From contig CAVRAG010000008.1 in the NCBI GenBank assembly GCA_963718895.1, forward strand, positions 320,001-384,000: DNA of 64,000 bases. Reading direction: 5' to 3'. The notes under the pieces are model-generated. The model was not told the DNA's origin and ran no database searches. It worked only from the letters and a program-made list of their open reading frames with translations. The position numbers and the translations under genes are program-made. Positions 1-64,000 of this stretch are shown here, in pieces. How positions within the stretch are numbered: the first letter of the stretch is position 1; each line of letters opens with the position of its first letter. The DNA is from an uncultured Nitrososphaerota archaeon. Its GTDB lineage: Archaea > Thermoproteota > Nitrososphaeria > Nitrososphaerales > Gagatemarchaeaceae.

Positions 1-412
1 CGGCCGTGAGCAGGTAGACCAAGTAGAGCCCTGTTCGCTTCCACACTCCGGACCCGAACCAGTACCTGAGGAAGAAGAAAGCAGCCCAGAAGAAGAGCGA
101 TCCAAGGGCGAACAGGGACTTGTTGATCAGCAATGGCTGGGAGACCAGCGTCGAGTAAGGATAGATCAGGTAGCCCGTGACTCCCGAGAGGATCAGGAAC
201 AGAACGGCCGCGAACGAGCCTACGTATGCGATCACGTCAGACGCGGTTCGTATGTTCTGGACGCGGGGCGAGGCAACCTTCCCTCTCGACGCGATGTCAG
301 CCAGGACCCTCACTGCCAGTGCCAGCATGATGAAGACTATGATGCCGCTGTGCTCCTCGACCACGAGGGAGTGCCAGATGTTGATTGGAACGCCGAAGAC
401 TTCCATTTCCAT
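1..412 (-). CDS. Multi-pass membrane protein, runs off the window start
   Basis: Hand translation MEMEVFGVPINIWHSLVVEEHSGIIVFIMLALAVRV...; several hydrophobic helices; ATG overlaps the upstream TGA (TGATG at 410-414); not in the ORF track. Confidence 0.75.
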   Translation of the reverse strand, partial: MEMEVFGVPINIWHSLVVEEHSGIIVFIMLALAVRVLADIASRGKVASPRVQNIRTASDVIAYVGSFAAVLFLILSGVTGYLIYPYSTLVSQPLLINKSLFALGSLFFWAAFFFLRYWFGSGVWKRTGLYLVYLLTA

Positions 413-1335
413 CAGCTCCTTTGGTACCTCATCATCACAATCAGCAGGAAGACGCTAAAGCCGATCACCACTATGGCCAGTTCCTCCCAGTAGTTTGAGA
501 CGCTCGGACCGGAGGGAGTGGTCTGGCTCGAGGTGGAAGTCTGAGAGGTCGTGGACGTGGTCGTGGTGGAGGTCGTGGAAGTGGATGACAGGCTCGACCC
601 TGTCGATGCTGAGCTCCCCGTGCCTGACGAGGAACTTGTGGTGGTCGTCGACGTGGTAGCTGCAGGCCCCAAGACCAGCGTGTACGAGTTCATGTTTGTC
701 GCCGCGTGCTGACCAGGATTGGCAAAAGCGCCTACCGCGAACCCGATCTCTATCGAAGAGCCTGCAACGAGGGCAGGAAACGGATCATATGGAGAGGCGC
801 CGTTAAGCTTGAACGGCCTGTAGCACTGGGCGGTGTAGGTCGACCCGGAGAGGGCCAGGGAACAGGTGGATTGCGATTTGTAGCCGTGGGATTCCACGGT
901 CGAAGGCGTTACTGCGCCCGCTGATATGAATTCGTCAAAGTTACCTTTGAAGGAGGGGCTCGCGAGGACCATGATGGTAGGAGTCAGTGCTGAACCCATC
1001 TCGGCGGTGTTATTCAGGAACCCCAGTTCTACGCCCCCAAAACAGGATTGACTCGAGCACATGAGACCTCCGTTCGCCCACTGCATCAAGAAGAGAAGCC
1101 CGGTCGAGTTGTACTTGAACGCCACAGTCATGCCCGCCGTGGATACCGTGATCATCTGGGTATCGGTCCATTCACTCGGGGAGTACGGGGCGCCGATGTT
1201 CACCGGGATCTGCGCCGATGTCGCGGTGATGGCCGTAGCCGTCTGGGCCCTCGCCTGCTGGACGGGCGCCACGGAGAGCAGAACAAGGAACATGATTGTG
1301 ACCGGAGCAATGAGACTCCATTTGCGGATAGCCAA
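412..1335 (-). CDS. Secreted, membrane-anchored protein with DOMON-like domain and Ser/Thr linker
   Basis: N-terminal signal peptide; 'PSEWTD...VAFKYNSTGLLFLMQW' pattern resembles DOMON/CBM9-like folds; long S/T tract; C-terminal TM helix. Confidence 0.6.
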   Translation of the reverse strand: MAIRKWSLIAPVTIMFLVLLSVAPVQQARAQTATAITATSAQIPVNIGAPYSPSEWTDTQMITVSTAGMTVAFKYNSTGLLFLMQWANGGLMCSSQSCFGGVELGFLNNTAEMGSALTPTIMVLASPSFKGNFDEFISAGAVTPSTVESHGYKSQSTCSLALSGSTYTAQCYRPFKLNGASPYDPFPALVAGSSIEIGFAVGAFANPGQHAATNMNSYTLVLGPAATTSTTTTSSSSGTGSSASTGSSLSSTSTTSTTTTSTTSQTSTSSQTTPSGPSVSNYWEELAIVVIGFSVFLLIVMMRYQRS

Positions 1336-1581
1336 GCAACTCGCTTGGGGCTCGTCTTACCGTTGACTAAATAAACACCGACACCGATTCTCAGGCTTGA
1401 GAATCACAAGACAGTCGTTCAGCGCTTCCGCCCGGCCTGGAGGACGCACTGTCCAATGGATCCTCGCTTCGCCGAGGACAACCTCTGGTACAGTGACCTG
1501 CGAGACAAATCCGTGATCGGTGGGCCGAGCGACGAGAGGAGGTGCGAAAATGCGACTGGTCGCCGACCCTCGGCGCGACGG

Positions 1582-3169
1582 CTACCGCATCTTCAGGTAC
1601 CTGTCGTTTCCTCGCGCGTCGACCGCATGCACAGTGCACGCCAGGCACAGGTCGAATGACCGTATCACGTAGGCCGTCTGTCGCAAGTCATCATCAGTTC
1701 CGGCGCTTCCCACAGGCGTACCCACAAGCGCACCCTCCATAGGCCCGTTCGGGCAGACGTTCCAGGTCGTTGGCGCTATCACCTGATAGTTGTCGACCTT
1801 CTGATTCTTTATGCTTATCCAGTGCAGCAGGGAACCTCTCGGTGCTTCCAAAAGGCCGATTCCCGTGGCCTGGCCAGGGTTCTGATAGGAGGGGTTGTAG
1901 GATGACGAGCCTACATCCATGGCTTTGAGCCAGAACTCCATCAAGCCCGATTGGGGCAGTCCGAGTGCGTTCAGGACATCAACCAGCGACAGGTTCAGGT
2001 TCTGTCCGAGGACCTGGAGGTTCGGGGTCGTGTTGTTGGAACCGACCAGGGCCACGAGTTCGACCGCCCTCGCGACCATCCTGTCGAAGACCGAACCCAT
2101 CGGGTTGAGCGGCAGTCCGGGGACGCCTGGGATGATTCCGTGGATGACCTGCCCGAGCTTCGGGTATATGCCAGAGACGTACTCTCGCGCGAGAGGCCCT
2201 GACTCGCAGAACTGACCGCTGTACTTTGGAGCCTTCCCCCAGGTGTACGCTTGGGAGTTCGTCATGTCTGGGACAGGTGTCTGCTCTCCTATCACAGGCT
2301 CCGGTGTCGGCTGATCGTACCAAGAGAGGGAGGTATCTTCTGTGATTTGGGTCGGGTCGAAGGGGACGGGTGTGGTGCTCGGGCTCAGTATGACTCCTCT
2401 AGGAAGTGTCAGTGGCATGTTGCTCGTGCGGCTGGACGTGGTAGGGTCCTGGAATGCACCCATCGCGACGAAGCTTCCCGACCCGCTTCCAAGGGCAGCC
2501 AGCGAAGCCGCGTTGGCGGTGAAGTAGTTCCAGATCGACCGGGGCCGCGATGTCGAGCGTCGTCCTGAACGTGGCAATTCTCGACAGCGTCTGCTCGATC
2601 ACGTCGGCGGTCGGCCTGACAGGGTTTCCTCCAGGTATCGAGCCCCTCTGGTGGGGCGCCTTCCCGCCCCAGAGCGTGATTATCTGGTGCATCAACGCCT
2701 GGGCAGGGATTATCACTACCCTCAGGAGATCCGCGTAACTGTTCACGACTATCGACTTCGAGAGCACGTCGAGAAGGCCGTAGAGCTTGTAGTCGGGTCC
2801 CGCGAGCGCCAGAATGTGGGCCGCATGCGAGTACGTCCAGTCAGCACCGAGGATGACGTTACGGGCGAGCACTGCGTTCGCCGGCAGGGATGTCGTCTCG
2901 TTCGCATAGCCGTTGGTGTACTGGGTCATACCCGCAGCGTTCTCGACCGCCCTGACCGAAGCGATGTGGTGGTCGCTGTGACAGACTCCGCAGATGGCGG
3001 AGAGTATGGGCGCGCAGTCCCTGGGATCCCTGTTGAGGACTATGTTCTCGAACCCTCGGTACATGGACGCGGTGTTTCTCGCGGTCTTCACGGCACCGTT
3101 CTCGACGTCGAGCTCCAGCTTGAGGTGGCCTTCGATTCTAGTTACAGGATCGATGATGATTGTCGGCAT
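1582..3169 (-). CDS. [NiFe]-hydrogenase large subunit (group-1-like), frameshift near 2540
   Basis: DPVTRIEGH, RGFE, L1 ICGVC, EAPRG, PTTWN, L2 DLCLACTVH followed by a cleavable C-terminal tail; split over ORFs 2399..3169 and 1582..2577. Confidence 0.95.
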
Positions 3170-4094
3170 CAGTTTCCACCCTCCGCCTTGAGCCTCTCGA
3201 GTTCGAGAGGGTGTTGGTCGCGCATCTCTTCCTCAGATAGCGTTCCTGTCAGAAATACTTTGTTCATCGGGAATTCGCGTGGGTTCCAGTGTGTCTGATA
3301 GAAATGGAATACCAGGAGAAAGAGCACGGCGAGCATCGCCTCGTCGGTATGAAAGACGAAGGGGAGACCGTCGAGGAAGGTGGAACCATACGCCCAGAGG
3401 ATGACTCCGGGGACAGCCAATATTATCATGCCCCAGTATATGCCCCAGTAGTCGAACTTCTGACCATAATCGTACTTTCCGTACTTCGGTCCTTCCTTGG
3501 CCCACCCCAGCATGTGCTTCATGTTCTGTATGGCGTCGGTGATGTCACCCTTACCGATCATTATGGGCAACGGTGCAGGTTCGCCACGAGCGCGCCTTGC
3601 GAGATACTGCGCGGTGTAAAACCCAAAGTGGTAGAGTACGAGCGCGCCGAGGAATAGTGCAGCCAAGAGGTGGACGTCCATGCTAATCGCCAGACCGCCC
3701 ATCGCGTTGATGACAACGCGCCCCACGCCTCGTAGTACAGCTGCGCGAAACCCGTCACCGCCAGGATTGCGGTGGACGTGAACAGCCAAATGTGCTGCAC
3801 CCTCTGGTTCAGGTCGAACCTCTTGACCTTAGGTCCCTCGACGCGCCTTCCCACGCCGCTGGCGGCTTTGTAGACGAGGTCCAGTCCGTTATGGAAGATC
3901 GCGAACAGGATGAGGCCGGTTATGAGAAGCTCAAAGAACAGATTCACGAGATAGGGGAGACCCAGCGACCAAGGAGTGGTGAGAATCGGGCTTACGACGT
4001 CGAAGACCAGCCATGAGAAGGCGATTCCGGCGACCATCGCGAAGACGACAATGCTTTCCAGGTTCTTGCCCGAGAACGGATGATTCACGGCCAA
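3169..4094 (-). CDS. Hydrogenase/formate-dehydrogenase-type cytochrome b subunit, frameshift near 3720
   Basis: KRFDLNQRVQH, GKYDYGQKFDYW and conserved His residues in TM helices; lies between the small and large subunits. Confidence 0.85.
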
Positions 4095-5279
4095 TCACCC
4101 CTTGGGGGGTGCGTCGGTCGCCGTCTTCTCCTCCTTCTTGGCCTCCTCTCCCTTCTTCGACTTCATGGCGAGGCCGACTGCCAGACCGGCGCCCACGACC
4201 AGGGCGGCACCGCCGGCGAGTTCGAGCGTCGGGATGTCGACACCAGGGAAGTGCGGGACCGCTTCAAAGAACGAACTTGTGGGAGGGTCAGGAAAGTTCG
4301 GATGCATGCACCCCCAGCACATCGGGCCGGCCTGGGTGCAGAAGCTTAATCCGCCGTTCCACTTTGTCTCCGCACAAGCGGACACGGTTATCGGACCTTT
4401 GCACCCCAGATCCCAGAGACACTCGGGGTCGTCGAAGTTCGACGCGAACTGCCCTGCGTCATAGTAACCCCTTCTGGGGCAGGTTTCGTGTATGTAGCGG
4501 TTGAAGAACGCGGTCGGTCGTCCGAGGTCGTCCAGATCTGGTGCGAAGCCCTGGAGGACGGAGGCGAGCGTTATGAGCGTCCAGTCTGGGTGGGCGGGAC
4601 AGCCCGCAAGATTCACTACTGGGTTCTTGGTGGTCACACCTGCCATCTTCAGAGCTTCGGTCACGGGGACCGCGCCGGTCAGGTTGCCTTTGCCCGCGGG
4701 AATGCCGCCAAAGGACGAACACTGTCCCACTGCGATGACCCAGCTCGCTTTCGCGGCCAGCTTCTGTAGGAGCGTATAGGCGTTCACGTCATGGCCGTCG
4801 TACTGCCCGATCTTGCAGAAGTCACCCTGCGACCCTCCTTTGGGCGTCCCCAACTGAGGGGTTCCCTCGACCACGAGGACGTCGACTGGAGCGTCTCCGA
4901 AGGCAGCGTTCATGAGCGGCACCTGGGATTGGTCTTCCGTCGTCATGCCCGCGGTTACCCAGCCGGAACCACCAAGCTGGTAGTCAGGCGACATGAACGT
5001 GTCCCAGAAGTCGGCTGAGATGCTGAGGTTCTGGGCTGCTTCTATCAGGTCTGGGTTGGATGCCTGGAGCATGGAGACGGTGCAGCCCGAATCTCCGCCC
5101 ATGGGGAGCCAGATTAGGTGCACGTTCCCCCCGTTCTGCTGGGCGACCTGGGCAAGGGCCTGCTTGATTCCGGCAGAATAGTAGGTCACTACCGCCCCGG
5201 CTCCCATGAACGCGCACAGCTTCAGAAAATCACGCCTTGCGAATTTCGCCTTCGTTATTCCCGGCTTTTGCATAGCCAT
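4095..5279 (-). CDS. [NiFe]-hydrogenase small subunit with Tat signal and C-terminal anchor
   Basis: ARRDFLK twin-arginine motif; VGQCSSFGG, GCPAHP, HETCPRR, CLWDLGCKGP, CWGC; C-terminal TM helix. Confidence 0.95.
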   Translation of the reverse strand: MAMQKPGITKAKFARRDFLKLCAFMGAGAVVTYYSAGIKQALAQVAQQNGGNVHLIWLPMGGDSGCTVSMLQASNPDLIEAAQNLSISADFWDTFMSPDYQLGGSGWVTAGMTTEDQSQVPLMNAAFGDAPVDVLVVEGTPQLGTPKGGSQGDFCKIGQYDGHDVNAYTLLQKLAAKASWVIAVGQCSSFGGIPAGKGNLTGAVPVTEALKMAGVTTKNPVVNLAGCPAHPDWTLITLASVLQGFAPDLDDLGRPTAFFNRYIHETCPRRGYYDAGQFASNFDDPECLWDLGCKGPITVSACAETKWNGGLSFCTQAGPMCWGCMHPNFPDPPTSSFFEAVPHFPGVDIPTLELAGGAALVVGAGLAVGLAMKSKKGEEAKKEEKTATDAPPKG

Positions 5280-5563
5280 GAATAATCATAAAAGATGCCT
5301 ATCGTCCACTATTTAACGATGTCCAACGATTCTCAGAAAATGATAATGCGCCTGCACCCGACCAAACCTGGCGCGATGAGGGGACCCCGGACGATGATTG
5401 GGCATGCGGACCGGCCGTGTCTCAATCGATTGATTGAACTTGGGGTGAATTGAACTATCGGACTAGCGCGCACTCGCGGCGACGGCCTGAATTCTGTGCT
5501 AACTCAAAGAGGCGCGCACGGAAACCGGCCAAAGGCGTGGGATTGCTCTTGAGGGTCGTGCGG

Positions 5564-6361
5564 TTAGCCGCGTCCTCCGACGGTCAGCCGTTGGATGAGA
5601 TCTCTGAGCGCGGCCGAGGTGCTATTGTGTCCCCTAAGAATCTTGACCAAACCCTGAGAATTCACCTTCGGCTCCAGGGGTATCTCAGCTATTATCCTCG
5701 AATGGAGCGCCTCCTCCAAGACCCTCTTGTTTGCCCTTCCAAAGGGGTGCGTCCTGTGCCCCCCAAGGCTCTCCGCGAAGGCCATGTTGAGGACTATGCC
5801 CTCGACCGGGACCCCCTCCGACTCCGCCAGCCTCCTCAGTCGGGAGACCACGCTTATCGCGTTCAGAGAAGGGGTGGTGACCAGAACAATGCTTGACTTG
5901 CCGGCGAAAAGGTCGAACGCGGAAAAGTGCTCATCTCCAGTGGAGGGAGGAAGGTCGACGACGAGATAGTCGAGCGCACCCCAGTCTGTGAGAGCCAGGA
6001 GGTGCGTTATGAAATCCTGCTTCTCTTCTCCACGCATCGGGACAGGATTGTTGCCCGCGAGCAACGCCACCGACATCACCTGCAAGCCCTTCGTCACCTT
6101 GGGTTGCAGGCCATTCTTGCTGCTCTTGAGGGGAGGCCTCACCTCGAGGTAGTTCGGAACGCTCGCACCATGTATGTCAATGTCGAGGATACCGGTTCGG
6201 TATCCTTTCTCAGATAGCAGCAATGCGATGGCACACGAGACGAAGCTCTTTCCAACGCCTCCCTTTCCGCTCCCCACCAGGATCACCTTCCCAAACTTGT
6301 CCACTCTCCTCCGCGCCTCCTGTTTCTGGAACGAAAATCGGCGCTTCTGGCTACTCTTCAT
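5564..6361 (-). CDS. Mrp/MinD-family P-loop ATPase, probable ATP-type HypB
   Basis: GSGKGGVGKS, DIDIHG, VDLPPSTGD; lacks the Mrp C-terminal CxxC; ATGA overlap with hypA; start taken at MKSSQ. Confidence 0.85.
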   Translation of the reverse strand: MKSSQKRRFSFQKQEARRRVDKFGKVILVGSGKGGVGKSFVSCAIALLLSEKGYRTGILDIDIHGASVPNYLEVRPPLKSSKNGLQPKVTKGLQVMSVALLAGNNPVPMRGEEKQDFITHLLALTDWGALDYLVVDLPPSTGDEHFSAFDLFAGKSSIVLVTTPSLNAISVVSRLRRLAESEGVPVEGIVLNMAFAESLGGHRTHPFGRANKRVLEEALHSRIIAEIPLEPKVNSQGLVKILRGHNSTSAALRDLIQRLTVGGRG

Positions 6362-6795
6362 TCCAAGACCAGCTTCCTGATTTGCACGTCCTCTCCCTCC
6401 GTCACCTCGACGTCGGAACTCCCGCACTTCGGACAGTGGATGAAGGCTGGGTAGAGGTAGGGGAGGAAGTGCAGCGGCAGTTCGTCGCTGTCGGGTTCCT
6501 CCACCAGGAGGTCCTCCGGCACGGCACCTAGCTGCCGCTTCGCCTCTTCCATGCCCCATCTCGACGAGCACCTTCGGCACTCAAATGCGGCACGTGTCAT
6601 CTCGATCCTGACATGACAGTCCTTGAATTTCCCGCCTGCCGTGAGCATCTTCAGCGCGTCTCCGAGCACCTTCATATCCACCTGCATCAACTCGCCCACG
6701 TCGACCCACAGTTCCTTCACTTTCTCCGCCTTGTGCTTGTCGGTCTCGGAGAGAGCGAAATCTGCTATGCTCTGGGCGACGCTTAGCTCGTGCAT
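6358..6795 (-). CDS. hypA: Hydrogenase nickel metallochaperone HypA
   Basis: MHELS N-terminus; two CxxC (CRRC, CPKC) with a long spacer. Confidence 0.95.
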   Translation of the reverse strand: MHELSVAQSIADFALSETDKHKAEKVKELWVDVGELMQVDMKVLGDALKMLTAGGKFKDCHVRIEMTRAAFECRRCSSRWGMEEAKRQLGAVPEDLLVEEPDSDELPLHFLPYLYPAFIHCPKCGSSDVEVTEGEDVQIRKLVLE

Positions 6796-6897
6796 CTTCA
6801 ACCAATAACTTGGAGACCTCCGTATTTGAGCCTTTGAATGGATCTGCACGGGTGGTTAGGGAAAAGGTAAAATCATACTGAGAGGCGAATACGCGAG

Positions 6898-7404
6898 ATG
6901 ACTTGGACCGCCGAGCAAGATCCTGACCTTTCTCAGGTGCCGGTCGAAGGAAAGAGCGTCGTCATAGGCCTCGGCAATCCCTACATGAAGGATGACGGAG
7001 TCGGGATCGAGGTGGCGAGAGAGCTCGGACGTCGAGCCCTCGGGCCCGAAGTCCTCGTATTTGAATATCAGACACTGGAACTGTCTCTCCTCTGGCAGTT
7101 CAGAGGCGCTTCAAAGATAGTCATCGTCGACGCAATGAGGTCCGGAGGGAGGGTCGGAACGGTCACTACGCACGCAATCGCGCCCAGAGATGGACCTCTA
7201 GTCGACCTGCCCGGCCTGCACTCCCTACAGCTGTACGACATGTTCGACCTTGCAAACCAGTCTGGAACGCTTCCCTGTCCGGTGACCATTGTAGGGGTGG
7301 AGCCCTCGGACACCAACCCTGGTGAGGGGCTTACAGAACTAGTCTCGGCCGCCGTGATGCCCGCCGCAGACACTGTTGTTCATGCACTCTATGGTAGACC
7401 CTAG
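6898..7404 (+). CDS. Hydrogenase maturation protease (HybD/HycI family)
   Basis: GLGNPYMKDDGVG, IVDAM, LHSL motifs. Confidence 0.92.
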   Translation: MTWTAEQDPDLSQVPVEGKSVVIGLGNPYMKDDGVGIEVARELGRRALGPEVLVFEYQTLELSLLWQFRGASKIVIVDAMRSGGRVGTVTTHAIAPRDGPLVDLPGLHSLQLYDMFDLANQSGTLPCPVTIVGVEPSDTNPGEGLTELVSAAVMPAADTVVHALYGRP

Positions 7405-8687
7405 GCCTGCGCTAGAGGGGTCGCTGAGCGCCCCGGCTCGCGGAGGAAGATTGCCACGATGAAAGCCAGCGAGATCGGAATCATCGCGTCCAGGGCGACG
7501 GCCCTCCCCACGCCTAGTGTGAACAAAGACGCGGCGATGAATGTTGAGAAGATCGTTGCAACTGATTGGGCGGACGTACTGAGTCCCAACGCGCTTCCCG
7601 TCGTCCCGCCGGCGCTGTCGGTCATCAGAGATTGAACAACGGGGAATATGGAGGCACTGAAAAATCCCATCGAGAGCGCGGCGGCCATGTACAGCGCGAA
7701 GGTGGACGACGAGAAGAAGACGGCGTAGGAGAGGAAGGTCGCGAGAGTGACGGCGACCAGCAGCCTGTTCCTCCTGACAGAGTCGGATAGGCCGCCGAGA
7801 ATAATCTTCCCAAATGCGCCCGCAATCAGCACGGGCGAAGAGAGCAGCGAGGCAGAGAGGACCGTGAAGTGCATTACCTTGAAGAAATAGTATGGCAGAA
7901 AGACGACCTGCCAGACGCTCGCCCAGGTAGCCAGCAGGGCGAACACCATGATCAGAACCACGTTCCTTCGTCTGAGCAGCTGCTTCGCATCCCTTCCCAG
8001 GCGAATGCCACTGACGCCCTGACCGGCTGCGGCGAGCTTCTTCCTGGCAATCAAAGCTGCTGCTATGACGACCAGCCCGATGAGTGGGGCGAAGAAGAAC
8101 GCTGGTCGCCAGCTTGAGGTCAGGGTGTAGGCGACACCTCCTATCGCGAGTCCGGCGGTGCTTCCGGCATCGAACCCAACGTAGAATATGCCGAGAGCCA
8201 GCCCTTTGCGTCCCTTGAAGTAGGTAGCCACGCTCGCCATGGCGACAGGCCAGAAGGCTCCCTCCCCGAGCCCGCTGATAAGACGGAACGTGAAGGCCTC
8301 GGCGAAATTCAATGAGAACCCGATGAGCCACGTAAAAGTCGTGAAGAGAGCGAGGCCGCCGATTATCACCGGCCACCTCCCGTACCTGTCCGAGAGGTAC
8401 CCAGCGGCGAACACGATGCAGGTTACACCGATGTACTGGGCGGCGCCCAGAAGGCCTATCTCAGAATTTGTGAGCCCGAGCGAGGACGACACCGGGGCCA
8501 AGACAGCTGAGAGAACTGTCCTGTCGACTGCGTAGACGGCGTACCCCATCGTCAGTATGAACAACAATGCCGCGGACGGACCCTGGTGAGCGAGTGGCCC
8601 CAAGAGGCTCTTTGGTGAACCAAGCGCTGAGATCTTCTGAAGGATCCGATCGCTTCTTGACGCCGTAGTCCGAGCGCCTTTCTCCAT
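7401..8687 (-). CDS. MFS transporter
   Basis: GYLSDRYGR motif A; about 12 TM helices. Confidence 0.92.
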   Translation of the reverse strand: MEKGARTTASRSDRILQKISALGSPKSLLGPLAHQGPSAALLFILTMGYAVYAVDRTVLSAVLAPVSSSLGLTNSEIGLLGAAQYIGVTCIVFAAGYLSDRYGRWPVIIGGLALFTTFTWLIGFSLNFAEAFTFRLISGLGEGAFWPVAMASVATYFKGRKGLALGIFYVGFDAGSTAGLAIGGVAYTLTSSWRPAFFFAPLIGLVVIAAALIARKKLAAAGQGVSGIRLGRDAKQLLRRRNVVLIMVFALLATWASVWQVVFLPYYFFKVMHFTVLSASLLSSPVLIAGAFGKIILGGLSDSVRRNRLLVAVTLATFLSYAVFFSSSTFALYMAAALSMGFFSASIFPVVQSLMTDSAGGTTGSALGLSTSAQSVATIFSTFIAASLFTLGVGRAVALDAMIPISLAFIVAIFLREPGRSATPLAQA

Positions 8688-8691
8688 TCGC

Positions 8692-9480
8692 CTACCGCGG
8701 CTTGCGTAAGGCCACGAGCCGGTTTGTCGCCTCGATGTCCAGGGCGGTGTATGACCTTAGGTTCCCGAGCTGACGCGGCGTGAGTTTCTCGCTGGCGAAG
8801 TTCCAATGCAGGCTGACCCAGTTCCCTCGCCTGATGGTCGAGAAGGGGGAAATCTCGCTGTCGTAGTGGACCTCCCTCTTCTCGGGAGCCCCCAATAGAA
8901 GGTCTTCATCACGGAACGCGAGCGGCACCCTTTCTACGACGAGCGTCTTCTGCTTGACCTCGAGCACCCGTCCCCAGGACACCCTGCACGAATCCATCAA
9001 GTCCAGCAGTTTGCCTCGGTTAGCGGTCTTGATATTGGATCTTGCATACATCCCCAGCACATAGAACGTATGGTGCGGTTTGGCGATTGCCCCATACTCG
9101 CGGAAGAGCAGCTTTGTCTCCTCTTTGCTGACCCCGTCTTTCTTTCCAATCCTCTCTCTTGACGAACTAAGGTCTCTGTGGGTGAAGTCGAAAAACTCCG
9201 ATGGTTGCACGCCGTCGAGAAGGGAGTTCCCTATCCAGTAGGCTTCGGTAACCTCCTTGTCGAATGGTTGCCTGCCCGTGGATTTTGCTATCATTCGAAC
9301 GAAGGGATACGCCGCCTCGAACTTTTTCAGCGTAGATGTCAGGCCTTCGCTCACCGAGGAAGAGTGGAGATGCTCAAGTATCCTCCCGTTCTCGTCCGGC
9401 CCGCAGTAACCGAGGCTGTTGGGCTGCAGCGCGTGCTTCGCGTGGAGGAGCTCTCCCTCAATCTCCGACTTTCTCTTCAA
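8692..9480 (-). CDS. DUF6390-like protein
   Basis: PNSLGYCGP, EAYWIGN, PHHTF, DSCRVSWG, GNWVSLHW motifs recalled from this family. Confidence 0.7.
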   Translation of the reverse strand: MKRKSEIEGELLHAKHALQPNSLGYCGPDENGRILEHLHSSSVSEGLTSTLKKFEAAYPFVRMIAKSTGRQPFDKEVTEAYWIGNSLLDGVQPSEFFDFTHRDLSSSRERIGKKDGVSKEETKLLFREYGAIAKPHHTFYVLGMYARSNIKTANRGKLLDLMDSCRVSWGRVLEVKQKTLVVERVPLAFRDEDLLLGAPEKREVHYDSEISPFSTIRRGNWVSLHWNFASEKLTPRQLGNLRSYTALDIEATNRLVALRKPR

Positions 9481-9710
9481 GGCGCGGCCTCCCTGAGCCG
9501 GTTCATCTCCAACCGGAGGTCCCTCTTGAACTCGGCTTCTCTCTTTGTGATTCGCCCAATCGCTTGATCTGCGAAGACCTCGACGTAGGAACCCTTCCTG
9601 GCGCGCACCATCGAGACATCTACCTCGCCCACTTCACCGCTGTCGAGATAGAGCACCGAAGCAGCGGTGCTCTTGATCGAGAGGACCCTGCCGACCCTGG
9701 TGACGCACAT
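9477..9710 (-). CDS. hypC: HypC/HupF-family chaperone (atypical)
   Basis: MC N-terminus; OB-fold-like size (77 aa); hydrogenase context. Confidence 0.75.
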   Translation of the reverse strand: MCVTRVGRVLSIKSTAASVLYLDSGEVGEVDVSMVRARKGSYVEVFADQAIGRITKREAEFKRDLRLEMNRLREAAP

Positions 9711-9751
9711 CCGTTTTTTGCGACCTCCAGGCGTTAATAACTCTTGCAGGA

Positions 9752-9769
9752 ATTCTTGACGTCAAGAAT
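9752..9769. promoter_or_regulatory. Perfect 18-bp palindrome, candidate operator
   Basis: ATTCTTGAC|GTCAAGAAT just upstream of the TATA-like box (9734-9740) of the hypC unit. Confidence 0.55.
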
Positions 9770-10149
9770 CACCTCATCCTTGATTCCCCGTCCGAAGCAC
9801 CTGAATCAGATTCACGCCCAGGGGCAGGATTCCAAGGGTCCCCCGGTCGCGCTGGACGAGCTAGACGCCTCTGCCTTTGCGGTCGATGACCCGGTGAGAA
9901 TTCCAAGATGGGCTACGGTTCGCATACGCATATAGAATGCACGCAAGTGACTCAAGGATTGAGAACGACCTCTGAGCAAGCAGGTATTGCAAACCCTTCT
10001 TGCACTCACTTCGTGGGCCTCTCTGGTTCCCGATAGCGATTCCAGTAGCGGGCTTACGGGCGCGACACGTCCTCAGATGCCGTTGCCAACAATGAGAATC
10101 GCCTCCACCACTTAAATGGTTCACCAATGGTCCGGTGCGCTAGAGCGTA

Positions 10150-10677
10150 TTGACAGGGGAGGAGAAGAGAGTTCCAGTAAAGGTCTCTCGGACTCCCGGA
10201 GAGGAAGATTCGCGAGCGGGGGCCAGTGGAGACGTCGATGGCGCCGACGGCGCCGACGAGAGCCTAGAGAACGAGCTAGGGCGCTTGGAGAGCGCGGCGG
10301 CCGCGGGTCCCGGGCTCGCGACCAAGCATCGGCCCAGTTACATCGCCGAGATGTGGCGCGTCTACACCGATCTCTTTGACACCGGCGAGGAGTATCGAGT
10401 CCTGATAGAGGTCCCCGCCATCCAGAAGGAAGGACTGAACGTCACCGTCTCGACCAAGGAAATCAGGGTATTGGTCGGGGGCAGAAGCGGAATCCCCGCC
10501 GACGCGGGATACGGTCAAGCGAGGAGAACAGACTCGAAGATATTAAGGACTGTGGTCCTCCCCGAAGAAGTCATGGCCGCCAGAGCCGAAGCGAATCTCA
10601 ACAACGGTGTGCTTGAAGTCAAGGTCCCTAAGAGGAGTCCGACCGACGGATCGAAGCACTGGACCCTCATCAGGTAG
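10150..10677 (+). CDS. Hsp20/alpha-crystallin small heat shock protein
   Basis: DLFDTGEEYRVLIEVP; AEANLNNGVLEVKVPK. Confidence 0.88.
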   Translation: MTGEEKRVPVKVSRTPGEEDSRAGASGDVDGADGADESLENELGRLESAAAAGPGLATKHRPSYIAEMWRVYTDLFDTGEEYRVLIEVPAIQKEGLNVTVSTKEIRVLVGGRSGIPADAGYGQARRTDSKILRTVVLPEEVMAARAEANLNNGVLEVKVPKRSPTDGSKHWTLIR

Positions 10678-10718
10678 CTGGGGCTCATGCAAAAAGCGAT
10701 TGGAGAGTAGAGCTCAGG

Positions 10719-11150
10719 TTGCTCTTCGTAAATGACATAATGTCATCGAAGGTCAAGACCATCGAAGGTTCATCGTCTATCCTTGAGGCTGCCGTGCTCA
10801 TGGACAAGTCTAGGATAGGTTCCCTGGTCATAATCGGTCGGGGAGGCCCGGTCGGGATTGTAACCGAGGGGGACATCTCGAGGGCGGTCGCAAAGCGCCT
10901 GGAGGTCGCAAAGGTTCACGTAGAATCGATCATGAGCAAGCCTCTGATCACAGCGAAGCGCGAAATGCGCGTCGAAGAAGCGGCAAAGCTCATGGCCGAT
11001 TCGCACGTGAAGAAGCTGCCGGTCGTCGACTACGGCCGCCTGGTGGGGATGGTCACACAAACGGACATCGTGGGAGCGAGCTTCAGCCTCGTGAGCTCTC
11101 TGAAGGAGATGGTCCGTGCACGTTACAGCCCTCCGGACTTTGAGCCCTAG
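10719..11150 (+). CDS. CBS-domain pair protein
   Basis: GIVTEGDI and GMVTQTDI repeats. Confidence 0.92.
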   Translation: MLFVNDIMSSKVKTIEGSSSILEAAVLMDKSRIGSLVIIGRGGPVGIVTEGDISRAVAKRLEVAKVHVESIMSKPLITAKREMRVEEAAKLMADSHVKKLPVVDYGRLVGMVTQTDIVGASFSLVSSLKEMVRARYSPPDFEP

Positions 11151-11245
11151 CCCCCCAGACTCCTCAGAGTGGCCAACAGCCCGGCCAGCATATGGGAGCG
11201 CAAACCCACGGTTCTCTTCGTCGAGGAGGGCAGATCCCTGACGCG

Positions 11246-11887
11246 TCAGGCTTCCGGCTCGGCCGTACCGAGTGCACGACGCACTGCGGCATCTTCGACC
11301 TGTCCGAACTCACCATAAAAGCCGCCTATTGCGTAGAAAGGCTCCGGCGTCTCGAGGCAGATTACCCGATCGGCCAGCTTCGAGAGTTTGGCGATAGATT
11401 CAGGGGGTCCCACTGGAACGGCGAGTATCACGATTGCCGCTTTCATCCGCCTAACAGATTGAATGGCGGCCCGGACGGTCGAACCGGTCGCAACCCCGTC
11501 GTCGACGATTACCACGGTCTTTCCTACGGGATCCGGGGCGGGGCGGTCGCCTCTGTAGCTCCTCATCCTCCTGCTCACCTCCGCGCTCTGCTCAGCTCCC
11601 TCTCGAACCAGATAGGAATCGGGAACTCGGAGCATCCTCACGAGTTCCGGTTCGATGATCAATTCGCCGTCCTGGGTTACGGCACCTACGGCCAGTTCGG
11701 GGTTCCCGGGAGCACCGATCTTTCGAGTTATTATCAGGTCGAGAGGTGCGCCTATCGCGTCGGCAACTTCCTTTCCGACGATTACGCCTCCACGAGGGAT
11801 CGCAAGGACGATTACATTCTTGTCGCCTCTCAGGAAACTCAGCGATTCGGCCAGCAGGCGGCCAGCTTCCTTTCTATCCTTGAACAA
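11246..11887 (-). CDS. Phosphoribosyltransferase family protein
   Basis: FKDRKEAG, AIPRGG, VIVDDGVATGST. Confidence 0.92.
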   Translation of the reverse strand: MFKDRKEAGRLLAESLSFLRGDKNVIVLAIPRGGVIVGKEVADAIGAPLDLIITRKIGAPGNPELAVGAVTQDGELIIEPELVRMLRVPDSYLVREGAEQSAEVSRRMRSYRGDRPAPDPVGKTVVIVDDGVATGSTVRAAIQSVRRMKAAIVILAVPVGPPESIAKLSKLADRVICLETPEPFYAIGGFYGEFGQVEDAAVRRALGTAEPEA

Positions 11888-12236
11888 CGAGGTTCAACTC
11901 GGATAGCACGACGTCGACCGCCCGAGTCCCGGACGGACCCCACCCCGTTGCAGATGCCTTCGGGAATGTGCGTTCATGCTCAACAAGCAACGGTCTCGTT
12001 CCCGTGTCATATATCTCGCACCCCGGCGCGCTCTCTCCCTCGCCCGTCGCAGCACCGACCAAGACCAGGAATCAGAGGGAGAGACTCACCCACCTAGGCG
12101 GGATGGTCGAGTTCTCGGTCGGGCTTATCGGGTACAAGCCCGCCGGTCATCCCCTTCAGCAGGGTCGACGAAGAAATCCTCGGCTCTGAGAGGCATGCGC
12201 CCCCTTAAATTGAAGTGTGTCGGCGCAGCGGCCGAG

Positions 12237-12674
12237 TTGTCTCACACGCAGGGGTTCAAACGGGTCCTGGTCGCCGTGGACGGCTCAGCGGTCTCGATCC
12301 GAGCGGCGGAGCAGGCGGCTAGGATAGCCAAGCAGAACGGGGCTCAACTACTGGCCCTGCACGTGGTCCCGACCCCACCTTTTGAGTCGGTCGGGGAGCT
12401 CGGAGAGTACTACAACATCGCCCGACGGGAGGCGAAGAAGTGGGTGAAGGGGGTAGAGGAGATCGCGGAGAGCCACGGGCTGGCAGTGAAGGTCGAGATC
12501 ATCGTTGGCGCGTACTCCGTCGTGGACACAATAGTAGGGTACGCAGAGACCAGCTCTGTCGACCTAATCGTCAGCGGGACGAGGGGGAGGACTCCCTCCG
12601 CGAGGATGCGCATCGGAAGCGTCGCGTCCGGCCTCGTGGAGTACGCGGGGTGCGCCGTCCTGGTGATACGGTAG
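12237..12674 (+). CDS. Universal stress protein (UspA family)
   Basis: VLVAVDGS...DLIVSGTRG...IGSVA; TTG start about 30 bp after a TTAAAT box. Confidence 0.9.
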   Translation: MSHTQGFKRVLVAVDGSAVSIRAAEQAARIAKQNGAQLLALHVVPTPPFESVGELGEYYNIARREAKKWVKGVEEIAESHGLAVKVEIIVGAYSVVDTIVGYAETSSVDLIVSGTRGRTPSARMRIGSVASGLVEYAGCAVLVIR

Positions 12675-12698
12675 AGGTCTTCCCAAGAGGCGATCAGG

Positions 12699-14309
12699 TT
12701 GGCCGTTGCTCGCCTCAGCAGGGTCACGTTGGAAGCCCCCAAGGGCGAGCTGGGCCTGGTCCTGGCAAGGCTAATCAAGTTCGGAGCGTTTCACCCGTCG
12801 AAGAGCGAAGGGATGGTCCAGGACGTCGGGTTGCTCATGCTCGGGTCGAGGGCCCAGGCGGTAAACGCACGGGCGACGGAGCTGCTCGGCAAGGAAGGCG
12901 CCAAGCGCGAAGGTAGCCCGTCGGTTCTCGAGCGATTTCAGGCGCACACTATAGACGAACTTGTAAGTTCGCTCGAGGAGTTTGTCGAGATAATCGAGAA
13001 GAACCTCTCGCTCTTCACGGAGGACGAGGACAGGAGAGGCATAATCGACGTGCTTCTGGGGGTCCGAGAAGCCTCTGCCATGATCTTCGGGGACCTTCAG
13101 AAGATCCTCGTCTTTCCACGGAGCGACGGGTCGGTAAGGTTAGAAGGTTTCATCGCAGCAGGGTCGGCCAAGTCGTTTAGCAGTCAGCTTGGCCAGTATG
13201 TCCACTCGGTTGAGCAGGTCAAGACCCAGGACAAGGGCAGCCCCTACGTTCCCACGCTTCTGGTCAATCCGAGAATCATATCGATCTTCGAAGACCTTAC
13301 CCTCCAGAGAGGCCTGCCACGCTACGGCCAGGTCGACCCGACGCCGATAATTGCGTTCGTCTTCCCCCTCTTCTTTGGGATAATGTTCGCCGACATCGGC
13401 CACGGGATCGCACTGCTCGCTTTCGGTCTGTATCTTGTCAACAGGACGGCCTACAGGGGCTGGGGGAAGCAGGTCATCGTACTGAGCTCATCGACGATGG
13501 TCTTCGGGTTCATCAGAGGGTCCATCTTCGGATTGACGTTCCCGTCACCCCTTGGAAGCGTGGTCCCTCTGCCCCCCGGGTTAAGCGCCTCCTTCACTCT
13601 GTCCTCCGTCCCGTTCCTGCTCGAGGTCGCGGTGGTCGTGGGGACTTTCCATCTGGCGAGCGGCTACTGGATAGCTTTCGTCAACCAAGAGCACGCGGGC
13701 AACTACGTCGATGCGTTCCTGAACCGGCTCCCCACGGTCGTTCTGTATGTGTTCATCGTCCTCTTCGGCCTTGCGGTCGTGGGGACGACCTTGGACCTCG
13801 GCGTCCTCTTTACCAGCGCGGCCCCCACGCCGGTCTTCGACGACCTGCTCGGACTGAGAATACCTGTATCGGCGACGGCCACGCTCTCGCTCCCGGTGAT
13901 CGTCGCGACCTTCTCGCTCATCGTGATTGGCCACCCCATTGGGGAATACCTGGCGTACAGAAACCTTAGGGGCACCGCAAAGGCCTTCGCCTCGGGGCTG
14001 GTCGACGCCGTCGTCAAGCCCTTTGAGTTCTTCGTCAACACCATCAGCTACGTGAGACTGGGCGTCCTCCTGATCACGACGACGCTCCTCGGCAGTCTGG
14101 TTGCGGGGGTGATGTCGGAGGGGATAGCAGGCGCCCTCGTAGCCATCCTACTGAACGTCGTTGTGATAGCTCTGGAGGGTGTGATTGTCTACATCCAGGA
14201 CATGCGGCTCCAGCTCTATGAATGGTTCTCCGAGTTCTACGTCGGGAACGGGACTCCGTTCGTGGGCTTGGTCTCAGGCGGCAGCCACTTCGTCGTCAGT
14301 TGGACCTGA
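12699..14309 (+). CDS. A/V-type ATP synthase subunit I (a) homolog, stand-alone
   Basis: PRYGQVDPTP, FFGIMFADIGHG, NTISYVRL, RLQLYEWFSEFY. Confidence 0.88.
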   Translation: MAVARLSRVTLEAPKGELGLVLARLIKFGAFHPSKSEGMVQDVGLLMLGSRAQAVNARATELLGKEGAKREGSPSVLERFQAHTIDELVSSLEEFVEIIEKNLSLFTEDEDRRGIIDVLLGVREASAMIFGDLQKILVFPRSDGSVRLEGFIAAGSAKSFSSQLGQYVHSVEQVKTQDKGSPYVPTLLVNPRIISIFEDLTLQRGLPRYGQVDPTPIIAFVFPLFFGIMFADIGHGIALLAFGLYLVNRTAYRGWGKQVIVLSSSTMVFGFIRGSIFGLTFPSPLGSVVPLPPGLSASFTLSSVPFLLEVAVVVGTFHLASGYWIAFVNQEHAGNYVDAFLNRLPTVVLYVFIVLFGLAVVGTTLDLGVLFTSAAPTPVFDDLLGLRIPVSATATLSLPVIVATFSLIVIGHPIGEYLAYRNLRGTAKAFASGLVDAVVKPFEFFVNTISYVRLGVLLITTTLLGSLVAGVMSEGIAGALVAILLNVVVIALEGVIVYIQDMRLQLYEWFSEFYVGNGTPFVGLVSGGSHFVVSWT

Positions 14310-14317
14310 GCCTCGCT

Positions 14318-16177
14318 TCACCGCGCGTTGTTCAGGGTAGCGAACGCCTCCATCGTCATCGGCTCGAGGGGGACCCTCTCCCCGTCGAAGACGGCGGTGT
14401 CGTATCTCCCGAACAGGCGGTGAACACCGTGGTCCATCTCCTCGGCAAGACCGAGAAACATCGTCCGCAGGAACGCCGTACCGACCCTCAGGCCGCTGGT
14501 GCCTTCCCACTCGAGCTCCTCCTTCTTGAAGAGCGTGTCCGCGTTCGCCTCCTTCACCATATCCTGGATAGCGCTCAGCGCAGCGTGCCTCTTGTCCTCT
14601 GGCAGAGTGAGGGCCGCCTCGACGGCCTCCATCGCCGTCCTGGCCGCCGTCTGGTGCTTCTTGACGTGGTTGTAGGTCTCCGCGCTGACGAGCCCGTACT
14701 TGAACTTCAGTTCGTTCAGTTCGCCGGCGGCGTCGTAGCTCGCCGCTATTATCTCGTCTCGGCACATGGCATCGGTCTCATACGAGAGGATCGACTTCCA
14801 GGTGGGTTCGAGCAAAGCCATCCTGTGGTCCTCGAGCGTGCGGTAGAAGTGCCTGTAGCCGTACTTCGGGTCCTCGTAGGCGCCGCAGCCAGGGTCGAGA
14901 AACGGCCCCATCGGCGATATGAAGAACTGGAGACGGGAGTCGGCTCCGAAGCGCTTGATCAGGCTCTCACAATAGGGCACGCTACCCATCGCGCTCTCAT
15001 ATGTCTGGTGAGGTATCCCGACCATGAAGAAGAGGTCCAGCTTGGCACATCCGTGTGAGAGGGCGCTCGCTATGGTGTCTTCCACCCTGCCGTTGGAGAC
15101 TGGGAACTTGAGACAGTCCTGCTTTCGAAGCTTCTCATCCTGGGTCTCGATGGTCACCTCGATGCTCCACCGGCGGACGCTGTCTCTGATCATCTCGAAG
15201 TACTCGTCCCCCGCCGGGTAGAAGAGCTCAGACACGAACTCGTTGGGCATCTTCTGCTCCTTGAGGAGCGAGAAGAACCTCTGGGCGCGGGCGAGGCCGC
15301 CTATCCGAGGGTCATGGACCATCATTATCGGGCTTCGGGAGAAGGACATTATCGACCTGACGTCGGAGACCAGCTTCTCGGGAGACCTGAACGCCGGCCA
15401 CGAGCGTTCGCAGACGCGCTCGTATGCGGATCGCGAACCTCCGCAGGTCGAGCAGTCTAGGGTGCACCCCCTCGAGTTGAGGAGCATGGTCGTCGGATGC
15501 TGGAGCCAGCGAAGGTATGGGGAGATATCCTCCATGCTCCGGTACTTGAACATCAGCCTTATCGCGTAGAGATAGTCCGGCACGTCGACGTAGTCGAGGT
15601 CGCCAGGGATGAACGTGAGGGGATTGACGACCACTTCTCCGTCGGGACGCTTCCATGTGAGGTTCTCGACCGAGTCCAGGGGCTGACCCCGCTTTATGGC
15701 GTGGAGCAGTTGTCGACACGGCTCTTCGGTCGAGTCGCCGCGGATCACAAAGTCGACGTAGGGGTACCTAATCAGCTCCTCGTGGTAGTAGCTCGAGGAG
15801 AGCCCTCCCATGAGGACATAGCTTAGAGGATGAATCCTCTTGACGAGCTCGGCGATGGCGAGTGCTCCGTTGGCGTGGGGGAGCCAGTGCAGGTCTATAC
15901 CGAAGACGGTCGAGCGCATCCTGCGCAGCCTCGCCTCGACGTCATAGTGCGGGTCCCGGAGCATCCTGTAGGCCAGATTCACAAGCGCGACGTTGTACTG
16001 GTTCTTCCCGAGGTAGGATGCGATGCTGGTGAGGCCTACCGGATACATCTCGAACTCGTCGGTCGATGGGATGGCGTCCGCAACCGGACCCTGCATGATC
16101 GTCTTCTTTCTGAAGTCATAGACCGACGGAGCGTGCAGCAGCGTCAGATCTGTCCGGAATACGTCGCTCAATCCCAA
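14318..16177 (-). CDS. B12-binding domain / radical SAM protein
   Basis: N-terminal cobalamin-binding-type domain (FGIDLHW, GGLSSS); CTLDCSTC radical SAM motif. Confidence 0.9.
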   Translation of the reverse strand: MGLSDVFRTDLTLLHAPSVYDFRKKTIMQGPVADAIPSTDEFEMYPVGLTSIASYLGKNQYNVALVNLAYRMLRDPHYDVEARLRRMRSTVFGIDLHWLPHANGALAIAELVKRIHPLSYVLMGGLSSSYYHEELIRYPYVDFVIRGDSTEEPCRQLLHAIKRGQPLDSVENLTWKRPDGEVVVNPLTFIPGDLDYVDVPDYLYAIRLMFKYRSMEDISPYLRWLQHPTTMLLNSRGCTLDCSTCGGSRSAYERVCERSWPAFRSPEKLVSDVRSIMSFSRSPIMMVHDPRIGGLARAQRFFSLLKEQKMPNEFVSELFYPAGDEYFEMIRDSVRRWSIEVTIETQDEKLRKQDCLKFPVSNGRVEDTIASALSHGCAKLDLFFMVGIPHQTYESAMGSVPYCESLIKRFGADSRLQFFISPMGPFLDPGCGAYEDPKYGYRHFYRTLEDHRMALLEPTWKSILSYETDAMCRDEIIAASYDAAGELNELKFKYGLVSAETYNHVKKHQTAARTAMEAVEAALTLPEDKRHAALSAIQDMVKEANADTLFKKEELEWEGTSGLRVGTAFLRTMFLGLAEEMDHGVHRLFGRYDTAVFDGERVPLEPMTMEAFATLNNAR

Positions 16178-16300
16178 AATACACCACTCCGCGGTTCCGA
16201 GATGCAGGCATTTTCGGCCCCAATAAGACTATTGGGTCGACTGACAGGATCCACCGTGGCTGACATCAGATAAATACGGGAATCAACTTCATAGAAGGCA

Positions 16301-16546
16301 GTGGGAATGATGAACGGGGACGAAGACGCGGTCGTGCAGGAGAGGGAGGAGGAAGCAGAACCCGACGTCGAGCCGGCGGAGGAAGAGGAGGAGGACAATT
16401 TAGAAGAAGAGACGGAAGTGGAGTCCGAGGATCGGGAATCGGAAGAGATCGAGGATAGAGAGGGCCAGACGGCTGGGAAGAGCCCTGTATTGAAGAAGCG
16501 GGTCAGGGGTGGGAAGAAAGCAGGAAAGAAGCCCAAGGTTCGGTGA
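16301..16546 (+). CDS. Small acidic/basic low-complexity protein
   Basis: Glu-rich N-terminus, Lys-rich C-terminus; AT-rich box upstream. Confidence 0.5.
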   Translation: MGMMNGDEDAVVQEREEEAEPDVEPAEEEEEDNLEEETEVESEDRESEEIEDREGQTAGKSPVLKKRVRGGKKAGKKPKVR

Positions 16547-16644
16547 AATCTCTTCACGTTGGGCGAGACTTGTCGGTCTCGCCGCTCTTCTGCCGAGCGG
16601 TGCCGCGGCTCCGCTCGCAGGTGTCTCGGTCGTCCAGGTGATAG

Positions 16645-17079
16645 TCATGGCACAAGCACAACCGGGATTGTTGAGTTCTCGACGACCCGGCGGGAGACGC
16701 TCCCGAGGGACCGGATGCGACCTAGATGATGAAGACCGAAGACCCCGATAACTATCATACTGGCTTTCCTGCGCTTGGCGATGTCGAGTATCAGGTCGGC
16801 AGGGTTTCCGGTGTTGGTGACCACCTCGTACTCAAGGCCCTCGTTCCTGAGGAGGCTTCCCAGCGAACCCCCTATCCTCTGCGAGACCTGCTCGAAGTAT
16901 GTTGCGGGGTCGAGCCCTTCGACCTTGGTGTACTCGACATATCCGCTGGGGACGCGGGGATCCGGGATGATGTTGACCAGCAGTATGCGGGCAGGTATCG
17001 ACTTCGCGAGCTGGGCGGCGTAGTCGACCACCTTGGCGGAATGCTGCGACCCGTCCACGGCGACGACTATCTGATCCAT
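16645..17079 (-). CDS. Universal stress protein (UspA family)
   Basis: IVVAVDGS...LGSVSRRVV. Confidence 0.92.
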   Translation of the reverse strand: MDQIVVAVDGSQHSAKVVDYAAQLAKSIPARILLVNIIPDPRVPSGYVEYTKVEGLDPATYFEQVSQRIGGSLGSLLRNEGLEYEVVTNTGNPADLILDIAKRRKASMIVIGVFGLHHLGRIRSLGSVSRRVVENSTIPVVLVP

Positions 17080-17221
17080 GCGAACCGAGGTCGCCTCCGG
17101 CTATATAATGCGGGTAGACAATTCCCAAGTTTGACAATTTGCAGCCGCCGTGGAGCTGATCGGGACGTGCCGGTGTCTTTCTCACTCCAGAGGAGATCAG
17201 GACGGGACGCGCGACCGGGGC

Positions 17222-17956
17222 TTACTTCCACTTCGTGAGTATCTCTTCTCTCTCGAATGTGGTCCTGCTGACATAGAAGAGCGCGACATCCGCGAGGAGG
17301 AGGATCCCCGAGATGATCAGCAGGTGAGGGGGGTCGATTGCGAACGCGTTTGTCTGCGCGAGGATGAATATCGCCACGAGGGGCAAGATGATCATCGTGC
17401 CCAGCTGTTGCGCCGCCCGGATGTCATTCACCTTGGACGAGATTATGATGCTGAACTCGACGCTCATGACGCAGGCCAGGGGAGCCGCCGAGAGCAGGAT
17501 CACGGCGGCGTTCACGTTTGGAAAGAGGAGGTAGCCGAGCTGGCTTGAGGTCGAGGCGTCGACGATTGTCATGAAGACGACCGCACCAACGTAGGTTGCG
17601 GCGATTGAGGGAAGGAAGGCCGCCAGACTCTTCCCGAAGAGCAACTCACTGTCGGTCGTCGGCGTCGCGAGGAGGGGTTCCAGGCTCTTCTCCACCTTCT
17701 CCCCGATGAAGCTGTACGCACCGATGACCGAGGGGAGCAGGGCGGCGAGCATGATGAATATGGTGAACTCGCCGCCGAACAGCCTGCCCAGCGTCGCTGC
17801 CGGGATCTCCCCGGGAGTCGTCGAGAAGAGGATGCTCGCGGGGAGCAAGACCGAGATGGCGAGGGGACCCGCGACGAGGGAGTAGAGTATGTACCTCTTC
17901 CGGCGGAAGATCCCGAAGTCCTTCATGGTCACGATCCAAGCCTGCGAGAACCTCAT
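17222..17956 (-). CDS. ABC-2 type transporter permease
   Basis: GEKVEKSLEPLLATP motif; multiple TM helices. Confidence 0.9.
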   Translation of the reverse strand: MRFSQAWIVTMKDFGIFRRKRYILYSLVAGPLAISVLLPASILFSTTPGEIPAATLGRLFGGEFTIFIMLAALLPSVIGAYSFIGEKVEKSLEPLLATPTTDSELLFGKSLAAFLPSIAATYVGAVVFMTIVDASTSSQLGYLLFPNVNAAVILLSAAPLACVMSVEFSIIISSKVNDIRAAQQLGTMIILPLVAIFILAQTNAFAIDPPHLLIISGILLLADVALFYVSRTTFEREEILTKWK

Positions 17957-18885
17957 CGTCCCTTCTCCCCGCCCTTCAGCAGGCGCAGATAGATGTCCTC
18001 GAGCGTGGGTCTGAGCTCCGTGACGAACCGAACGTCCCCACCCGCTCCGACCACGGCGCGGACCAACGAAGGGTTCTCCTTCTCCGGGTCGGTCACGTCC
18101 ACCACGACCTTCGTCCCGCCGACGGTCTCGACGTTCGCAACGCCCAGATTCCTGATGGCCGATAATATCGCCTCGTTGACGCTGCCGAGGTGGAGGACGG
18201 TCTTCCTGCCCCAGAGCGAGGCCCTCAGCTCCTCCGGCGACCCGACCGCCACGAGAGAGGTCTTCAGGATGCCTATGCGGTCGCAGACCCGCTGAGCCTC
18301 GTCCAGGTTGTGGGTGTTGAGGAATATCGTCCGCTTCTCCTTCTTGAGCTCGAAGATGAAATCCCGGACGGTCTTGGCGGACTCCGGGTCCAGGTTGGCG
18401 GTCGGCTCGTCAAGGAAGAGGACCTTCGGGTCATGGATGAGCGAGCGGGCTATGGCCACCTTCTGTTTCATCCCCTTGGAGTAGGTTCCCACGAGGTCGT
18501 TCCTCCTCTCCCAGAGGCCGAGCATCTTGAGCATACGCTCGGCGCGCTCGCTCACCTGCTGCTTAGTGCAACGATAGAGCTGGCCGTAGAAGTCGAGATT
18601 CCTGTAGGCCGTGAGGTCCTCGTAGAGGCCCACGTTCTCGGGGAGGACGCCGACCATCTGCCTGATTTTGAGCTGGTCTTCTCTCCGCCCGATTCGGAAG
18701 CCCCCAATCGTCGCGTCCCCGCTCGTCTTGGAGATCAGGCAGCAGAGCATCCTGACCGTCGTCGTCTTTCCGGCGCCGTTCGGCCCGAGGAACCCGAAGA
18801 CCTCGCCCTCTTTCACATCGAGGGTCAAGTCTCGGACAGCGGTGACGCCCCCGAACGTCTTGGTGAGGTCCTGCGCTTCTATCAT
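17953..18885 (-). CDS. ABC transporter ATP-binding protein
   Basis: GPNGAGKTT, YSKGMKQK, LFLDEPT. Confidence 0.95.
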   Translation of the reverse strand: MIEAQDLTKTFGGVTAVRDLTLDVKEGEVFGFLGPNGAGKTTTVRMLCCLISKTSGDATIGGFRIGRREDQLKIRQMVGVLPENVGLYEDLTAYRNLDFYGQLYRCTKQQVSERAERMLKMLGLWERRNDLVGTYSKGMKQKVAIARSLIHDPKVLFLDEPTANLDPESAKTVRDFIFELKKEKRTIFLNTHNLDEAQRVCDRIGILKTSLVAVGSPEELRASLWGRKTVLHLGSVNEAILSAIRNLGVANVETVGGTKVVVDVTDPEKENPSLVRAVVGAGGDVRFVTELRPTLEDIYLRLLKGGEKGR

Positions 18886-18906
18886 CGCACGCGTGCTTCG
18901 TGGAGA

Positions 18907-19167
18907 TTAGTCAGAGTCCTTGGTCTCTTCGTACTTGGACTCGTCCATACGCTTCTGCCTCAGTTCTTCGTCTGTCAGAGGCGTCTGGGTCTCGCCCCCC
19001 TCCTTCGCCTCCGGCGGCCAGGTTATCGGGTCGCTCACGAAGTTGTTCATCATGCTGTTCTTTCCGCATGCCGGACACTTGGTGTATCTCCAGGGACCTA
19101 TGTGGATGAGGCTCGGACTGAGCTTGATCTCGAAGACCGCTCCACACTTCGGGCACTTGCCTCTCAT
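18907..19167 (-). CDS. Small zinc-ribbon protein
   Basis: CPKC...CPAC; co-oriented upstream of the ABC genes. Confidence 0.7.
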   Translation of the reverse strand: MRGKCPKCGAVFEIKLSPSLIHIGPWRYTKCPACGKNSMMNNFVSDPITWPPEAKEGGETQTPLTDEELRQKRMDESKYEETKDSD

Positions 19168-19300
19168 GTTGGGACCGGCGGTCCGTCTCTTACTAATCCG
19201 TTTCTATAGGCAAGGTGACTCGAGCACTTTGCCCGGTAGGTGCGTCGTAGGTCGAGCCTGCAAGCCAAGGCTAAAATAAACGCAGGAGCACCGTGATGGG

Positions 19301-19720
19301 ATGGTTGCCAGACCCCGCGGCCGAAGGAGCAAGCCCGAAACGAGCCAGGAGATCCTCGCAGGCAAGATCGCAGAAGTCATCATAGACTGCGACACTTCGG
19401 TCCTCAGCCTCCTGGTCGTCAGTAGAGAGGGAAAGGTCTTGGCGATCGGGAGGTCGAAGAGGCTAGCCAGGGCGGACTATCTGGACGACAACCTGATGCC
19501 CAAGCTTGGGGTCCTGGCAAAGGTGATCATGGGAGCCGCAGACAACGAGGCTGACCTGATGGGCGACATGGAGTTCTTGATCGGCGCGTTCAAGAACCAG
19601 AAGATAGTGCTGATCGACCTGCCCGAGAAGGGGCTGGCACTGGCGCTGCGGGTATCGCGGTCCGCGATCGCAGAGTACGTCTGCAACAAGATCGCAAAAA
19701 TCGTGGCTGAAATGGACTAG
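19301..19720 (+). CDS. Roadblock/LC7-like hypothetical protein
   Basis: Size and pattern (LLVVSREGKVLA ... IVLIDL...LALRV). Confidence 0.5.
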   Translation: MVARPRGRRSKPETSQEILAGKIAEVIIDCDTSVLSLLVVSREGKVLAIGRSKRLARADYLDDNLMPKLGVLAKVIMGAADNEADLMGDMEFLIGAFKNQKIVLIDLPEKGLALALRVSRSAIAEYVCNKIAKIVAEMD

Positions 19721-19817
19721 CCCGCTTCAAATCGTCCCTGGACCGCTCGTCAAGGCGCGTCCGTCATCCGGAAGACGAGTTAGCAATATAACGCCCACCG
19801 GCAGACCGCGCATGGGA

Positions 19818-20015
19818 TCAGGTCCAGAATCTTCGCGGCTGCTTCGGTGCGAACTTCCCATTATCCATCTCGTCCTCGAAGATCAGCGCCTCGCACAGCT
19901 GGCATTCGTAGGCCTTCCTGCCGGAGGGTCTTCCCTCCAACGCTGACAGTCTGTCGGCCCAGGCTTGCTCCACGGAGGAGACTGGACGGTGGCAGAGCTC
20001 GCAGCGAATGTCCAC
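19818..20015 (-). CDS. Small zinc-finger protein
   Basis: CELC...CQLC. Confidence 0.55.
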   Translation of the reverse strand: MDIRCELCHRPVSSVEQAWADRLSALEGRPSGRKAYECQLCEALIFEDEMDNGKFAPKQPRRFWT

Positions 20016-20116
20016 TTCCTTATCGATGGTCCACTATCATGTAAGTGTTCCCAAGTGGGAGCATGGCTAGGACTCTCGGTTCCTCCGCTCGCCGAATTTG
20101 CTGGTGGAGCGCGACC

Positions 20117-21274
20117 CTAGACAGGCTTCCCGGTCGCGTTTTTCACCTCCAGGACGAGGCTCTCGGCGCGAGTCAGCACCTCAGCTTGGCTGAAACCCCA
20201 ATCTTTCTCCGACTCGCTCCAAAGATTGTAGGGTATCACGAACTGGGCCGCGTTCTTCTGGTCAACCACATAGTGTGACGCCCTTCGGCCAAATGGACGG
20301 AGTATCTCGCGGAGGAACTCGAAGGCTTCCATGGTCGTTTCGATCGGGAAGGCCAGCTGAGCGAGGTAGTCCTTCCCTCTCATCTCGCTCCACAAGTACG
20401 GCGTCCGGTTCACCTTTCCAGTAACCTCGAGGAACTCCCTCTCGGCTATGTCTCTCACGACCACATCGACGACCAGGTACTTGTAACGCCGGAGCTCGAC
20501 CCTCTCAGCCTCATTGTTGTAGCCGATCCCGAGCCACCCTATCGAATAACCGGCGATGAGCTTGTTCCCCACGACGTGGGAGCGATGGTGCCAATCGAGA
20601 GTCTTGTAGTTCAGCTCAATCTTGTTCTTCGCCTGGATCGCCCTGTTTATCTCTGTCATGGGCCTGCTGGCATCGAGCTGGAGTTCCTTCAGGATGAGAA
20701 GGTCAATCTTGTCCAGCCGGGCCCCTGCGACGGGCTTGGGTTGCATCTCATCGTTGTCGAGCGGCAACGGATTCCGCCAGTCATAGTCCCATCTTGAGGC
20801 ATCAAAATCATAGTGATCAGCACGCATCGGAACTCTCCTGAACCAATCGAACTCGTACAGTTCTGCAGACTCGAAGAGACCCATCTCCTTGAGCTTCATG
20901 ATCAAGGACGAATATTCTGAGACGAACCCTCTGGGCACCGTCGCGTGGAGGACGTAATAGTCATCTGGGATCGCCCGCTCGAACGCGGCCGCGAAGCTGA
21001 GGTCGTTCATTTTAGAGAAGGTCTTCTGGATGTGCGGGAGAAACATCTCGGCTACGCGGACCCTCGCGGCGACTCGTCTCATGCCCAGCGCCCCCTCGTT
21101 GGGAACCGCCTGGACAGACATCCCCTCTCTGAGGATCTTCTCTTTGTACCAGTATCTGATGGTCTCCTTGTGAACCCCGGACATCCTCGCGACACGGTCT
21201 ATGTCCGGCCCTATCTTCATGATGAGCTTCACAACCTGGGCGATCTTTTCGGGACGCTTGACGCCAGCGTTCAC
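20117..21274 (-). CDS. 385-aa HTH regulator with duplicated Lrp/AsnC-like architecture
   Basis: N-terminal HTH (VARMSGVHKETIRYWY); second HTH region (DKIDLLILKELQLDA); paralog of 42106..43263. Confidence 0.7.
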   Translation of the reverse strand: MNAGVKRPEKIAQVVKLIMKIGPDIDRVARMSGVHKETIRYWYKEKILREGMSVQAVPNEGALGMRRVAARVRVAEMFLPHIQKTFSKMNDLSFAAAFERAIPDDYYVLHATVPRGFVSEYSSLIMKLKEMGLFESAELYEFDWFRRVPMRADHYDFDASRWDYDWRNPLPLDNDEMQPKPVAGARLDKIDLLILKELQLDASRPMTEINRAIQAKNKIELNYKTLDWHHRSHVVGNKLIAGYSIGWLGIGYNNEAERVELRRYKYLVVDVVVRDIAEREFLEVTGKVNRTPYLWSEMRGKDYLAQLAFPIETTMEAFEFLREILRPFGRRASHYVVDQKNAAQFVIPYNLWSESEKDWGFSQAEVLTRAESLVLEVKNATGKPV

Positions 21275-21512
21275 GGTGGGCTCTACGACCAGGTGACGTC
21301 ACCTTCGTCGGAACCCGTTTCGCCGAGAACCACACCCCTCGAATATGGAGTGGGGGAACCGCCCTCTCTTGACAAGATGAAAACAGAAGGAGTTTTCGTA
21401 TAAAAACGATATGCCGAGCCACGCGGCGCGAGAGCCCGGCGCCGCGCCCCTCGAAGTCGACCTCACCTTGCGACCCGCAGCCTTTAACAAGTCCTCGGCC
21501 CCCCGCAGATGC

Positions 21513-21902
21513 ATGACCGAAGTCATCACGGGGCTGCATGCGGTGACCCTCCACATCAGGGACATTCAGAAGGCCAGGGCGTTCTACCGGGACGTGTTGG
21601 GACTCAGCGAGCTCAGCTTCAACGAGAAGGCCAGCCGCGCCGTCTTCGCCCTCCCGGGCTCATCGACGATAATGTCGATGCACATCATGGCTCCAGGGGA
21701 AGAAGGCAGGGAGCCCGGGACAGTGACTGGCCTCGTGTTTTCGCACCCGGACCCGGCGGCAGCCTGCGAAGAGATCAAGCGCCGCGGAGGGACGGTGACC
21801 GTCGAGCCGAACACAGTCGAGTTACCGGGGGCCAAGTTCGTCCGCGCAGTCATCGCCGATCCCGACGGGAACGAGTTCCTGATATCGAACCGCAAGGACT
21901 AG
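21513..21902 (+). CDS. VOC/glyoxalase family protein
   Basis: HAVTLHIRDIQKARAFYRDVLG; ADPDGNEF. Confidence 0.9.
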   Translation: MTEVITGLHAVTLHIRDIQKARAFYRDVLGLSELSFNEKASRAVFALPGSSTIMSMHIMAPGEEGREPGTVTGLVFSHPDPAAACEEIKRRGGTVTVEPNTVELPGAKFVRAVIADPDGNEFLISNRKD

Positions 21903-21963
21903 CGGGGTCAGACCACTAACAGATCCTTGTCAGCGGGGACGGTGCGTGTGACAGCGAACCGAG

Positions 21964-22311
21964 TCAGGGCGCGCCTTCGTCGACTATCCGTCCCTCCACC
22001 TCCCCGCCGTCCTCCTTCCTGAAGACCTCTCGGGTCTCCATCCAGGTGTGTCCGCAGAACTTGCAGGTGTAGCTCTCCTCGATGACTTCTCTCTCCGCGG
22101 CCACCGGCTCTATCTTGGGTTGGAGGGGCAGTGCAGCACCAGGGAGAGGCCCGGCGGCGAAGGTGTTCGTGGCCACATCCGGGCTATCTGAGCCCTTTGG
22201 CTCCTCCACAAAGACCTTCTCCTTCTCGCGGCTGACCACGTGTTCGCCCCTCCAGCTCACTTCAGACATCTGGCCGCAAGAGGGACACTTCTTGAGAATG
22301 ACGGACACCAC
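21964..22311 (-). CDS. Zinc-binding hypothetical protein
   Basis: Widely spaced CPSC and CKFC pairs. Confidence 0.55.
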   Translation of the reverse strand: MVSVILKKCPSCGQMSEVSWRGEHVVSREKEKVFVEEPKGSDSPDVATNTFAAGPLPGAALPLQPKIEPVAAEREVIEESYTCKFCGHTWMETREVFRKEDGGEVEGRIVDEGAP

Positions 22312-22506
22312 CCCAGGAATCCGGGGCTCGTCACATAAACGGTCACAATCGCCTGCTCGTTGGCATCTCGATGGACGTACTCCGCCCGGGAAATCATGAG
22401 CGGATGAGCGACAGGGAGGCTCGATCGTGCTGATCCTCGTTGGGGGCTAAATAGGCAGCGGAGATACCATCCCATGAACCCCACCAGAAGCAAGTCAAGC
22501 TGCATT

Positions 22507-22806
22507 ATGGTATTTCTGTTCGGGAAGCCCGCCTGGGAACTGGACCTCGAAGGCGAGGAAGTCGACGAGAGGATGGTACTGGACCTGTCGAAGCTCGGAG
22601 ACGAGCTCAGGGAGAGACTCCACCGCACGTCTCGACTGACGAAGACCCTGCTCGAGAACGGCTGGAGCGGGTCGGGCGGGCTCTACGACATCTCGTTCTA
22701 CAAAGACCTTGCGCCCGAGGACGCACGAAAGGAGCTGACCGCACTGGGAATCAGCCCCGACGAGGTGGACATCGAGGAAGACGATTGGTCTGACGACGAG
22801 GAATGA
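22507..22806 (+). CDS. Acidic hypothetical protein
   Basis: Host-like codon usage; MVFLFGKPAWELD... Confidence 0.65.
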   Translation: MVFLFGKPAWELDLEGEEVDERMVLDLSKLGDELRERLHRTSRLTKTLLENGWSGSGGLYDISFYKDLAPEDARKELTALGISPDEVDIEEDDWSDDEE

Positions 22807-22986
22807 GTCAGGGACTCGTACGGCGACAAGAAGAATACCATTTGAGAAGACGAATCCACTCGACATCGCGATTCAGGGGCCTCAGTATCCAAACTCAGCC
22901 TCAGGTTTGAGGACCGACGGAACCGGCAGGGAGCGAATGGAGCGAATTCGAGTGGCGGTTAAATATCCTAATCCTCTATTTGGAAG

Positions 22987-23203
22987 AGTGTCTCAAGCGC
23001 CGCGTGCACTCTCGATTGAAAGGTCGAGGGCAAGATAGGAAGACAAACCCTGACGAGGCCTAGGATTGGCGCGATGAAGCACACTTGGCCGCGGGACAGG
23101 TAAAGAGCGGGAAGGCGGTTATTCAAGTGCAGCTCAGGACCACCCGACCAAACGGCCGCTCAACGTGTCAGTTCGTCTCAGTCGAACGCATGCACAAGCG
23201 GCT
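22987..23203 (+). ncRNA. Candidate structured RNA / long 5' leader of the LAGLIDADG gene
   Basis: Starts about 22 bp after TTAAATA (22959-22965); nested stems, including a GAAA-tetraloop hairpin at 23009-23030; folded by eye only. Confidence 0.5.
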
Positions 23204-23230
23204 CACAGCGAATATAGGAAAGAACACAGT

Positions 23231-24592
23231 ATGTCCTCCGAAAGCAAGAAACAGAACGAAGGCTCTGAAGGTGATGGGGGTCACCGACAGGGCACACGCA
23301 AACGACACTTCCGAGGTCACTGGAACATGGAGAACACGAAGCCGTGGGTCGAGATGTTCGAGAAGCGGAGGATGTCAGCTCAGGCCATCGCAAAGGAAGT
23401 AGGCGCAGACCCAACCACCGTCAGCACTTGGCTGAAGAAGCAAGGCGCCAAGATCCACCAGGGGCTGCACCGCAAGGAGCGCCAGCCACCCAAGGTCTCG
23501 CCGGAACTCGCGAAGCTGCTCGCCAACGGCCCGGAGGAAGCGTTGAAGTTCCTGGACGAGCGCGTCTGGGGAATCGGCGCGTCACCGGGAGAGCTCGAGC
23601 AGCTGAGGAAGTTCTGCGAGTTCCTCAAGGTCCCTTTGAACGTGGGCAGGAACGAGACGGCGGACGAGGTTGACATCGACCGAGGCATGGTCAACGCTTG
23701 GACGGAAGGGACCAAACAGCCCTACCTGGTCAAAGCGGCGAACACAGCCCTGCAGACAGTCATCAGACCGGGACGGAAGCTGCTTCCACTGCACCTCGAC
23801 TCGGGAGGAAATGAACAGGGGCCGTGGATACAGGTTCCGACATCGATACAGGACTACAGTGACGTCGTCGATGTGACAGCGCAGCTTAGCCCCCTGGAGA
23901 GCACGTTTGAACGCGCCTCAGGGTTCAGGCTATCGAGACAACAGGTCGAAGACATGCGAAACGATCTCCTGGCATACCTCCTTGGCATACTGGCAGGAGA
24001 CGCAAGCAAGTCAGGGGGCAAACAGATTCGCTTCACCTCATCCAGCATAGACCTTCACCTCACCCTGAAACAACCAACGAACGAACGGCTCGGCGAGTTC
24101 GTCTGCATGTGCGCCAACAGCCTCAGCGTCGTCATGGACCGCAAACAGGACAAGCAACCGTCAGGCAGCACCCGGTTCGGCAGACATCCATCGGCGGCCT
24201 ACAGGTGGACTTCGGAACGTTCACCACTGATCGCCTGGATGTTCAACGTCGGGCTAGGGCTGCAATGGGACGAGTGCACCACACTCCACCCTCTCAGGAT
24301 GGACTGGATTCAAGGAACGCCACGTTCGTTCAGGATACGGTTCGTCCAAGGACTTGCCGACTCTGATGGAACCGTGAAGCCTTCAGAAGTCATAATCACG
24401 AGCGTTCCCAACGCAGACTTCCTCAGTAGGCTTCTGCAAGACCTCGGAATGACGACTGCTCACACAATCATGGAATACGGAAGGCCACTCCGCACAATGG
24501 TGAACCGCAAACAGTCAGCAACACTACCCATCTTCAAGGAGTTCGTCCGAAGCTACAGATACCTGAAGACCATGAACTACCTGAAGAACTAG
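23231..24592 (+). CDS. Free-standing LAGLIDADG-type endonuclease-like protein with N-terminal HTH motifs
   Basis: Two LAGLIDADG-like helices (AYLLGILAGDAS, FVQGLADSDGTV); HTHs AQAIAKEVGADPTTVSTWL and NETADEVDIDRGMVNAW; no intein splice motifs. Confidence 0.75.
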   Translation: MSSESKKQNEGSEGDGGHRQGTRKRHFRGHWNMENTKPWVEMFEKRRMSAQAIAKEVGADPTTVSTWLKKQGAKIHQGLHRKERQPPKVSPELAKLLANGPEEALKFLDERVWGIGASPGELEQLRKFCEFLKVPLNVGRNETADEVDIDRGMVNAWTEGTKQPYLVKAANTALQTVIRPGRKLLPLHLDSGGNEQGPWIQVPTSIQDYSDVVDVTAQLSPLESTFERASGFRLSRQQVEDMRNDLLAYLLGILAGDASKSGGKQIRFTSSSIDLHLTLKQPTNERLGEFVCMCANSLSVVMDRKQDKQPSGSTRFGRHPSAAYRWTSERSPLIAWMFNVGLGLQWDECTTLHPLRMDWIQGTPRSFRIRFVQGLADSDGTVKPSEVIITSVPNADFLSRLLQDLGMTTAHTIMEYGRPLRTMVNRKQSATLPIFKEFVRSYRYLKTMNYLKN

Positions 24593-24712
24593 AACCCCCT
24601 CCCCTCTTTTTTACTCTCATGTGGCTCTCGTGTATTTGTCGCGGCGTTTCGCGGCGTTAGTTGAAATCGGTGTTCGATGTCGGCGGTAACAGGCGAACCA
24701 GGCGTAACTGGA

Positions 24713-25039
24713 TTAGGTCGCCGCTCGAGGGAGAAGCTGCCGGAGACGACTGGTTTGGCTCAGCAGAACACTTGCTGCATTTCCGCTACTCATCCACTGG
24801 ATCCATCCAGGGCCTTCTTCCTGTGGGACGTACATGACTCCGGAGTGCAAGAACTCATAGGACGGCGAAATGAAGGTGGGAATGTGAGGCGGCGAAGCGG
24901 AAATCTACCCACACTAGGGATACGTCGAGGGCAGACTCCAAGGACCGAGCGCTTTCTGCGGAATAATCGGAGCGAGAAGGAAAAGCGCAACGGCAAGGAC
25001 GATGAGGCTGCTGAGAGGCAACCCGTGTGTGCGATTCAT
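24713..25039 (-). pseudogene. Degraded membrane/secreted protein gene with two in-frame TAG codons
   Basis: Hand translation MNRTHGLPLSSLIVLAVALFLLAPIIP...TYP*CG*ISASPPHIPTFISPSYEFLHSGVMYVP... Confidence 0.3.
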
Positions 25040-25115
25040 GATTAGCCTTCGATCTTCGTTTGATATGCGTGTTTGTCCAAACGGCTCCTATGACCCAGGG
25101 CGAATCTTGACATAG

Positions 25116-25730
25116 ATGACGCAGCTGCGAATTGAGTGGCGTTTATTACGCGCCGGCGGCTATCACATTGAGTCTAAGATGTTCACACCGCTGGACCTCT
25201 GCATTCAGACGGCGAGCGCTACGAACCACATTCTGAAAGAGATGTTGAAAGGAAGAAGGACATGGAGCTCGGTGACAGATTCCAGGGAGGACGAATCGAG
25301 CCTGTCTCTTATGGTCTCGGACAACACCCAGACCGCGTTCTGCAGGGTGGAGATACTCTCCCACAGGGTCGAAGGGCGAGGCAAGAAGCTATTCCTTGAA
25401 GCCATCATTCGAATGGACGTTCGGGAGGAGCCTCGACTCAATCTGAAGGATTTCGCTGTCGAGAGGACCATGAAGGAGATCTGGAGCTACTTTCCGGTGA
25501 TAACCATGGGCACCGAGTACGGAATCAAATTCAGCAAGGAATCAGGGCCGGAGCTCTCGACGAAGTCAGTCATGAACGTAGCAATAGTCGCGGTCTCGGA
25601 GGAGCTTAGCGTGAGAAAGCTTGGAGGCTTCGATTACGACCAGCTGGGCAGGACAATTGCGAATGGGATTGCGGTGATGAACGCAATCCACGATGTCGCT
25701 AAGCAGATCCCATCTTCGGAATGGAATTAG
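25116..25730 (+). CDS. Hypothetical protein with lower GC, convergent on tuf
   Basis: 204-aa ORF; start uncertain; ends 12 bp from the tuf stop. Confidence 0.6.
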   Translation: MTQLRIEWRLLRAGGYHIESKMFTPLDLCIQTASATNHILKEMLKGRRTWSSVTDSREDESSLSLMVSDNTQTAFCRVEILSHRVEGRGKKLFLEAIIRMDVREEPRLNLKDFAVERTMKEIWSYFPVITMGTEYGIKFSKESGPELSTKSVMNVAIVAVSEELSVRKLGGFDYDQLGRTIANGIAVMNAIHDVAKQIPSSEWN

Positions 25731-25742
25731 GGGAGAGGCAGC

Positions 25743-27068
25743 TTACGCCTTTGCGACTGCCTTCTCTACTTGGCCCTTGACGGTAACTTCGCGGACGATA
25801 CCCGCTGCCACTGTGGACCCCATGTCTCGGAGCGCAAATCTGCCCAATTCTGGGAATTCTTTGAAAGTTTCGAGTACTACTGGGCGCAAAGGTGTGATTT
25901 TTACAATAGCTGAGTCGCCGGTCTTGATGGTCTTGGGCTTCTCCTCGGTGGGCTGACCCGTCCTCGGGTCGATCTTGGCGATGATCTCGGTGATCGTCGC
26001 GGCGACCTGGGCTGTGTGGGCGTGCAGGACCGGCGTGTAGCCGGCCGCTATCGCCGTCGGGTGGAACACCACGATTATCTGCGCGAGGAACTCCTTGGCT
26101 ATGGTGGGCGGGTTGGCCGTCTCGCCGAGGACCGAACCCCTGTGGAAGTCGGTCTTGGCTACGCCCCTCAGGTTGAACCCGATGTTGTCCCCGGCCATCG
26201 CCTCCTGCATGGGGGTGTGGTGGGTCTCGATGGACTTGACCTCGGCCGGGAGGCCCTCCGGCATGATGACCACCGACTGGCCGACCTTGATCTTGCCGGT
26301 CTCCACCCGTCCCACCGGGACCGTGCCGACGCCCGTGATGGTGTAGACGTCCTGTATCGGGAGGCGGAGTGGCTTCTGGATTGGCTTCGGAGGCTCGGTG
26401 AACTCGTCGAGCGCCTGGAGGAGGGTCGGGCCCTTGTACCAGGGCATGTTCGTCGAGGCCTTGACCTCGTTCTCGCCGGTCCAGCCGGAGATGGGTATGA
26501 AGCGTATCTTCGAGACGTTGTAGCCAGAGGCCTTGAGGAGGTTCTCGACGTCCATCTTGGCGTCGTTGTACATCTTCTCGCTGTACTTCACCGTCTGGTC
26601 GTCCATCTTGTTTATCACGACGACGAGCTGGTTGACCCCGAGGGTCTTCAGGAGGAACGCGTGCTCCCTCGCCTGGCCGCCCGGCCCGAGAGCCGTGTCC
26701 TTCTCTCCGGTCTTGGCGGAGACGACGAGGACGGCCGCGTCTGCCTCGGAGGCGCCGGTGATCATGTTCTTGATGAAGTCTCGGTGCCCGGGAGCGTCGA
26801 TGAGCGTGTAGAAGTACTTCTGCGTCTCGAACTTCTGGAACGCGAGGTCGATGGTGACACCCCTCTCCCTCTCGTCCTTCAGCTGGTCGAGGACCCAGGC
26901 GTACTTGAAACTGTCACCGGCGCCGGTCTTCTCGGACTCGCGGGCGAACTCGTCTATCGTCCTCTGGTCGACCGCTCCGAGGTCAAATAGGAAGTGCCCC
27001 ATGCTGGTCGACTTCCCGTGGTCTACGTGACCGGTTACGATGAGGTTCAGGTGAGGTTTGTCTGCCAT
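25743..27068 (-). CDS. tuf: Translation elongation factor EF-1alpha
   Basis: GHVDHGKST, ERERGVTID, DAPGHRDF, NKMD, GRFALRDMG. Confidence 0.99.
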   Translation of the reverse strand: MADKPHLNLIVTGHVDHGKSTSMGHFLFDLGAVDQRTIDEFARESEKTGAGDSFKYAWVLDQLKDERERGVTIDLAFQKFETQKYFYTLIDAPGHRDFIKNMITGASEADAAVLVVSAKTGEKDTALGPGGQAREHAFLLKTLGVNQLVVVINKMDDQTVKYSEKMYNDAKMDVENLLKASGYNVSKIRFIPISGWTGENEVKASTNMPWYKGPTLLQALDEFTEPPKPIQKPLRLPIQDVYTITGVGTVPVGRVETGKIKVGQSVVIMPEGLPAEVKSIETHHTPMQEAMAGDNIGFNLRGVAKTDFHRGSVLGETANPPTIAKEFLAQIIVVFHPTAIAAGYTPVLHAHTAQVAATITEIIAKIDPRTGQPTEEKPKTIKTGDSAIVKITPLRPVVLETFKEFPELGRFALRDMGSTVAAGIVREVTVKGQVEKAVAKA

Positions 27069-27217
27069 TGCGAATAACTACCTTTACGTTCAAAACGCTC
27101 TCGGGCTTCATTATTTAAGGTTTGAGGGTGGATTTTGGGAGAGCCTAGCCGCTTCACCTGCGCGAGGTCCGGCGAACCGCTGCAAAGGATAAGCGACCCC
27201 ATCGCTCAGGGTGGACG

Positions 27218-27883
27218 ATGGTCAAGTACTGCATCCACTGCGGGAAGGCTAACGACGACCAGGCGATGTTCTGCGTGGCCTGCGGACAGAGGTTCCCTGA
27301 GCCGGCCGCGCCCGCCGCGGCGCAACAGGCGGCCCCGGTCCCTGCGCCGACGACGCAGGCTCCGTCCATCTTCACCGCCGAGAGGGGGCCGGGCGCCCAC
27401 GAGCACATGCTCACCGACGTCTACCTCAAGGACGCAACGGGGAAGGTGCTCCTGGTGGCGAGGAAGAAGTCCCTGCTACACGCCGAGTACACGGTCGTCG
27501 ACGGGTCCGAGGGCACGGTCGGGTTCATCGAGCAGAAGACGCACCTCACGCACCGGACGGTGTCGGTCGAGGACGCGGAGCACGGCGTCCAGGGGTCGGT
27601 CCAGGTCAGCAACGTCGAGAAGAACATGGCCCCTCCGAGCTGCTGGCTGGAGGACCCGAGCGGGAACAGGCTGGGGTCCCTGGTGTTCACGGCAGGCCTG
27701 ATGGCCTTCGCCGGGGTCAAGCCAGACGGCTCCGTGATCTTCGAGGCCTCGATCATGGCTGGACAGGGCATGATGCAGGGGCTGAGCGGACTAGGCCGCC
27801 GGGCCTATGCGATCAGCCTCCATGACCCTGGCTTCTCCCAGCGCATGCTCCTTGCAGTGGTAGTTGCCCTGGATCAGGCCTAG
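27218..27883 (+). CDS. Zinc-ribbon plus tubby/scramblase (LURP-one)-like protein
   Basis: YCIHCG...FCVACG; Pro/Ala linker; beta-rich domain with C-terminal helix. Confidence 0.6.
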   Translation: MVKYCIHCGKANDDQAMFCVACGQRFPEPAAPAAAQQAAPVPAPTTQAPSIFTAERGPGAHEHMLTDVYLKDATGKVLLVARKKSLLHAEYTVVDGSEGTVGFIEQKTHLTHRTVSVEDAEHGVQGSVQVSNVEKNMAPPSCWLEDPSGNRLGSLVFTAGLMAFAGVKPDGSVIFEASIMAGQGMMQGLSGLGRRAYAISLHDPGFSQRMLLAVVVALDQA

Positions 27884-27964
27884 CAGAGCCAGACCAGACT
27901 TGATCGATACAGAGCATCGAACCTTGAGAAAACACCCTCCAGATTTCACGAACGAATCGCGGAG

Positions 27965-28028
27965 GGGAGGGGTCGTTCCGGCGTCGCGTTCCAGACCCCT
28001 CCCAGCCGCGGATGGGCCGCTGCGGCCC
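27965..28028. terminator. Two adjacent inverted repeats between convergent genes
   Basis: GGGAGGGGTC/GACCCCTCCC (27965-28003) and GGGCCGC-T-GCGGCCC (28014-28028). Confidence 0.4.
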
Positions 28029-28293
28029 TAGGTCTTCATTATCTTGCGGCCAGCCGCGCGCTTCCTGACCGGACCCTTCCCTCCCGGTGTCTTTGCGGCG
28101 CGCACCTTTGCTGCTTCCATCCTACCGCCCCTGCTCTTTTTCGCCATTCTTGTCTTTCACCTCCGGAATATCTTCTCTTCCCCTTCTGACCGTCCCTCGT
28201 TCAATCTCTGACGCGCCCCTTCGGGCGCGGGAGATTCGGCGGCCTCAGCGGAAGCGCAAGTGAGAGTCCTCGTTCCCGGTCCACCCGTCCGCT

Positions 28294-28467
28294 CTACATG
28301 TTGTAGGCGAGTCCGAAGACGATGGAGAGCAGGAAGAGTAGCACGAAGACGACCACCAATATCTTGGCGATCCCCATCGAGAACCCTGCGACTCCCTTGG
28401 CTCCGACCACGTACGCCACAAGAGCGATTATCAGGAAGAGGACGGCGAGGCCCAGTATTGTTGCCAA
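28294..28467 (-). CDS. DUF1328 (UPF0391)-like small membrane protein
   Basis: Hand translation MATILGLAVLFLIIALVAYVVGAKGVAGFSMGIAKILVVVFVLLFLLSIVFGLAYNM; below the ORF-track cutoff. Confidence 0.8.
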   Translation of the reverse strand: MATILGLAVLFLIIALVAYVVGAKGVAGFSMGIAKILVVVFVLLFLLSIVFGLAYNM

Positions 28468-28503
28468 AGCCGGATTTCACCAGTCTCTCTCTGATTCCGT
28501 TCC

Positions 28504-28668
28504 CTATTTGCCCGTGACTACGTCCTTCCCTTGGTAGAGCCTGACGCCCACCACGACGACAGCGGCGACGACGAGGACGTTGATCAGGACCCCGCCGAAG
28601 CCACCGATGAACCCGAAGGCCCAGAGCACCAGGAGGACGATGGCGACAGTCCAGAAGAGGTCGACCAC
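28504..28668 (-). CDS. lmo0937/DUF5670-like small membrane protein
   Basis: Hand translation MVDLFWTVAIVLLVLWAFGFIGGFGGVLINVLVVAAVVVVGVRLYQGKDVVTGK. Confidence 0.72.
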   Translation of the reverse strand: MVDLFWTVAIVLLVLWAFGFIGGFGGVLINVLVVAAVVVVGVRLYQGKDVVTGK

Positions 28669-28674
28669 TGGAAA

Positions 28675-29457
28675 TCACCAGTTGAGGTCGAAGCTGGACG
28701 AGACGTCGTTCGAGCTGAGGGCCAGTATGCCGGCCTGCGTCGTACCGGTCACGTTGCCGGGTATCATGGTCCAGGACACGTTCGCCTGGTACGACTCACG
28801 GTTCGGCAGCTGTACCGAGTACTCGCCGTTGGTGACCACTGCCCAGTATCGCTGGCCGGTCGCGACGTTGCTGAACCCGACGCTCGCAGGATAGCAGTCA
28901 GCCTTGAAGGCTGGAGTGAACCGGCCCGCCACGGTGACGGTCGGATACTCTTCCGTTGACGGCATGAGCGCCAGTGACCCGAACTTCTCGAGGTCTATGG
29001 AATTCTCTCCGTCCTTTACCTCGACCATGGCCTCGTTGTCCAGGTTGATGCTCTCCGGGATGCGGAAGTTGAGTAGCCCGTTCCTCGGAAGAGGGAGCTC
29101 GTAGCGAGCGACTCCGGCCGGGTTGAGGGCGCTGAGCTGCGTTCCGGCGTACGAGACCCTGCACTTCTCAACATACCTGTTTCCTTTGACTATGATCGCC
29201 CAGTTGCTCGGGAACGGGGTCGTGACGCGCTCCTTGAAGGTCTCGATGTAGACCGCGGGCAGCAGTTTGTCGATGACCACTATCATGACCTGGTTGCCTA
29301 CCTCGACTTCGAGGTCGTCTCTGACTGCAGCGACGACGAACTTGCCGGCTCCGGTCAGCCTCTCTACCTGGCCCTCGACGACAAGAACACCTCGCTTGGA
29401 GTCCGGTACCATCATCCGTTCATTTCCTGACGCATCTATCGCTGTTACAACTGACAT
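28675..29457 (-). CDS. Hypothetical beta-rich protein
   Basis: 260-aa ORF with host-like codon usage. Confidence 0.7.
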   Translation of the reverse strand: MSVVTAIDASGNERMMVPDSKRGVLVVEGQVERLTGAGKFVVAAVRDDLEVEVGNQVMIVVIDKLLPAVYIETFKERVTTPFPSNWAIIVKGNRYVEKCRVSYAGTQLSALNPAGVARYELPLPRNGLLNFRIPESINLDNEAMVEVKDGENSIDLEKFGSLALMPSTEEYPTVTVAGRFTPAFKADCYPASVGFSNVATGQRYWAVVTNGEYSVQLPNRESYQANVSWTMIPGNVTGTTQAGILALSSNDVSSSFDLNW

Positions 29458-29621
29458 GGTTCGAAGTGAGTGTCTGGAGTATAACTACCCGGTGTATTTT
29501 CCGCATCGGATTGTGTTTTTTGTAATGGGTTGTAGTCGAGCCCCGAGATCTGGACGGACGACCAAGGAGTTTAATCAGCTAAGCTTAAGAGTTCCTGAGG
29601 AGAACCCCGGGTCGGGTTCGG

Positions 29622-30140
29622 ATGAAGCCAAAGACGGCGACGGCATCGTTCAGACTGGACGAGTCCGCCCTCGAGGCCCTCCAGGAGGACTCGAAGAAGC
29701 AGAACGTCAGCGTTAACACCCTGATCAACCAGCTGATCCTCACCTACGCCAACTACGACAGGCCGATGAAGAGGTTCCACATGGTGAAGGTCTCTGCTTC
29801 CACGTTCAGGCACATCCTCCAGGCGGCACAGGAGGAGACGATAATCGGAGCCGGGAACCTGGCGGGCAGCGACGGTCCGAGGACCTCGATCCTCGCCAAG
29901 TCGGGCGAGCTTACGGCCGAGAGCGCTCTCAGCTATCTGAAGACCATGGGCAACTACTCGGCCCTCTTCGAGTACAGCGAGGTGATGCACGGGGGGAAGG
30001 TCAACGTCACCCTGACTCACGACTTCGGTCAGAAGGGGAGCCTCTTCCTCCAGGAGTACGTGCAGGCAATCTTCGGGCCGATCGGCAAGCGACCGAAGTT
30101 CCAGGCGGACGAGCACGCAGTGCTCTTCGAACTCGAGTAG
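29622..30140 (+). CDS. Ribbon-helix-helix DNA-binding domain protein
   Basis: TASFRLDESALEALQEDSKKQNVSVNTLINQLI. Confidence 0.75.
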   Translation: MKPKTATASFRLDESALEALQEDSKKQNVSVNTLINQLILTYANYDRPMKRFHMVKVSASTFRHILQAAQEETIIGAGNLAGSDGPRTSILAKSGELTAESALSYLKTMGNYSALFEYSEVMHGGKVNVTLTHDFGQKGSLFLQEYVQAIFGPIGKRPKFQADEHAVLFELE

Positions 30141-30246
30141 TACGGACCAAAGCCCGATCGCATCCGGATGGGGCTGTTGATTACAACTTCACGCAAAAAA
30201 TACCAAAGGTTCAAGAGCCGCCGCGTGCCGGAACTCTTAGATTTCG

Positions 30247-30492
30247 ATGCCCAACTCGAATCACGAAGCGACTGCCTTCTTCAAGCTGGAGGGAGGGAAC
30301 GAGTCTGGGCAACACGAGAGGCTAAGGCGCGTCCTCGGCAAGCTCAACGGTGTTCTCGAGGTCAGGGTCAACTTCATCCTCGACACGATGGCGGTCCGCT
30401 ACGACTCGGACGTGCTCACCCGGGACGAAATCAAAAAGAGAGTCGACAGAAGCAATGACAGGTCCGTGTGGCCTTCTCTGGGTTCGTGCTAG
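30247..30492 (+). CDS. HMA-like ferredoxin-fold protein lacking CxxC
   Basis: LGKLNGVLEVRVNF...VRYDS...TRDEIKKRV. Confidence 0.55.
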   Translation: MPNSNHEATAFFKLEGGNESGQHERLRRVLGKLNGVLEVRVNFILDTMAVRYDSDVLTRDEIKKRVDRSNDRSVWPSLGSC

Positions 30493-30600
30493 TCGCCTTC
30501 GCGCTTCGCGTCCAACATTCCCTACAATCACCGCGTTGCAGTTCCATACAAAAAATACCTGCCCCTTAAGTGACGAGGCTACCCCGGAGACTCGATTAGC

Positions 30601-30921
30601 TTGGCTAAGAGAGATAAGGGCAGCGAGGCCGCGGCGGAAGCGTCCCTTGAAGATATCAGGAGAGACCTAGAAAAGAAGATTGACCAGATTAAGGCGGAAC
30701 TCAAGGAGAAGGGTCCCGAGGCTGCAGCGGCGATCGAGGAGTCCCTTGACGCACTCAAGTCGAACCTGGAGACCAGACTGGACGACTTTCATGCGACCAT
30801 CGACGACCAGCTCGATGCGGGACGCAGGGAGATCAAGAAGCAACCACTGATGGCCGTCGGGATCGCAGTCCTGGTCGGCGTGGTTGCCGGAATGCTCCTT
30901 GGAAGAAAGTGCAAAGACTAG
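30601..30921 (+). CDS. DUF883/ElaB-YqjD-like tail-anchored protein
   Basis: Coiled coil then IKKQPLMAVGIAVLVGVVAGMLLGR. Confidence 0.8.
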   Translation: MAKRDKGSEAAAEASLEDIRRDLEKKIDQIKAELKEKGPEAAAAIEESLDALKSNLETRLDDFHATIDDQLDAGRREIKKQPLMAVGIAVLVGVVAGMLLGRKCKD

Positions 30922-31203
30922 TTGTCCATCCTAAACGACGTCCTCCGGCTGGTCTCTGACGAGATCTCTGTCCAGCTGAAGCACGCGCTCGAAGCGTACA
31001 CGAGGAGGATCATCCGCCGGGCTATCAAGGTGCTCATCCTCTGCGTGGTCGGCCTCACCTTCCTTGGGGTGGGGTTCGTCTTCATGCTCTACGGAACGGC
31101 GACCTACCTCGGCCAGTTCATTTCCAGCGGACTGGCGTTCGGGCTCGTCGGCCTCATAGCGGCCCTCGTGGGGATAATCATGATTCTGCTCGTAAGGAGG
31201 TAA
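30922..31203 (+). CDS. Two-TM membrane protein (holin/YqjE-like)
   Basis: Two hydrophobic helices; directly follows the DUF883-like gene. Confidence 0.6.
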   Translation: MSILNDVLRLVSDEISVQLKHALEAYTRRIIRRAIKVLILCVVGLTFLGVGFVFMLYGTATYLGQFISSGLAFGLVGLIAALVGIIMILLVRR

Positions 31204-31216
31204 AGGGGAGACCGAG

Positions 31217-32281
31217 ATGTCGACGAGCGAGTATCAGCTCCCAAATCGGTGCTGAAGTGGGTGGCCCTAGGGCTGCTCCTCAGCTCCGCCGTCGTCATCG
31301 CGATCTCGATATTCTCAGGCGTGAAGTTCTCAGACCTCACGAAGCTCGGCTATCTGACGTTCGCTCTGGCCGCGGGGGTCTCCGCGTCTAGGCTGCTGGT
31401 CCAGATAGTCAGGTTCCGGGTCATAACGCTCGGCCTTGCGGGGGACCCCAGGCCCAATCTCAGCGGGCTGGCGCTCACCAGGGTCGCCAGCGAGTTCGTC
31501 TCCCTCTCGACCCCCGCGACGAGCATGGGCGTCTTCGTTCGCACCGCCTGGCTGAAGGGAAAGGGGATAGACGGGGGAAGGGCCCTCTCTATCGGCTACT
31601 TCGAGGTCCTCATCGAGATATATGTCGGGGCCGGTCTCGCCCTCCTCGCCGCGATCTACGCCCTCTCGAAGGGGGCAGTGGTCATCGGGTCCACGATCAT
31701 CCTGGTCGCGACGGTCTTGATCGTCGGGTACACCGTGATCTTCATCATCCCGGCCCTGAGGGGGATCAAGGTCCCCCACTTCCTCTTCACGCTTTCGCGG
31801 TACATGATCGGCGGGCCAAGGGCCGACGACCTCTACCTCCGCGCCGTCGTCGGCTCCCTGAACTTCTCGCTCTCGGCACGCGCGATAGTGAGCAGGGAGG
31901 CGCTGCCCGTCGTCGCCAAGGCGGTCGCGCCTGACGATCGTCGAGGACTTCCTGGTGGGCGCGGCTCTCTGGCTTGTCCTGAACGCCGCGGGGCTGAAGA
32001 TTGACCTCTTCTACTCGACCCTCGCAGCCTACGGCGTGGTCGCCATCGCCCAGATCCCCGTGACGATAGGCGGGGCCGGAGTCACCGAGCTCACGATGAA
32101 GACCTACCTCACCACCGTCTACGGCTTCTCTTCGTGGGCGCCGATCGTGCTGTGGCGCATCGCGACGTATCAGGTCATGCTGGCCGTGACGGGCATCGTC
32201 TTCCTGTTCTTCATGCGCAAGGCCACCGCGCAGTCACGAGCGGCGTCTCCGAAGATCGCATTGGAGGCAGTGCCGGCATGA
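31217..32281 (+). CDS. Lysylphosphatidylglycerol-synthase-TM (flippase-like) protein, frameshifted
   Basis: IPVTIGGAGVTE and WRIATY motifs; joined from ORFs 31249..32004 and 31955..32281; possible extra indel near the start. Confidence 0.75.
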
Positions 32282-32766
32282 CCGCGACCGGGGCAGAGAG
32301 GGACGTTATGAAGCTCGAGGCAAGGTATCCCATAGTGAAGACCTTCAGGTTCGCCATCGCGGGCGCCCTCGGCTTCGGGGTCACCGAGGCCGTGCTGACC
32401 ATCGGCCTCCTGCTCATCTATGGGAGGTTGACCGTACCTCACGCTAACTATTCCTCGGTCGAACTCCTCAGCCTGGACGTCCTGTCTCTGGTGATCGGCG
32501 TCTCCGCGTCCTTCTTCATCAACGAACGGATAACGGTCAACGTGAAGGAAGTTGCGACGGAGGCGAGGAGCAGGCTGGGCAGGTTCCTGAAGTTCCAGGC
32601 CGTGAGCGGGGTGGGGAACACGGGCATCGTCATGGTCCAGCTCCTTCTCCTGTCCGCGATTGTGCTTTCGCCCCTCCTGGGTACAATCGTCGGCGCGGTG
32701 GTCACCTATCCGGTCGTCTACTTCATCTCGATCAAGTACGTATGGAAAGGACATCACGTTAGATAG
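32278..32766 (+). CDS. GtrA-family membrane protein
   Basis: FRFAIAGALG, FFINERIT, RFLKFQ, KYVW. Confidence 0.8.
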   Translation: MTATGAERDVMKLEARYPIVKTFRFAIAGALGFGVTEAVLTIGLLLIYGRLTVPHANYSSVELLSLDVLSLVIGVSASFFINERITVNVKEVATEARSRLGRFLKFQAVSGVGNTGIVMVQLLLLSAIVLSPLLGTIVGAVVTYPVVYFISIKYVWKGHHVR

Positions 32767-32788
32767 GACTCAGGTATTGGTGAAATAG

Positions 32789-33109
32789 TTGTCAGCGAAT
32801 TCGGGAAAGCAAGACTTTGCGGAGAACTTCAGGACCTCGGTTCACGGCGGGCTGGACAAAGTCCTGGGTCAGAGCGGGGCCGAGGCGGTCCTCATGCACA
32901 TGAAGATGACCGACAACCTGCCTGATCCGGCCGAGTTTCACAAGAAGCTGCTCGCTCTCTTCGGGGAGAAGGGGACGCTCTCGCTGGAGAGGGCGATAGT
33001 CAAGGACCTGGCGATACGGCTCAGATGGTCGCTTGCCGTCCTGAACAAGGAAGACAGTTTCGACTTCAGCGCGACCATGCGCGCGATTGAGAAGGGAGTG
33101 AAAGCTTGA
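32789..33109 (+). CDS. Small helical hypothetical protein
   Basis: VHGGLDKVLGQSGAEAVL...PAEFHKKLLALFGEKG; overlaps the ATPase start. Confidence 0.65.
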   Translation: MSANSGKQDFAENFRTSVHGGLDKVLGQSGAEAVLMHMKMTDNLPDPAEFHKKLLALFGEKGTLSLERAIVKDLAIRLRWSLAVLNKEDSFDFSATMRAIEKGVKA

Positions 33110-34539
33110 CAACCAGAAAGGAGCTGCCGCAGAATACTCCAGTCCAGCTGGAGCATCAGACAGGGACGACGGGTTCAGGGGCAGAGGACCTCATCGAGAC
33201 GAGGATCGCCTCGGTCCTCGGCCTGAAGCAGTTCATGCAGGGACCGATCCGGACGCTGCTCATCAAGGGGCTCGCGGGCACGGGAAAGACCACCGTCGCC
33301 CTGGAAATACTCAAGGCGGCGGGCAGGGGGAAGGGTGCGTACGTCTCCTCGCGGGTTCCATTAGACCTCCTGGAGACCCACATCCCCGCGATGAAGGACA
33401 CGCTGCGCAACCAAGAGTTCCTGGACATCAGGCTGGAGGACGCCGCGTCGGTGCTCGACCTCGTCATGCAGCTCACCGAGCCGAAGAAGTTCAGGACGAT
33501 AGTCTTCGACAGCTGGGACGGTCTTGCGAAGGAGCTCGACCAGAAGGAGAGGCTGCGGGCAGAGAAGACTCTGATGGCCCTGGCGCACAACTCGGGGGCC
33601 CAGCTCGTCTTCGTCAGCGAGGAGCCCGGCGCCACGACCATAGACTACCTTGTCGACGGCATACTCGAGCTGGTAACGGTCGAGGAGCAGGACCGCACGG
33701 TGCGCGAGTTCATCATACACAAGCTCCGAGGCACGAAGATCCCGCAACGCAAGTACATCTTCACGCTGCTGGACGGCAAGTTCACGTTCTTCGGACCCTA
33801 CTCAATCCCCGATTACACCAAGATGAGCAAGATCGCCCAGAGGCCCGACATCGGCGAGTCCTACTCCTTCGGGAGCGGCGCCCTGGACAGGCTCTTCGGA
33901 GGCATGATCCCGGGGAGCACGCTCTCGATCGAGTATGACGAGAACGTCCCTTACTCGGCCCTGCGGGCGATCGAGTACCCCCCAATAATCAACTTCCTCT
34001 CGAGGGGGAGGAGCGCCGTCCTCCTGCCGCTTCCTGGCGCGAACGACGAGATAATCAACTCGATCCTTGCCAAAGCGGTGGGGAAGAGCGTCGTGAACCA
34101 ACGGCTGCGCATCCTCAACATCTTGAGGACGAGCGACCTCAAGACGGCGAACCTGCCCAAGAACGTCACGCCCCAGGAGATCCACGAGATAGTCACCAAC
34201 GAGACCTCGGAGCTGCGAACGAGGTCGGTGGACAAGACGGTCCTTCTCGTGAAGTCGGTGAGCGCCCTCGAGAACCTCTTCGCCTCGGACCTGGACTCGC
34301 TGCTCGAGGTGACCTCCCAGGAGATCATCACTCTCCAGCAGTCCCACGACGCCCACATACTGTTCCTGCCCAAGGACTCGCCCATCAGGTCGCGCATCCT
34401 CTCGATGAGCTCCAGCTACGCGAAGCTCTTCGTAAGGGACGGGACGGTCCTGATGTTCGGAGTGAAGCCCCATACCGGCATCTACGCGCTCCAGCACCTC
34501 GAGGACCCGATCTCGCCGTCACTGACTCAGCTCGTCTGA
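33106..34539 (+). CDS. KaiC/GvpD-like RecA-superfamily ATPase with two domains
   Basis: GLAGTGKTT, IVFDSWD, DYLVDGI, HKLRG; second domain degenerate (LDRLFGG). Confidence 0.8.
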   Translation: MTTRKELPQNTPVQLEHQTGTTGSGAEDLIETRIASVLGLKQFMQGPIRTLLIKGLAGTGKTTVALEILKAAGRGKGAYVSSRVPLDLLETHIPAMKDTLRNQEFLDIRLEDAASVLDLVMQLTEPKKFRTIVFDSWDGLAKELDQKERLRAEKTLMALAHNSGAQLVFVSEEPGATTIDYLVDGILELVTVEEQDRTVREFIIHKLRGTKIPQRKYIFTLLDGKFTFFGPYSIPDYTKMSKIAQRPDIGESYSFGSGALDRLFGGMIPGSTLSIEYDENVPYSALRAIEYPPIINFLSRGRSAVLLPLPGANDEIINSILAKAVGKSVVNQRLRILNILRTSDLKTANLPKNVTPQEIHEIVTNETSELRTRSVDKTVLLVKSVSALENLFASDLDSLLEVTSQEIITLQQSHDAHILFLPKDSPIRSRILSMSSSYAKLFVRDGTVLMFGVKPHTGIYALQHLEDPISPSLTQLV

Positions 34540-34958
34540 TGAGCGCCGCGGACGGCATCGGAGGGCTGAGCGAACTCGTTCTCCTCCCACATGTCGTACG
34601 CCGCCGCGGACGAGGATGCCTGCGCGATTATCGTGACTCCCAGGACGAAGTGAAGGAAGACGATGAATTCCTTGAAGGGCACCCCGACTATCGACGCGTC
34701 GGTGAGATAAAGCGGGACGCCGAGGACCCCATCGAACACTGCTAGCTGAAATGTCGCCTTGGTGATCCGCTTGATCCTGTCGGGACACGGGGTCCTGCGA
34801 ATCCGAACGAAGATGAAGTACGCCATGGCGACCACGGCGAGGCCCAGGAGGACGTGCAGGTCGAGGTTCGCGGCGTATCCCAAGATCGGGAAGAGTGCGA
34901 TGACCATCTCGAGGAGGACGGCCCAGATGATCAAGTACATCAGAGCCCAGGTCTTCAT
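34527..34958 (-). CDS. Four-TM membrane protein
   Basis: MKTWALMYL...; two His in TM helices; C-terminal AYDMWEE. Confidence 0.7.
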   Translation of the reverse strand: MKTWALMYLIIWAVLLEMVIALFPILGYAANLDLHVLLGLAVVAMAYFIFVRIRRTPCPDRIKRITKATFQLAVFDGVLGVPLYLTDASIVGVPFKEFIVFLHFVLGVTIIAQASSSAAAYDMWEENEFAQPSDAVRGAHQTS

Positions 34959-35103
34959 GCCATCCACTCGGGCCGGGAGCAGTAATAAGATGGGGACCCG
35001 TTTCTCAAGAGTGGGAATCGGAGCAGGGGTTCCCGCCAGGAGGGCAGCCGGAGTCCTTTGGAATCCATAAATAAGATACGAGGGCCACAACCAACAGGAA
35101 TCA

Positions 35104-35614
35104 ATGGTCACCACGAAAAGACCTCAGAAGGTCAGGCCCATACCGGCGGGCTTCCGTACAGTCACGCCCTACCTCTCGGTAGCAGGAGCTGCCAAAGCGA
35201 TCGCGTTCTACAAGAAGGCGTTCGGCGCCAAGGAGCTCATGCGGAACGCCGGACCTGACGGTTCCATAATGCACGCGCGGATCAAGGTCGGCGACTCGGT
35301 CATAATGCTCTCGGACCAGTACGGCGGTCCCGGCGAGGGGAGGCGCCAAGCAACCCACAGGCGGAGTGACGCTGCATGTGTACACGGAGGACGTGGACAG
35401 GATGTGGAAGAACGCCCTGGCGGCCGGGGCGAGCGTCGACATGCCGCTCGACAACCAGTTCTGGGGGGAGCGATACGGACAGCTGGTCGATCCCTTCGGC
35501 CACCGCTGGTCGATCTCGATGCAGGTCTCCATGACCAAGGAGGAGAAGGAGGCAAAGCAGAAAGCGGCGATGGCGATGTTCTCGGCCGGCGAACACCCCG
35601 GTCGAGAATCCTAG
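35104..35614 (+). CDS. VOC/PhnB-family protein, frameshift near 35345
   Basis: TVTPYL...AIAFYKKAFGA; DNQFWGERYGQLVDPFGHRW. Confidence 0.9.
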
Positions 35615-35618
35615 ACAG

Positions 35619-36272
35619 TCACTTGATGGGCTGCCGGAGAATCGTCCTGAGCTTGGAGGGGGAGGCCCGCCTCGGGTCGCCGAGATAGACCTCGTGATGC
35701 CTTCCGTTGGGGGCGTAACCGTTCAGCGCCATGAATTCGCGGATCTTCTTGATCGTGGCCTGCTCCGCCGAGTACGGGCCGACATGCATCACCTGGGCGG
35801 AGAGGCCTTCGCCGAACCTCTCCAGCCGAAACGTGACGAGCGACTTATCCTTCTTCCCAATCTCGTCCCCAGCCGCCGCGACGACCTCGGGTGTCACCAC
35901 CTCAGGCTGCACAATCATCAGGGTCCATCGCCAGGTGTCCCTCGCCATTGAGTCGAAGCCGACGGAAGATCCTCCGCTCGACCACAGGCCTTCGAGCGCC
36001 GTGACGGGGAACTCGACCCTATCCCTCTTCTTGAGTCCGAACTTGATCGTGTAGGCAAGGCAATAGAGCGTCTGGACCGCGGTCTGGAAGGGCTGCGCGT
36101 TCGGGTCCCCGGCGCCGTCGACCATCAGGAAACTCATCTCCGGCACATCCACAACCTGCACGGCCTTGGACGAGGGAGTGAAGAGGAACTTGAGCTGCGC
36201 CTTCAGGTCGATCTTCACGGGTTTCAGAGGGGCCACCACCCTTCGGGAGCTCTCACCGCCCGATATAGCCAC
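35619..36272 (-). CDS. GyrI-like small-molecule-binding protein
   Basis: DGAGDPN, LEGLW, HVGPY, HHEVYLGDPRR. Confidence 0.88.
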   Translation of the reverse strand: MAISGGESSRRVVAPLKPVKIDLKAQLKFLFTPSSKAVQVVDVPEMSFLMVDGAGDPNAQPFQTAVQTLYCLAYTIKFGLKKRDRVEFPVTALEGLWSSGGSSVGFDSMARDTWRWTLMIVQPEVVTPEVVAAAGDEIGKKDKSLVTFRLERFGEGLSAQVMHVGPYSAEQATIKKIREFMALNGYAPNGRHHEVYLGDPRRASPSKLRTILRQPIK

Positions 36273-36372
36273 CCGACACGATTCCCAACTTTGAAAACGC
36301 GAGCCAGCGATCTCTCGGAGTCATCTCGCCGGGGCGCTTTCGGGCCGGCGGCAAAACCTTACAGTCCGGCGA

Positions 36373-36609
36373 GTGAGCAGCCTAGGTGTGCTCATCAGGG
36401 TGCGGGTGACTCCGAACGCGAAGCGGGCCCGCGTGACCAAGGTCGCGGAGACCAGCTTCGAGGTTAAGGTCGACGCGAGGGCCGAAGACGGAAGGGCAAA
36501 TCGGCGTCTCCTTGAGATTCTTTCCGAGCACTTTGACGTTCCGAAATCTAAGGTCTCAATCGTGAGCGGGGTGAGATCGAGGGACAAGCTCCTGGACGTC
36601 TTGCTCTGA
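36373..36609 (+). CDS. DUF167 (YggU) family protein
   Basis: VRVTPNAKR...DGRAN...SGVRSRDK. Confidence 0.88.
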   Translation: MSSLGVLIRVRVTPNAKRARVTKVAETSFEVKVDARAEDGRANRRLLEILSEHFDVPKSKVSIVSGVRSRDKLLDVLL

Positions 36610-36858
36610 CGGCTCGACCTCCGCGAAGGCGGTTTGGGATGAGAGGGTCGAACAGGGATGGTGCCCCCCATCTGGAGCAGCTCTCCAATTCCAGGATTGC
36701 AGTGATCGTCCTTCTCGCCGGTGCTCTGTGCCTAAGTGTAGGAGAGACTGGCGAGTCCCCGCGATCCGGAACCTGACAATCAAGGGCCTGCGGTGGGCGA
36801 GCGACCCGGAGGCCATTGAGAAAGAGATAAGGGAGTCGTGCGGCAGACGTGGCTCTCT

Positions 36859-37524
36859 ATGAAGGTGGAGAGATGGGCCGAGGTCGACCGCTACATCAAT
36901 GACCTGCTCGCGCCTTCGGACGAGGCGCTGGACGCCGCCATCAAAGCCAGCAGAGCGGAGGGCCTGCCGCAGATCAACGTGACAGCGAACCAGGGCAAGA
37001 TGCTGCAGATACTGGCGCAACTTCAGGAAGCACGCGACATTCTGGAGATAGGCACACTCGGAGGCTACAGCACCATCTGGCTCGCCAGGGCGCTTCCATC
37101 TGACGGCCATCTGGTCTCGCTGGAGATTGACCAGAGGCATGCGGCGATTGCCCGCGCCAACATCTCCCGTGCGGGCCTGGACGGCGTCGTGGAGGTTCGT
37201 CTCGGGCGAGCCCTCGACACGCTCGCGGCCTTTGTGGCCGGGGGCCACAGGCCTTTCGACCTCATCTTCATCGACGCCGACAAGGTGAACCTGGCCGCGT
37301 ACTTCTCGTGGGCGCTCAAGCTCTCACACTCCGGTAGCCTGATGGTCGTGGACAACGTCGTTCGCGATGGTGAAGTCATAGATGAATCGAGCGCTGACCC
37401 CGATGTCCAGGGCGTTCGCCTGTTCAACGAGCGCCTTGCGGCCGAGCCTCGCGTGACCGCGACCGAGATCCAGACGGTCGGTAGCAAGGGATATGACGGG
37501 TTCGCTCTGGTCCTCGTCAAATAG
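36859..37524 (+). CDS. O-methyltransferase (caffeoyl-CoA OMT-like)
   Basis: LEIGTLGGYS, FIDADK, VDNV, KGYDGF. Confidence 0.93.
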   Translation: MKVERWAEVDRYINDLLAPSDEALDAAIKASRAEGLPQINVTANQGKMLQILAQLQEARDILEIGTLGGYSTIWLARALPSDGHLVSLEIDQRHAAIARANISRAGLDGVVEVRLGRALDTLAAFVAGGHRPFDLIFIDADKVNLAAYFSWALKLSHSGSLMVVDNVVRDGEVIDESSADPDVQGVRLFNERLAAEPRVTATEIQTVGSKGYDGFALVLVK

Positions 37525-37689
37525 GACAATCAGTGGGCCGGTCCAGGGGAACCTAGCGAGCTCTTGTCATGGTCTTCCTTGTCGCAACCCTCCAGCTCGC
37601 ATAGACGGAGGGCGTTTGGAATCTAGCGTGCAAGGCAGCGGAGCCGCGAGCGCGTCCAAGAGCGACGAGGTGGGAGTCAGGTCTTCGGC

Positions 37690-37815
37690 TCATCGAAGCT
37701 TTTTGACCTTGCGGTTCCTGCTCCGGTAGACGCGGTAGAGGATGTAGCCCATGCCAGCGGCGAGGAGCGCGTAGAGCACAAGCACGAGAAGGAGGAGAGG
37801 GTCGCCCGCGGCCAT
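37690..37815 (-). CDS. 41-aa single-TM protein
   Basis: Hand translation MAAGDPLLLLVLVLYALLAAGMGYILYRVYRSRNRKVKKLR; AT-rich box about 25-30 bp upstream. Confidence 0.6.
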   Translation of the reverse strand: MAAGDPLLLLVLVLYALLAAGMGYILYRVYRSRNRKVKKLR

Positions 37816-38033
37816 TTTACTCGGGAACCGCCCTGAGATTATTTACGCTTTCTCAAGCCCGGGTCGAGGTCGCAACCGCTCGGCTAACTCCCGGAACTCG
37901 AATCGAGGCATGGGTGCGACCGAGGTCTCCGCAGAGGCCGCTTCGTTGCCAGAGCTTCGCCCGTCCCAGGGCCGACCGTCCCGGAGTCCCGACCAAGGCG
38001 ACTATACATACACGGGTCGACCACCCGAGATGG

Positions 38034-38636
38034 ATGAGGGAGAGACTCGTCATCGTCGGCTTTGGCGACTCCACCACCGCGGGGACGCCCGGGTTCCTTT
38101 CTCCCGTGGAAGCTCCTCCGAACGGGAGCGGCAACCCCGAGAGTCAGTACGGCTACTGGGTAGCGGCAGCCCGTCCGGGATGGAAGGTCGTCAACAGGGG
38201 GGTGAACGGGCAGCGGACGGACCAGATGCTCGCAAGGTTCGGCCGCGACGTCATCCTCGAGAAACCCGAAGTTGTCGTGGTGCTCGGAGGGGTGAACGAC
38301 ATCTATCAGGGGCGCGGACCCGATGTCGTCAGGGACAACCTGCAGATGATGTATGAGCGGGCAGAAGCTTCGGGGATCGTTGTCGTCGGCGCGTCGATTC
38401 TCCCGTACAACTCTGCTGGCCGGCGCGAGATCGAGGCTATCAGATTGGTGAACTCGTGGATCGAGGGGAGGTCCAAGAACTCCGTGATGCTCTTCTGTGA
38501 CACCAACAGAGCGGTCCGCGACCCTGCAGACCCTGACGCGCTCGGATCGACACCAGATGGACTCCACCCGGACGTCGACGGGTACAGGAAGATGGGCGAG
38601 GCCCTGGTGAAGACCCTCAGCGATGCCGGGTATTGA
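38034..38636 (+). CDS. SGNH/GDSL hydrolase
   Basis: FGDSTTAG, NRGVNG, GGVND, DGLHP. Confidence 0.93.
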   Translation: MRERLVIVGFGDSTTAGTPGFLSPVEAPPNGSGNPESQYGYWVAAARPGWKVVNRGVNGQRTDQMLARFGRDVILEKPEVVVVLGGVNDIYQGRGPDVVRDNLQMMYERAEASGIVVVGASILPYNSAGRREIEAIRLVNSWIEGRSKNSVMLFCDTNRAVRDPADPDALGSTPDGLHPDVDGYRKMGEALVKTLSDAGY

Positions 38637-38667
38637 GCCGCAGAGCTACTGACTAGCTCCGGATCTG

Positions 38668-39357
38668 TCAGATGGTCGCCGCGGGCTTCCGCCTCTTGGC
38701 GAGGTAGGCTGACACGGTCATCATCCACAGAAGGATTGAGGCGATCAGCGTCCTCTCGGTAATCCCCCCTATGCGCGAGGCGAGGTGAGGCAAGACGAAA
38801 GGGAGCCCAAACAGGAGCGCAAGAAACAGGACAGCGACCGCTGCCACCGGCAGGGCTAGTTTCTTGACGGGGCGCATCGCGGGATCCTCACCGAACTGAA
38901 GAGAGAGAAGGAGGACACCTAGGGCCCCGCCCACGAAGGCGAGGAAGGCCACGACGAGGTGGATCTCACCGTGCCAGGAGATCGGGGTCGCAGGGACGTC
39001 CGTCGGGAACACCGCCAGCAGCAACGCCCCGACGCCCCAGAGGCCGACCAATAGGATGCCTCTCCGGTATCTGGCGATCTCGGCCCCCACGGCTTGAGTC
39101 CTGACGAAGGCGTAAAGGAAGGCGAGCGAAAGCAGGCCTCGGTTGACGAAGTTCAGGGCCATGATGTACCCGTAGGGTCCGACGGCGAGGTCGCTCTCGG
39201 CCGTGTTGACCGGGTTGTAGTGGGGTGGCAGCAACTGCGCTACGATGTCCAGCAGAAGGTAGAGGATGACCGCCACATCGACCGCAAGGAAGAGCCGCCG
39301 GGTGGCAGTCCCGGGCGAATCAACCCGAGGTCCCCCGGCCCCTGTTCCGCCGGTCAT
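38668..39357 (-). CDS. DUF998-like membrane protein
   Basis: YNPVNTAESDLAVG, FPTD, HGEIH, GITER. Confidence 0.8.
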   Translation of the reverse strand: MTGGTGAGGPRVDSPGTATRRLFLAVDVAVILYLLLDIVAQLLPPHYNPVNTAESDLAVGPYGYIMALNFVNRGLLSLAFLYAFVRTQAVGAEIARYRRGILLVGLWGVGALLLAVFPTDVPATPISWHGEIHLVVAFLAFVGGALGVLLLSLQFGEDPAMRPVKKLALPVAAVAVLFLALLFGLPFVLPHLASRIGGITERTLIASILLWMMTVSAYLAKRRKPAATI

Positions 39358-39830
39358 TCTCGGGCCATCAGCCTCGCTACCTTCTCGCTCGCGTCGTCGA
39401 GCACCTTGGCGATCTCCGCCCGCCGTTCCGCGGACATATCGGGGAGAGAGATGAGTATCGTCCGCTCGAGTCTTGCAGCGCTCCTCCTCAGAGGGGACTC
39501 GTCCCCACGCATCGACCCGTCGACGTACTTCATCGTGGCGTCCAAATTCTCTTTGTTCCGATGGAGGAACTCCTTCCCGGTTGCCGTGATCGCGTAGACC
39601 GTCTTGCCGTTCTCGTGCGAACCCGCGACGTAGTCCTGGTCTTCCAGCCACTGGAGCGTCGGATAGACGACACCCGGGCTTGGCTCGTAGCCTCCCTCGA
39701 ACGAGGCGGCTATCTCCTTCGCGACCTCGTAGCCGTGCATCGGTCTAGACGAGAGGGTGTTCAATATCAGAAGCTTCGCGGTCCCTCTTCTGAGGGCGCG
39801 GCGCAACGCGACACCGGGCCTCGCGAACAT
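39354..39830 (-). CDS. PadR-family transcriptional regulator
   Basis: PMHGYE...PSPGVVYPTLQWLED...YAITATG. Confidence 0.93.
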   Translation of the reverse strand: MFARPGVALRRALRRGTAKLLILNTLSSRPMHGYEVAKEIAASFEGGYEPSPGVVYPTLQWLEDQDYVAGSHENGKTVYAITATGKEFLHRNKENLDATMKYVDGSMRGDESPLRRSAARLERTILISLPDMSAERRAEIAKVLDDASEKVARLMARE

Positions 39831-39947
39831 GTCTATGCCGATATATCGCGATACATCTTGTTATTTAACCCTTGGGAGGGAGCTCTTCCCGGTAGTCAGC
39901 GTTAAGAGCAAGGCCCGAACGAATGGGAAGGTGGGGCGGGCTCAGCG

Positions 39948-40733
39948 GTGAATTTGAAGGTGGTACGAGCGGTCAGGGACCTTGGAGTGAACAGGGGTGC
40001 GACGGGTCCCCACTTCATGGAGTGCGATGACGGCCTCACGTATCTGGTCAAGTTCTCGGGCGGCTCGAAGGTGGCCGTGAACGAGCTGGTGGGTCAGACT
40101 CTGGCTCGCTCCGTCGCGCTGCCGACACCGAACGGCGCCATCGTTGATGTGAGCGCCGAGGTCATCAATCACTCGAGCGACCTGCGCAACAGAGGGATCT
40201 CCCCCGGTCCCCACCAGGGCTCCGAGGTCATCACGAACTCGTCAGACCTCACTGAGCTGGAGAGACGACGGAGGCGGCTGGACGAGGAACTGGTCAACTG
40301 GGAGATCCTTCCCGGCACGATCTGCCTCGACAACTGGATCCTCACTGAGGACCGAGACAGGCTGGAGAACCATCTCCTTCAAGCGGTCCCGGGTGGGTTC
40401 AGATACTACATGGTCGACTTCACGCACTGCTTCACGGGCCCTAACTGGACAGCGGACTCTCTGGATCAAGGTGCCTTCCTGAGGGTGCTGATGCCCCTCG
40501 AACCACAGATCGCGTCCTCAGTGCGCGGGTTGCCTTCTCTCGAGTCGACCCTGAGAAGGATAGAGAACGTCCCAGATTCCCTGATCGAGGAGACGGTCTC
40601 GGCCATCCCTGGTGCCTGGGGCGTCACCGAGGACGAAAGCGCGACGCTCGTGGGATTCCTGAAGACACGCCGCGGGCTGCTGAGAAGCGTGCTGATCGGG
40701 AACTCTGGAACGTTCCCCAACTGGTCGGCCTGA
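39948..40733 (+). CDS. HipA-like (PI3/4-kinase-fold) kinase
   Basis: YLVKF, VNELVG, LDNWILTEDR, NHL, VDFTHCF. Confidence 0.8.
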   Translation: MNLKVVRAVRDLGVNRGATGPHFMECDDGLTYLVKFSGGSKVAVNELVGQTLARSVALPTPNGAIVDVSAEVINHSSDLRNRGISPGPHQGSEVITNSSDLTELERRRRRLDEELVNWEILPGTICLDNWILTEDRDRLENHLLQAVPGGFRYYMVDFTHCFTGPNWTADSLDQGAFLRVLMPLEPQIASSVRGLPSLESTLRRIENVPDSLIEETVSAIPGAWGVTEDESATLVGFLKTRRGLLRSVLIGNSGTFPNWSA

Positions 40734-40780
40734 AGAACCCCGGACCGAGAAGCCGCACCTGCCGAATAGTCCTGAACGGC

Positions 40781-41557
40781 TCACGTGCCCAGCGCCTGGA
40801 GATCGCCCGCGTCCCAAACGACCAGGTCTTCCACTATCCTCCTCCGCACGCTCTGTGTCCCGGTCATGGCTATTATCCTCTCGAGCATCTGCATCCTTAT
40901 CTCAGGAGGGACAATCTGCGCACCCATGGAGCGCTTAGCCTGCAGGCTTCTGAGAGCGTCGGCCACCGGGAGCGATATCGTCTCGTCCCTGATCCTCTCG
41001 AGCCGCCTCGGCGGGACCTTCGCCTTGAGCTCGAGCTCGTTCTGCCACATCCTGTGCTGTGTCCTGACAGGATAACGTTGCCTCGGATTCGCACCCGGGC
41101 CGGAAGTTCCGCCCACGTCGATCGGGGCGATGGTGCTCTGCGGACCCTGAGGAACTCTGAGAATCGAGACCACGGGACCCTTGGTCACGCGCGCCAGGCC
41201 CCGCATCACGAGGGACCAGTCGACGACGACGTGGAGGACGTGGATGATGATCGCGGCGTCGAAGGACTTGTCCCGGAGAGGCAGCCCGTAGGCGTCTCCG
41301 AGCAGGAGTCGCCCTAGGCCCTTCTCCCTCGCCTTCAGGAGCATCCTGCGCGAGACGTCGATCCCGGTGACCTCGAACCCCAGATCCAGGAGGGGTTTCG
41401 CGAACCTGCCGGTGCCTACGCCCACGTCGAGGACGGTCTTGCACCCCTCGAGCGACTTCGCCAGCGCGGCTATCTCGTCTGGAGTGGCGGATTCCCGCGT
41501 CGCGTCGTATTCGTCCGCCATGCTGTCGTACTCCGCTTCCAACCTGGATGATCCCAT
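40781..41557 (-). CDS. Class I SAM-dependent methyltransferase
   Basis: VLDVGVGTG, GIDVS, GDAYGLP. Confidence 0.9.
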   Translation of the reverse strand: MGSSRLEAEYDSMADEYDATRESATPDEIAALAKSLEGCKTVLDVGVGTGRFAKPLLDLGFEVTGIDVSRRMLLKAREKGLGRLLLGDAYGLPLRDKSFDAAIIIHVLHVVVDWSLVMRGLARVTKGPVVSILRVPQGPQSTIAPIDVGGTSGPGANPRQRYPVRTQHRMWQNELELKAKVPPRRLERIRDETISLPVADALRSLQAKRSMGAQIVPPEIRMQMLERIIAMTGTQSVRRRIVEDLVVWDAGDLQALGT

Positions 41558-41806
41558 GGCCCGGCCCACGATAAAAGGGCTTGGCGAGGTGGTGCGAGAC
41601 GGCATGATTCCAGGACCCTCGACAGGTTCCGGCGGCAATGGTGCGCGATCTCTAAAGTTCCAAAAAGAAGAGGTATGCGGCCTGTTCACGAAGAAACATA
41701 AAACTTAAGTTCCTCAGTCATGGAATATTCTGCTAGATTCCGGTTCCGTCCCACTGTGCCATTCTCGGCTTCCCAGGAGTCATTTTGTTAGCTAAATCAT
41801 GGTGGG

Positions 41807-41845
41807 ATTCAAATATGTAATCATGTGAATACTGAATATTTATTT
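41807..41845 (+). promoter_or_regulatory. Imperfect inverted repeat plus TATA box of the peptide gene
   Basis: ATTCAAAT-N8-ATGTGAAT (41807-41830) then TATTTATTT (41837-41845), 25-33 bp before the ATG. Confidence 0.55.
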
Positions 41846-41869
41846 GCCAGCGGTTAGGGTAGGGTGCCC

Positions 41870-41992
41870 ATGACAACCGACGACAAGATCAGGTACGGGA
41901 TGATCGCACTTACGGGAAGTTCAGTTGTGCTGGCGGCGTTTGGTGTACACATCAACCCACTGACGGCGATTGCAGGTATCGGAGCAGGCTAG
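41870..41992 (+). CDS. 40-aa hydrophobic peptide
   Basis: Hand translation MTTDDKIRYGMIALTGSSVVLAAFGVHINPLTAIAGIGAG; well-placed TATA; pyrimidine tract and hairpin downstream. Confidence 0.7.
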   Translation: MTTDDKIRYGMIALTGSSVVLAAFGVHINPLTAIAGIGAG

Positions 41993-42046
41993 AGACACTC
42001 TACCTCCCTAGACCACTCCCCCGTTCTCTTTCTGCTGATTTCAAAT

Positions 42047-42066
42047 CCCACGGCTGCGGCCGTGGG
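42047..42066. terminator. 8-bp hairpin between the peptide gene and the convergent regulator
   Basis: CCCACGGC-TGCG-GCCGTGGG. Confidence 0.45.
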
Positions 42067-42105
42067 CTCCTCTCGCATTTATCTCAGAGCGACCTTCGCT
42101 CTTAC

Positions 42106-43263
42106 CTAGACGTTTCTGATCGCAGTCTCGAGCGCCTTGAACTTCAGCAGCAACTCCTCGCTGTTGAACTTCCACACCTTCGAGCTTTCGTCGTAGAGAT
42201 TGTATGAGAAGGTGAAGGCCGTAGCATTCTTCTGATCCATCACGTAGTAGCTCACCTTGTCTCGTACCTGATTCATGAGCCTCTGCAGGAACAAGAGGCC
42301 GTCCAGGACCATCTCGCTGGGGAAAGCAATCTCAACGAAGTAGTCGTCGCCCGCTGCCTCTGACCAGACGATCGGCAACCGGTCCATAACCCTCAGAATC
42401 TCCATCTTCTCAGCGGGCGAGGGCCCCTTGACCAGGACGTGCATGACGACATAGCTGTGCGACCGATGTCTTGCCTTGTCCATGACAGGATCCCATCGAG
42501 ACCCCATCCAGTTGATCCTGTACCCTTTGAGCAAGCCGTTGCCCTGCACGTGTTCGCTCATGTGCCAACACAGGGTCTTGTAGTTGACATCGACGCCGTC
42601 CCGCTCCTTTATCGATTGCTGGAGCTCGCCCAGCTCTCGGGTCGCGTCGATTTGCAGCTCCTTGGCGATAAGAAGGTCAAGTCTGTCGAACTTCGACCTT
42701 GGAGAAGCCATGACGGGCGTGTATGGAACTTCCTTCTTGACCAGGGATGGAAGGTCGAACTCCCAGTGGCCCGTCTCGAAGTCGTAGGAGTCTCCGCGCA
42801 TCGGCGCGTTCCTGAACCAATCAAACGTGTAGGGCTCCACGCTCTTGAAGACCCCCTGCTCCCGCAGGGAGTCCGTAAATCGGACGTACTCTCCGACGTG
42901 AGCCGTCGGAACGCTTGCGTGAACGACGTAGACGTCTTCGGGTAGAGCCTTCGCGTAGCTCGTCACGTAGCAGAGCTCGTTCATGGCGAACATCATCGGT
43001 TTGACGTAGTCGGAGTACTCGGGTCCGAATTCCGCCTTCAAGACCACCCGCTTGAGCCCGAGCGCCTCGTGGTTGAGCATTGCCTGGACCGCGAAGTCGT
43101 TCTCTTCCAGCTTCCTGTACCAGTACCGTACGGTCTCCTTGTGCCTCCCCAGCCTTCGGGCCACCTCTGGAATCCTCGGACCGATGACCGAGATCTCCTT
43201 CACCATCGCGGCCATGTCGGCGTTCAGTTTGGCCCCAATGCTCGGTGGTTCGAGTGTCTCCAT
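42106..43263 (-). CDS. 385-aa HTH regulator with duplicated Lrp/AsnC-like architecture
   Basis: VARRLGRHKETVRYWY; DRLDLLIAKELQIDA; paralog of 20117..21274. Confidence 0.7.
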   Translation of the reverse strand: METLEPPSIGAKLNADMAAMVKEISVIGPRIPEVARRLGRHKETVRYWYRKLEENDFAVQAMLNHEALGLKRVVLKAEFGPEYSDYVKPMMFAMNELCYVTSYAKALPEDVYVVHASVPTAHVGEYVRFTDSLREQGVFKSVEPYTFDWFRNAPMRGDSYDFETGHWEFDLPSLVKKEVPYTPVMASPRSKFDRLDLLIAKELQIDATRELGELQQSIKERDGVDVNYKTLCWHMSEHVQGNGLLKGYRINWMGSRWDPVMDKARHRSHSYVVMHVLVKGPSPAEKMEILRVMDRLPIVWSEAAGDDYFVEIAFPSEMVLDGLLFLQRLMNQVRDKVSYYVMDQKNATAFTFSYNLYDESSKVWKFNSEELLLKFKALETAIRNV

Positions 43264-43513
43264 AGTCAGACGACCTCCGGCTCGGACAGTTGGAAGAACG
43301 CCTCAGTTAGGCCCGAAAAAGCGCCTCGGAGTATCACAGGCCGGCCCGCTACGGTACCCCGTCAGACTTTACATAAATAACTTGCGGAACCTTCTGGCAA
43401 ATTGCCGAAATGAGGTGGGTGTTCGTCTTTTGTCGACTTAGGGAGTTGTGAAGACCGGTCTTGTAAGAGCCAGGTTTTTCTCTTGGTGAGCTCAGCCCGC
43501 TGGACGGAACTAC

Positions 43514-44254
43514 TTGACCGACGAGCCCGCAGGGAGAGGGCTAGCTGGAGCGATATCGGAATACGCGTCCCGCGGCCTCCGTCCGTTCGTCCTCCTCTTC
43601 TTGATCTCGATCGGGATCTGCATCATCGTGGTCAGCCTCCCGTTCCTTCCGGGGGAGCGGGCAATCTACGTCAGCCAGAGCAACCAGATCTCCAGTGAGT
43701 TCGCCGGAGCGAGCCTGTTCACGCAGTTCTGGGGGATCTTCACCAACAACCTAAGAATCGCTCTCATCGAGATGATTCCGGGTCCGGGCACGGCTCTCTT
43801 CGTCCTCTCCTTCTACACCACGGCTAGGATCATAGAGGTAGAGGCGCTGACGCAGGGAGTCCCGCCGGTGCTGCTCTTCCTCTTCCTGTTTCTCTTCCCT
43901 CACAGCTACATCGAGCTCCCGGCCTACGCAGTCGCCACGGGCGCGGGCCTCTACTTCGCCTACGCGGTCGCTCGCTGGCTGTTCGCCACCAGGTCGAGCC
44001 CGGTGAACTTCAGGGTTGAGGGCGGGCAGCTGCTGATCAACCTCATTGTAGTCACCGTGATGCTGGCGGTGGCCGCCCTCTTTGAGGCGGTCCAGCTCCA
44101 GCTCAGCGCGGCCCTCTTCTGGACTACGTGGATACCGTTTGCAGGGCTCGTTGCTCTGGCGTTGATGCTGAACAGGCGGCTCAAGAGGATGAGGAAAGAA
44201 AAACGGTCGGAGCTACCTTCCGAAATAAAAATGGAAGATAGCTCGCATCTCTGA
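43514..44254 (+). CDS. SpoIIM/DUF95-like membrane protein
   Basis: IFTNNL, PHSYIELPAY, AALFEA. Confidence 0.85.
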   Translation: MTDEPAGRGLAGAISEYASRGLRPFVLLFLISIGICIIVVSLPFLPGERAIYVSQSNQISSEFAGASLFTQFWGIFTNNLRIALIEMIPGPGTALFVLSFYTTARIIEVEALTQGVPPVLLFLFLFLFPHSYIELPAYAVATGAGLYFAYAVARWLFATRSSPVNFRVEGGQLLINLIVVTVMLAVAALFEAVQLQLSAALFWTTWIPFAGLVALALMLNRRLKRMRKEKRSELPSEIKMEDSSHL

Positions 44255-44268
44255 TTAGTGAGATGGGC

Positions 44269-44475
44269 CTACGAGTTGGAGAGGTAGCTCCAGAGCGTGA
44301 CCCCGACCAGCATCACCACTGACCCCGCAAGCCCGGTTATCAGGGCGCCCGCCACGTCGCCACTTACACCGAGGTGTGTGATCGCGTTGATTACCGGTGC
44401 TCTCACGAGCCAGGCAAAGAAGCCCAGGGCATACCCCAGCAGCCAGAACCCTACCATTACAGCTTTTCGTCCCAT
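44269..44475 (-). CDS. Small two-TM membrane protein
   Basis: 68-aa hydrophobic ORF. Confidence 0.6.
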   Translation of the reverse strand: MGRKAVMVGFWLLGYALGFFAWLVRAPVINAITHLGVSGDVAGALITGLAGSVVMLVGVTLWSYLSNS

Positions 44476-44847
44476 TGTGGATTACCGAAGCATGATACGG
44501 CTCAGAACTTGTAAATGCGGTTAGAGTGGAAACTTTTTACAGACAAGTCGAATTTCTTAGACGCACTCTAGATGAACGCGTGGAAGGCGGTCAGGAGGTA
44601 GGCGGTGGCGCCGCTCGCCACGACTCCGAGCGCGAACGAGACAGCCGTAGCGGTGAGCATGGACTCCTTCTTCCATTCGTCGCTGATGCAGGCCCTCAGC
44701 AGCACGCCGAAGGACCCCATCGGGTCGTTTTCCATTGGTCCTCGCTCCCTGTGCCCCTAATTAATGGTTTTGAAAACCCCGTTTTCGGGTACTTGCGACG
44801 GCCGAAGCAGATAAAACCACCGCGAAGGCCCGGACAAGGGATAACCG

Positions 44848-45558
44848 ATGAAGGCTTCTGCGACAGTGAAGACCGTCGAGCTGGGAGAATACAGGGTGAA
44901 CTACGCCTCCGCGGGGACGGGGCCGACTATGATCATGCTACATGGTTCGGACAAGAGGGAGGACTGGAAGGTCTGGGAGCCGCTGATGACCCTGTCCAAG
45001 GACCACTCACTCGTGATGCCCGATATGGTGGGGTTCGGCAGGTCGACGGTACCCGTCGAGACACCCGACTACAAGGTTCAGGCTCGGGTGCTGCACGAGA
45101 TGATGGACAGGCTTGGGATCCAGAGGGCCATCCTGGTTGGGACCTCTTGGGGCGGTCAGGTGGCGCTCGAACTGGCCATGGGCTGGCCTCAGAGCGTCGA
45201 GAGCCTCATCCTGATCTCGAGCACCTACGACAAGCCGCAGCTGTCGAGGCTCAAGGCCATGAAGAGGCCGACTCTGATCATCTGGGCGGAGGACAACCTC
45301 GTCGCCCAGGTCAAGGCCGCCTATCTGCTTCGGGACTCGATCGGGACATCCAGGCTGGAAGTGCTGGGGGCCGTGGCGAAGAACCCGAACTTCGACTTTA
45401 CGATCGCTCACAAGCTTGAGAGATACAAGCCCGACGTGATCATCTCCCTCATACGAGATTTCCTCTCATCCCCCTCGGAGAAGATAGCAGAGCCGCCCGA
45501 ACTTGAGCCCGAGCTGAGAGGGCTCGCGACGAAGGAAGAGAAGGAGAAGGAGAGCTAG
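44848..45558 (+). CDS. Alpha/beta hydrolase
   Basis: MLHG, DMVGFGRS, GTSWGG nucleophile elbow. Confidence 0.9.
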   Translation: MKASATVKTVELGEYRVNYASAGTGPTMIMLHGSDKREDWKVWEPLMTLSKDHSLVMPDMVGFGRSTVPVETPDYKVQARVLHEMMDRLGIQRAILVGTSWGGQVALELAMGWPQSVESLILISSTYDKPQLSRLKAMKRPTLIIWAEDNLVAQVKAAYLLRDSIGTSRLEVLGAVAKNPNFDFTIAHKLERYKPDVIISLIRDFLSSPSEKIAEPPELEPELRGLATKEEKEKES

Positions 45559-45563
45559 GCCGC

Positions 45564-46173
45564 TTACCGCGAGGCCATCGCTATTCTTTCTTGCTCGTTC
45601 TTCTTCTTTACTGCATGGCTGTTGGAGTCTCCCGACGGCGGCGAGTATGAGCTCGTCCGCCAGGACCTCCTCCACCGACTTCATGTTCCCGAATGCGGCC
45701 TCCCTGACGCCCTCTGAGATGAACCTGAGAGCGATGTCCATCCTCCGCGTCGGCGATATGTCGACCGAGATGTGATAGACGACTCCGCCGTAGCTCATCC
45801 TCGTCGTGTCCTCGTTGGGGGCCGATTTCTCGATCGCCTTCACTAGGATCTGGACTGGGTTCTGGCCCGTCTTCAGGTGTATTATCTCGAATGAAGTCTT
45901 GACGATGTTGAGCGCCTTCTGCTTCTTGCCGCCCATCCTCCCGGTGTTCTTGGCGTTCTTCTTGCCGAAGTGCATCATCTGGTTGACAAGGCGCTCGACG
46001 ACGTTGACCTTGGCCTTTGAGAACTTCTGGTGCTCGTGCCTGCCGCCGGAGTGAGGGATCATCGTGGGCCTGACGTCGATCACGCCGATGAGGCCTATGT
46101 CCTCGACCTTGACCTGGGTGAAGTCCCACTTGCCCCAGAGGAGCAGGTTGGGGTACTCGAGTTTCTGGCTCAT
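45564..46173 (-). CDS. rps7: 30S ribosomal protein uS7, frameshift near 45635
   Basis: VERLVN, NPVQILVKAI, VDISPTRR; correct C-terminus (KKKNEQERIAMASR) in the shifted frame. Confidence 0.97.
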
Positions 46174-46179
46174 CGAAGT

Positions 46180-46608
46180 TTATCTCCTGGGCTTCTCCTT
46201 CCTTCCGTAGACGAGCTCGTTGAGCGATACGCCGTTGACCATTGAGACCTGCCATCGGACTCCGGGGATGTCCCCCATGGCCCTCTTCATCGAGCCGCCG
46301 ATTCCTTCGAGGAGGACCTCGTCGTGCTCGTCGACGAAGTTGAGCGCGCCGTCGCCGGGCAGAAAAGCAGTTACCTGCTTGCCGTTCTTGACTATCTGGA
46401 CCCTGACGCACTTGCGTATCGCGGAGTTCGGCTGCTTGGACTCGATCCCGACCTTCTCGAGGACGATGGCCCGAGCCTGCGGGGCCCCCTCCAGCGGGTC
46501 GGCCTTGACGTCGAGCCTGAGTACCTTCCTCTTGTAGTACTTGTCGCTCCAGCGGAGCCTCTGCCTGTGAAGCTCCATCTGACGAGCGGAAAACTCACCA
46601 CCGGGCAT
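46180..46608 (-). CDS. rps12: 30S ribosomal protein uS12
   Basis: [14 protein letters not shown]; GDIPGVR. Confidence 0.98.
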
Positions 46609-46658
46609 GTAGGTTCAACCCGTGCTCTCCATTGTCTATAAAAGCGTTGACAAGCGCT

Positions 46659-47102
46659 TCACTGAGAAGTGATGATCTGGAGGTTCCCGATGTCGAAGTA
46701 CTTCTTCGCGATGAGCCGGGCCTTCTCGGCGTTCCTTCCGCCCCTCCCGAGGACCGCGCCCTTCTTCCTCGGGTCGACGACGACCGAGGCGCCCTTGGTC
46801 CCGTCGAGCCTGTCCGAGATCCTCACCTCGGAGACGAACCTCGGGTCGAGCGCGTTGCTGATCATCTCGGCCGGATCGTCCGACCACTCCACGACCTCGA
46901 CTGGCTTCTTGACAACCCGCTCGATGTTCTCGATGGTAGCCCCCTTCTTTCCTATCGCCAGGCCCATCTGACCCTTGCTGATGATGAAGATCAGTCTGCC
47001 GCCCTTGTCGTCGACTATGCAGTCCCTGACGGTGGCACCGCTCATGTTCTGGAAGATCGATATGAGGCCGAGCTGATCCGAGGAGAGCTTGATGTTTGGC
47101 AA
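46659..47102 (-). CDS. nusA: Archaeal NusA
   Basis: Two KH domains (AIGKKG, VLGRGG); conserved operon position. Confidence 0.95.
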   Translation of the reverse strand: MPNIKLSSDQLGLISIFQNMSGATVRDCIVDDKGGRLIFIISKGQMGLAIGKKGATIENIERVVKKPVEVVEWSDDPAEMISNALDPRFVSEVRISDRLDGTKGASVVVDPRKKGAVLGRGGRNAEKARLIAKKYFDIGNLQIITSQ

Positions 47103-47109
47103 TTTTCCA

Positions 47110-47412
47110 CTAGGCCTGGAGCGACCTGAGGTCTGACTCCGTTATCTGACGCAGCGCGACCGCGGAGACCTTGTACGGCCTTCCCAGAAGCTTGCCCAGC
47201 TGGGCCGAGTTCTTGTCGAGGATTACCACCGGGACCTTGTTCTTCTCGGCCTCGAGCTTCAGCTGCGTCCCGGCCGGCCCCGCGATCGACGACGCCGCTA
47301 TGACTATCTTCGAGCTCTTGACCTCCGAGATTACCTCGCGGGTGCCGAGCGTGTACTTTCCGCCCTTCATGGCCTCCTTCAGAACGCGTCCGAGAACTTG
47401 TTGGTCCACCAT
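47110..47412 (-). CDS. rpl30e: 50S ribosomal protein eL30
   Basis: GKYTLG, QLGKLLGRPYKVS; conserved operon position. Confidence 0.9.
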   Translation of the reverse strand: MVDQQVLGRVLKEAMKGGKYTLGTREVISEVKSSKIVIAASSIAGPAGTQLKLEAEKNKVPVVILDKNSAQLGKLLGRPYKVSAVALRQITESDLRSLQA

Positions 47413-47416
47413 TGTA

Positions 47417-50400
47417 TCAGCCCATGTAGAGGTCTACGATCCCAGTCCCAACGGGTATCGGGAGGCCTACAATAACGTTCTCGGTCACGCCCTTGAGCTC
47501 CTCAGACTCGCCCCGAATGGCCGCCTCGGCGAGGGTGGGGACCGTGATCTCGAAAGCCGCCCTTGCCAGCACCGAGGTCTTTGTCCCTGCGATTCCGTGC
47601 CTTCCAATCTGCTGCAGGTAGCCCTTCGAGGTCATCAGGTCGGCGACTATGAAGATGTGTCTCACGTCGACCTCGAGGCCCTGCTCGTCCAGGGTGCCCA
47701 TGACCTCCCGGATGAGGGTGGCACGGGCGGCCTCGATGCCGAGGACCTGGGCGACCTCGTGGATGTTGTTGGTGTATATTCTGCTCGTGTCGACGCCCGG
47801 GATCTGGATGACCTTCGCCAGGTTAGAGCCGGCCGTCTGGATGACCCACTCCTCGTTGTCCTGTACGACCGTGACCCTGCTTATGCCTGGGATGCCCTTG
47901 AGCTTCATGTTGAGGAGCTTGTTGCGGAGGGTGAAGAGGGTGGAGAGGTCCGCGTTCTCGAGATTGACCCGTATGACCTTGCCGTTCTTGTCGAACTGGA
48001 CGTTCCTCTTGCCTGTCTCAAGCACCTCGGCGACGTCGTCGACCTTGACGTTGCGGTCGGCCATCATCTGCTCGTTGACGTGCAGCTTGATCCCTTCAGT
48101 CGGGTCGACCTCGCTGTACTCCACGCACTGACCCGACCTTCGTGAAGAGCAGGTCGTTGGCGACCTTCAGCGCCTTTTCTCGTGAGTGCTTGTACTCCTC
48201 CGTGAGATAGACGTCCATTGACGGCTTGGCCGGGATCTTCCTGGCGTCCACGAGTTCCATCAGCCTTGGAAGGCCGAGGGTGACGTCGCGCTCCTTGACG
48301 CCTGCGAAGTGGAAGGTCCTGAGTGTCATCTGGGTGCCCGGCTCGCCTATGGACTGGGCCGCGACGATCCCGGAGGCCTCTCCGGGCTCGACCGTAGCGT
48401 AGTCGATGGACTCCATGACCTTGTCGAGCACGTTCCTCGCGCCCTCCTCGGTGAGGTGGCTCTCCGAGAGCCTCTGCTGGAGCTCCTCGAAGAGGCGCTT
48501 GTTGAGCTTGTTCTGGTACTTCTTGAGGAGAGCCTCTGCCTCCTTCTCCCCGAACTTCCCGCGCGAGGCGTTCATGAGCCCTTCGGCGCTGATCACCCTG
48601 TCGAGGTTCACCGGGCGACCGTGGTCGCTCTTGGCCGGGTCTATGCCGTCCTCGCCGTAGAGGAACTGGATGATGTTTCCTCCCGGGTCTCTGACGGTGA
48701 GGTCGTACTCTACGCGGAGGTGCTCCATGGCGTTGACGAGGCGCCTCTGCATGTAGCCTGACTGCTGGGTCCTGACCGCCGTGTCGACCAGTCCCTCCCT
48801 GCCTCCCATGGCGTGGAAGAAGAACTCCGTCGGCGTGAGCCCGTCCCTGTAGTTCCTCTTGACGAACCCCTTCGCCTCGGGCGAGAGGTCGTAGGGGAGG
48901 AAGTGGCTGAGGGAGCGCCCGCGGAGGCCCTTCTCGATCCTCTTGCCTCTGACCGACTGCTGTCCGAGGGCCGCGGTCATCTGCCCGAGGTTGAGGCTGA
49001 AGAGCCCCTTGCGCCGGTCCTAGCCATGATCACTCCCGAGTTCTCGGTCGAGAACGACTTGTCGGCGATCCTGCCCGCCCTGTCCCTGGACTTGGAGAGC
49101 TCGTTCACTATGTAGAACTCGAGCGAGCCCTCGGGTGAGAGACCCCTGGTGAGAGGGAGGGTGCCCGCCTTGTACTTCTTGATGAGCTCGGTCACGTTGT
49201 CGTAGGCCTCCTGGAGCGTGTCGGCAATCTTCTGGACCGCTTCAGGGGAGAGCCTCAGCTCGTTGAATCCGTAGGTGAATCCTCTCCTGGTGATGTAGGT
49301 CTTGAGGACGGCGAGGATGGAGTTGAGGAAGCGCCTCGCCTGGTCGTTGCCGTAGTCCTTGGCGATGCGGTGAAGGAGGCTGTCGGGCTCCTCTGCCCCT
49401 ATGGCCGCCTTGTCGATGACTCCCGAGATGAGCTCGCCGTCCTTTATGACGACATCGTTCGCCTCTCCGGTCTTCGCCTTGCCCCACTTGGAGGTGAGGA
49501 CGAAGTTGAGGTCCTTCGGCAGGAAGAGCGAGAAGAGCTGCTTGCCCGTGTACATCGGGTTGGCACCCTTGACCTTGGGCTCTGGGAGGTCGCCCTGGAA
49601 GTCGCCTGCGAGGGCGAGGTTCGTGAACTGCTCCGGTGTCAGGAACGTCTCGTCCCTAGTGAGCAGATAGGCTCCCGTGAGGAAGTCCCTGATCGCGCCG
49701 ATGATCGGGCCGCCGTACCTCGGCGAGAGGATCTGGTCCTGGACGCGCATGAGCATGAGTGCCTCGGAGCGAGACTCCTCGCTCTGGGGGACGTGCAGGT
49801 TCATCTCGTCGCCATCGAAGTCCGCGTTGTAGGGAGGGCAGACCGACGGATGGAGCCTGAAGGTCCTGAACGGGAGGACTTTGACCTGATGAGCCATGAC
49901 CGACATTCGGTGAAGTGACGGCTGCCTGTTGAAGAGGACGATGTCCCCGTCCATCAGGTGCCTCTCGACGATGAACCCAGGAGCTATCGAGTCCGCGAGC
50001 GCCTTCTTGTCGCTCGCAAAGTCGAGTCTGATCTTGACGCCGTCGGGTCGGATCACGTAGTTCGCTCCGGGGTGCTCGAAGGGGCCCTTGGTGACGAGCG
50101 CCTTGAGTGACTCGATGTTCCACTGCGGAGACCTTCTCTGGTATCGTGAGCTTCTTCGCCACCTCGAACGGGATTCCGACCTCGCTGATGTCGAGGCTGG
50201 GGTCCGGACTGATCACCGTGCGGCTGGAGAAGTCGACCCTCTTGCCCGACAGCGAACCCCTGAACCGCCCCTCCTTGCCCTTCAGCCTCTGGCTGAGCGT
50301 CTTGAGCGGCCTCCCAGACCTGTGGTGCGCCTGAGGTATGCCGGAGACCTCGTTGTCGAAGTAGGTCGTGACGTGATAGTGAAGCAGGTCCACGAGGTCC

Positions 50401-51203
50401 TGGACGATCAGGTGGGGAGTGCCAGATTCCTTCGCCTCCCGGACCCTCTGGTTGACCCTGAGGATGTCGACGATCTTGTGGGTGAGGTCGTCCTCGGACC
50501 TGATGCCGGATTCCAGCGTGATCGAGGGCCTGACCGTGAGCGGTGGTACGGGTAGGACCTGCAGGACGAACCACTCCGGGCGGGCGACCTTCGGGTTGTA
50601 GGCGACGAGCTCGAGGTCCTCGTTCGTGATCCTCTCAAGCCTCTCGCGGACCGCGCCGGGGAGGAGCCTCGTGGCGCCCCCTTCCTCCGTGATCTCGTGG
50701 AAGATCGTCGGCTTGGTGAGCTCGATCTGGTACTGCTGCTTGCCGCAGTGAGGGCAGAGCTTGACCTTCTTCGCCTTCGTGAGAATCTCCTTTGCGATCT
50801 CCTCGGTGAGCGTCGGGGTGAACTCGGTCACGTTCTTGATCCTCGCGCCGTAGGCCTCGAGTTCTGGGGTGGGGAGCAGGAGTCTGCCGCAGGTCCTGCA
50901 GGTGGCCTGGATGAGCTTGTTAATGTCGCTGACGAACGCCATGTGTAGGACGGGCTCCGCTAGCTCGATGTGCCCAAAGTGGCCAGGGCAGCGTGATGCG
51001 GTGTTCCCGCAGGTGGAGCACTTCTGTCCTGGCTCGAGGGTGCCCAGGCGACCGTCCATCAGGCCGCCCTGGACGGGCATGCCGTCTTCGTCGTAGGTCT
51101 CCGGCTGGGTGATCTCTGCGACCGAATACTTCCTGATCTCGGTGGGAGACAGGAGGGCGAAGTCTATCTTGCGGATCGTTCTGAGCGCTTCTTCCATTGC
51201 CAT
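47417..51203 (-). CDS. rpoA: RNA polymerase subunit Rpo1 (unsplit A'A''), three apparent frameshifts
   Basis: [45 protein letters not shown]; the A'-type end and A''-type start are continuous in ORF 48096..48980. Confidence 0.97.
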
Positions 51204-51215
51204 CTTATTTCACCA

Positions 51216-54200
51216 CTACACCGCGTCCTTCAGCCTCAGCCTGGGCGCTATGTTCAGGCTCATCATCTCCTGAAGGAGGAGCTTGAAGGCGTAGGCCACG
51301 ACCACCGTTGAGATCTTTGCCTGGTCACCGTCTATCTTGCACGCGTACTTGCGCTGCTTGGCGTCATAGTAGGCTATCAGGCCGCACTTCTCGCAGACGT
51401 TGATCTCGGTCTTGTCGGCCTCGTCGAGGAGCCTGTCCTTCAGGACCATCGACGCGCCGTAGGCTATGAGACAGTCCCTCTCCATCTCCCCGAACCTGAG
51501 GCCCCCTCCTCGGGCCCTTCCCTCGGTCGGCTGCTTCGTGAGCATCTGGACCTGCCCGCGCGCCCGCGCGTGGATCTTGTCAGCGACCATGTGGTGAAGC
51601 TTCTGGTAGTAGACGACTCCTATGAAGACGTCGACGGCGAACTTCTTCCCGGTCTTGCCGTCGTACAGTACCTCTCTGCCCGTCTTCTCGAAGCCGCGGT
51701 CCTCGAGGATCTTCTCGAAGTCTTCGGGCGTCTCGCCGGCGAAGCCCGTGCCGTCGGCCGGGTACCCTCTCAGCGAGGCTCCCTTTCCTGCGATCGACTC
51801 GATGAACTGGCCAACGGTCATCCTCGACGGGAAGGCGTGCGGGTTGATGATCACGTCAGGGACGACGCCGTCTGTGGTGTACGGCATGTCCTCCTGGGGG
51901 ACGACGAGCCCCACGACGCCCTTCTGGCCGTGTCTCGATGCGAACTTGTCTCCTATCTCGGGGGTCCGCATGTCCCTGACCCTTACCTTGAACATCTTGC
52001 CGCCCTCGACGTTCTCTGTCATGAAGACGGCGTCGACGACGCCGGTCTCGGTCGGCCTGACGGAGACCGACGTGTCCCTCCGGTAGGGGCCCTTTATCTC
52101 GAACTCCTTGTACTCCTCCATGAACCTAGGAGGGGACGTCCTGCCTATCACGACGTCGCCCCCCGTCACCTGGGACTCGTGCATGACGACGCCGTCGCCT
52201 TCGAGCAGCCTGTAGAACTTCTCTCCTCTGTAGCCCCTGATGTTGGACTCGGCGGAAGGTACCTCGAACGTGTCGCGCATACCGCCCAAGTACTGCTTCG
52301 ACTCACCTTCGTAGAGCCTGTAGAAGAATGAACGGGCGAAGCCCCTCTCGATGCTCGACTTGTTCATGATTATGGCGTCCTCGATGTTGTAGCCCTCGAA
52401 GGAGAGGACGGCCACGACGGCGTTCGTGCCGAACGGCCTCTCGGTGATGTTGAGCAGTTCGGTCGACTTGGTCTTCACCATGGGAGACTGTGGGTTGACG
52501 AGCAGGTGCTGCCTGACGAACGTGGAGAGCGGGTACGTGGGTGTGGAGAAGCCCAGCGACTGCTTGGCCATCGCGGACTCGTATGTGTTCCTCGGAGACT
52601 GGTTGTGCTCGGGATAGGGGATGATCGAGGCAGCGATCCCGAACATGGCTCCGGGGTACAGCTCGAGGTGCGTATGCCTGGAGGTTATCTCATCAGGAGA
52701 CATCGCGAGGAGGCAGTTCTCCTCCTCGTTCGCGTCGATGAGCTCGACGACGCCGCGCTCGACGAGGTCTCTCCATGTCAGCTCGCCGGCGACTACCTTC
52801 GTGAGCATGTCCTGGGTGAGGAGGGGCTTGCCGTTCTCTGCAACAATCAGCGGCCTCATGACCCTCCCGGCGCTCAGGCTGACGTAGAGCCTCGCGTAGC
52901 CCTTCTTGTTGAGTGGCGCGTAGTAGAGGACGCTGGCGCTCGGGTTGATCTGGCCCTCCCTCCTGAGCTTCCTGAAGGCCTTGGCCAGTCGTTCTCCGTC
53001 GTCGACGTATCCTATGAACCTCCCATCCATGAATATCTTGCAGCCCTCGACCGCGAGTTTCTCCGGGATGTCGCGGATCGGCTTCGCGCCGAGCTCCCAG
53101 AGCCTCTCTTCGACCTCAGAGGGCGGGACACTCACCGAGATGGTGGCCGAGAGGGCCAGGTTCTTGACCAGACCGCAGTTCACTCCTTCGGGGGTCTCGG
53201 AGGGACAGATCCTTCCGAAGTGGGTCGCGTGGAGGTCTCTCGCCTCGAAGTTCGGCTGCGACCGGCTCAGCGGGGACTGGACGCGTCGGAGATGGCTCAG
53301 GGTGCTGAGGTAGTTTGTGCGGTCCAGGAGCTGGGTCACTCCGACCTTGCCCCTTCCCCAGTTGCCCGTCGCGATTGCGTTGTTGAGCTTGTCGGTGATG
53401 ATGCCGGTCCTGATGGCCGCGCCGACGACGTTGCCTCCTCTCTTCTGGCCGGCCCTCTCGAGCTGGTACTTCATGTCCCTGACCAGGTTCCTGAAGGAGG
53501 TCCTGAAAAGGTCGGCGAGCATCTGTCCGGCGAACTTGATTACCTTGTTGCCGTAGTGGTCCTTGTCGTCCTGCTCGATCCAGCCCAGCCTGAGCTCCAT
53601 GAGCTTGCAGACGGCCTCGCCGAGGAACATCGCCTTGTCGTACCTCTTGTCGTCGGCCTTGCCGAGGTGCGGAAGGAAACCCCAGTCGAGCATCGACTGT
53701 GCCCTCTTAATCCTGAACTCTTCGAGCATCCCGTGCGCGACCCTGTTGCCGATGTAGACGAGCGCGTCCTTGTCGGTGGGCGCCTCGTTGGCCTTGTCGA
53801 AAGAGACCTCGAGAAGGTCCTGGATCTCCTGTTTGGGTGAGACTGCGTTGGCGATGTCCTTGTCGGACTTAATCCCGAGCGCCCTCATGATTATCACGAA
53901 CGGGAGGTCGACCGGGCAGCTCGGTATCTTGACGTTGATCGCTCCGTCCTGCTTCAGCGTGACCTCGAGCTTCGACCGGTAGCCCACCACCGAGGAGTAG
54001 ACGCGTGCCTTGTAGGTGACGACTCCTCCGGCCTTCTCGATGTCGACAAGTATCTTGTTGGGGGACAGGTCCTCCAAGCCGACTATGACCCTCTCCGAAC
54101 CGTTGATGATGAAGTAGCCTCCTGGGTCCTTCGGGTCCTCGCTTGCGTTGATCAGCTGTTCCTTCGTCATCTTGGAGAGCTGGCAGAGGTCGGACTTGAC

Positions 54201-54582
54201 CATGACGGGAAGGTCGCCTATGTGCTGACGGGTCGCCTCGCGGGACATCCCCTCCTCTTCAATCGTCATGTCTAGGTAGATCGGAGAGGCATATGAGAGG
54301 TTCCTGAGTCGAGCCTCCATCGGGAAGACGTTGCTGACCGAGCCGTCTATCTCGATGACCCTCGGCCTGCCAAGTTCGACCTTGCCGAACTTGACCTTGT
54401 AGGGAGTGCTGACGGTCTCGATCTCAACGTCCGCCGATCTCGTCTATTATCGACTGTAGCCCTTTCAGGATGAACTCGTTGTAACTGTTCAGGTGCTGCC
54501 TTGCGACACCCTCTTTCTCGAGGAGGTCCTGGAGGACTATCCACGAGTCGTACGGCCTTGCTGTCTGCTTGCTCATCGTCAT
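51216..54582 (-). CDS. rpoB: RNA polymerase subunit Rpo2 (B), frameshift near 54430
   Basis: RQHLNSYNEF N-terminus (hand translation), GDKFASRHGQKG, GGLRFGEMERDC. Confidence 0.98.
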
Positions 54583-54851
54583 GCTTCCACCACGTACCTG
54601 TAGTAGACGGTCTCACCGGCCGTCTCACTCTTCCTCGTGATCCTGATGAAGTCGCCGGCCTTCGCGCCGATTGACTTGGCGGCCGGGTCGGTGGACGAGA
54701 TGAAGGGAAGCTGGTGGGGCATCGCGTTGTACTTGCTGAGTACACCGCGAGCCTCCTCTGGGGTCAGAAGCTCGTGCTTCGGCACCAGGAAATGGTCGGT
54801 AATCTTGAACGGCAGTTCTTCCTCCTCTTTCTTAGCTTTCGTCCTAGCCAT
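54579..54851 (-). CDS. rpoH: RNA polymerase subunit Rpo5 (H)
   Basis: HFLVPKHELL, QLPFI, RKSETAG, YRYV. Confidence 0.98.
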   Translation of the reverse strand: MARTKAKKEEEELPFKITDHFLVPKHELLTPEEARGVLSKYNAMPHQLPFISSTDPAAKSIGAKAGDFIRITRKSETAGETVYYRYVVEA

Positions 54852-55018
54852 CAGGCTAACACTTCCCCATCGACAGTACGCCCTAGAAACAGTCTACAAT
54901 GCACTCTAAGGAACGCCAGGAAAAAGGCCCCCGGCGGGAGCTATATAAAGGCTTCAGTTGGCTCCTTTTAAGGCTTTGCGAGGATTGTACCATCCGGTCT
55001 CGGCAAGGACGCCGAGGA

Positions 55019-55645
55019 CTAATCCTTCGCTGTTCTTCCCTGAACGACCACCGTGCTGCGGGTGATGACGATTCGCTGGACGTCCTCCTTCTCAATCCTG
55101 AGTCGAATCGAGGGGTACTCGCCCACCGACCTTCTGTCGAGGTCTTCTATTATTATCCAGTGGTTGTTGAGCCTTCGCACGAGTTTGTCGCTTGAATTGT
55201 AGAACTCGAGGAAGCCTAGCGGCGGCTTGTTGCCCTTGGCCAGCTCCTTGCTGGTGAGGTGGAAGGCGTAGAGGATGTAGGTGTAGTCTTCTGGAACCTG
55301 GGTGTCTTCGCCCGTCTCCCTACCTTCCTTGAATGTCACCGTCAACGTCTCGGCGCCGGAATCCAAGGAGATGCTCTCGACCTCGTCCGCGAAGAACCGC
55401 TCCCGGACATGCCAGAAGGCCCTGCCCTGACCGTCTTTCCACTCGTACTGGGCAGCGCGGCCATGCTTGAGGACGACGCTCTTCCCCATGTGGGTACCTA
55501 CGTTCTGGTTGACCTCGTTGTAGAGTTGGACGAACCAGAGCTTCTTCTCGGTATCGAATCCGATGTCACCGAACTCCCAGATGGTCGAGGGAGCAGCAGG
55601 CGACTGCGGCGAGGGCGCAGGCTTGCTCCCGGAAGATTGGCTCAT
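55019..55645 (-). CDS. Hypothetical protein
   Basis: Start at MSQSSG, with TTTATAA about 25 bp upstream. Confidence 0.7.
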   Translation of the reverse strand: MSQSSGSKPAPSPQSPAAPSTIWEFGDIGFDTEKKLWFVQLYNEVNQNVGTHMGKSVVLKHGRAAQYEWKDGQGRAFWHVRERFFADEVESISLDSGAETLTVTFKEGRETGEDTQVPEDYTYILYAFHLTSKELAKGNKPPLGFLEFYNSSDKLVRRLNNHWIIIEDLDRRSVGEYPSIRLRIEKEDVQRIVITRSTVVVQGRTAKD

Positions 55646-55736
55646 GCGCGCCGCGCCTCTCGCTGAATTATAAAAGGGAGCGGTATGCCGGTACTCCTCG
55701 AGAGTCGCGTCATGGGTCGCATTCCCAAGTGTGGGT

Positions 55737-55967
55737 TCAGGGGCGATCGGAGCCATCACGACGGCGTAGACCGCTTAGCCAGTTTGTCAGGGAAAGAACG
55801 AGCACGGCGCTGACCACCGCGAGGAACGCCGCGGTGAGCAGCAATGATCCGAGGGCATAGGTGCCACCCAGGGTGCCGTTGAGATACCTCAACCCGAGGA
55901 TGACGCCAAGTATCACGATGGCGACAGAGGAGACAAGCGCACCGAAGACGACGCGTCCCTCGACCAA
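55737..55967 (-). CDS. Small two-TM membrane protein
   Basis: 76-aa hydrophobic ORF. Confidence 0.6.
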   Translation of the reverse strand: MVEGRVVFGALVSSVAIVILGVILGLRYLNGTLGGTYALGSLLLTAAFLAVVSAVLVLSLTNWLSGLRRRDGSDRP

Positions 55968-56222
55968 CTACGCCGCCTCGTCGTACCTGAGCAGCCGTCT
56001 AAGCCCGCTCGTGAAGACCCAGGCAGCGACCGGGAGGAAGAGGAAGAGCAGGCCGAGCTCGATGTAGCTCTCACCGAACGCGTTCGTGTCAATCGCCACA
56101 ACGAACTGGCCAGTGGCAGACCCGTTCAGAGCCGCCTCGAACCAGACCGACAGAAGGATGACGTAGACGCTCAGAAGGAAGGCAACGCCGGTTGCAAGGT
56201 ATGCCCTCACTAGACGATTCAC
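55968..56222 (-). CDS. Small two-TM membrane protein
   Basis: 84-aa hydrophobic ORF abutting the next gene. Confidence 0.6.
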   Translation of the reverse strand: MNRLVRAYLATGVAFLLSVYVILLSVWFEAALNGSATGQFVVAIDTNAFGESYIELGLLFLFLPVAAWVFTSGLRRLLRYDEAA

Positions 56223-56304
56223 GTTCCTCTCAGGCGAGGCTCAGGTATTAGAGTTATCAGGACAGGCCGTCTCTCGCAGCAGCTTGGACTGTGCGTGGTC
56301 CACC

Positions 56305-57108
56305 TCAGACGTCCCTTACCTGGGCGCCCGCGGTCCATCCCCCGTCCACGACGAGGGTATGGCCCGTGATATAGGACGCGAGGTCAGAGGAGAGGAAGAG
56401 GACGCCCTGCGCAATCTCCCTTGGTTCGCCGCCACGCCCCAGAGGTATGTAGGTCAGCATCTTCTCGGCCCACTCCTTGTTCGCGTAGAGTCCCTTCTTC
56501 ACGCCCTCGGTCAGTGTACTCCCAGGGGCGACGCAGTTCACCGCCACATGATGAGGCGCGAGTTCGAGGGCCATCGCCTGGGTGAGCCTGATCACACCAG
56601 CCTTGGCGGCGACGAAGTTGGACTGGAGCCTTAGAGCCGCAATCCCTGCGGTCGATGCGATGTTGACTATCCTGCCGCTCTTCCGCTTGATCATCTCAAG
56701 TGATACCGCCTTCGCGCACAGCCATGTGCCCTTGATATCCACCTCGATCACGCGCAGCCAGTCTTCTTCGGGTTGTTCGAAAAAGGGCATCCTGTACTTC
56801 GTGTTTATCCCTGCGTTGTTGACCAGGACATCGACTTTCCCGAACTCATCCAGCGTTGATCTCACCATCCTCTCGACGTCCTTCGAGCTAGTGACGTCCG
56901 TGCCCATAGCTAGTGCCCTCCCTCCCGATCTCCGAATCTGTGAAGCCGTCGCTCTAGCTCCCTTCAGGTCCAGGTCAGGGATTACAACGTTCGCTCCCGC
57001 CTCCGAGAAGAGCAGCGCGGTCGCCTGACCTATCCCAGACCCCGCACCGGTGATAATCGCAGTTTTCCCCCTCAGGCTGATCGAGACCGCCAAGAGACTC
57101 AGCCCCAA
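56305..57108 (-). CDS. SDR-family oxidoreductase
   Basis: TGAGSGIG, NNAG, ITGHTLVVDGG; the catalytic YxxxK appears as FVAAK. Confidence 0.93.
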   Translation of the reverse strand: MGLSLLAVSISLRGKTAIITGAGSGIGQATALLFSEAGANVVIPDLDLKGARATASQIRRSGGRALAMGTDVTSSKDVERMVRSTLDEFGKVDVLVNNAGINTKYRMPFFEQPEEDWLRVIEVDIKGTWLCAKAVSLEMIKRKSGRIVNIASTAGIAALRLQSNFVAAKAGVIRLTQAMALELAPHHVAVNCVAPGSTLTEGVKKGLYANKEWAEKMLTYIPLGRGGEPREIAQGVLFLSSDLASYITGHTLVVDGGWTAGAQVRDV

Positions 57109-57134
57109 TCTTGCTCGCTCATTGTTAATAACTT

Positions 57135-58133
57135 ATGTCGGCCATGCGAGCTGCCGTGGCTTCAAAGAAGAGGATGTCCCTGGCCGAGTTCCGAAGGCTA
57201 ACGGCACGTCACAGCAACTGGTCGAGATGGGGCAAGCAAGATCAGCGCGGCACCCTGAACTACATCACTCCTGCGAGGATCCGTGGGGCGCGGGATGAGA
57301 TAAGGTCTGGAAGGTCTTTCTCCCTGGCCATCCCCCTCGATGCCCGGGGTCCCCAGCGCGGCCTCTTCGGGAGATTCAACCCCATCGTTCTCATGACGAG
57401 GGACGGCGGGGACGCGATCACTGGCGCCTATTCTGATGACTGGCTCGGCGGGGAGGAGAAGGAGACCAGGAGCGCCGACGAGGTGGTCGTGATGCCGACG
57501 CAGTGCGCGACCCACTGGGACTCGCTGGCGCACATAATCCACCGAGACGTCATGTACAACGGTCGGAGCGCCGCCGAGATCAGCAGCACGGGCGCCAAGG
57601 CCAACGGGATATTCGCGTCCCGGGACGGAATCGTCGGCCGCGGGGTGCTCCTTGACATCCCTCGGTCGAGGAAGAGGGACCATCTCGAGCCTGGGGAGGG
57701 GATCCCGAGCGCCTGGCTGGAGGGCGCGGCAAAGAGGCAGGGCGTGAAGGTCGGCGAGGGCGACATCGTCCTAGTGAGGACCGGGCACATGTGGGCCGCC
57801 CGGCACCGTGGCGACTGGGGAGATTACGCCGGGGGACCGGCCCCAGGTCTCTCTCTTGATGCTCTCGAGTGGATAGCGGAGAAAAGGGTCGCGGCGGTGG
57901 CGACCGACACCTGGGGCGTCGAAGTACAGCCCTTCGAGGTGAAGGAGGTGCACATCCCGTTCCACGTCGTCGCCATCGTCTACATGGGCCTGACCCTGGG
58001 CGAGATCTTCGAGCTCGACGCTCTCGCAGACGACTGTGCCAAGGACCAGAGGTACTCGTTCTTCCTAGCTGCGCAGCCTCTCCCCTTCACGAAGGGGGTG
58101 GCTTCTCCGATAAACCCGATTGCCATCAAGTAG
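57135..58133 (+). CDS. Cyclase (kynurenine formamidase-like) family protein
   Basis: WGKQDQRGTLN, THWDSLAH, GRGVLLD, SPINPIA. Confidence 0.9.
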   Translation: MSAMRAAVASKKRMSLAEFRRLTARHSNWSRWGKQDQRGTLNYITPARIRGARDEIRSGRSFSLAIPLDARGPQRGLFGRFNPIVLMTRDGGDAITGAYSDDWLGGEEKETRSADEVVVMPTQCATHWDSLAHIIHRDVMYNGRSAAEISSTGAKANGIFASRDGIVGRGVLLDIPRSRKRDHLEPGEGIPSAWLEGAAKRQGVKVGEGDIVLVRTGHMWAARHRGDWGDYAGGPAPGLSLDALEWIAEKRVAAVATDTWGVEVQPFEVKEVHIPFHVVAIVYMGLTLGEIFELDALADDCAKDQRYSFFLAAQPLPFTKGVASPINPIAIK

Positions 58134-58150
58134 CAGGGCGTAGGGCCCGT

Positions 58151-59150
58151 TCACGCAATCTCGCGGATGGCGGCGACGATCTTCTCGGTGCTTGGCAGGT
58201 ATGCGTTCTCCAGGACCGGGCTGAAAGGGACAGGAGTGTGCCCCCCTGTGACCATCCTGACGGGGGCGTCTAGGTACTCGAGGCCCCTCGTCGCGACCAG
58301 CGCGACGATGTCCGTAGCAACGCTGCACCTGGGATGGGATTCGTCGACCACGACGAGCCTCCCCGTCTTCTTCACAGAGGTCAGGATTGCGCCGTCGTCC
58401 ATGGGAGAGAGGGAGCGAGGGTCGATGACCTCGACGCCCGTCCCTGTCTTCTCGAGGTTCGAGGCCGCTTCGAGGGCGAGGCCCACCATCCTGCCTATCG
58501 CAACCACGGTCACGTCGCTTCCGGGGCGCTTGATGTCAGCCTTCCCGATGGGGATGGTGTACTGCTCCTCGGGGACCGGGCCCTTTGTCCCGTAGAGGAA
58601 CTTGTGCTCGAAGAAGAAGAGCGGGTCGTCCTGCCGGATTGCCGAGATCAGAAGGCCCTTCGCGTCGTAGGGAGTGGAGGGGGCGACACACTTCAGCCCC
58701 GGGATGTGAGTGACGATGGAAAGGAGAGACTGCGAGTGCTGACTCGCCGCGCTCGATGCCCCCGCCCCAAGCGGTCCTGACGACGAGGGGGACCTTGATC
58801 TTCCCACCGGACATGTAGCGCAGCTTCGCCGCCTGGTTGAGAATCTGGTCCATCGCGACGGCCATGAAGTCGGCGAACATCAGCTCGACGACGGGCTTCA
58901 GCCCCGTCATGGCCGCGCCCACCGAGGCCCCGAAGAAGCCGGCCTCAGAGATCGGCGTGTCGAGGACCCTCTCAGGGCCGAACTCCTTCAGCAACCCGGC
59001 GGTCGCGTTGAAGGAACCCTCACCCACCGCGATGTTCTCTCCGATGAGGAAGACGCGCGGGTCGCTCCTCATCTCCTGACGGAGGGCCTCGGTCACGGCG
59101 CCGACGTATGTCAGTTCCCTCGTGGTCTGCGCAATCATCTCAGCGGTCAC
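58151..59150 (-). CDS. 2-oxoacid/acetoin dehydrogenase E1 beta, frameshift near 58765
   Basis: DTPISEAG, QHSQ, PSTPYDAKGLL, EHK. Confidence 0.93.
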
Positions 59151-60124
59151 CCATAGCTCACGTAGACGTCCTCGAGATACTCTGCGGGGGCAGGCACCGG
59201 GCTCTCTTCGGCAAACCTGACGGCCTCAGAGACCTTTGCCTTGGCGGCGCTCTCCATCTTCGTGAAGTCCGCCTCCGACAGGAGGCCTTGCTCGATCATC
59301 ATTCCCTTGAGCTTGAGGATGGGATCCTTCTTCCTCCACTCGTCGACCTCACTCTGGGTCCTGTAGACCTGCTGGTCCCCCTCAAAATGGCCCCTGAACC
59401 TGTAGGTCTTCGCCTCAATCAGTGCGGGACCCTTTCCGGCCCTTGCGTCTCGGACTGCCTCTCCCACCTTCTCGTAGACCGCAAGGACGTCCATTCCATC
59501 GACCATCACCCCTGGCATGTTGTAAGCCGCCGCCCTCACGGAGACATCGGGAACCGAGCTGTCCAGCTCGTGTCTCGTGAACTGCCCGAACTGATTGTTC
59601 TCGCAGACGAAGATGACGGGCAGCTTCCACAAGCCCGCGATGTTCATGGACTCATGGAGTGCCCCCTGATTCGCCGCGGCGTCGCCGAAGAAGCAGACCG
59701 TGACCTGGTCGGTCTTCCTGTACTTTGACGAGAGGCCCGCCCCCACGGCCAGCGGCGCACCACCGGCGACTATCCCGTTTGCCCCCAGCATCCCGATGCT
59801 GAAGTCGAAGATGTGCATGGAGCCCCCCTTGCCCCTGCTGGTCCCCGTCTCCTTGCCGTAGAGCTCTGCCATCATGGCGTTGACCTCGACTCCCTTCGCT
59901 ATGCAGTGGCCATGACCTCTGTGGGTGCTCGTGATGTAATCGTCATCCCGGAGGTTCGCGCATACTCCGACCGGGACGGCCTCTTCACCGACGGAGAGGT
60001 GTATGAACCCCGGAAGCTTCCCGGTGGAGAAGATCTCTCCGACCGCAAGCTCGAAGTTCCTTATCAGCAGCATCTTGCCCAGGAGGGCGTTCAGCCTCTC
60101 GGCTGAGAGTTGTCGGAGACTCAT
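59147..60124 (-). CDS. 2-oxoacid/acetoin dehydrogenase E1 alpha (TPP-dependent)
   Basis: STHRGHGH, GKGGSMH, GDAAANQG...ENN, TYRFRGH. Confidence 0.95.
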   Translation of the reverse strand: MSLRQLSAERLNALLGKMLLIRNFELAVGEIFSTGKLPGFIHLSVGEEAVPVGVCANLRDDDYITSTHRGHGHCIAKGVEVNAMMAELYGKETGTSRGKGGSMHIFDFSIGMLGANGIVAGGAPLAVGAGLSSKYRKTDQVTVCFFGDAAANQGALHESMNIAGLWKLPVIFVCENNQFGQFTRHELDSSVPDVSVRAAAYNMPGVMVDGMDVLAVYEKVGEAVRDARAGKGPALIEAKTYRFRGHFEGDQQVYRTQSEVDEWRKKDPILKLKGMMIEQGLLSEADFTKMESAAKAKVSEAVRFAEESPVPAPAEYLEDVYVSYG

Positions 60125-60213
60125 GCAGGACCGCGACAGAGTGAGGTTTTTGATTTAAGGCTTTACAGTCGACCTCAGGTTTATCTTACGCCGGGGCAGG
60201 CGGGTAGGCCACA

Positions 60214-61401
60214 GTGCCGACCGAGGTTCTGATGCCGAAGCTGGGGCTCACCATGACTAAGGGGACGATGCTGAAGTGGTTCAAGAGCGAGGGAGAGAGC
60301 GTGGAGAAGGGGGAGAAGCTTGCCCTCTTCGAGACAGAGAAGGTCACGACAGAGATCGCCGCGCCCGTCTCCGGCGTTCTCCTGAAGATTGTCAGCCCAG
60401 TCAAGTCCTCGGTCCCCGTAGGACAGGCGGTTGCATACATCGGCCAGGCAGGGGAGAGCGTCCCCTTGGGTACGACCTTGGCTCAGGCCCCCGCGCCGTC
60501 CGTTCAGGAGGTCAGGGCCGTGCAACCCCCGACCGCCGCGGCGGCCGAAGTGCGGGCGACCCCTAAGGCGAAGCGGCTCGCAGCGGAGAAGGGGGCCGAC
60601 CTTACCCGCGTGAAGGGGACGGGGCCAGGCGGCATGGTCACGGAGGATGACGTAGTGAGCTCCATCCAGGAGGCAAGGAGCAAGACACAGATGGGACTGA
60701 AGGTCAGGGAGGTCGTGCCGCTCTCCGAGACCAGGAGGGTCATCGGCAAGAGACTCAACTCGAGCCTGAACACCATGGCCCAGGTCACCCTGGTCTTCGA
60801 GGCCGACGCATCTGAGTTGGTCAAACTCCGAGAGGCCAAGCTCCCTGAGATACAGGAGAAGGCGGGGGCGCGCCTCACCTACACGGACATCCTGGTGAAG
60901 GCAGTGGCGAGGGCGCTCAGAGAGTTCCCTACGATGAACTCGGCGCTGGAGGAGGACGGAATCAAGCTGATCGACGAGGTGAACATCGGGGTGGCCGTGG
61001 CGACCGAGAGGGGACTGATCGTGCCGGTCGTGAGGAACGCCGACACGACCGACCTACTTGGAGTAGTGACCACCATGAAGGACATGGCTGCTCGGGGGAG
61101 GGAGGGGAAGCTGACGCTAAAGGAGGTGACCAGCGGGACGTTCACCATCACGAACCTGGGGATGACAGCGGTTGATTCCTTCACCCCTATAATCAACCCG
61201 CCCCAGGTGGGGATACTGGGCGTGGGTCGGATAGTGAAGAAGCCCGTGGCCATCGAAGACGGAGTCGAGATAAGGCCGAGGATCACCTTCAGTCTGACGT
61301 TCGACCACAGGGTGTTGGATGGATACGCCGCGGCAGAGTTCCTAAAGAAGGTAGTCGAGATACTCGAGGACGGCTCAAGACTCTCGGAGACCGCCCGCTA
61401 G
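60214..61401 (+). CDS. Dihydrolipoamide acyltransferase E2
   Basis: ETEKV lipoyl site, E3-binding domain (GTGPGG), DHRVLDG. Confidence 0.95.
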   Translation: MPTEVLMPKLGLTMTKGTMLKWFKSEGESVEKGEKLALFETEKVTTEIAAPVSGVLLKIVSPVKSSVPVGQAVAYIGQAGESVPLGTTLAQAPAPSVQEVRAVQPPTAAAAEVRATPKAKRLAAEKGADLTRVKGTGPGGMVTEDDVVSSIQEARSKTQMGLKVREVVPLSETRRVIGKRLNSSLNTMAQVTLVFEADASELVKLREAKLPEIQEKAGARLTYTDILVKAVARALREFPTMNSALEEDGIKLIDEVNIGVAVATERGLIVPVVRNADTTDLLGVVTTMKDMAARGREGKLTLKEVTSGTFTITNLGMTAVDSFTPIINPPQVGILGVGRIVKKPVAIEDGVEIRPRITFSLTFDHRVLDGYAAAEFLKKVVEILEDGSRLSETAR

Positions 61402-61407
61402 AATCGC

Positions 61408-61734
61408 CTAGAGGATCTTTGTCATCTCAAGGAACGTGAGTCTCGCTATGAGCGGGACCGCTCTGCCGACGAGCCCGAGTCGCGTTCGCAGGCCCTTTGA
61501 GACCTCCCATTCGTTGGCCAATCTGGAGAAGCTGAGAGCTATCTCGAGAAGGCGCATCTCTGTCTCGATCTGCTTCATGCAGTAGGGACAGGAGATGTCT
61601 CCGGCGAAGGCGCGAAGGTCACTCTGGGCCAGCTGGAGGAACCCATAGGTCCTGTCGCCCCCTCCCTCCAGATACTCGAGGATCTCGTCCCACTTCCTGA
61701 CCGAAGAGTCGATCTGCCGCTCCGTCGTCGTCAT
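61408..61734 (-). CDS. Small helical protein with CPYC motif
   Basis: 108 aa; paralog of 61731..62063. Confidence 0.65.
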   Translation of the reverse strand: MTTTERQIDSSVRKWDEILEYLEGGGDRTYGFLQLAQSDLRAFAGDISCPYCMKQIETEMRLLEIALSFSRLANEWEVSKGLRTRLGLVGRAVPLIARLTFLEMTKIL

Positions 61735-62063
61735 GAGATTATGCCTGCCCTGCGCAGCCCCCCTAGCAGTACGTTCGCAACTATCTGGAACGAGTTCAGC
61801 AGGGTCCTGGCCCTCTCGCCGAGCCCGTGCCGGTGCGCTCGGTTACCGTCCTCCCTCAGTCGGTCGAGAACGCGCGATATCTCCTCAGACTCAAGTAGCA
61901 TGTGCCTCCTGCAGTAGGGACAGTCGATGTGCTCTGCGGCATTCTTCATATCAAAGGCGGCGAGGTCTAGGAAGGCTTCAATCCCCGGCGTGCCTGAACC
62001 GACGCGTCTCATCTCCTCCTCCCAGGCTTCCATCAGGCCTTCGAACTGGGAGGTTGTCGCCAT
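61731..62063 (-). CDS. Small helical protein with CPYC motif
   Basis: 110 aa; ATGA overlap with its paralog. Confidence 0.65.
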   Translation of the reverse strand: MATTSQFEGLMEAWEEEMRRVGSGTPGIEAFLDLAAFDMKNAAEHIDCPYCRRHMLLESEEISRVLDRLREDGNRAHRHGLGERARTLLNSFQIVANVLLGGLRRAGIIS

Positions 62064-62253
62064 CTGAACCGCGCTCGGATGTCTCAGGGTCGTATCTGAA
62101 CCTTCGGCCCAGTCCCTCTGGAGAGGACGTCGAAGGCTCCCGAGGCCCGGGCGAGCGGGAGGGCGTGAGTGACCAGCGGATTCACACCCGACATCCCCGA
62201 AGAGAGCATCTCGATCGAAGCGGGGAAGGTGAACCGGTCAATCAAGCTGCCCT

Positions 62254-63342
62254 TCAGCAATCCCTACCCGTGAAGTGCGGGATTATCTCGTCCCGATAGG
62301 CTGCGATGTTCTGGTAGATCAGATCCGTGGGTGATATCAGGACGAAGCTCCTCACCCCGGCCTTCCGGTACTCCTCGAGTCTGTCTATGGCCTGGTCGGG
62401 CGTGCCGCTGACGATGACACTCCGGATGGCCTCCGGTGGGATCCTCTCGGCTACGGAGTTGATCTTGCGCCAGTCCTCCTCGCGGAACTCCGCCCTCAAG
62501 ACGTCGATGGACTCCGCCGCAAGCTTCTCGTATCCGAGCTGCCTGAGCAGGTCCCGCCTCAGGGCCATCCCAATCGAGGCTCTCTGGGCGATGCGTGATA
62601 CTTCGGCCTCGTCCTTCGTGATCGCCGTAAAGACCTCGACCGCGCGGTCGATCTCACCGGGGTCTCTCCCCATCCTCGTAGCCTCTGAAGTGATGTGGTC
62701 CGATGCCCGCCTGTAGGTCTCCGGGGTCTCGAGCCAGGGCAACCATCCATCGCCGGCCTCGGCAATGAGGGATTTCATCCTCGGGCCATAGCCGCCGATG
62801 TAGACCGGTGGACGAGGGCTCTGGACGGGGAGGAGGCCGAGCCAGGCGTTCTTCAGCGTGAAGATCTCGCCCTCGAAGTTCGCGGGCTGCTCCTTGGTGG
62901 CCGTCCAAAGCGCATTAATGACTTTGAGCGCCTCCCTGAGCCTCGTTACCGGCCTCTCCCATATGACATCGCCGAGCGGCTGGAAGTTGAAGAGCTCTCC
63001 GGCGCCGATCCCGAGCATCGCCCTGCCGTGGCTGAGCCGGTCCAGAGTGGCGATGAAGTGCGCAGTCGTGGCGGGGTGCCTCCTCACGGTATCAGTGACC
63101 GCGGGCATCATCCTGATCCGGCGGGTAGTCGCAGCGGCGGCTCCGAGAACTGCGTCGACGTCCCACGCGGCCTTCGAGAGGAAGACTTCAGACTTGGGAT
63201 GGAAGAGGTGGTCGGGGAGGGCGACGAAGTCGAAGCCCGCTTCGTCTGCGTGACGAACCCAGTCGAGAGTAGTGTCGACATCAGGATAGGAGATCCCTTG
63301 GAATCCGAAGCGGACCCGCCTGGTCCTCGATGCCAGGGCCAT
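62254..63342 (-). CDS. LLM-class flavin/F420-dependent oxidoreductase
   Basis: PDHL, RHPA, TLDRLSHGRAMLGIGAG, GDGWLP. Confidence 0.92.
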   Translation of the reverse strand: MALASRTRRVRFGFQGISYPDVDTTLDWVRHADEAGFDFVALPDHLFHPKSEVFLSKAAWDVDAVLGAAAATTRRIRMMPAVTDTVRRHPATTAHFIATLDRLSHGRAMLGIGAGELFNFQPLGDVIWERPVTRLREALKVINALWTATKEQPANFEGEIFTLKNAWLGLLPVQSPRPPVYIGGYGPRMKSLIAEAGDGWLPWLETPETYRRASDHITSEATRMGRDPGEIDRAVEVFTAITKDEAEVSRIAQRASIGMALRRDLLRQLGYEKLAAESIDVLRAEFREEDWRKINSVAERIPPEAIRSVIVSGTPDQAIDRLEEYRKAGVRSFVLISPTDLIYQNIAAYRDEIIPHFTGRDC

Positions 63343-63356
63343 CTCACCTTCGGAGT

Positions 63357-64000
63357 CTAGGTCCCCGGCTTCGCGGCGTAGACCTCTGGGTTGGCCACGA
63401 ACTCGGGCCGCTTCCCAGAGAGGACGTCGTGGACAGCGTGGGAGATGTCTACCCTTACCCTCCGGTGCGACTCTTCGCTGTACCAGGCCAGGTGAGGAGT
63501 GATGACCACGTTTTCCAGGTCTCTGAGAGGGTCGTCTGCCGGGAGCGGCTCGACCTCGAAGACGTCAAGCCCGGCGCCCCCGATGGTGCCCGACTTCAGG
63601 GCTTCGCAGAGCGCCGCCTGGTCTATGACCGGGCCCCTGCTTGTGTTCACTATGAACGCGCTCCTCTTCATCAGGGCGAACTCCCTGGCTCCCAGCATGT
63701 GCCGGGTCTTCGGGCCGAGGGGGACGTGGACCGAGATTACGTCCGATTCCTTGAGCAAGTCCTCGACCGTGGCCATGCGCTCGACGCCAATCAGTCCAAA
63801 CTCTGCCCGCGGAACCCACGGGTCGAACGATATGACGCGGAACCCGAGCGCCTTCGCTCTCGTAGCGACCCGCCTCGCGATGTTCCCGAGCCCGAGGAGG
63901 CCGAACGTCAGCGAGGAGTTCGCGTGGATCGGCTCGACCGACTTCTTGATCTCGTGTCCAGACTTTCCCTGCCTCATCATCCGGTCTATCTTGACGACCC
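63357..64000 (-). CDS. D-2-hydroxyacid dehydrogenase family protein, 5' end outside the window
   Basis: GLGNIA, VNTSRG, LDVFEVEP, ITPHLAWYS. Confidence 0.92.
   Translation of the reverse strand, partial: VVKIDRMMRQGKSGHEIKKSVEPIHANSSLTFGLLGLGNIARRVATRAKALGFRVISFDPWVPRAEFGLIGVERMATVEDLLKESDVISVHVPLGPKTRHMLGAREFALMKRSAFIVNTSRGPVIDQAALCEALKSGTIGGAGLDVFEVEPLPADDPLRDLENVVITPHLAWYSEESHRRVRVDISHAVHDVLSGKRPEFVANPEVYAAKPGT

Follow-up and report, generated by a model that had tools for sequence, protein, structure and literature searches.

The locus at the 3' end of tuf, an essential translation gene, in an uncultured Nitrososphaerota (Thaumarchaeota) archaeon raises two questions: does the LAGLIDADG nuclease gene found there belong to a mobile element, and did the unusual codon usage of the tuf end arrive with it? 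The preliminary description of this 64,000-nucleotide stretch of DNA (the window) listed a promoter with a structured leader, an HTH-LAGLIDADG gene, two atypical ORFs and a recoded tuf 3' end, and all of these features were found where it had placed them. Its interpretation stands in part: linkage to tuf, patchy distribution, a duplicated tuf end in one relative (G017), catalytic residues and selection all point to a free-standing LAGLIDADG element, with neither intron nor intein, that is associated with the tuf 3' end, but the proposal that the element brought the recoded tail as a resistant copy is not borne out as a general feature. Overall, we put at roughly 0.6 the probability that this cassette is a free-standing homing-endonuclease element with the tuf 3' end as its home. 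It would probably be of a kind so far undescribed in archaea, and we infer its nuclease activity, its target and its homing each from comparative support throughout. Here, G000 designates the window's own genome (an 11-contig assembly), other G numbers related genomes, and L numbers metagenome loci. The hosts that carry the cassette are archaea of soil and peat.

The nuclease gene (23231-24592, + strand) encodes 453 amino acids when read from its ATG; the longest ORF starts at a GTG at 23165 and likewise ends at 24592. Its product matches the Pfam family LAGLIDADG_3 (25.4 bits, against a cut-off of 22.5), confirming the earlier assignment of an HTH-LAGLIDADG gene beside tuf, with weak matches to HTH_28 and HTH_23 that fall under their cut-offs. 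The N-terminal helical/HTH region spans about 230 residues. Structure comparisons of an AlphaFold2 model (pLDDT 84.2) with Foldseek give LAGLIDADG homing endonucleases as the best matches, among them PI-SceI, I-DmoI (target TM about 0.6), I-SceI and I-Tsp061I; WhiA is also found, at rank 48. Residues G256-D257 and D377-S378-D379 are invariant across 23 homologues with 46-69% identity, with both catalytic aspartates kept. Judged from its sequence, the ORF is under purifying selection (dN/dS 0.10-0.30 in the 25 closest pairs listed), and of 83 metagenome loci, 76 show the nuclease match in one piece and 7 in several.

Upstream of the gene we identified a promoter-like archaeal BRE/TATA motif, GGCGG-TTAAATAT (22954-22966, + strand), positioned about 30 nt 5' of the start of a conserved RNA. 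TTAAAT occurs at the matching alignment position in 8 of 12 upstream regions by hand count, with near variants in 2 and no such motif in 2. The RNA is a structured leader of about 150 nt (22985-23139, + strand). It has four helices, P1 to P4, of which P3/P4 cross P1 in a pseudoknot-like arrangement; both promoter and leader are present as described. A covariance model (R1) scores 146.5 bits at the window's leader and matches 19 of the 83 metagenome loci as well as G003, G002, G010 and G033; the leader also lies 5' of two further LAGLIDADG lineages, making three divergent lineages in total. In a 19-sequence alignment, 93.9% of cells are paired and 9 of 20 pairs show compensatory change. Folding of the single sequence is unexceptional (z 0.23 and 0.01); it is comparison alone that supports the structure, and it indicates that the leader RNA is real and conserved. 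No Rfam family matches at gathering score, matches up to an E value of 10 are at chance level, and no group I intron model matches. Our best guess is that the RNA works in cis, as a leader through which the nuclease mRNA is controlled or stabilized. Between the RNA and the start codon, the alignment reveals a short hairpin-like inverted repeat, GTTCG...CGAAC (23171-23187, + strand), which is kept in the closest loci (G000, L068, L072 and L070) and occurs as variants in L066 and L064.

Further ORFs accompany the nuclease. The small, acidic-tailed orf110 (22474-22806, + strand; GC3 0.78) has tblastn homologues at 45-67% identity, located 5' of the nuclease in G000, G001, G017, L065, L069, L073 and L074, and between nuclease and tuf in L070, L071, L075, L076 and G033. 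The two ORFs originally called atypical fared differently. For orf204 (25116-25730, + strand; GC3 0.70), a cargo gene convergent with tuf, equivalently placed homologues occur in G003 (52-62% identity, in pieces across three frames) and in L114 (180 aa at 32% identity). It stops 13 nt from the tuf stop codon, so its transcript must finish within tuf. The other, orf122 (24677-25045, + strand; GC3 0.55), lies between the nuclease gene and orf204 and is doubtful, with no homologue among the relatives or metagenome loci searched. None of the three has a match in Pfam, NCBIfam or PHROG. Profile searches of the cassette proteins against these collections also revealed no integrase or transposase families, in agreement with the preliminary description; we found no terminal repeats in the cassette, and no relatives on viral contigs. 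A 385-aa HTH ORF (20117-21274), absent from G001, represents a further insertion nearby.

Among 59 related loci, from metagenomes or genomes, that extend at least 400 nt past the match to the nuclease, tuf is convergent with the nuclease in 54, and it is convergent in 12 further loci with shorter flanks. The median gap between the two genes is 89.5 nt, and the nuclease is the only gene present at this spot throughout 66 loci. Among 19 genus genomes with an examinable tuf 3' flank, the cassette adjoins tuf in 8 and is not beside it in 11, so that loci with and without it coexist within one genus. Four of these genomes have an intact nuclease (G000, G001, G003 and G017), two a clearly decayed copy (G010, with stops; G011, with stops and its middle missing), and two a frameshifted copy (G002 and G033). 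The frameshifts in G002 and G033 may be assembly errors; the tuf gene of G002 is frameshifted too. No nuclease matches were found in 12 other families of the order. Homology between genus genomes ends 6-14 nt past the tuf stop. A large gene, "F3", lies directly 3' of tuf in cassette-free G006, G008, G009, G012 and G018, and is found past the cassette in six occupied loci (G017, L075, L099, L100, L113 and L127); other clades have a different far-side gene (a glyoxalase, or others).

G017 has a 2.1-kb insertion with a copy of the tuf end on either side. Compared with six cassette-free relatives, homology reaches +9 to +27 past the tuf stop and restarts 2.08 kb further on, at -56 to -69 of tuf. 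The distal copy has lost its stop codon. The differences between it and the in-frame end are synonymous, and at three of them it is the in-frame end that has the A/T-ending codon. The presence of two tuf ends around the cassette indicates insertion, not merely loss elsewhere. G017 is alone in this respect: there is no displaced tuf end in the window, as had been noted, nor in 66 other tuf-end loci, and the entire 11-contig G000 assembly contains no second copy of the tuf tail. The G017 assembly has a contamination of 9%, and its tuf is split by a frameshift.

We propose a model in which the BRE/TATA promoter would drive the pseudoknot-like leader RNA together with the nuclease ORF, encoding a monomeric, two-motif LAGLIDADG enzyme with an N-terminal helix-turn-helix region. 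This enzyme would recognize and cut the conserved tuf end, or the junction just past its stop, in cassette-free chromosomes, and repair off a cassette-bearing chromosome would copy the cassette in, at times with the adjoining tuf end. The nuclease gene would later drift, decay and disappear from some lineages, with orf110 and orf204 as extra genes riding along in some cassette versions.

The tuf gene itself (aEF-1alpha; 25743-27068, - strand) encodes a 441-aa protein in which the four EF-Tu domains of Pfam are all present, and its 3' end does differ sharply in codon usage from the rest. GC3 is 0.91 over codons 1-385 (25914-27068, - strand), which is ordinary host usage, and 0.50 over codons 386-441, with the switch exactly at codon 386 (window position 25913). 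This tail comprises a strongly A/T-ending synonymous tract at codons 386-411 (25836-25913, - strand; GC3 0.31) and a moderately low segment at codons 412-441 plus the stop (25743-25835, - strand; GC3 0.67). Its GC3 drop of 0.41 ranks 11th-12th genome-wide among 1415 ORFs of at least 200 aa and GC3 of at least 0.75; the 11 other top-ranked ORFs listed have Arg/Gly/Pro-rich ends and apparently run out of frame into the gene that follows. The same tract starts at the same codon in G001 and in metagenome contig L069, so the junction at 25913 did not arise as a chimera in the assembly of this one MAG.

The preliminary description suggested that the low-GC3 tail may be a synonymous, cleavage-resistant copy that the element put in place of the native tuf end; in full, this model has the element carry the tail and bring it in together with the nuclease by co-conversion. 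Consistent with this idea, the switch is sharp and lies at the tuf end that faces the cassette. Between G000 and G010, the closest GC3-rich relative, the 78-nt tract has 16 differences, all synonymous (hand count on a codon alignment), and 15 of them are G/C in G010 and A/T in G000. The synonymous, partly A/T-ending differences between the two tuf ends of G017 fit as well, and among the closest relatives the tract is found in G000 and G001, with intact nucleases, and is absent from G010, G011 and G002, with decayed or frameshifted ones. Across the wider sample, however, tract and nuclease come apart. The tract is common only to G001/L069 (95% identical to G000) and G007 (90% identical; tract GC3 0.58), and G007 has no nuclease adjoining tuf; the tract is absent in G003 and G017, and in almost all 52 metagenome tuf genes that were scored, although the nuclease is present. 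Most homologues show no such recoding: over codons 386-411, GC3 falls by a median of 0.07 in 59 tuf genes linked to a nuclease and of 0.04 in nine without one, and the drop reaches 0.25 in just 5 of the 59. At codons 412-441 the corresponding medians are 0.23 and 0.18, moderately low GC3 in this segment being typical of most genus tuf genes with or without nuclease.

Nor do the groupings agree with a tail that arrived with the element. The tract unites G000 with G001, whereas cassette type (leader RNA, orf204 and a closer nuclease) unites G000 with G003, G002 and G010. Tail GC3 (0.50; 0.31 in the tract) lies below that of the cassette genes (0.70-0.78), so its composition is not simply theirs. 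The tuf-body data do not reject a clade of G000, G001 and G007 (AU p 0.087), so that a single old event followed by vertical descent suffices to explain the tract. Moreover, the ribosomal protein gene rps28e, which has its own linked nuclease paralogue in some genomes, also shows a low-GC3 tail in the paralogue-free G014 and G008. As far as these sequence comparisons reach, the strong tract at codons 386-411 is a feature of the G000/G001/G007 clade on present evidence, and delivery of a resistant tail with the nuclease seems unlikely to us. The tract could be a scar left by an old invasion, or a resistance allele from it, though less likely than not; it does not belong to the element in general.

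A doubtful alternative gives the tract a role at the nucleotide level that has nothing to do with resistance to the nuclease, such as an oligo-T terminator for convergent cassette transcripts or an internal promoter-like A/T box, or ascribes it to relaxed codon selection at the end of the gene. The sole T5 run on the + strand of the tuf tail (25898) falls inside the tract, and the orf204 transcript must end within tuf. Conservation of the tract is no lower than that of the tuf body, with identities to G000 of 0.95 (G001) and 0.90 (G007) versus 0.88 and 0.84, and a milder low-GC3 gene end is widespread in tuf and rps28e across the genus. Yet G007 retains the tract without a convergent neighbor, its next ORF being co-directional, and other loci with a convergent nuclease about 90 nt away have no tract.

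The HTH-LAGLIDADG gene and its leader RNA could also be an old, vertically inherited neighbor of tuf that serves the host without homing and has been lost or broken in places; it might, for example, bind DNA or RNA as a regulator, or act as a nuclease in repair. The nuclease and tuf-body trees agree at the level of clades, and this congruence, together with the mostly intact copies under apparent purifying selection, also fits a long-resident gene with a host function. The rps28e-linked paralogue is convergent to that gene in at least 12 of the genus genomes, a pattern more suggestive of a stable resident, and the structural match to WhiA provides a precedent for a LAGLIDADG-plus-HTH regulator. 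Against these points, both catalytic aspartates are invariant, the gene is missing from 11 of 19 genus genomes and had no match in the 12 other families searched, the paired tuf ends in G017 indicate insertion, and the cassette stays constant beside tuf while the far-side gene changes by clade. Locally, the two trees also disagree at supported nodes: the nuclease tree joins L127 to L114 (support 100) and G000 to G003 (79), where the tuf tree joins L127 to L100 (99) and G000 to G001 (97). We consider a non-homing host gene improbable, and prefer a homing element at the tuf 3' end. Very improbable is an insertion hot spot downstream of tuf with the nuclease as a passenger that some other machinery moved, or an assembly chimera at 25913: content after tuf does vary (a 705-aa ORF in G007, a 128-aa Cys-rich ORF in G001, orf204 in G000) and the 385-aa HTH ORF is a nearby extra insertion, but searches of the cassette turned up neither an integrase or transposase nor terminal repeats, the nuclease alone is always there, the junction recurs in G001 and L069, and no relatives were found on viral contigs.

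Several known systems resemble parts of this putative homing element. The lariat-capping (GIR1) ribozyme is a structured RNA immediately 5' of the I-DirI homing endonuclease ORF that serves the nuclease mRNA; the tuf leader RNA has the same placement but is much smaller, and has no Rfam match above chance at E values up to 10. WhiA, a bacterial transcription regulator, similarly combines a LAGLIDADG scaffold with an HTH, located at its C-terminus. To our knowledge, WhiA is without the LAGLIDADG catalytic residues and is universally retained in its lineage, whereas the aspartates of the tuf nuclease are invariant and its gene is patchy.

Resistance polymorphisms in the neighboring gene are documented for free-standing homing of the phage T4 type. 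In intronless homing by MobE and the Seg proteins, an intergenic nuclease is thought to cut a nearby conserved gene and to spread into genomes lacking it, with co-conversion of flanking DNA (PMC2790892 and PMC2988022, in part). The tuf cassette likewise has its nuclease gene between genes, outside any intron or intein, but the T4-type enzymes are HNH or GIY-YIG proteins of phages and the tuf nuclease is a LAGLIDADG protein encoded in the genome of an archaeal cell. Group I introns in archaeal rRNA carry LAGLIDADG ORFs, some of them in Thaumarchaeota (PMC6125680, in part). With I-DmoI, I-Tsp061I and PI-SceI-type enzymes, the tuf nuclease shares the fold, two motifs per chain and the catalytic aspartates; unlike intron- or intein-borne enzymes, it is intergenic, lies on the strand opposite tuf, and has an additional N-terminal region. 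Finally, in a known system with LAGLIDADG or GIY-YIG ORFs directly 3' of a conserved gene, a partial C-terminal copy lies beyond the ORF, as in G017, the only tuf locus with a displaced copy. The tuf cassette differs from that system in its archaeal chromosome, in tuf as the target gene, in its convergent nuclease, and in combining an N-terminal HTH region with a conserved leader RNA.

The archaeal EF-1alpha gene tuf (25743-27068, minus strand) faces a convergent gene cluster that is best read, with a probability of about 0.6, as a homing cassette of the free-standing LAGLIDADG type that sits at the tuf 3' end, accompanied by a new RNA. The locus lies in a MAG of 11 contigs and 3.13 Mb (G000; other G-numbers are genomes of the same genus, and L-numbers are the metagenome or genome loci compared). 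On the plus strand, orf110 (22474-22806), also convergent with tuf, is followed by a 424-nt spacer, the HTH-LAGLIDADG ORF (23231-24592 from its ATG), orf122 (24677-25045), and finally orf204 (25116-25730), ending 13 nt short of the tuf stop. The nuclease ORF is intergenic and on the opposite strand, tuf is uninterrupted, and no group I or II intron matched, bearing out the proposal of an element with neither intron nor intein. The reported absence of integrases and transposases also stands: no tyrosine or serine recombinase family was found in the cassette ORFs or the three neighboring ORFs scanned. The window contains no repeat of the tuf end at the far border, as for an att-type integrative element, and neither a tRNA nor an Rfam 15 match at gathering score anywhere in its 64 kb.

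The predicted protein has the motifs and fold of a LAGLIDADG homing endonuclease, with an acidic residue in each motif. Pfam reports LAGLIDADG_3 at 25.4 bits (cut-off 22.5) and weak matches to HTH families, and both motifs (...LAGDAS... and ...LADSDG...) lie in one chain. Residues G256 and D257 in the first motif, and D377, S378, and D379 in the second, are invariant among 23 homologues of 46-69% identity; from the motif, we take D257 and D379 to be the metal-binding positions. In an AlphaFold2 model (pLDDT 84.2, pTM 0.76), the N-terminal part is helical and the C-terminal domain has the double alpha-beta-beta-alpha-beta-beta-alpha fold. The model's best PDB matches in Foldseek are the endonuclease domains of PI-SceI (E 4e-7) and the TliVMA intein, I-DmoI (target TM ~0.6), I-SceI, and I-Tsp061I, with WhiA at rank 48, while a PDB sequence-profile search returned only a weak HTH match (2lvs_A, E 0.0015). 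The 25 closest homologue pairs listed have dN/dS values of 0.10-0.30. The proposed target of this predicted nuclease is deduced from its genome position.

That position is strongly constrained. A protein search identified 186 homologues, none with an informative name, and no relative was found in viral contigs. We examined 83 loci, 80 from metagenomes and three from genome contigs; the homologue scan of genome contigs yielded only six loci. Of the 83, 59 leave at least 400 nt of downstream room, and tuf lies convergent there in 54 of them, as it does in 12 more with less room; the five exceptions include the three most distant homologues (35-37% identity). The two matches end a median of 89.5 nt apart, and the layout in the window, where 1.15 kb with two additional ORFs separates the nuclease gene from tuf, is an enlarged form of this usually compact arrangement. 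Trees of 30 loci show nuclease and tuf body agreeing on the major clades, with supported local conflicts, a pattern that fits an old association with occasional exchange among close relatives.

Within the genus the cassette is patchy. Its 23 genomes yielded a tuf 3' end in 20, one of them merely a 41-nt contig-edge fragment, and we judged the other 19. A nuclease lies beside tuf in eight and is absent there in 11 (for G014, over a 1.2-kb flank only); no nuclease match was found in 12 genomes from other families of the order. The gene is an intact single open frame in G000, G001, G003, and G017, has in-frame stops and a degenerate middle in G010, has stops and lacks its middle in G011, and is frameshifted in G002 and G033. 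These last frameshifts may be assembly errors, because tuf too is split, by a frameshift in G017 (G017:C1:193989-195307) and by a frameshift plus a TGA in G002 (G002:C106:2940-4234); both splits are most likely assembly errors, which weakens any call of a broken nuclease in those genomes. Sporadic presence at a fixed site, together with decaying copies, is the pattern of a homing cycle. The main rival is a resident, domesticated gene, which could also give a nuclease tree that shares tuf's major clades, but WhiA-like domestication agrees neither with the invariant aspartates nor with the gene's absence beside tuf in 11 of 19 genomes, and we consider residence unlikely.

The flanking genes point to insertion at one site. 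In the clades compared, the near neighbor of the cassette is always tuf, whatever the far-side gene. F3, a large gene encoding a protein of ~1350 aa, directly follows tuf in the cassette-free genomes G006, G008, G009, G012, and G018, and the cassette lies between tuf and F3 in G017, L075, L099, L100, L113, and L127; the tuf-F3 neighborhood is common to these six occupied loci and the five empty genomes. Elsewhere the far-side gene is of the glyoxalase family (G000, G001, and G010) or, in clade A, a different one. Content behind tuf varies across the genus, and DNA homology among the genus genomes compared ends 6-14 nt past the tuf stop. G001 (L024) carries different cargo between the nuclease gene and tuf, a 128-aa ORF with CxxC pairs (MSGPTHGKSKYPCSRCGY...), and G007 (L026) has a 705-aa co-directional ORF of unassigned function at the cassette's place, +166 to +2283 past the tuf stop. 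Elsewhere in the window, a 385-aa ORF (20117-21274, minus strand) has HTH matches of transposase type and AsnC type that are weak and fall short of the cut-offs, and it has no family assignment. It is missing at the matching place in G001 and may therefore be a second insertion near tuf.

G017 shows the insertion most clearly. Between G017 and six cassette-free relatives, homology extends to +9 to +27 past the tuf stop and resumes 2.08 kb on, at tuf -56 to -69, so the last ~65 nt of tuf and a few bases of flank occur on both sides of the G017 cassette. The far copy (~53-75 nt, 92-94% identical) reads AAC CAG CAG where the gene has AAG CAG TAG, and has lost the stop; the duplication comes from one assembly of modest quality. 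A blastn-short search of all 16 genus tails against masked contexts found a displaced copy solely in G017, tblastn of the tail found none in the G000 assembly or the window, and 66 other metagenome or genome loci with a tuf end gave nothing credible. The preliminary description had likewise seen no displaced tuf end in the window, and both searches agree with it.

We then consider tuf itself, whose GC3 falls from 0.91 in codons 1-385 to 0.50 in codons 386-441, the switch lying at codon 386 (window position 25913). The lowest stretch, codons 386-411 (25836-25913, minus strand; GC3 0.31), is a tract of A/T-ending synonymous codons that leaves the encoded peptide unchanged: the last 100 residues are identical to those of G001 and differ by one residue from those of G010. 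Among the genome's 1415 long ORFs of high GC3, a tail drop this large comes 11th-12th. The 11 other low-GC3-tail genes listed, considered as parallels, look to us like out-of-frame ORF overruns. The tract recurs at the corresponding codon in G001 and contig L069; the break therefore did not arise from the assembly of G000, and a chimeric join at ~25913 is a very unlikely cause. The codon-usage break is thus confirmed, as are the observations of the preliminary description as a whole.

Its interpretation of the break fared less well. The recoded tail had been proposed as a cleavage-resistant copy installed by the element, in which case relatives without the nuclease should lack it. The GC3 drop over codons 386-411 is strong only in G000 (0.62) and in G001 and L069 (0.47), and weaker in L125 and L139 (0.28) and G007 (0.27); G007 carries its tract with no nuclease beside tuf, contrary to that expectation. 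Median drops in 59 nuclease-linked versus nine unlinked tuf genes are 0.07 versus 0.04 over codons 386-411, and 0.23 versus 0.18 over the last ~30 codons, and across these genes tract and nuclease are not associated. Of the original proposal, the free-standing homing element survives as the best reading (patchy, at one site, with decayed copies), and the recoded tail is probably not a general part of its mechanism.

The tract is common to G000 and G001, the leader RNA to G000, G003, G002, and G010, and orf204 to G000 and G003; the genus nucleases closest to that of G000 (62-69% identity) are those of G003, G002, and G010. Conservation of the tract is similar to that of the tuf body, if not slightly higher, and GC3 of the tuf tail is below that of the cassette genes (0.70-0.78). 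In the tuf body tree, G010 falls inside the G000/G001/G007 group with weak support (72), and an AU test did not reject a G000+G001+G007 clade (p 0.087). This recombination test of the tract gave no evidence of tail transfer, and one event in a common ancestor would be enough to explain the tract. Because the tract is not a property of the element in these comparisons, its identity as a cleavage-resistance allele is doubtful, though still worth holding beside a second possibility, a nucleotide-level role such as a T5 run at 25898 stopping convergent transcripts. A resistance allele cannot be deduced solely from a sharp codon-usage break beside a mobile gene.

A paralogous 415-aa HTH-LAGLIDADG gene lies at L022:1330-2577 (G000:C7, ~425.4-426.7 kb), convergent to the L7Ae-S28e operon and ~65 nt from the stop of rps28e (L022:2644-2859, minus strand). 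It is kept at the same spot, with 49-65% identity, in at least 12 genus genomes. GC3 is low in the last 16 rps28e codons of most genomes, including two without the paralogue. We considered this recoding (GC3 0.19-0.44 in most paralogue-bearing genomes) as a parallel to tuf and rejected it, because G014 and G008, in which the search found no downstream paralogue, also have low values (0.47 and 0.60).

The leader RNA (22985-23139; 130-155 nt) retains 72-89% nucleotide identity even where the nucleases are 46-55% identical. Both nhmmer and a covariance model detected it at the same 19 of 83 metagenome or genome loci; 12 of these belong to the 57 whose upstream room is 330 nt or more, and the covariance model also matches it in G003, G002, G010, and G033. 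It was not found in G001, G017, G011, or genomes without a tuf-linked nuclease. With filters off, a covariance search of 11 RNA-less loci gave nothing significant, with weak matches at the right place in L075 (E 0.64) and L099 (E 4.6). Rfam 15, searched with region 22800-23300 at E up to 10, gave only two chance-level matches (14 bits versus 36 and 53). A GGCG-N-TTAAATA element lies ~30 nt upstream of the RNA in eight of 12 copies, with near variants in two more. Between the RNA and the nuclease start codon, an inverted repeat, GTTCG-N7-CGAAC (23171-23187, plus strand), is kept in the nearest loci and could be an expression platform or processing site.

We modeled the RNA with four helices, P3 and P4 crossing P1 in a pseudoknot-like manner. 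This model pairs 93.9% of cells in 19 sequences versus 32-41% with partners slid, and nine of 20 pairs show compensatory change, a level reached by two of 500 shuffles; the alignment was fitted to P2-P4, the helices were drawn from the same sequences, and the changes represent few independent lineages. P1 (columns 13-17 with 95-99) replaces the RNAalifold consensus pairing of columns 13-18 with 113-119, because A-containing variants break the latter and keep P1. Single-sequence folding of the two leader strands gave z values of 0.23 and 0.01, and thus no folding signal without comparison. The structured leader first described accordingly holds as a conserved RNA with compensatory pairing, and not as an exceptional single-sequence fold. 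The short Logan contigs from four public runs include none that spans the tuf junction at 25913. A 286-nt contig of RNA run X7 agrees with 23011-23060 before passing into a relative's leader, and one contig of RNA run X9 lies inside the nuclease ORF; we do not take these as proof of transcription, because an RNA library can hold DNA.

The same RNA accompanies other LAGLIDADG genes. It lies upstream of a third LAGLIDADG_3 ORF in G003 (86.5 bits), which is undetectable with the tuf-linked protein as query, and, at 34.6 bits in G000 and 24.5 bits in G015, upstream of a paralogue at a retropepsin/HerA locus. Two of the RNA-bearing lineages share ~25% protein identity, and the third is recognizable by its LAGLIDADG motif only. 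The G003 copy is on contig C99 (RNA L147:3170-3319; 378-aa ORF L147:3455-4591), and its ORF is convergent with a small Cys-rich, perhaps ferredoxin-like, ORF. Divergent copies at L023:720-873 and L055:5149-5306 lie ~500 nt upstream of another paralogue, with a conserved retropepsin-like ORF on the opposite strand in between; there, a role as a plain 5' UTR is hard to reconcile with the layout. The leader is a new archaeal RNA motif, well conserved and, across deep divergence, linked to a single protein family. A bolder reading, which we think improbable as a whole, is an RNA-partnered family of free-standing, gene-drive-like LAGLIDADG nucleases anchored on the ends of essential translation genes (tuf, perhaps rps28e), in which the RNA, under a BRE/TATA promoter of its own, has been retained upstream of three or more LAGLIDADG lineages. 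The RNA would be the nuclease's functional partner, and could be a ligand- or protein-sensing controller of its expression or a maturase-like cofactor.

Whatever the nuclease's role, the leader RNA is a testable lead. If the cassette homes, then the chromosomes of widespread soil and peat archaea harbor drive-like elements that target an essential and highly conserved gene of translation. Such elements would be a natural marker of DNA exchange between uncultured lineages, and would supply a set of new long-target nucleases for which genome context suggests the targets.

In the part of the literature covered, archaeal LAGLIDADG genes are described in rRNA introns and inteins, and free-standing homing endonucleases mainly in phages and organelles; within that incomplete coverage, we found no tuf-linked or free-standing LAGLIDADG element, nor such an RNA, for Thaumarchaeota. 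Intron- and intein-borne homing endonucleases are embedded in their target gene, whereas the cassette ORF is intergenic and on the opposite strand. Integrase-mediated elements bring a recombinase and a direct repeat of the gene end, and the cassette has neither. In phage-type intronless homing, polymorphisms in the nuclease-bearing allele of the neighboring gene block cleavage; here, the A/T-ending tract shows no association with the nuclease. A fungal mitochondrial genome study describes free-standing endonuclease ORFs behind cob and atp6 with the end of the host gene duplicated beyond (PMC6279837), a layout shared by G017 only, the window, the G000 genome, and 66 other loci being without the duplicate. 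Finally, WhiA has lost its catalytic residues and is uniformly conserved, whereas the cassette nuclease keeps invariant aspartates and is patchily distributed.

Follow-up and report, generated by a model that had tools for sequence, protein, structure and literature searches.

A kink-turn pseudoknot RNA predicted upstream of free-standing LAGLIDADG endonuclease genes in one family of Nitrososphaerales

What lies between a promoter and a gene that starts so far behind it? In the window studied here, a 64,000-nucleotide stretch of DNA from an uncultured Nitrososphaerota archaeon, a TATA-like box (TTAAATA) is found at 22959-22965 and the ATG of the next gene, a LAGLIDADG endonuclease, at 23231. 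A sequence-only reading had proposed a structured RNA of about 220-240 nt between the two, drawn as nested hairpins. Comparison with homologues bears out RNA-level structure upstream of the nuclease, conserved and covarying and reaching in the homologues from behind the TATA box to the start codon. The RNA is real, but its conserved part stops near 23116, and the structured RNA folds as a kink-turn pseudoknot, not as nested hairpins.

The gene (23231..24592, plus strand) encodes a free-standing, two-motif LAGLIDADG endonuclease of 453 aa with an N-terminal helix-turn-helix, as judged from Pfam, the alignment of homologues and a structure model. In Pfam, LAGLIDADG_3 scores above the cut-off and the helix-turn-helix is weak. 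There are 186 relatives, and the motif aspartates D257 and D379 are invariant in 33 out of 33 aligned sequences. The structure model has a pLDDT of 86, and its best Foldseek matches are PI-SceI, the TliVMA intein and I-DmoI. The acidic catalytic residues and the fold of a two-motif LAGLIDADG enzyme are present, and cleavage is predicted. The gene occurs in 26 out of 97 genomes of the window's Nitrososphaerales family and in none of 24 genomes of other families. It has a fixed site and it decays: its presence beside tuf is patchy, and several genomes carry split or stop-bearing copies. The host gene tuf (EF-1alpha by Pfam; 25743..27068, minus strand) lies tail-to-tail with the nuclease. Where a family locus extends at least 200 nt downstream, this arrangement is seen in 73 out of 76 cases, and where it extends at least 1300 nt, in 45 out of 45. 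A C/T-rich run directly behind the gene (24595..24612, plus strand) is a likely terminator by its sequence; four homologous contigs stop at a similar C-rich run, directly past the stop codon.

Other features were seen in the neighbourhood. A gene for a 110-aa acidic orphan protein (22474-22806 in the window) travels with the element, either upstream or between the nuclease and tuf, and is also found in L009, L013, L018, L021, L037, L040, L088, L101 and L115. The gap between the nuclease and tuf (24593-25742 in the window) has more than 300 nt of extra DNA in 11 of 23 RNA-bearing loci, compared with 2 of 38 RNA-less ones. In L013, on the other side of the element and about 2 kb ahead of the nuclease gene's end, there is a second tuf 3' fragment (residues 418-439), as expected of a displaced gene end. 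An RNA-less LAGLIDADG paralogue is located tail-to-tail with an L7Ae gene at G000:C7:425400-426700 (L198).

When the region 22970-23230 is folded alone, the minimum free energy is -85 kcal/mol (z -1.47), and 17 out of 200 shuffled sequences fold equally well. This lone fold is not better than chance, so the case for an RNA rests on the comparison of homologues. Rfam 15 gives no match at the gathering score within the window, only chance-level matches when E values up to 10 are allowed, and nothing notable in seven other loci.

From the comparison, we conclude that the conserved core of about 135 nt (22987-23116) is a real structured RNA. All its elements lie on the plus strand. The 5' strand of helix P1, supported by compensatory changes, comprises P1a (22987-22993), the non-bulged strand of a kink-turn (22994-22996) and P1b (22997-23001). 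Its 3' strand is made of P1b' (23068-72), a bulge (23073-75), G-A-A (23076-78) and P1a' (23079-85), so that P1a pairs 22987-93 with 23079-85 and P1b pairs 22997-23001 with 23068-72 in one long-range helix. P2 (23009..23030), placed between P1 and the next hairpin, has 7 bp (23009-15 / 23024-30) and a variable, A-rich loop of 8-9 nt. The 5' strand of the long P3/P4 hairpin (23049..23060) consists of CCTG (23049-52), CG (23054-55) and GGCC (23057-60). Its 3' strand (23087..23100) is recognised by pairing in both the type A+B and the type C/C' alignments: P3 joins CCTG to CAGG (23097-100) and P4 joins GGCC to GGCC (23087-90). The P1 3' strand sits inside the loop of this hairpin, which makes the fold a pseudoknot. 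The core ends in a conserved, purine-rich unpaired tail (23101..23116; alignments A2, A3 and A7), and a search for a pairing partner of this tail found none. At the base of P2 a G.A opposition is conserved, with the junction triplets GCA/CAA in 19 of 35 rows and GAA/CGA in 12 of 35. As a lead only, this G.A module could be a k-junction of the kind described in the available part of PMC10573300.

The fold was assessed in three alignments: 18 rows of types A and B and, separately, 16 rows of types C and C' (both MAFFT), and 36 rows fitted to the RNA model. Among the type A+B rows 90.5% of the cells pair, compared with 31-39% in slid controls, and 34 cells are altered on both sides, compared with 14.9 in shuffles. 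In the type C/C' rows 87.8% of the cells pair (slid controls 28-50%). The numbers of covarying pairs, which include kin because the rows are not independent in any alignment, are 8 out of 29 for A+B, not above the shuffles, 16 out of 32 for C/C', a count reached in 0 of 500 shuffles, and 13 out of 19 for the 36 model-fitted rows, an alignment that leans to the model. Compensatory changes are present in 3/7 (A+B), 6/7 (36 rows) and 3/7 (C/C') pairs of P1a, and in 1/5, 2/5 and 2/4 pairs of P1b, respectively. For P3 and P4 they are found in 4 of 6 and 3 of 8 pairs in types C/C', and in types A+B the P3/P4 5' strand is paired in 97-98% of the cells. Covariation that tolerates G-U pairs is seen in five helices. 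The core is also far better conserved than the coding sequence is at silent positions: in a set of five type A loci its identity is 63-77%, compared with 34-53% at fourfold sites, and between L041 and L104 the values are 91% and 39%.

Two further calculations say less. RNAalifold on alignment A3 recovered just P1b and P2, plus unsupported pairs, because it is unable to draw pseudoknots. A minimum free energy test found the hairpin that spans P1' (P3/P4) in 31 of 34 sequences versus 63% for shuffled tails, a modest excess; the test is weak because shuffled tails pair too, and covariation is used as evidence instead.

Every stem in the sequence-only reading can be found in the DNA at the position it was given, as are all the other coordinates, and homologues sort them. 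AGTGT/ACACT and GCGCC/GGCGC correspond to P1a and P1b, and both covary in the homologue alignments. Of the hairpin at 23009-23030, the outer seven pairs (P2) covary, but the GNRA loop and the two closing pairs are not conserved (47% paired). A hairpin with TAGG/CCTA enclosing CCT-GACG-AGG is not supported: it is 65% paired when its loop-closing pairs are included, and 173 of 500 shuffles reach as high. Its bases pair instead across the P1 3' strand, which gives the pseudoknot that was absent from that reading. The inner pairs of this hairpin persist because the bases themselves are conserved, and an alternative conformer may use them. The last hairpin, at 23154-23203, survives in part: counterparts with a common loop exist, but in the window's own subgroup only, and with zero compensatory changes in a 9-row alignment.

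The bulge between the P1b and P1a 3' strands is always 3 nt long and carries 13 different triplets. It is followed by G in 33/33 rows and A in 33/33, with an opposing A in 31/33 (A1n opposite G1b), counted over the rows with both strands after skipping 3 of 36 that are cut off. A kink-turn is defined by a C-stem and a 3-nt bulge followed by G1b and A2b (PMC6298567, available part), and these are found together in 33 out of 33 rows. Position 2n, opposite A2b, is G in 15, A in 15 and another base in 3 of the 33; about half of the copies, including the window's with its A, are thus non-standard here. Position 3n is G in 23/33 and C in the window copy, and the -1 pair before the bulge is C:G in 30/33. 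In the same part of PMC6298567, G at 3n together with C:G before the bulge is linked to folding in metal ions alone. Such a pattern points to a turn with a structural role, like those of riboswitches, and not to a switch that depends on L7Ae. The kinked geometry itself is a prediction, and any binding of L7Ae would be one as well.

The promoter of the leader, a BRE with the TATA-like box (22954..22965, plus strand), is identified by its spacing in homologues. A conserved AGCGC follows the promoter motif by 39-42 nt on the 3' side in 12 out of 13 type A/B loci with a pattern match; in the 13th the pattern was matched farther off. The type A/B motif is unmatched in all 8 type C loci. Judged by this fixed spacing, transcription probably starts with the first base of P1a, and so of the whole structure, at about 22987 and about 28 nt behind the TATA box. 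Downstream of the core, a lineage-specific 3' part of about 110 nt (23117..23230, plus strand), delimited by identity and folds, contains the hairpin 23154-23203 (loop 23176-82) and becomes purine-rich before the ATG. Among type A loci the identity of this part is 45-60%, versus 63-77% for the core, and the 3' folds are unrelated among leader types. A conserved core followed by a divergent 3' part is what a riboswitch, with its aptamer and variable expression platform, would show; ligand binding is hypothetical.

Some hints come from RNA libraries. In four RNA runs of one peat study (X1-X4, 7-10% of words), contigs of relatives, which are silent on start site, strand and level, begin at 22995, 23003, 23011, 23011 and 23066, none of them upstream. 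They run on into the 3' leader, and one (run X2) begins at 22995 beside the adapter. A transcription start near 23200-23230, one of the findings named in advance as refuting the structured RNA, is not indicated: the contigs begin at 22995-23011, although this is weak evidence from a single study. Four contigs from metagenome collections (library type not stated) begin inside the core and end directly past the stop codon. These are weak hints of a single transcript, which would run from the core to the terminator.

To follow the RNA beyond the window, the model R3 was scanned over genomes, where copies outside the nuclease family were also sought, and metagenomes were searched by protein. R3 marks 34 places in 22 out of 97 genomes of the window's family. 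Five weak matches in a thermosome-like gene were dropped as false. Of the 29 genomic copies judged genuine, 24 are followed within 1.8 kb, in the same orientation, by a LAGLIDADG gene or what remains of one (in one case just 22 aa, E 0.005; three places are identical in sequence), and 5 are not. The five copies without a detectable nuclease are all from genus g4, and three are partial. The model scan found no RNA in 126 genomes of other families of the order. Among 150 genomes of the phylum the sole weak match, in an acyl-CoA synthetase-like gene of G323, is false and lies in coding DNA. The RNA is therefore found in one Nitrososphaerales family only, a group of archaea from soil and peat, among the family, order and phylum genomes scanned. 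Viral contigs contain no relative of the protein and phage records no DNA match. Two scans of viral sequences for the RNA pattern gave 1 and 0 matches, and the one match is coding DNA without an R3 match.

Several arrangements recur around these copies. At G025:C128:3400-11750 (L189) four RNA copies, some partial, lie in 8 kb together with nuclease remnants, and G067 has similar places on C61 and C200; the clusters in these two genomes may stem from repeated insertion or from duplication in genus g4. In L179, L183, L185, L188, L191 and L192 and at G000:C8:888000-896500, the type C' RNA and a patchily distributed HerA-like ATPase gene are divergently oriented, and the promoter that they share has repeated GTNAC-type motifs. 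Beyond the HerA-like gene, several loci have RadA-like, membrane and winged-helix genes (by eye). Behind the core, some loci (L179:3816-4199, L180, L190:4224-4604) carry a small antisense gene for a clan AA aspartyl protease, which in L179 and L180 is inside the leader.

The RNA is not a fixed companion of the tuf-linked nuclease. Considering 73 non-redundant tuf-linked loci with more than 100 nt upstream, 20 have types A/B by an iterated profile and 8 have type C (one partial), a different promoter motif is found in 29 and nothing could be assigned in 16, i.e. 45 out of 73 are without the RNA leader. Several of the unassigned loci are close kin of RNA-bearing ones. In L009, L010, L012, L021, L037 and L088 the promoter and the open frame are kept, and the RNA and approximately the first 20 codons are lost.

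Neither does the nuclease determine the leader. A model built from types A and B alone recovered type C and the leaders of other nuclease families. The RNA-bearing nucleases form three families without significant BLAST similarity to one another, and their host loci differ: tuf, the genes of a radical SAM protein and of a ferredoxin, and a place close to EF-2. The core of L159 is 80% identical to that of L001, and their proteins share 19 bits. The cores of L161 and L165 are 82% identical and there is no protein match between them; L161/L151 and L165 are also alike just before the start codon. Since the leaders do not follow the proteins, and the start region is common, promoter, leader and start region would move as a cassette. 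By this comparison, the leader is swapped between nucleases of separate families.

What do the lineages without the RNA use? Among the tuf-linked loci with enough upstream sequence to be scored, 32 of the 44 that lack the RNA have ANTTTC at most 170 nt upstream, compared with 1 of the 15 that bear it; in random segments the frequency is 6%. The loci are related, and on the tree this contrast is a pattern over a few lineages and not a set of independent events. The surroundings of ANTTTC resemble the 20-bp Orc1-2 DNA-damage element of Sulfolobus as given in the available part of PMC6061795. It appears that the RNA-less lineages use a DNA-damage-type promoter box instead of the RNA, and on this comparison RNA and box seem nearly mutually exclusive. 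The ANTTTC-centred box lies about 40 nt before TTCATAA and about 60-125 nt before the nuclease start (L047, L053, L059, L085 and others). In the window's genome the best match to the damage element (17 of 20; G000:C7:625037, minus strand) precedes an Orc1/Cdc6-like gene (by eye), and no wider regulon is evident there beyond this top match. We also considered that the promoter box mimics a site in tuf, and dropped the idea: no consistent high-scoring site was found, although all tested alleles carry the element.

For the function of the RNA, we lean slightly towards a portable, cis-acting 5' leader that protects the 5' end of the transcript, gates translation of the nuclease after transcription and stands in for a damage-inducible promoter. 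The leader would be part of a cassette of promoter, folded core, variable 3' part, ribosome-binding site and first codons, which the free-standing LAGLIDADG genes of this archaeal family would capture from one another. The 5' extremity of the transcript would pair into the loop of a downstream hairpin, and the kink-turn would bend the P1 helix and let the pseudoknot close. The compact core could then protect the 5' end and gate translation via the variable 3' part, so that a potentially harmful nuclease would be made under certain conditions only. The fold, its conservation and position, the swapping and the near exclusion with the box are all read from the comparison of homologues; a regulatory role, and the trigger that it would respond to, are the conjectural part. 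No alternative pairing between core and ribosome-binding site, of the type a switch could use, was found. Some copies count against a leader. In L161/L151 an antisense protease gene separates core and nuclease by about 525-545 nt, yet the cores are 92% identical; in L160 a second TATA-like box, belonging to the nuclease gene, follows the core; and five copies have no detectable nuclease behind them.

A more far-reaching version, which we consider possible but doubtful, is that the core is a new archaeal sensor RNA, aptamer-like or catalytic, that detects some sign of DNA damage or exchange and then permits the nuclease to be translated. Such a sensor would replace, at the RNA level, the Orc1-2 damage box of the sister lineages and would be a plug-in regulator spreading among unrelated selfish nucleases.

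About as doubtful is that the core is an RNA of its own, released or separately transcribed, which acts in trans as an inhibitor or scaffold of the nuclease, or as a partner of a HerA-like ATPase module in DNA exchange. Such an RNA would explain a core conserved despite an antisense gene or second promoter before the nuclease, and its persistence in L167 beside a near-vanished nuclease. Further, each of the family's 9 best HerA-like matches is divergent from a type C' copy, and another 3, weaker, are 0.9-2.5 kb from tuf-type copies. However, the window has no HerA-like match, the same RNA accompanies three protein families lacking significant BLAST similarity while the same protein family lives without the RNA, and contigs that include the core continue into the 3' leader and, at four loci, as far as the gene end.

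Improbable, in our opinion, is a ribozyme, self-cleaving or capping, that would generate the 5' end of the nuclease mRNA in the manner of the lariat-capping ribozyme of twin-ribozyme introns. The core is a compact pseudoknot with conserved unpaired purines, several contig 5' ends fall on the kink-turn adenines (22995 in X2; L082, L098, L077), and the L013 core lies directly behind the upstream gene with no visible promoter. On the other hand, libraries commonly lose about 10 terminal bases, there is no Rfam ribozyme match and a known catalytic core is not seen, and in types A/B the core begins at the presumed start site, with little left to cut. The available part of PMC6274462 offers a precedent for such a ribozyme.

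Conservation at the DNA level (an element end, a transfer origin or an operator), or no function at all, is very improbable: the region alone folds no better than shuffles and most tuf-linked homologues are without the leader, but the covariation in five helices tolerates G-U pairs, a free 3-nt bulge is followed by an invariant GA, and the element lies behind a promoter and is conserved above fourfold sites. We give hardly any credence to a guide-plus-scaffold RNA that would make the LAGLIDADG protein RNA-guided, as omega RNAs do for IscB/TnpB, in spite of a conserved scaffold with a variable tail beside a nuclease with extra N-terminal domains, since exact matches between 23 leaders and tuf are 9-11 nt long, scattered and recurring among near-identical leaders only (as the sequence-only reading, which saw no tuf-matching guide, had it), no target site is common across leader types, the RNA is not obligatory (45/73 tuf-linked loci without leader; no RNA, best E 0.2-0.5, in five genomes at least 90% complete chosen for holding the tuf-linked gene as an open frame), and both catalytic aspartates and an I-DmoI-like fold are present.

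The RNA is a previously uncatalogued family of a known kind, that of structured RNAs with which the mRNA of a homing endonuclease begins. In a literature search that covered few subscription papers we found no description of such an RNA, or of any RNA dedicated to a free-standing LAGLIDADG system in archaea. LAGLIDADG is not mentioned in the main text of PMC5737381; its supplement describes 224 motifs, and one that is given there alone and is missing from Rfam might correspond to this RNA. The fold is new and well bounded: a long-range kink-turn closes a pseudoknot, and more than 40 natural variants are at hand for probing. The timing of the expression of a selfish nuclease becomes testable, as sister lineages seem to use either the RNA or a damage-type box. 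If the core should turn out to be ligand-sensing or catalytic, it would be a new class of riboswitch or ribozyme. To our knowledge, complex cis-acting RNAs are scarce in archaea.

Among known RNAs, the riboswitch aptamers of SAM-I, c-di-GMP-II and the glycine leader also have a conserved core with a structural kink-turn and pseudoknot, followed by a variable 3' part. The archaeal leader differs from these architectures in its topology and in having no Rfam match, and nuclease genes rather than a metabolic pathway lie downstream. Structured RNAs tied to a mobile endonuclease gene are known from the LAGLIDADG-1 and -2 motifs. HEARO/omega RNA and RAGATH-18, in the partial accounts available to us, share this association; here, in contrast, there is no Rfam 15 match, a guide segment was looked for and not found, and the nuclease family can do without the RNA.

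Kink-turns in archaeal 5' leaders are known from l7ae and other genes bound by L7Ae. There, according to the available parts of PMC5539422 and PMC6298567, the ribosome-binding site is covered by a weak stem-loop that depends on L7Ae for its folding, whereas the turn described here forms over a long range, lies far from the start codon and in most copies has the signature of ion-induced folding (the window copy, with C at 3n, is an exception). The lariat-capping ribozyme GIR1 (PMC6274462, in part) is alike in that the mRNA of a homing endonuclease has a complex RNA domain at its 5' end; the archaeal leader has no intron, no group I-like core was seen in it, Rfam gives no match, and catalysis is hypothetical. 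A parallel may also be drawn with homing endonucleases of the T4 type, both free-standing and in introns (I-TevI/II/III, segB and mobE): in the part of PMC2988022 available, RNA structures at the ribosome-binding site control their expression, the upstream structure is interpreted as limiting the nuclease, and free-standing genes lie beside a conserved host gene. The T4-type structures are simple hairpins over the ribosome-binding site, whereas here, in archaea, a kink-turn pseudoknot of about 135 nt ends about 110 nt before the start codon and, unlike those hairpins, is common to unrelated nuclease families.
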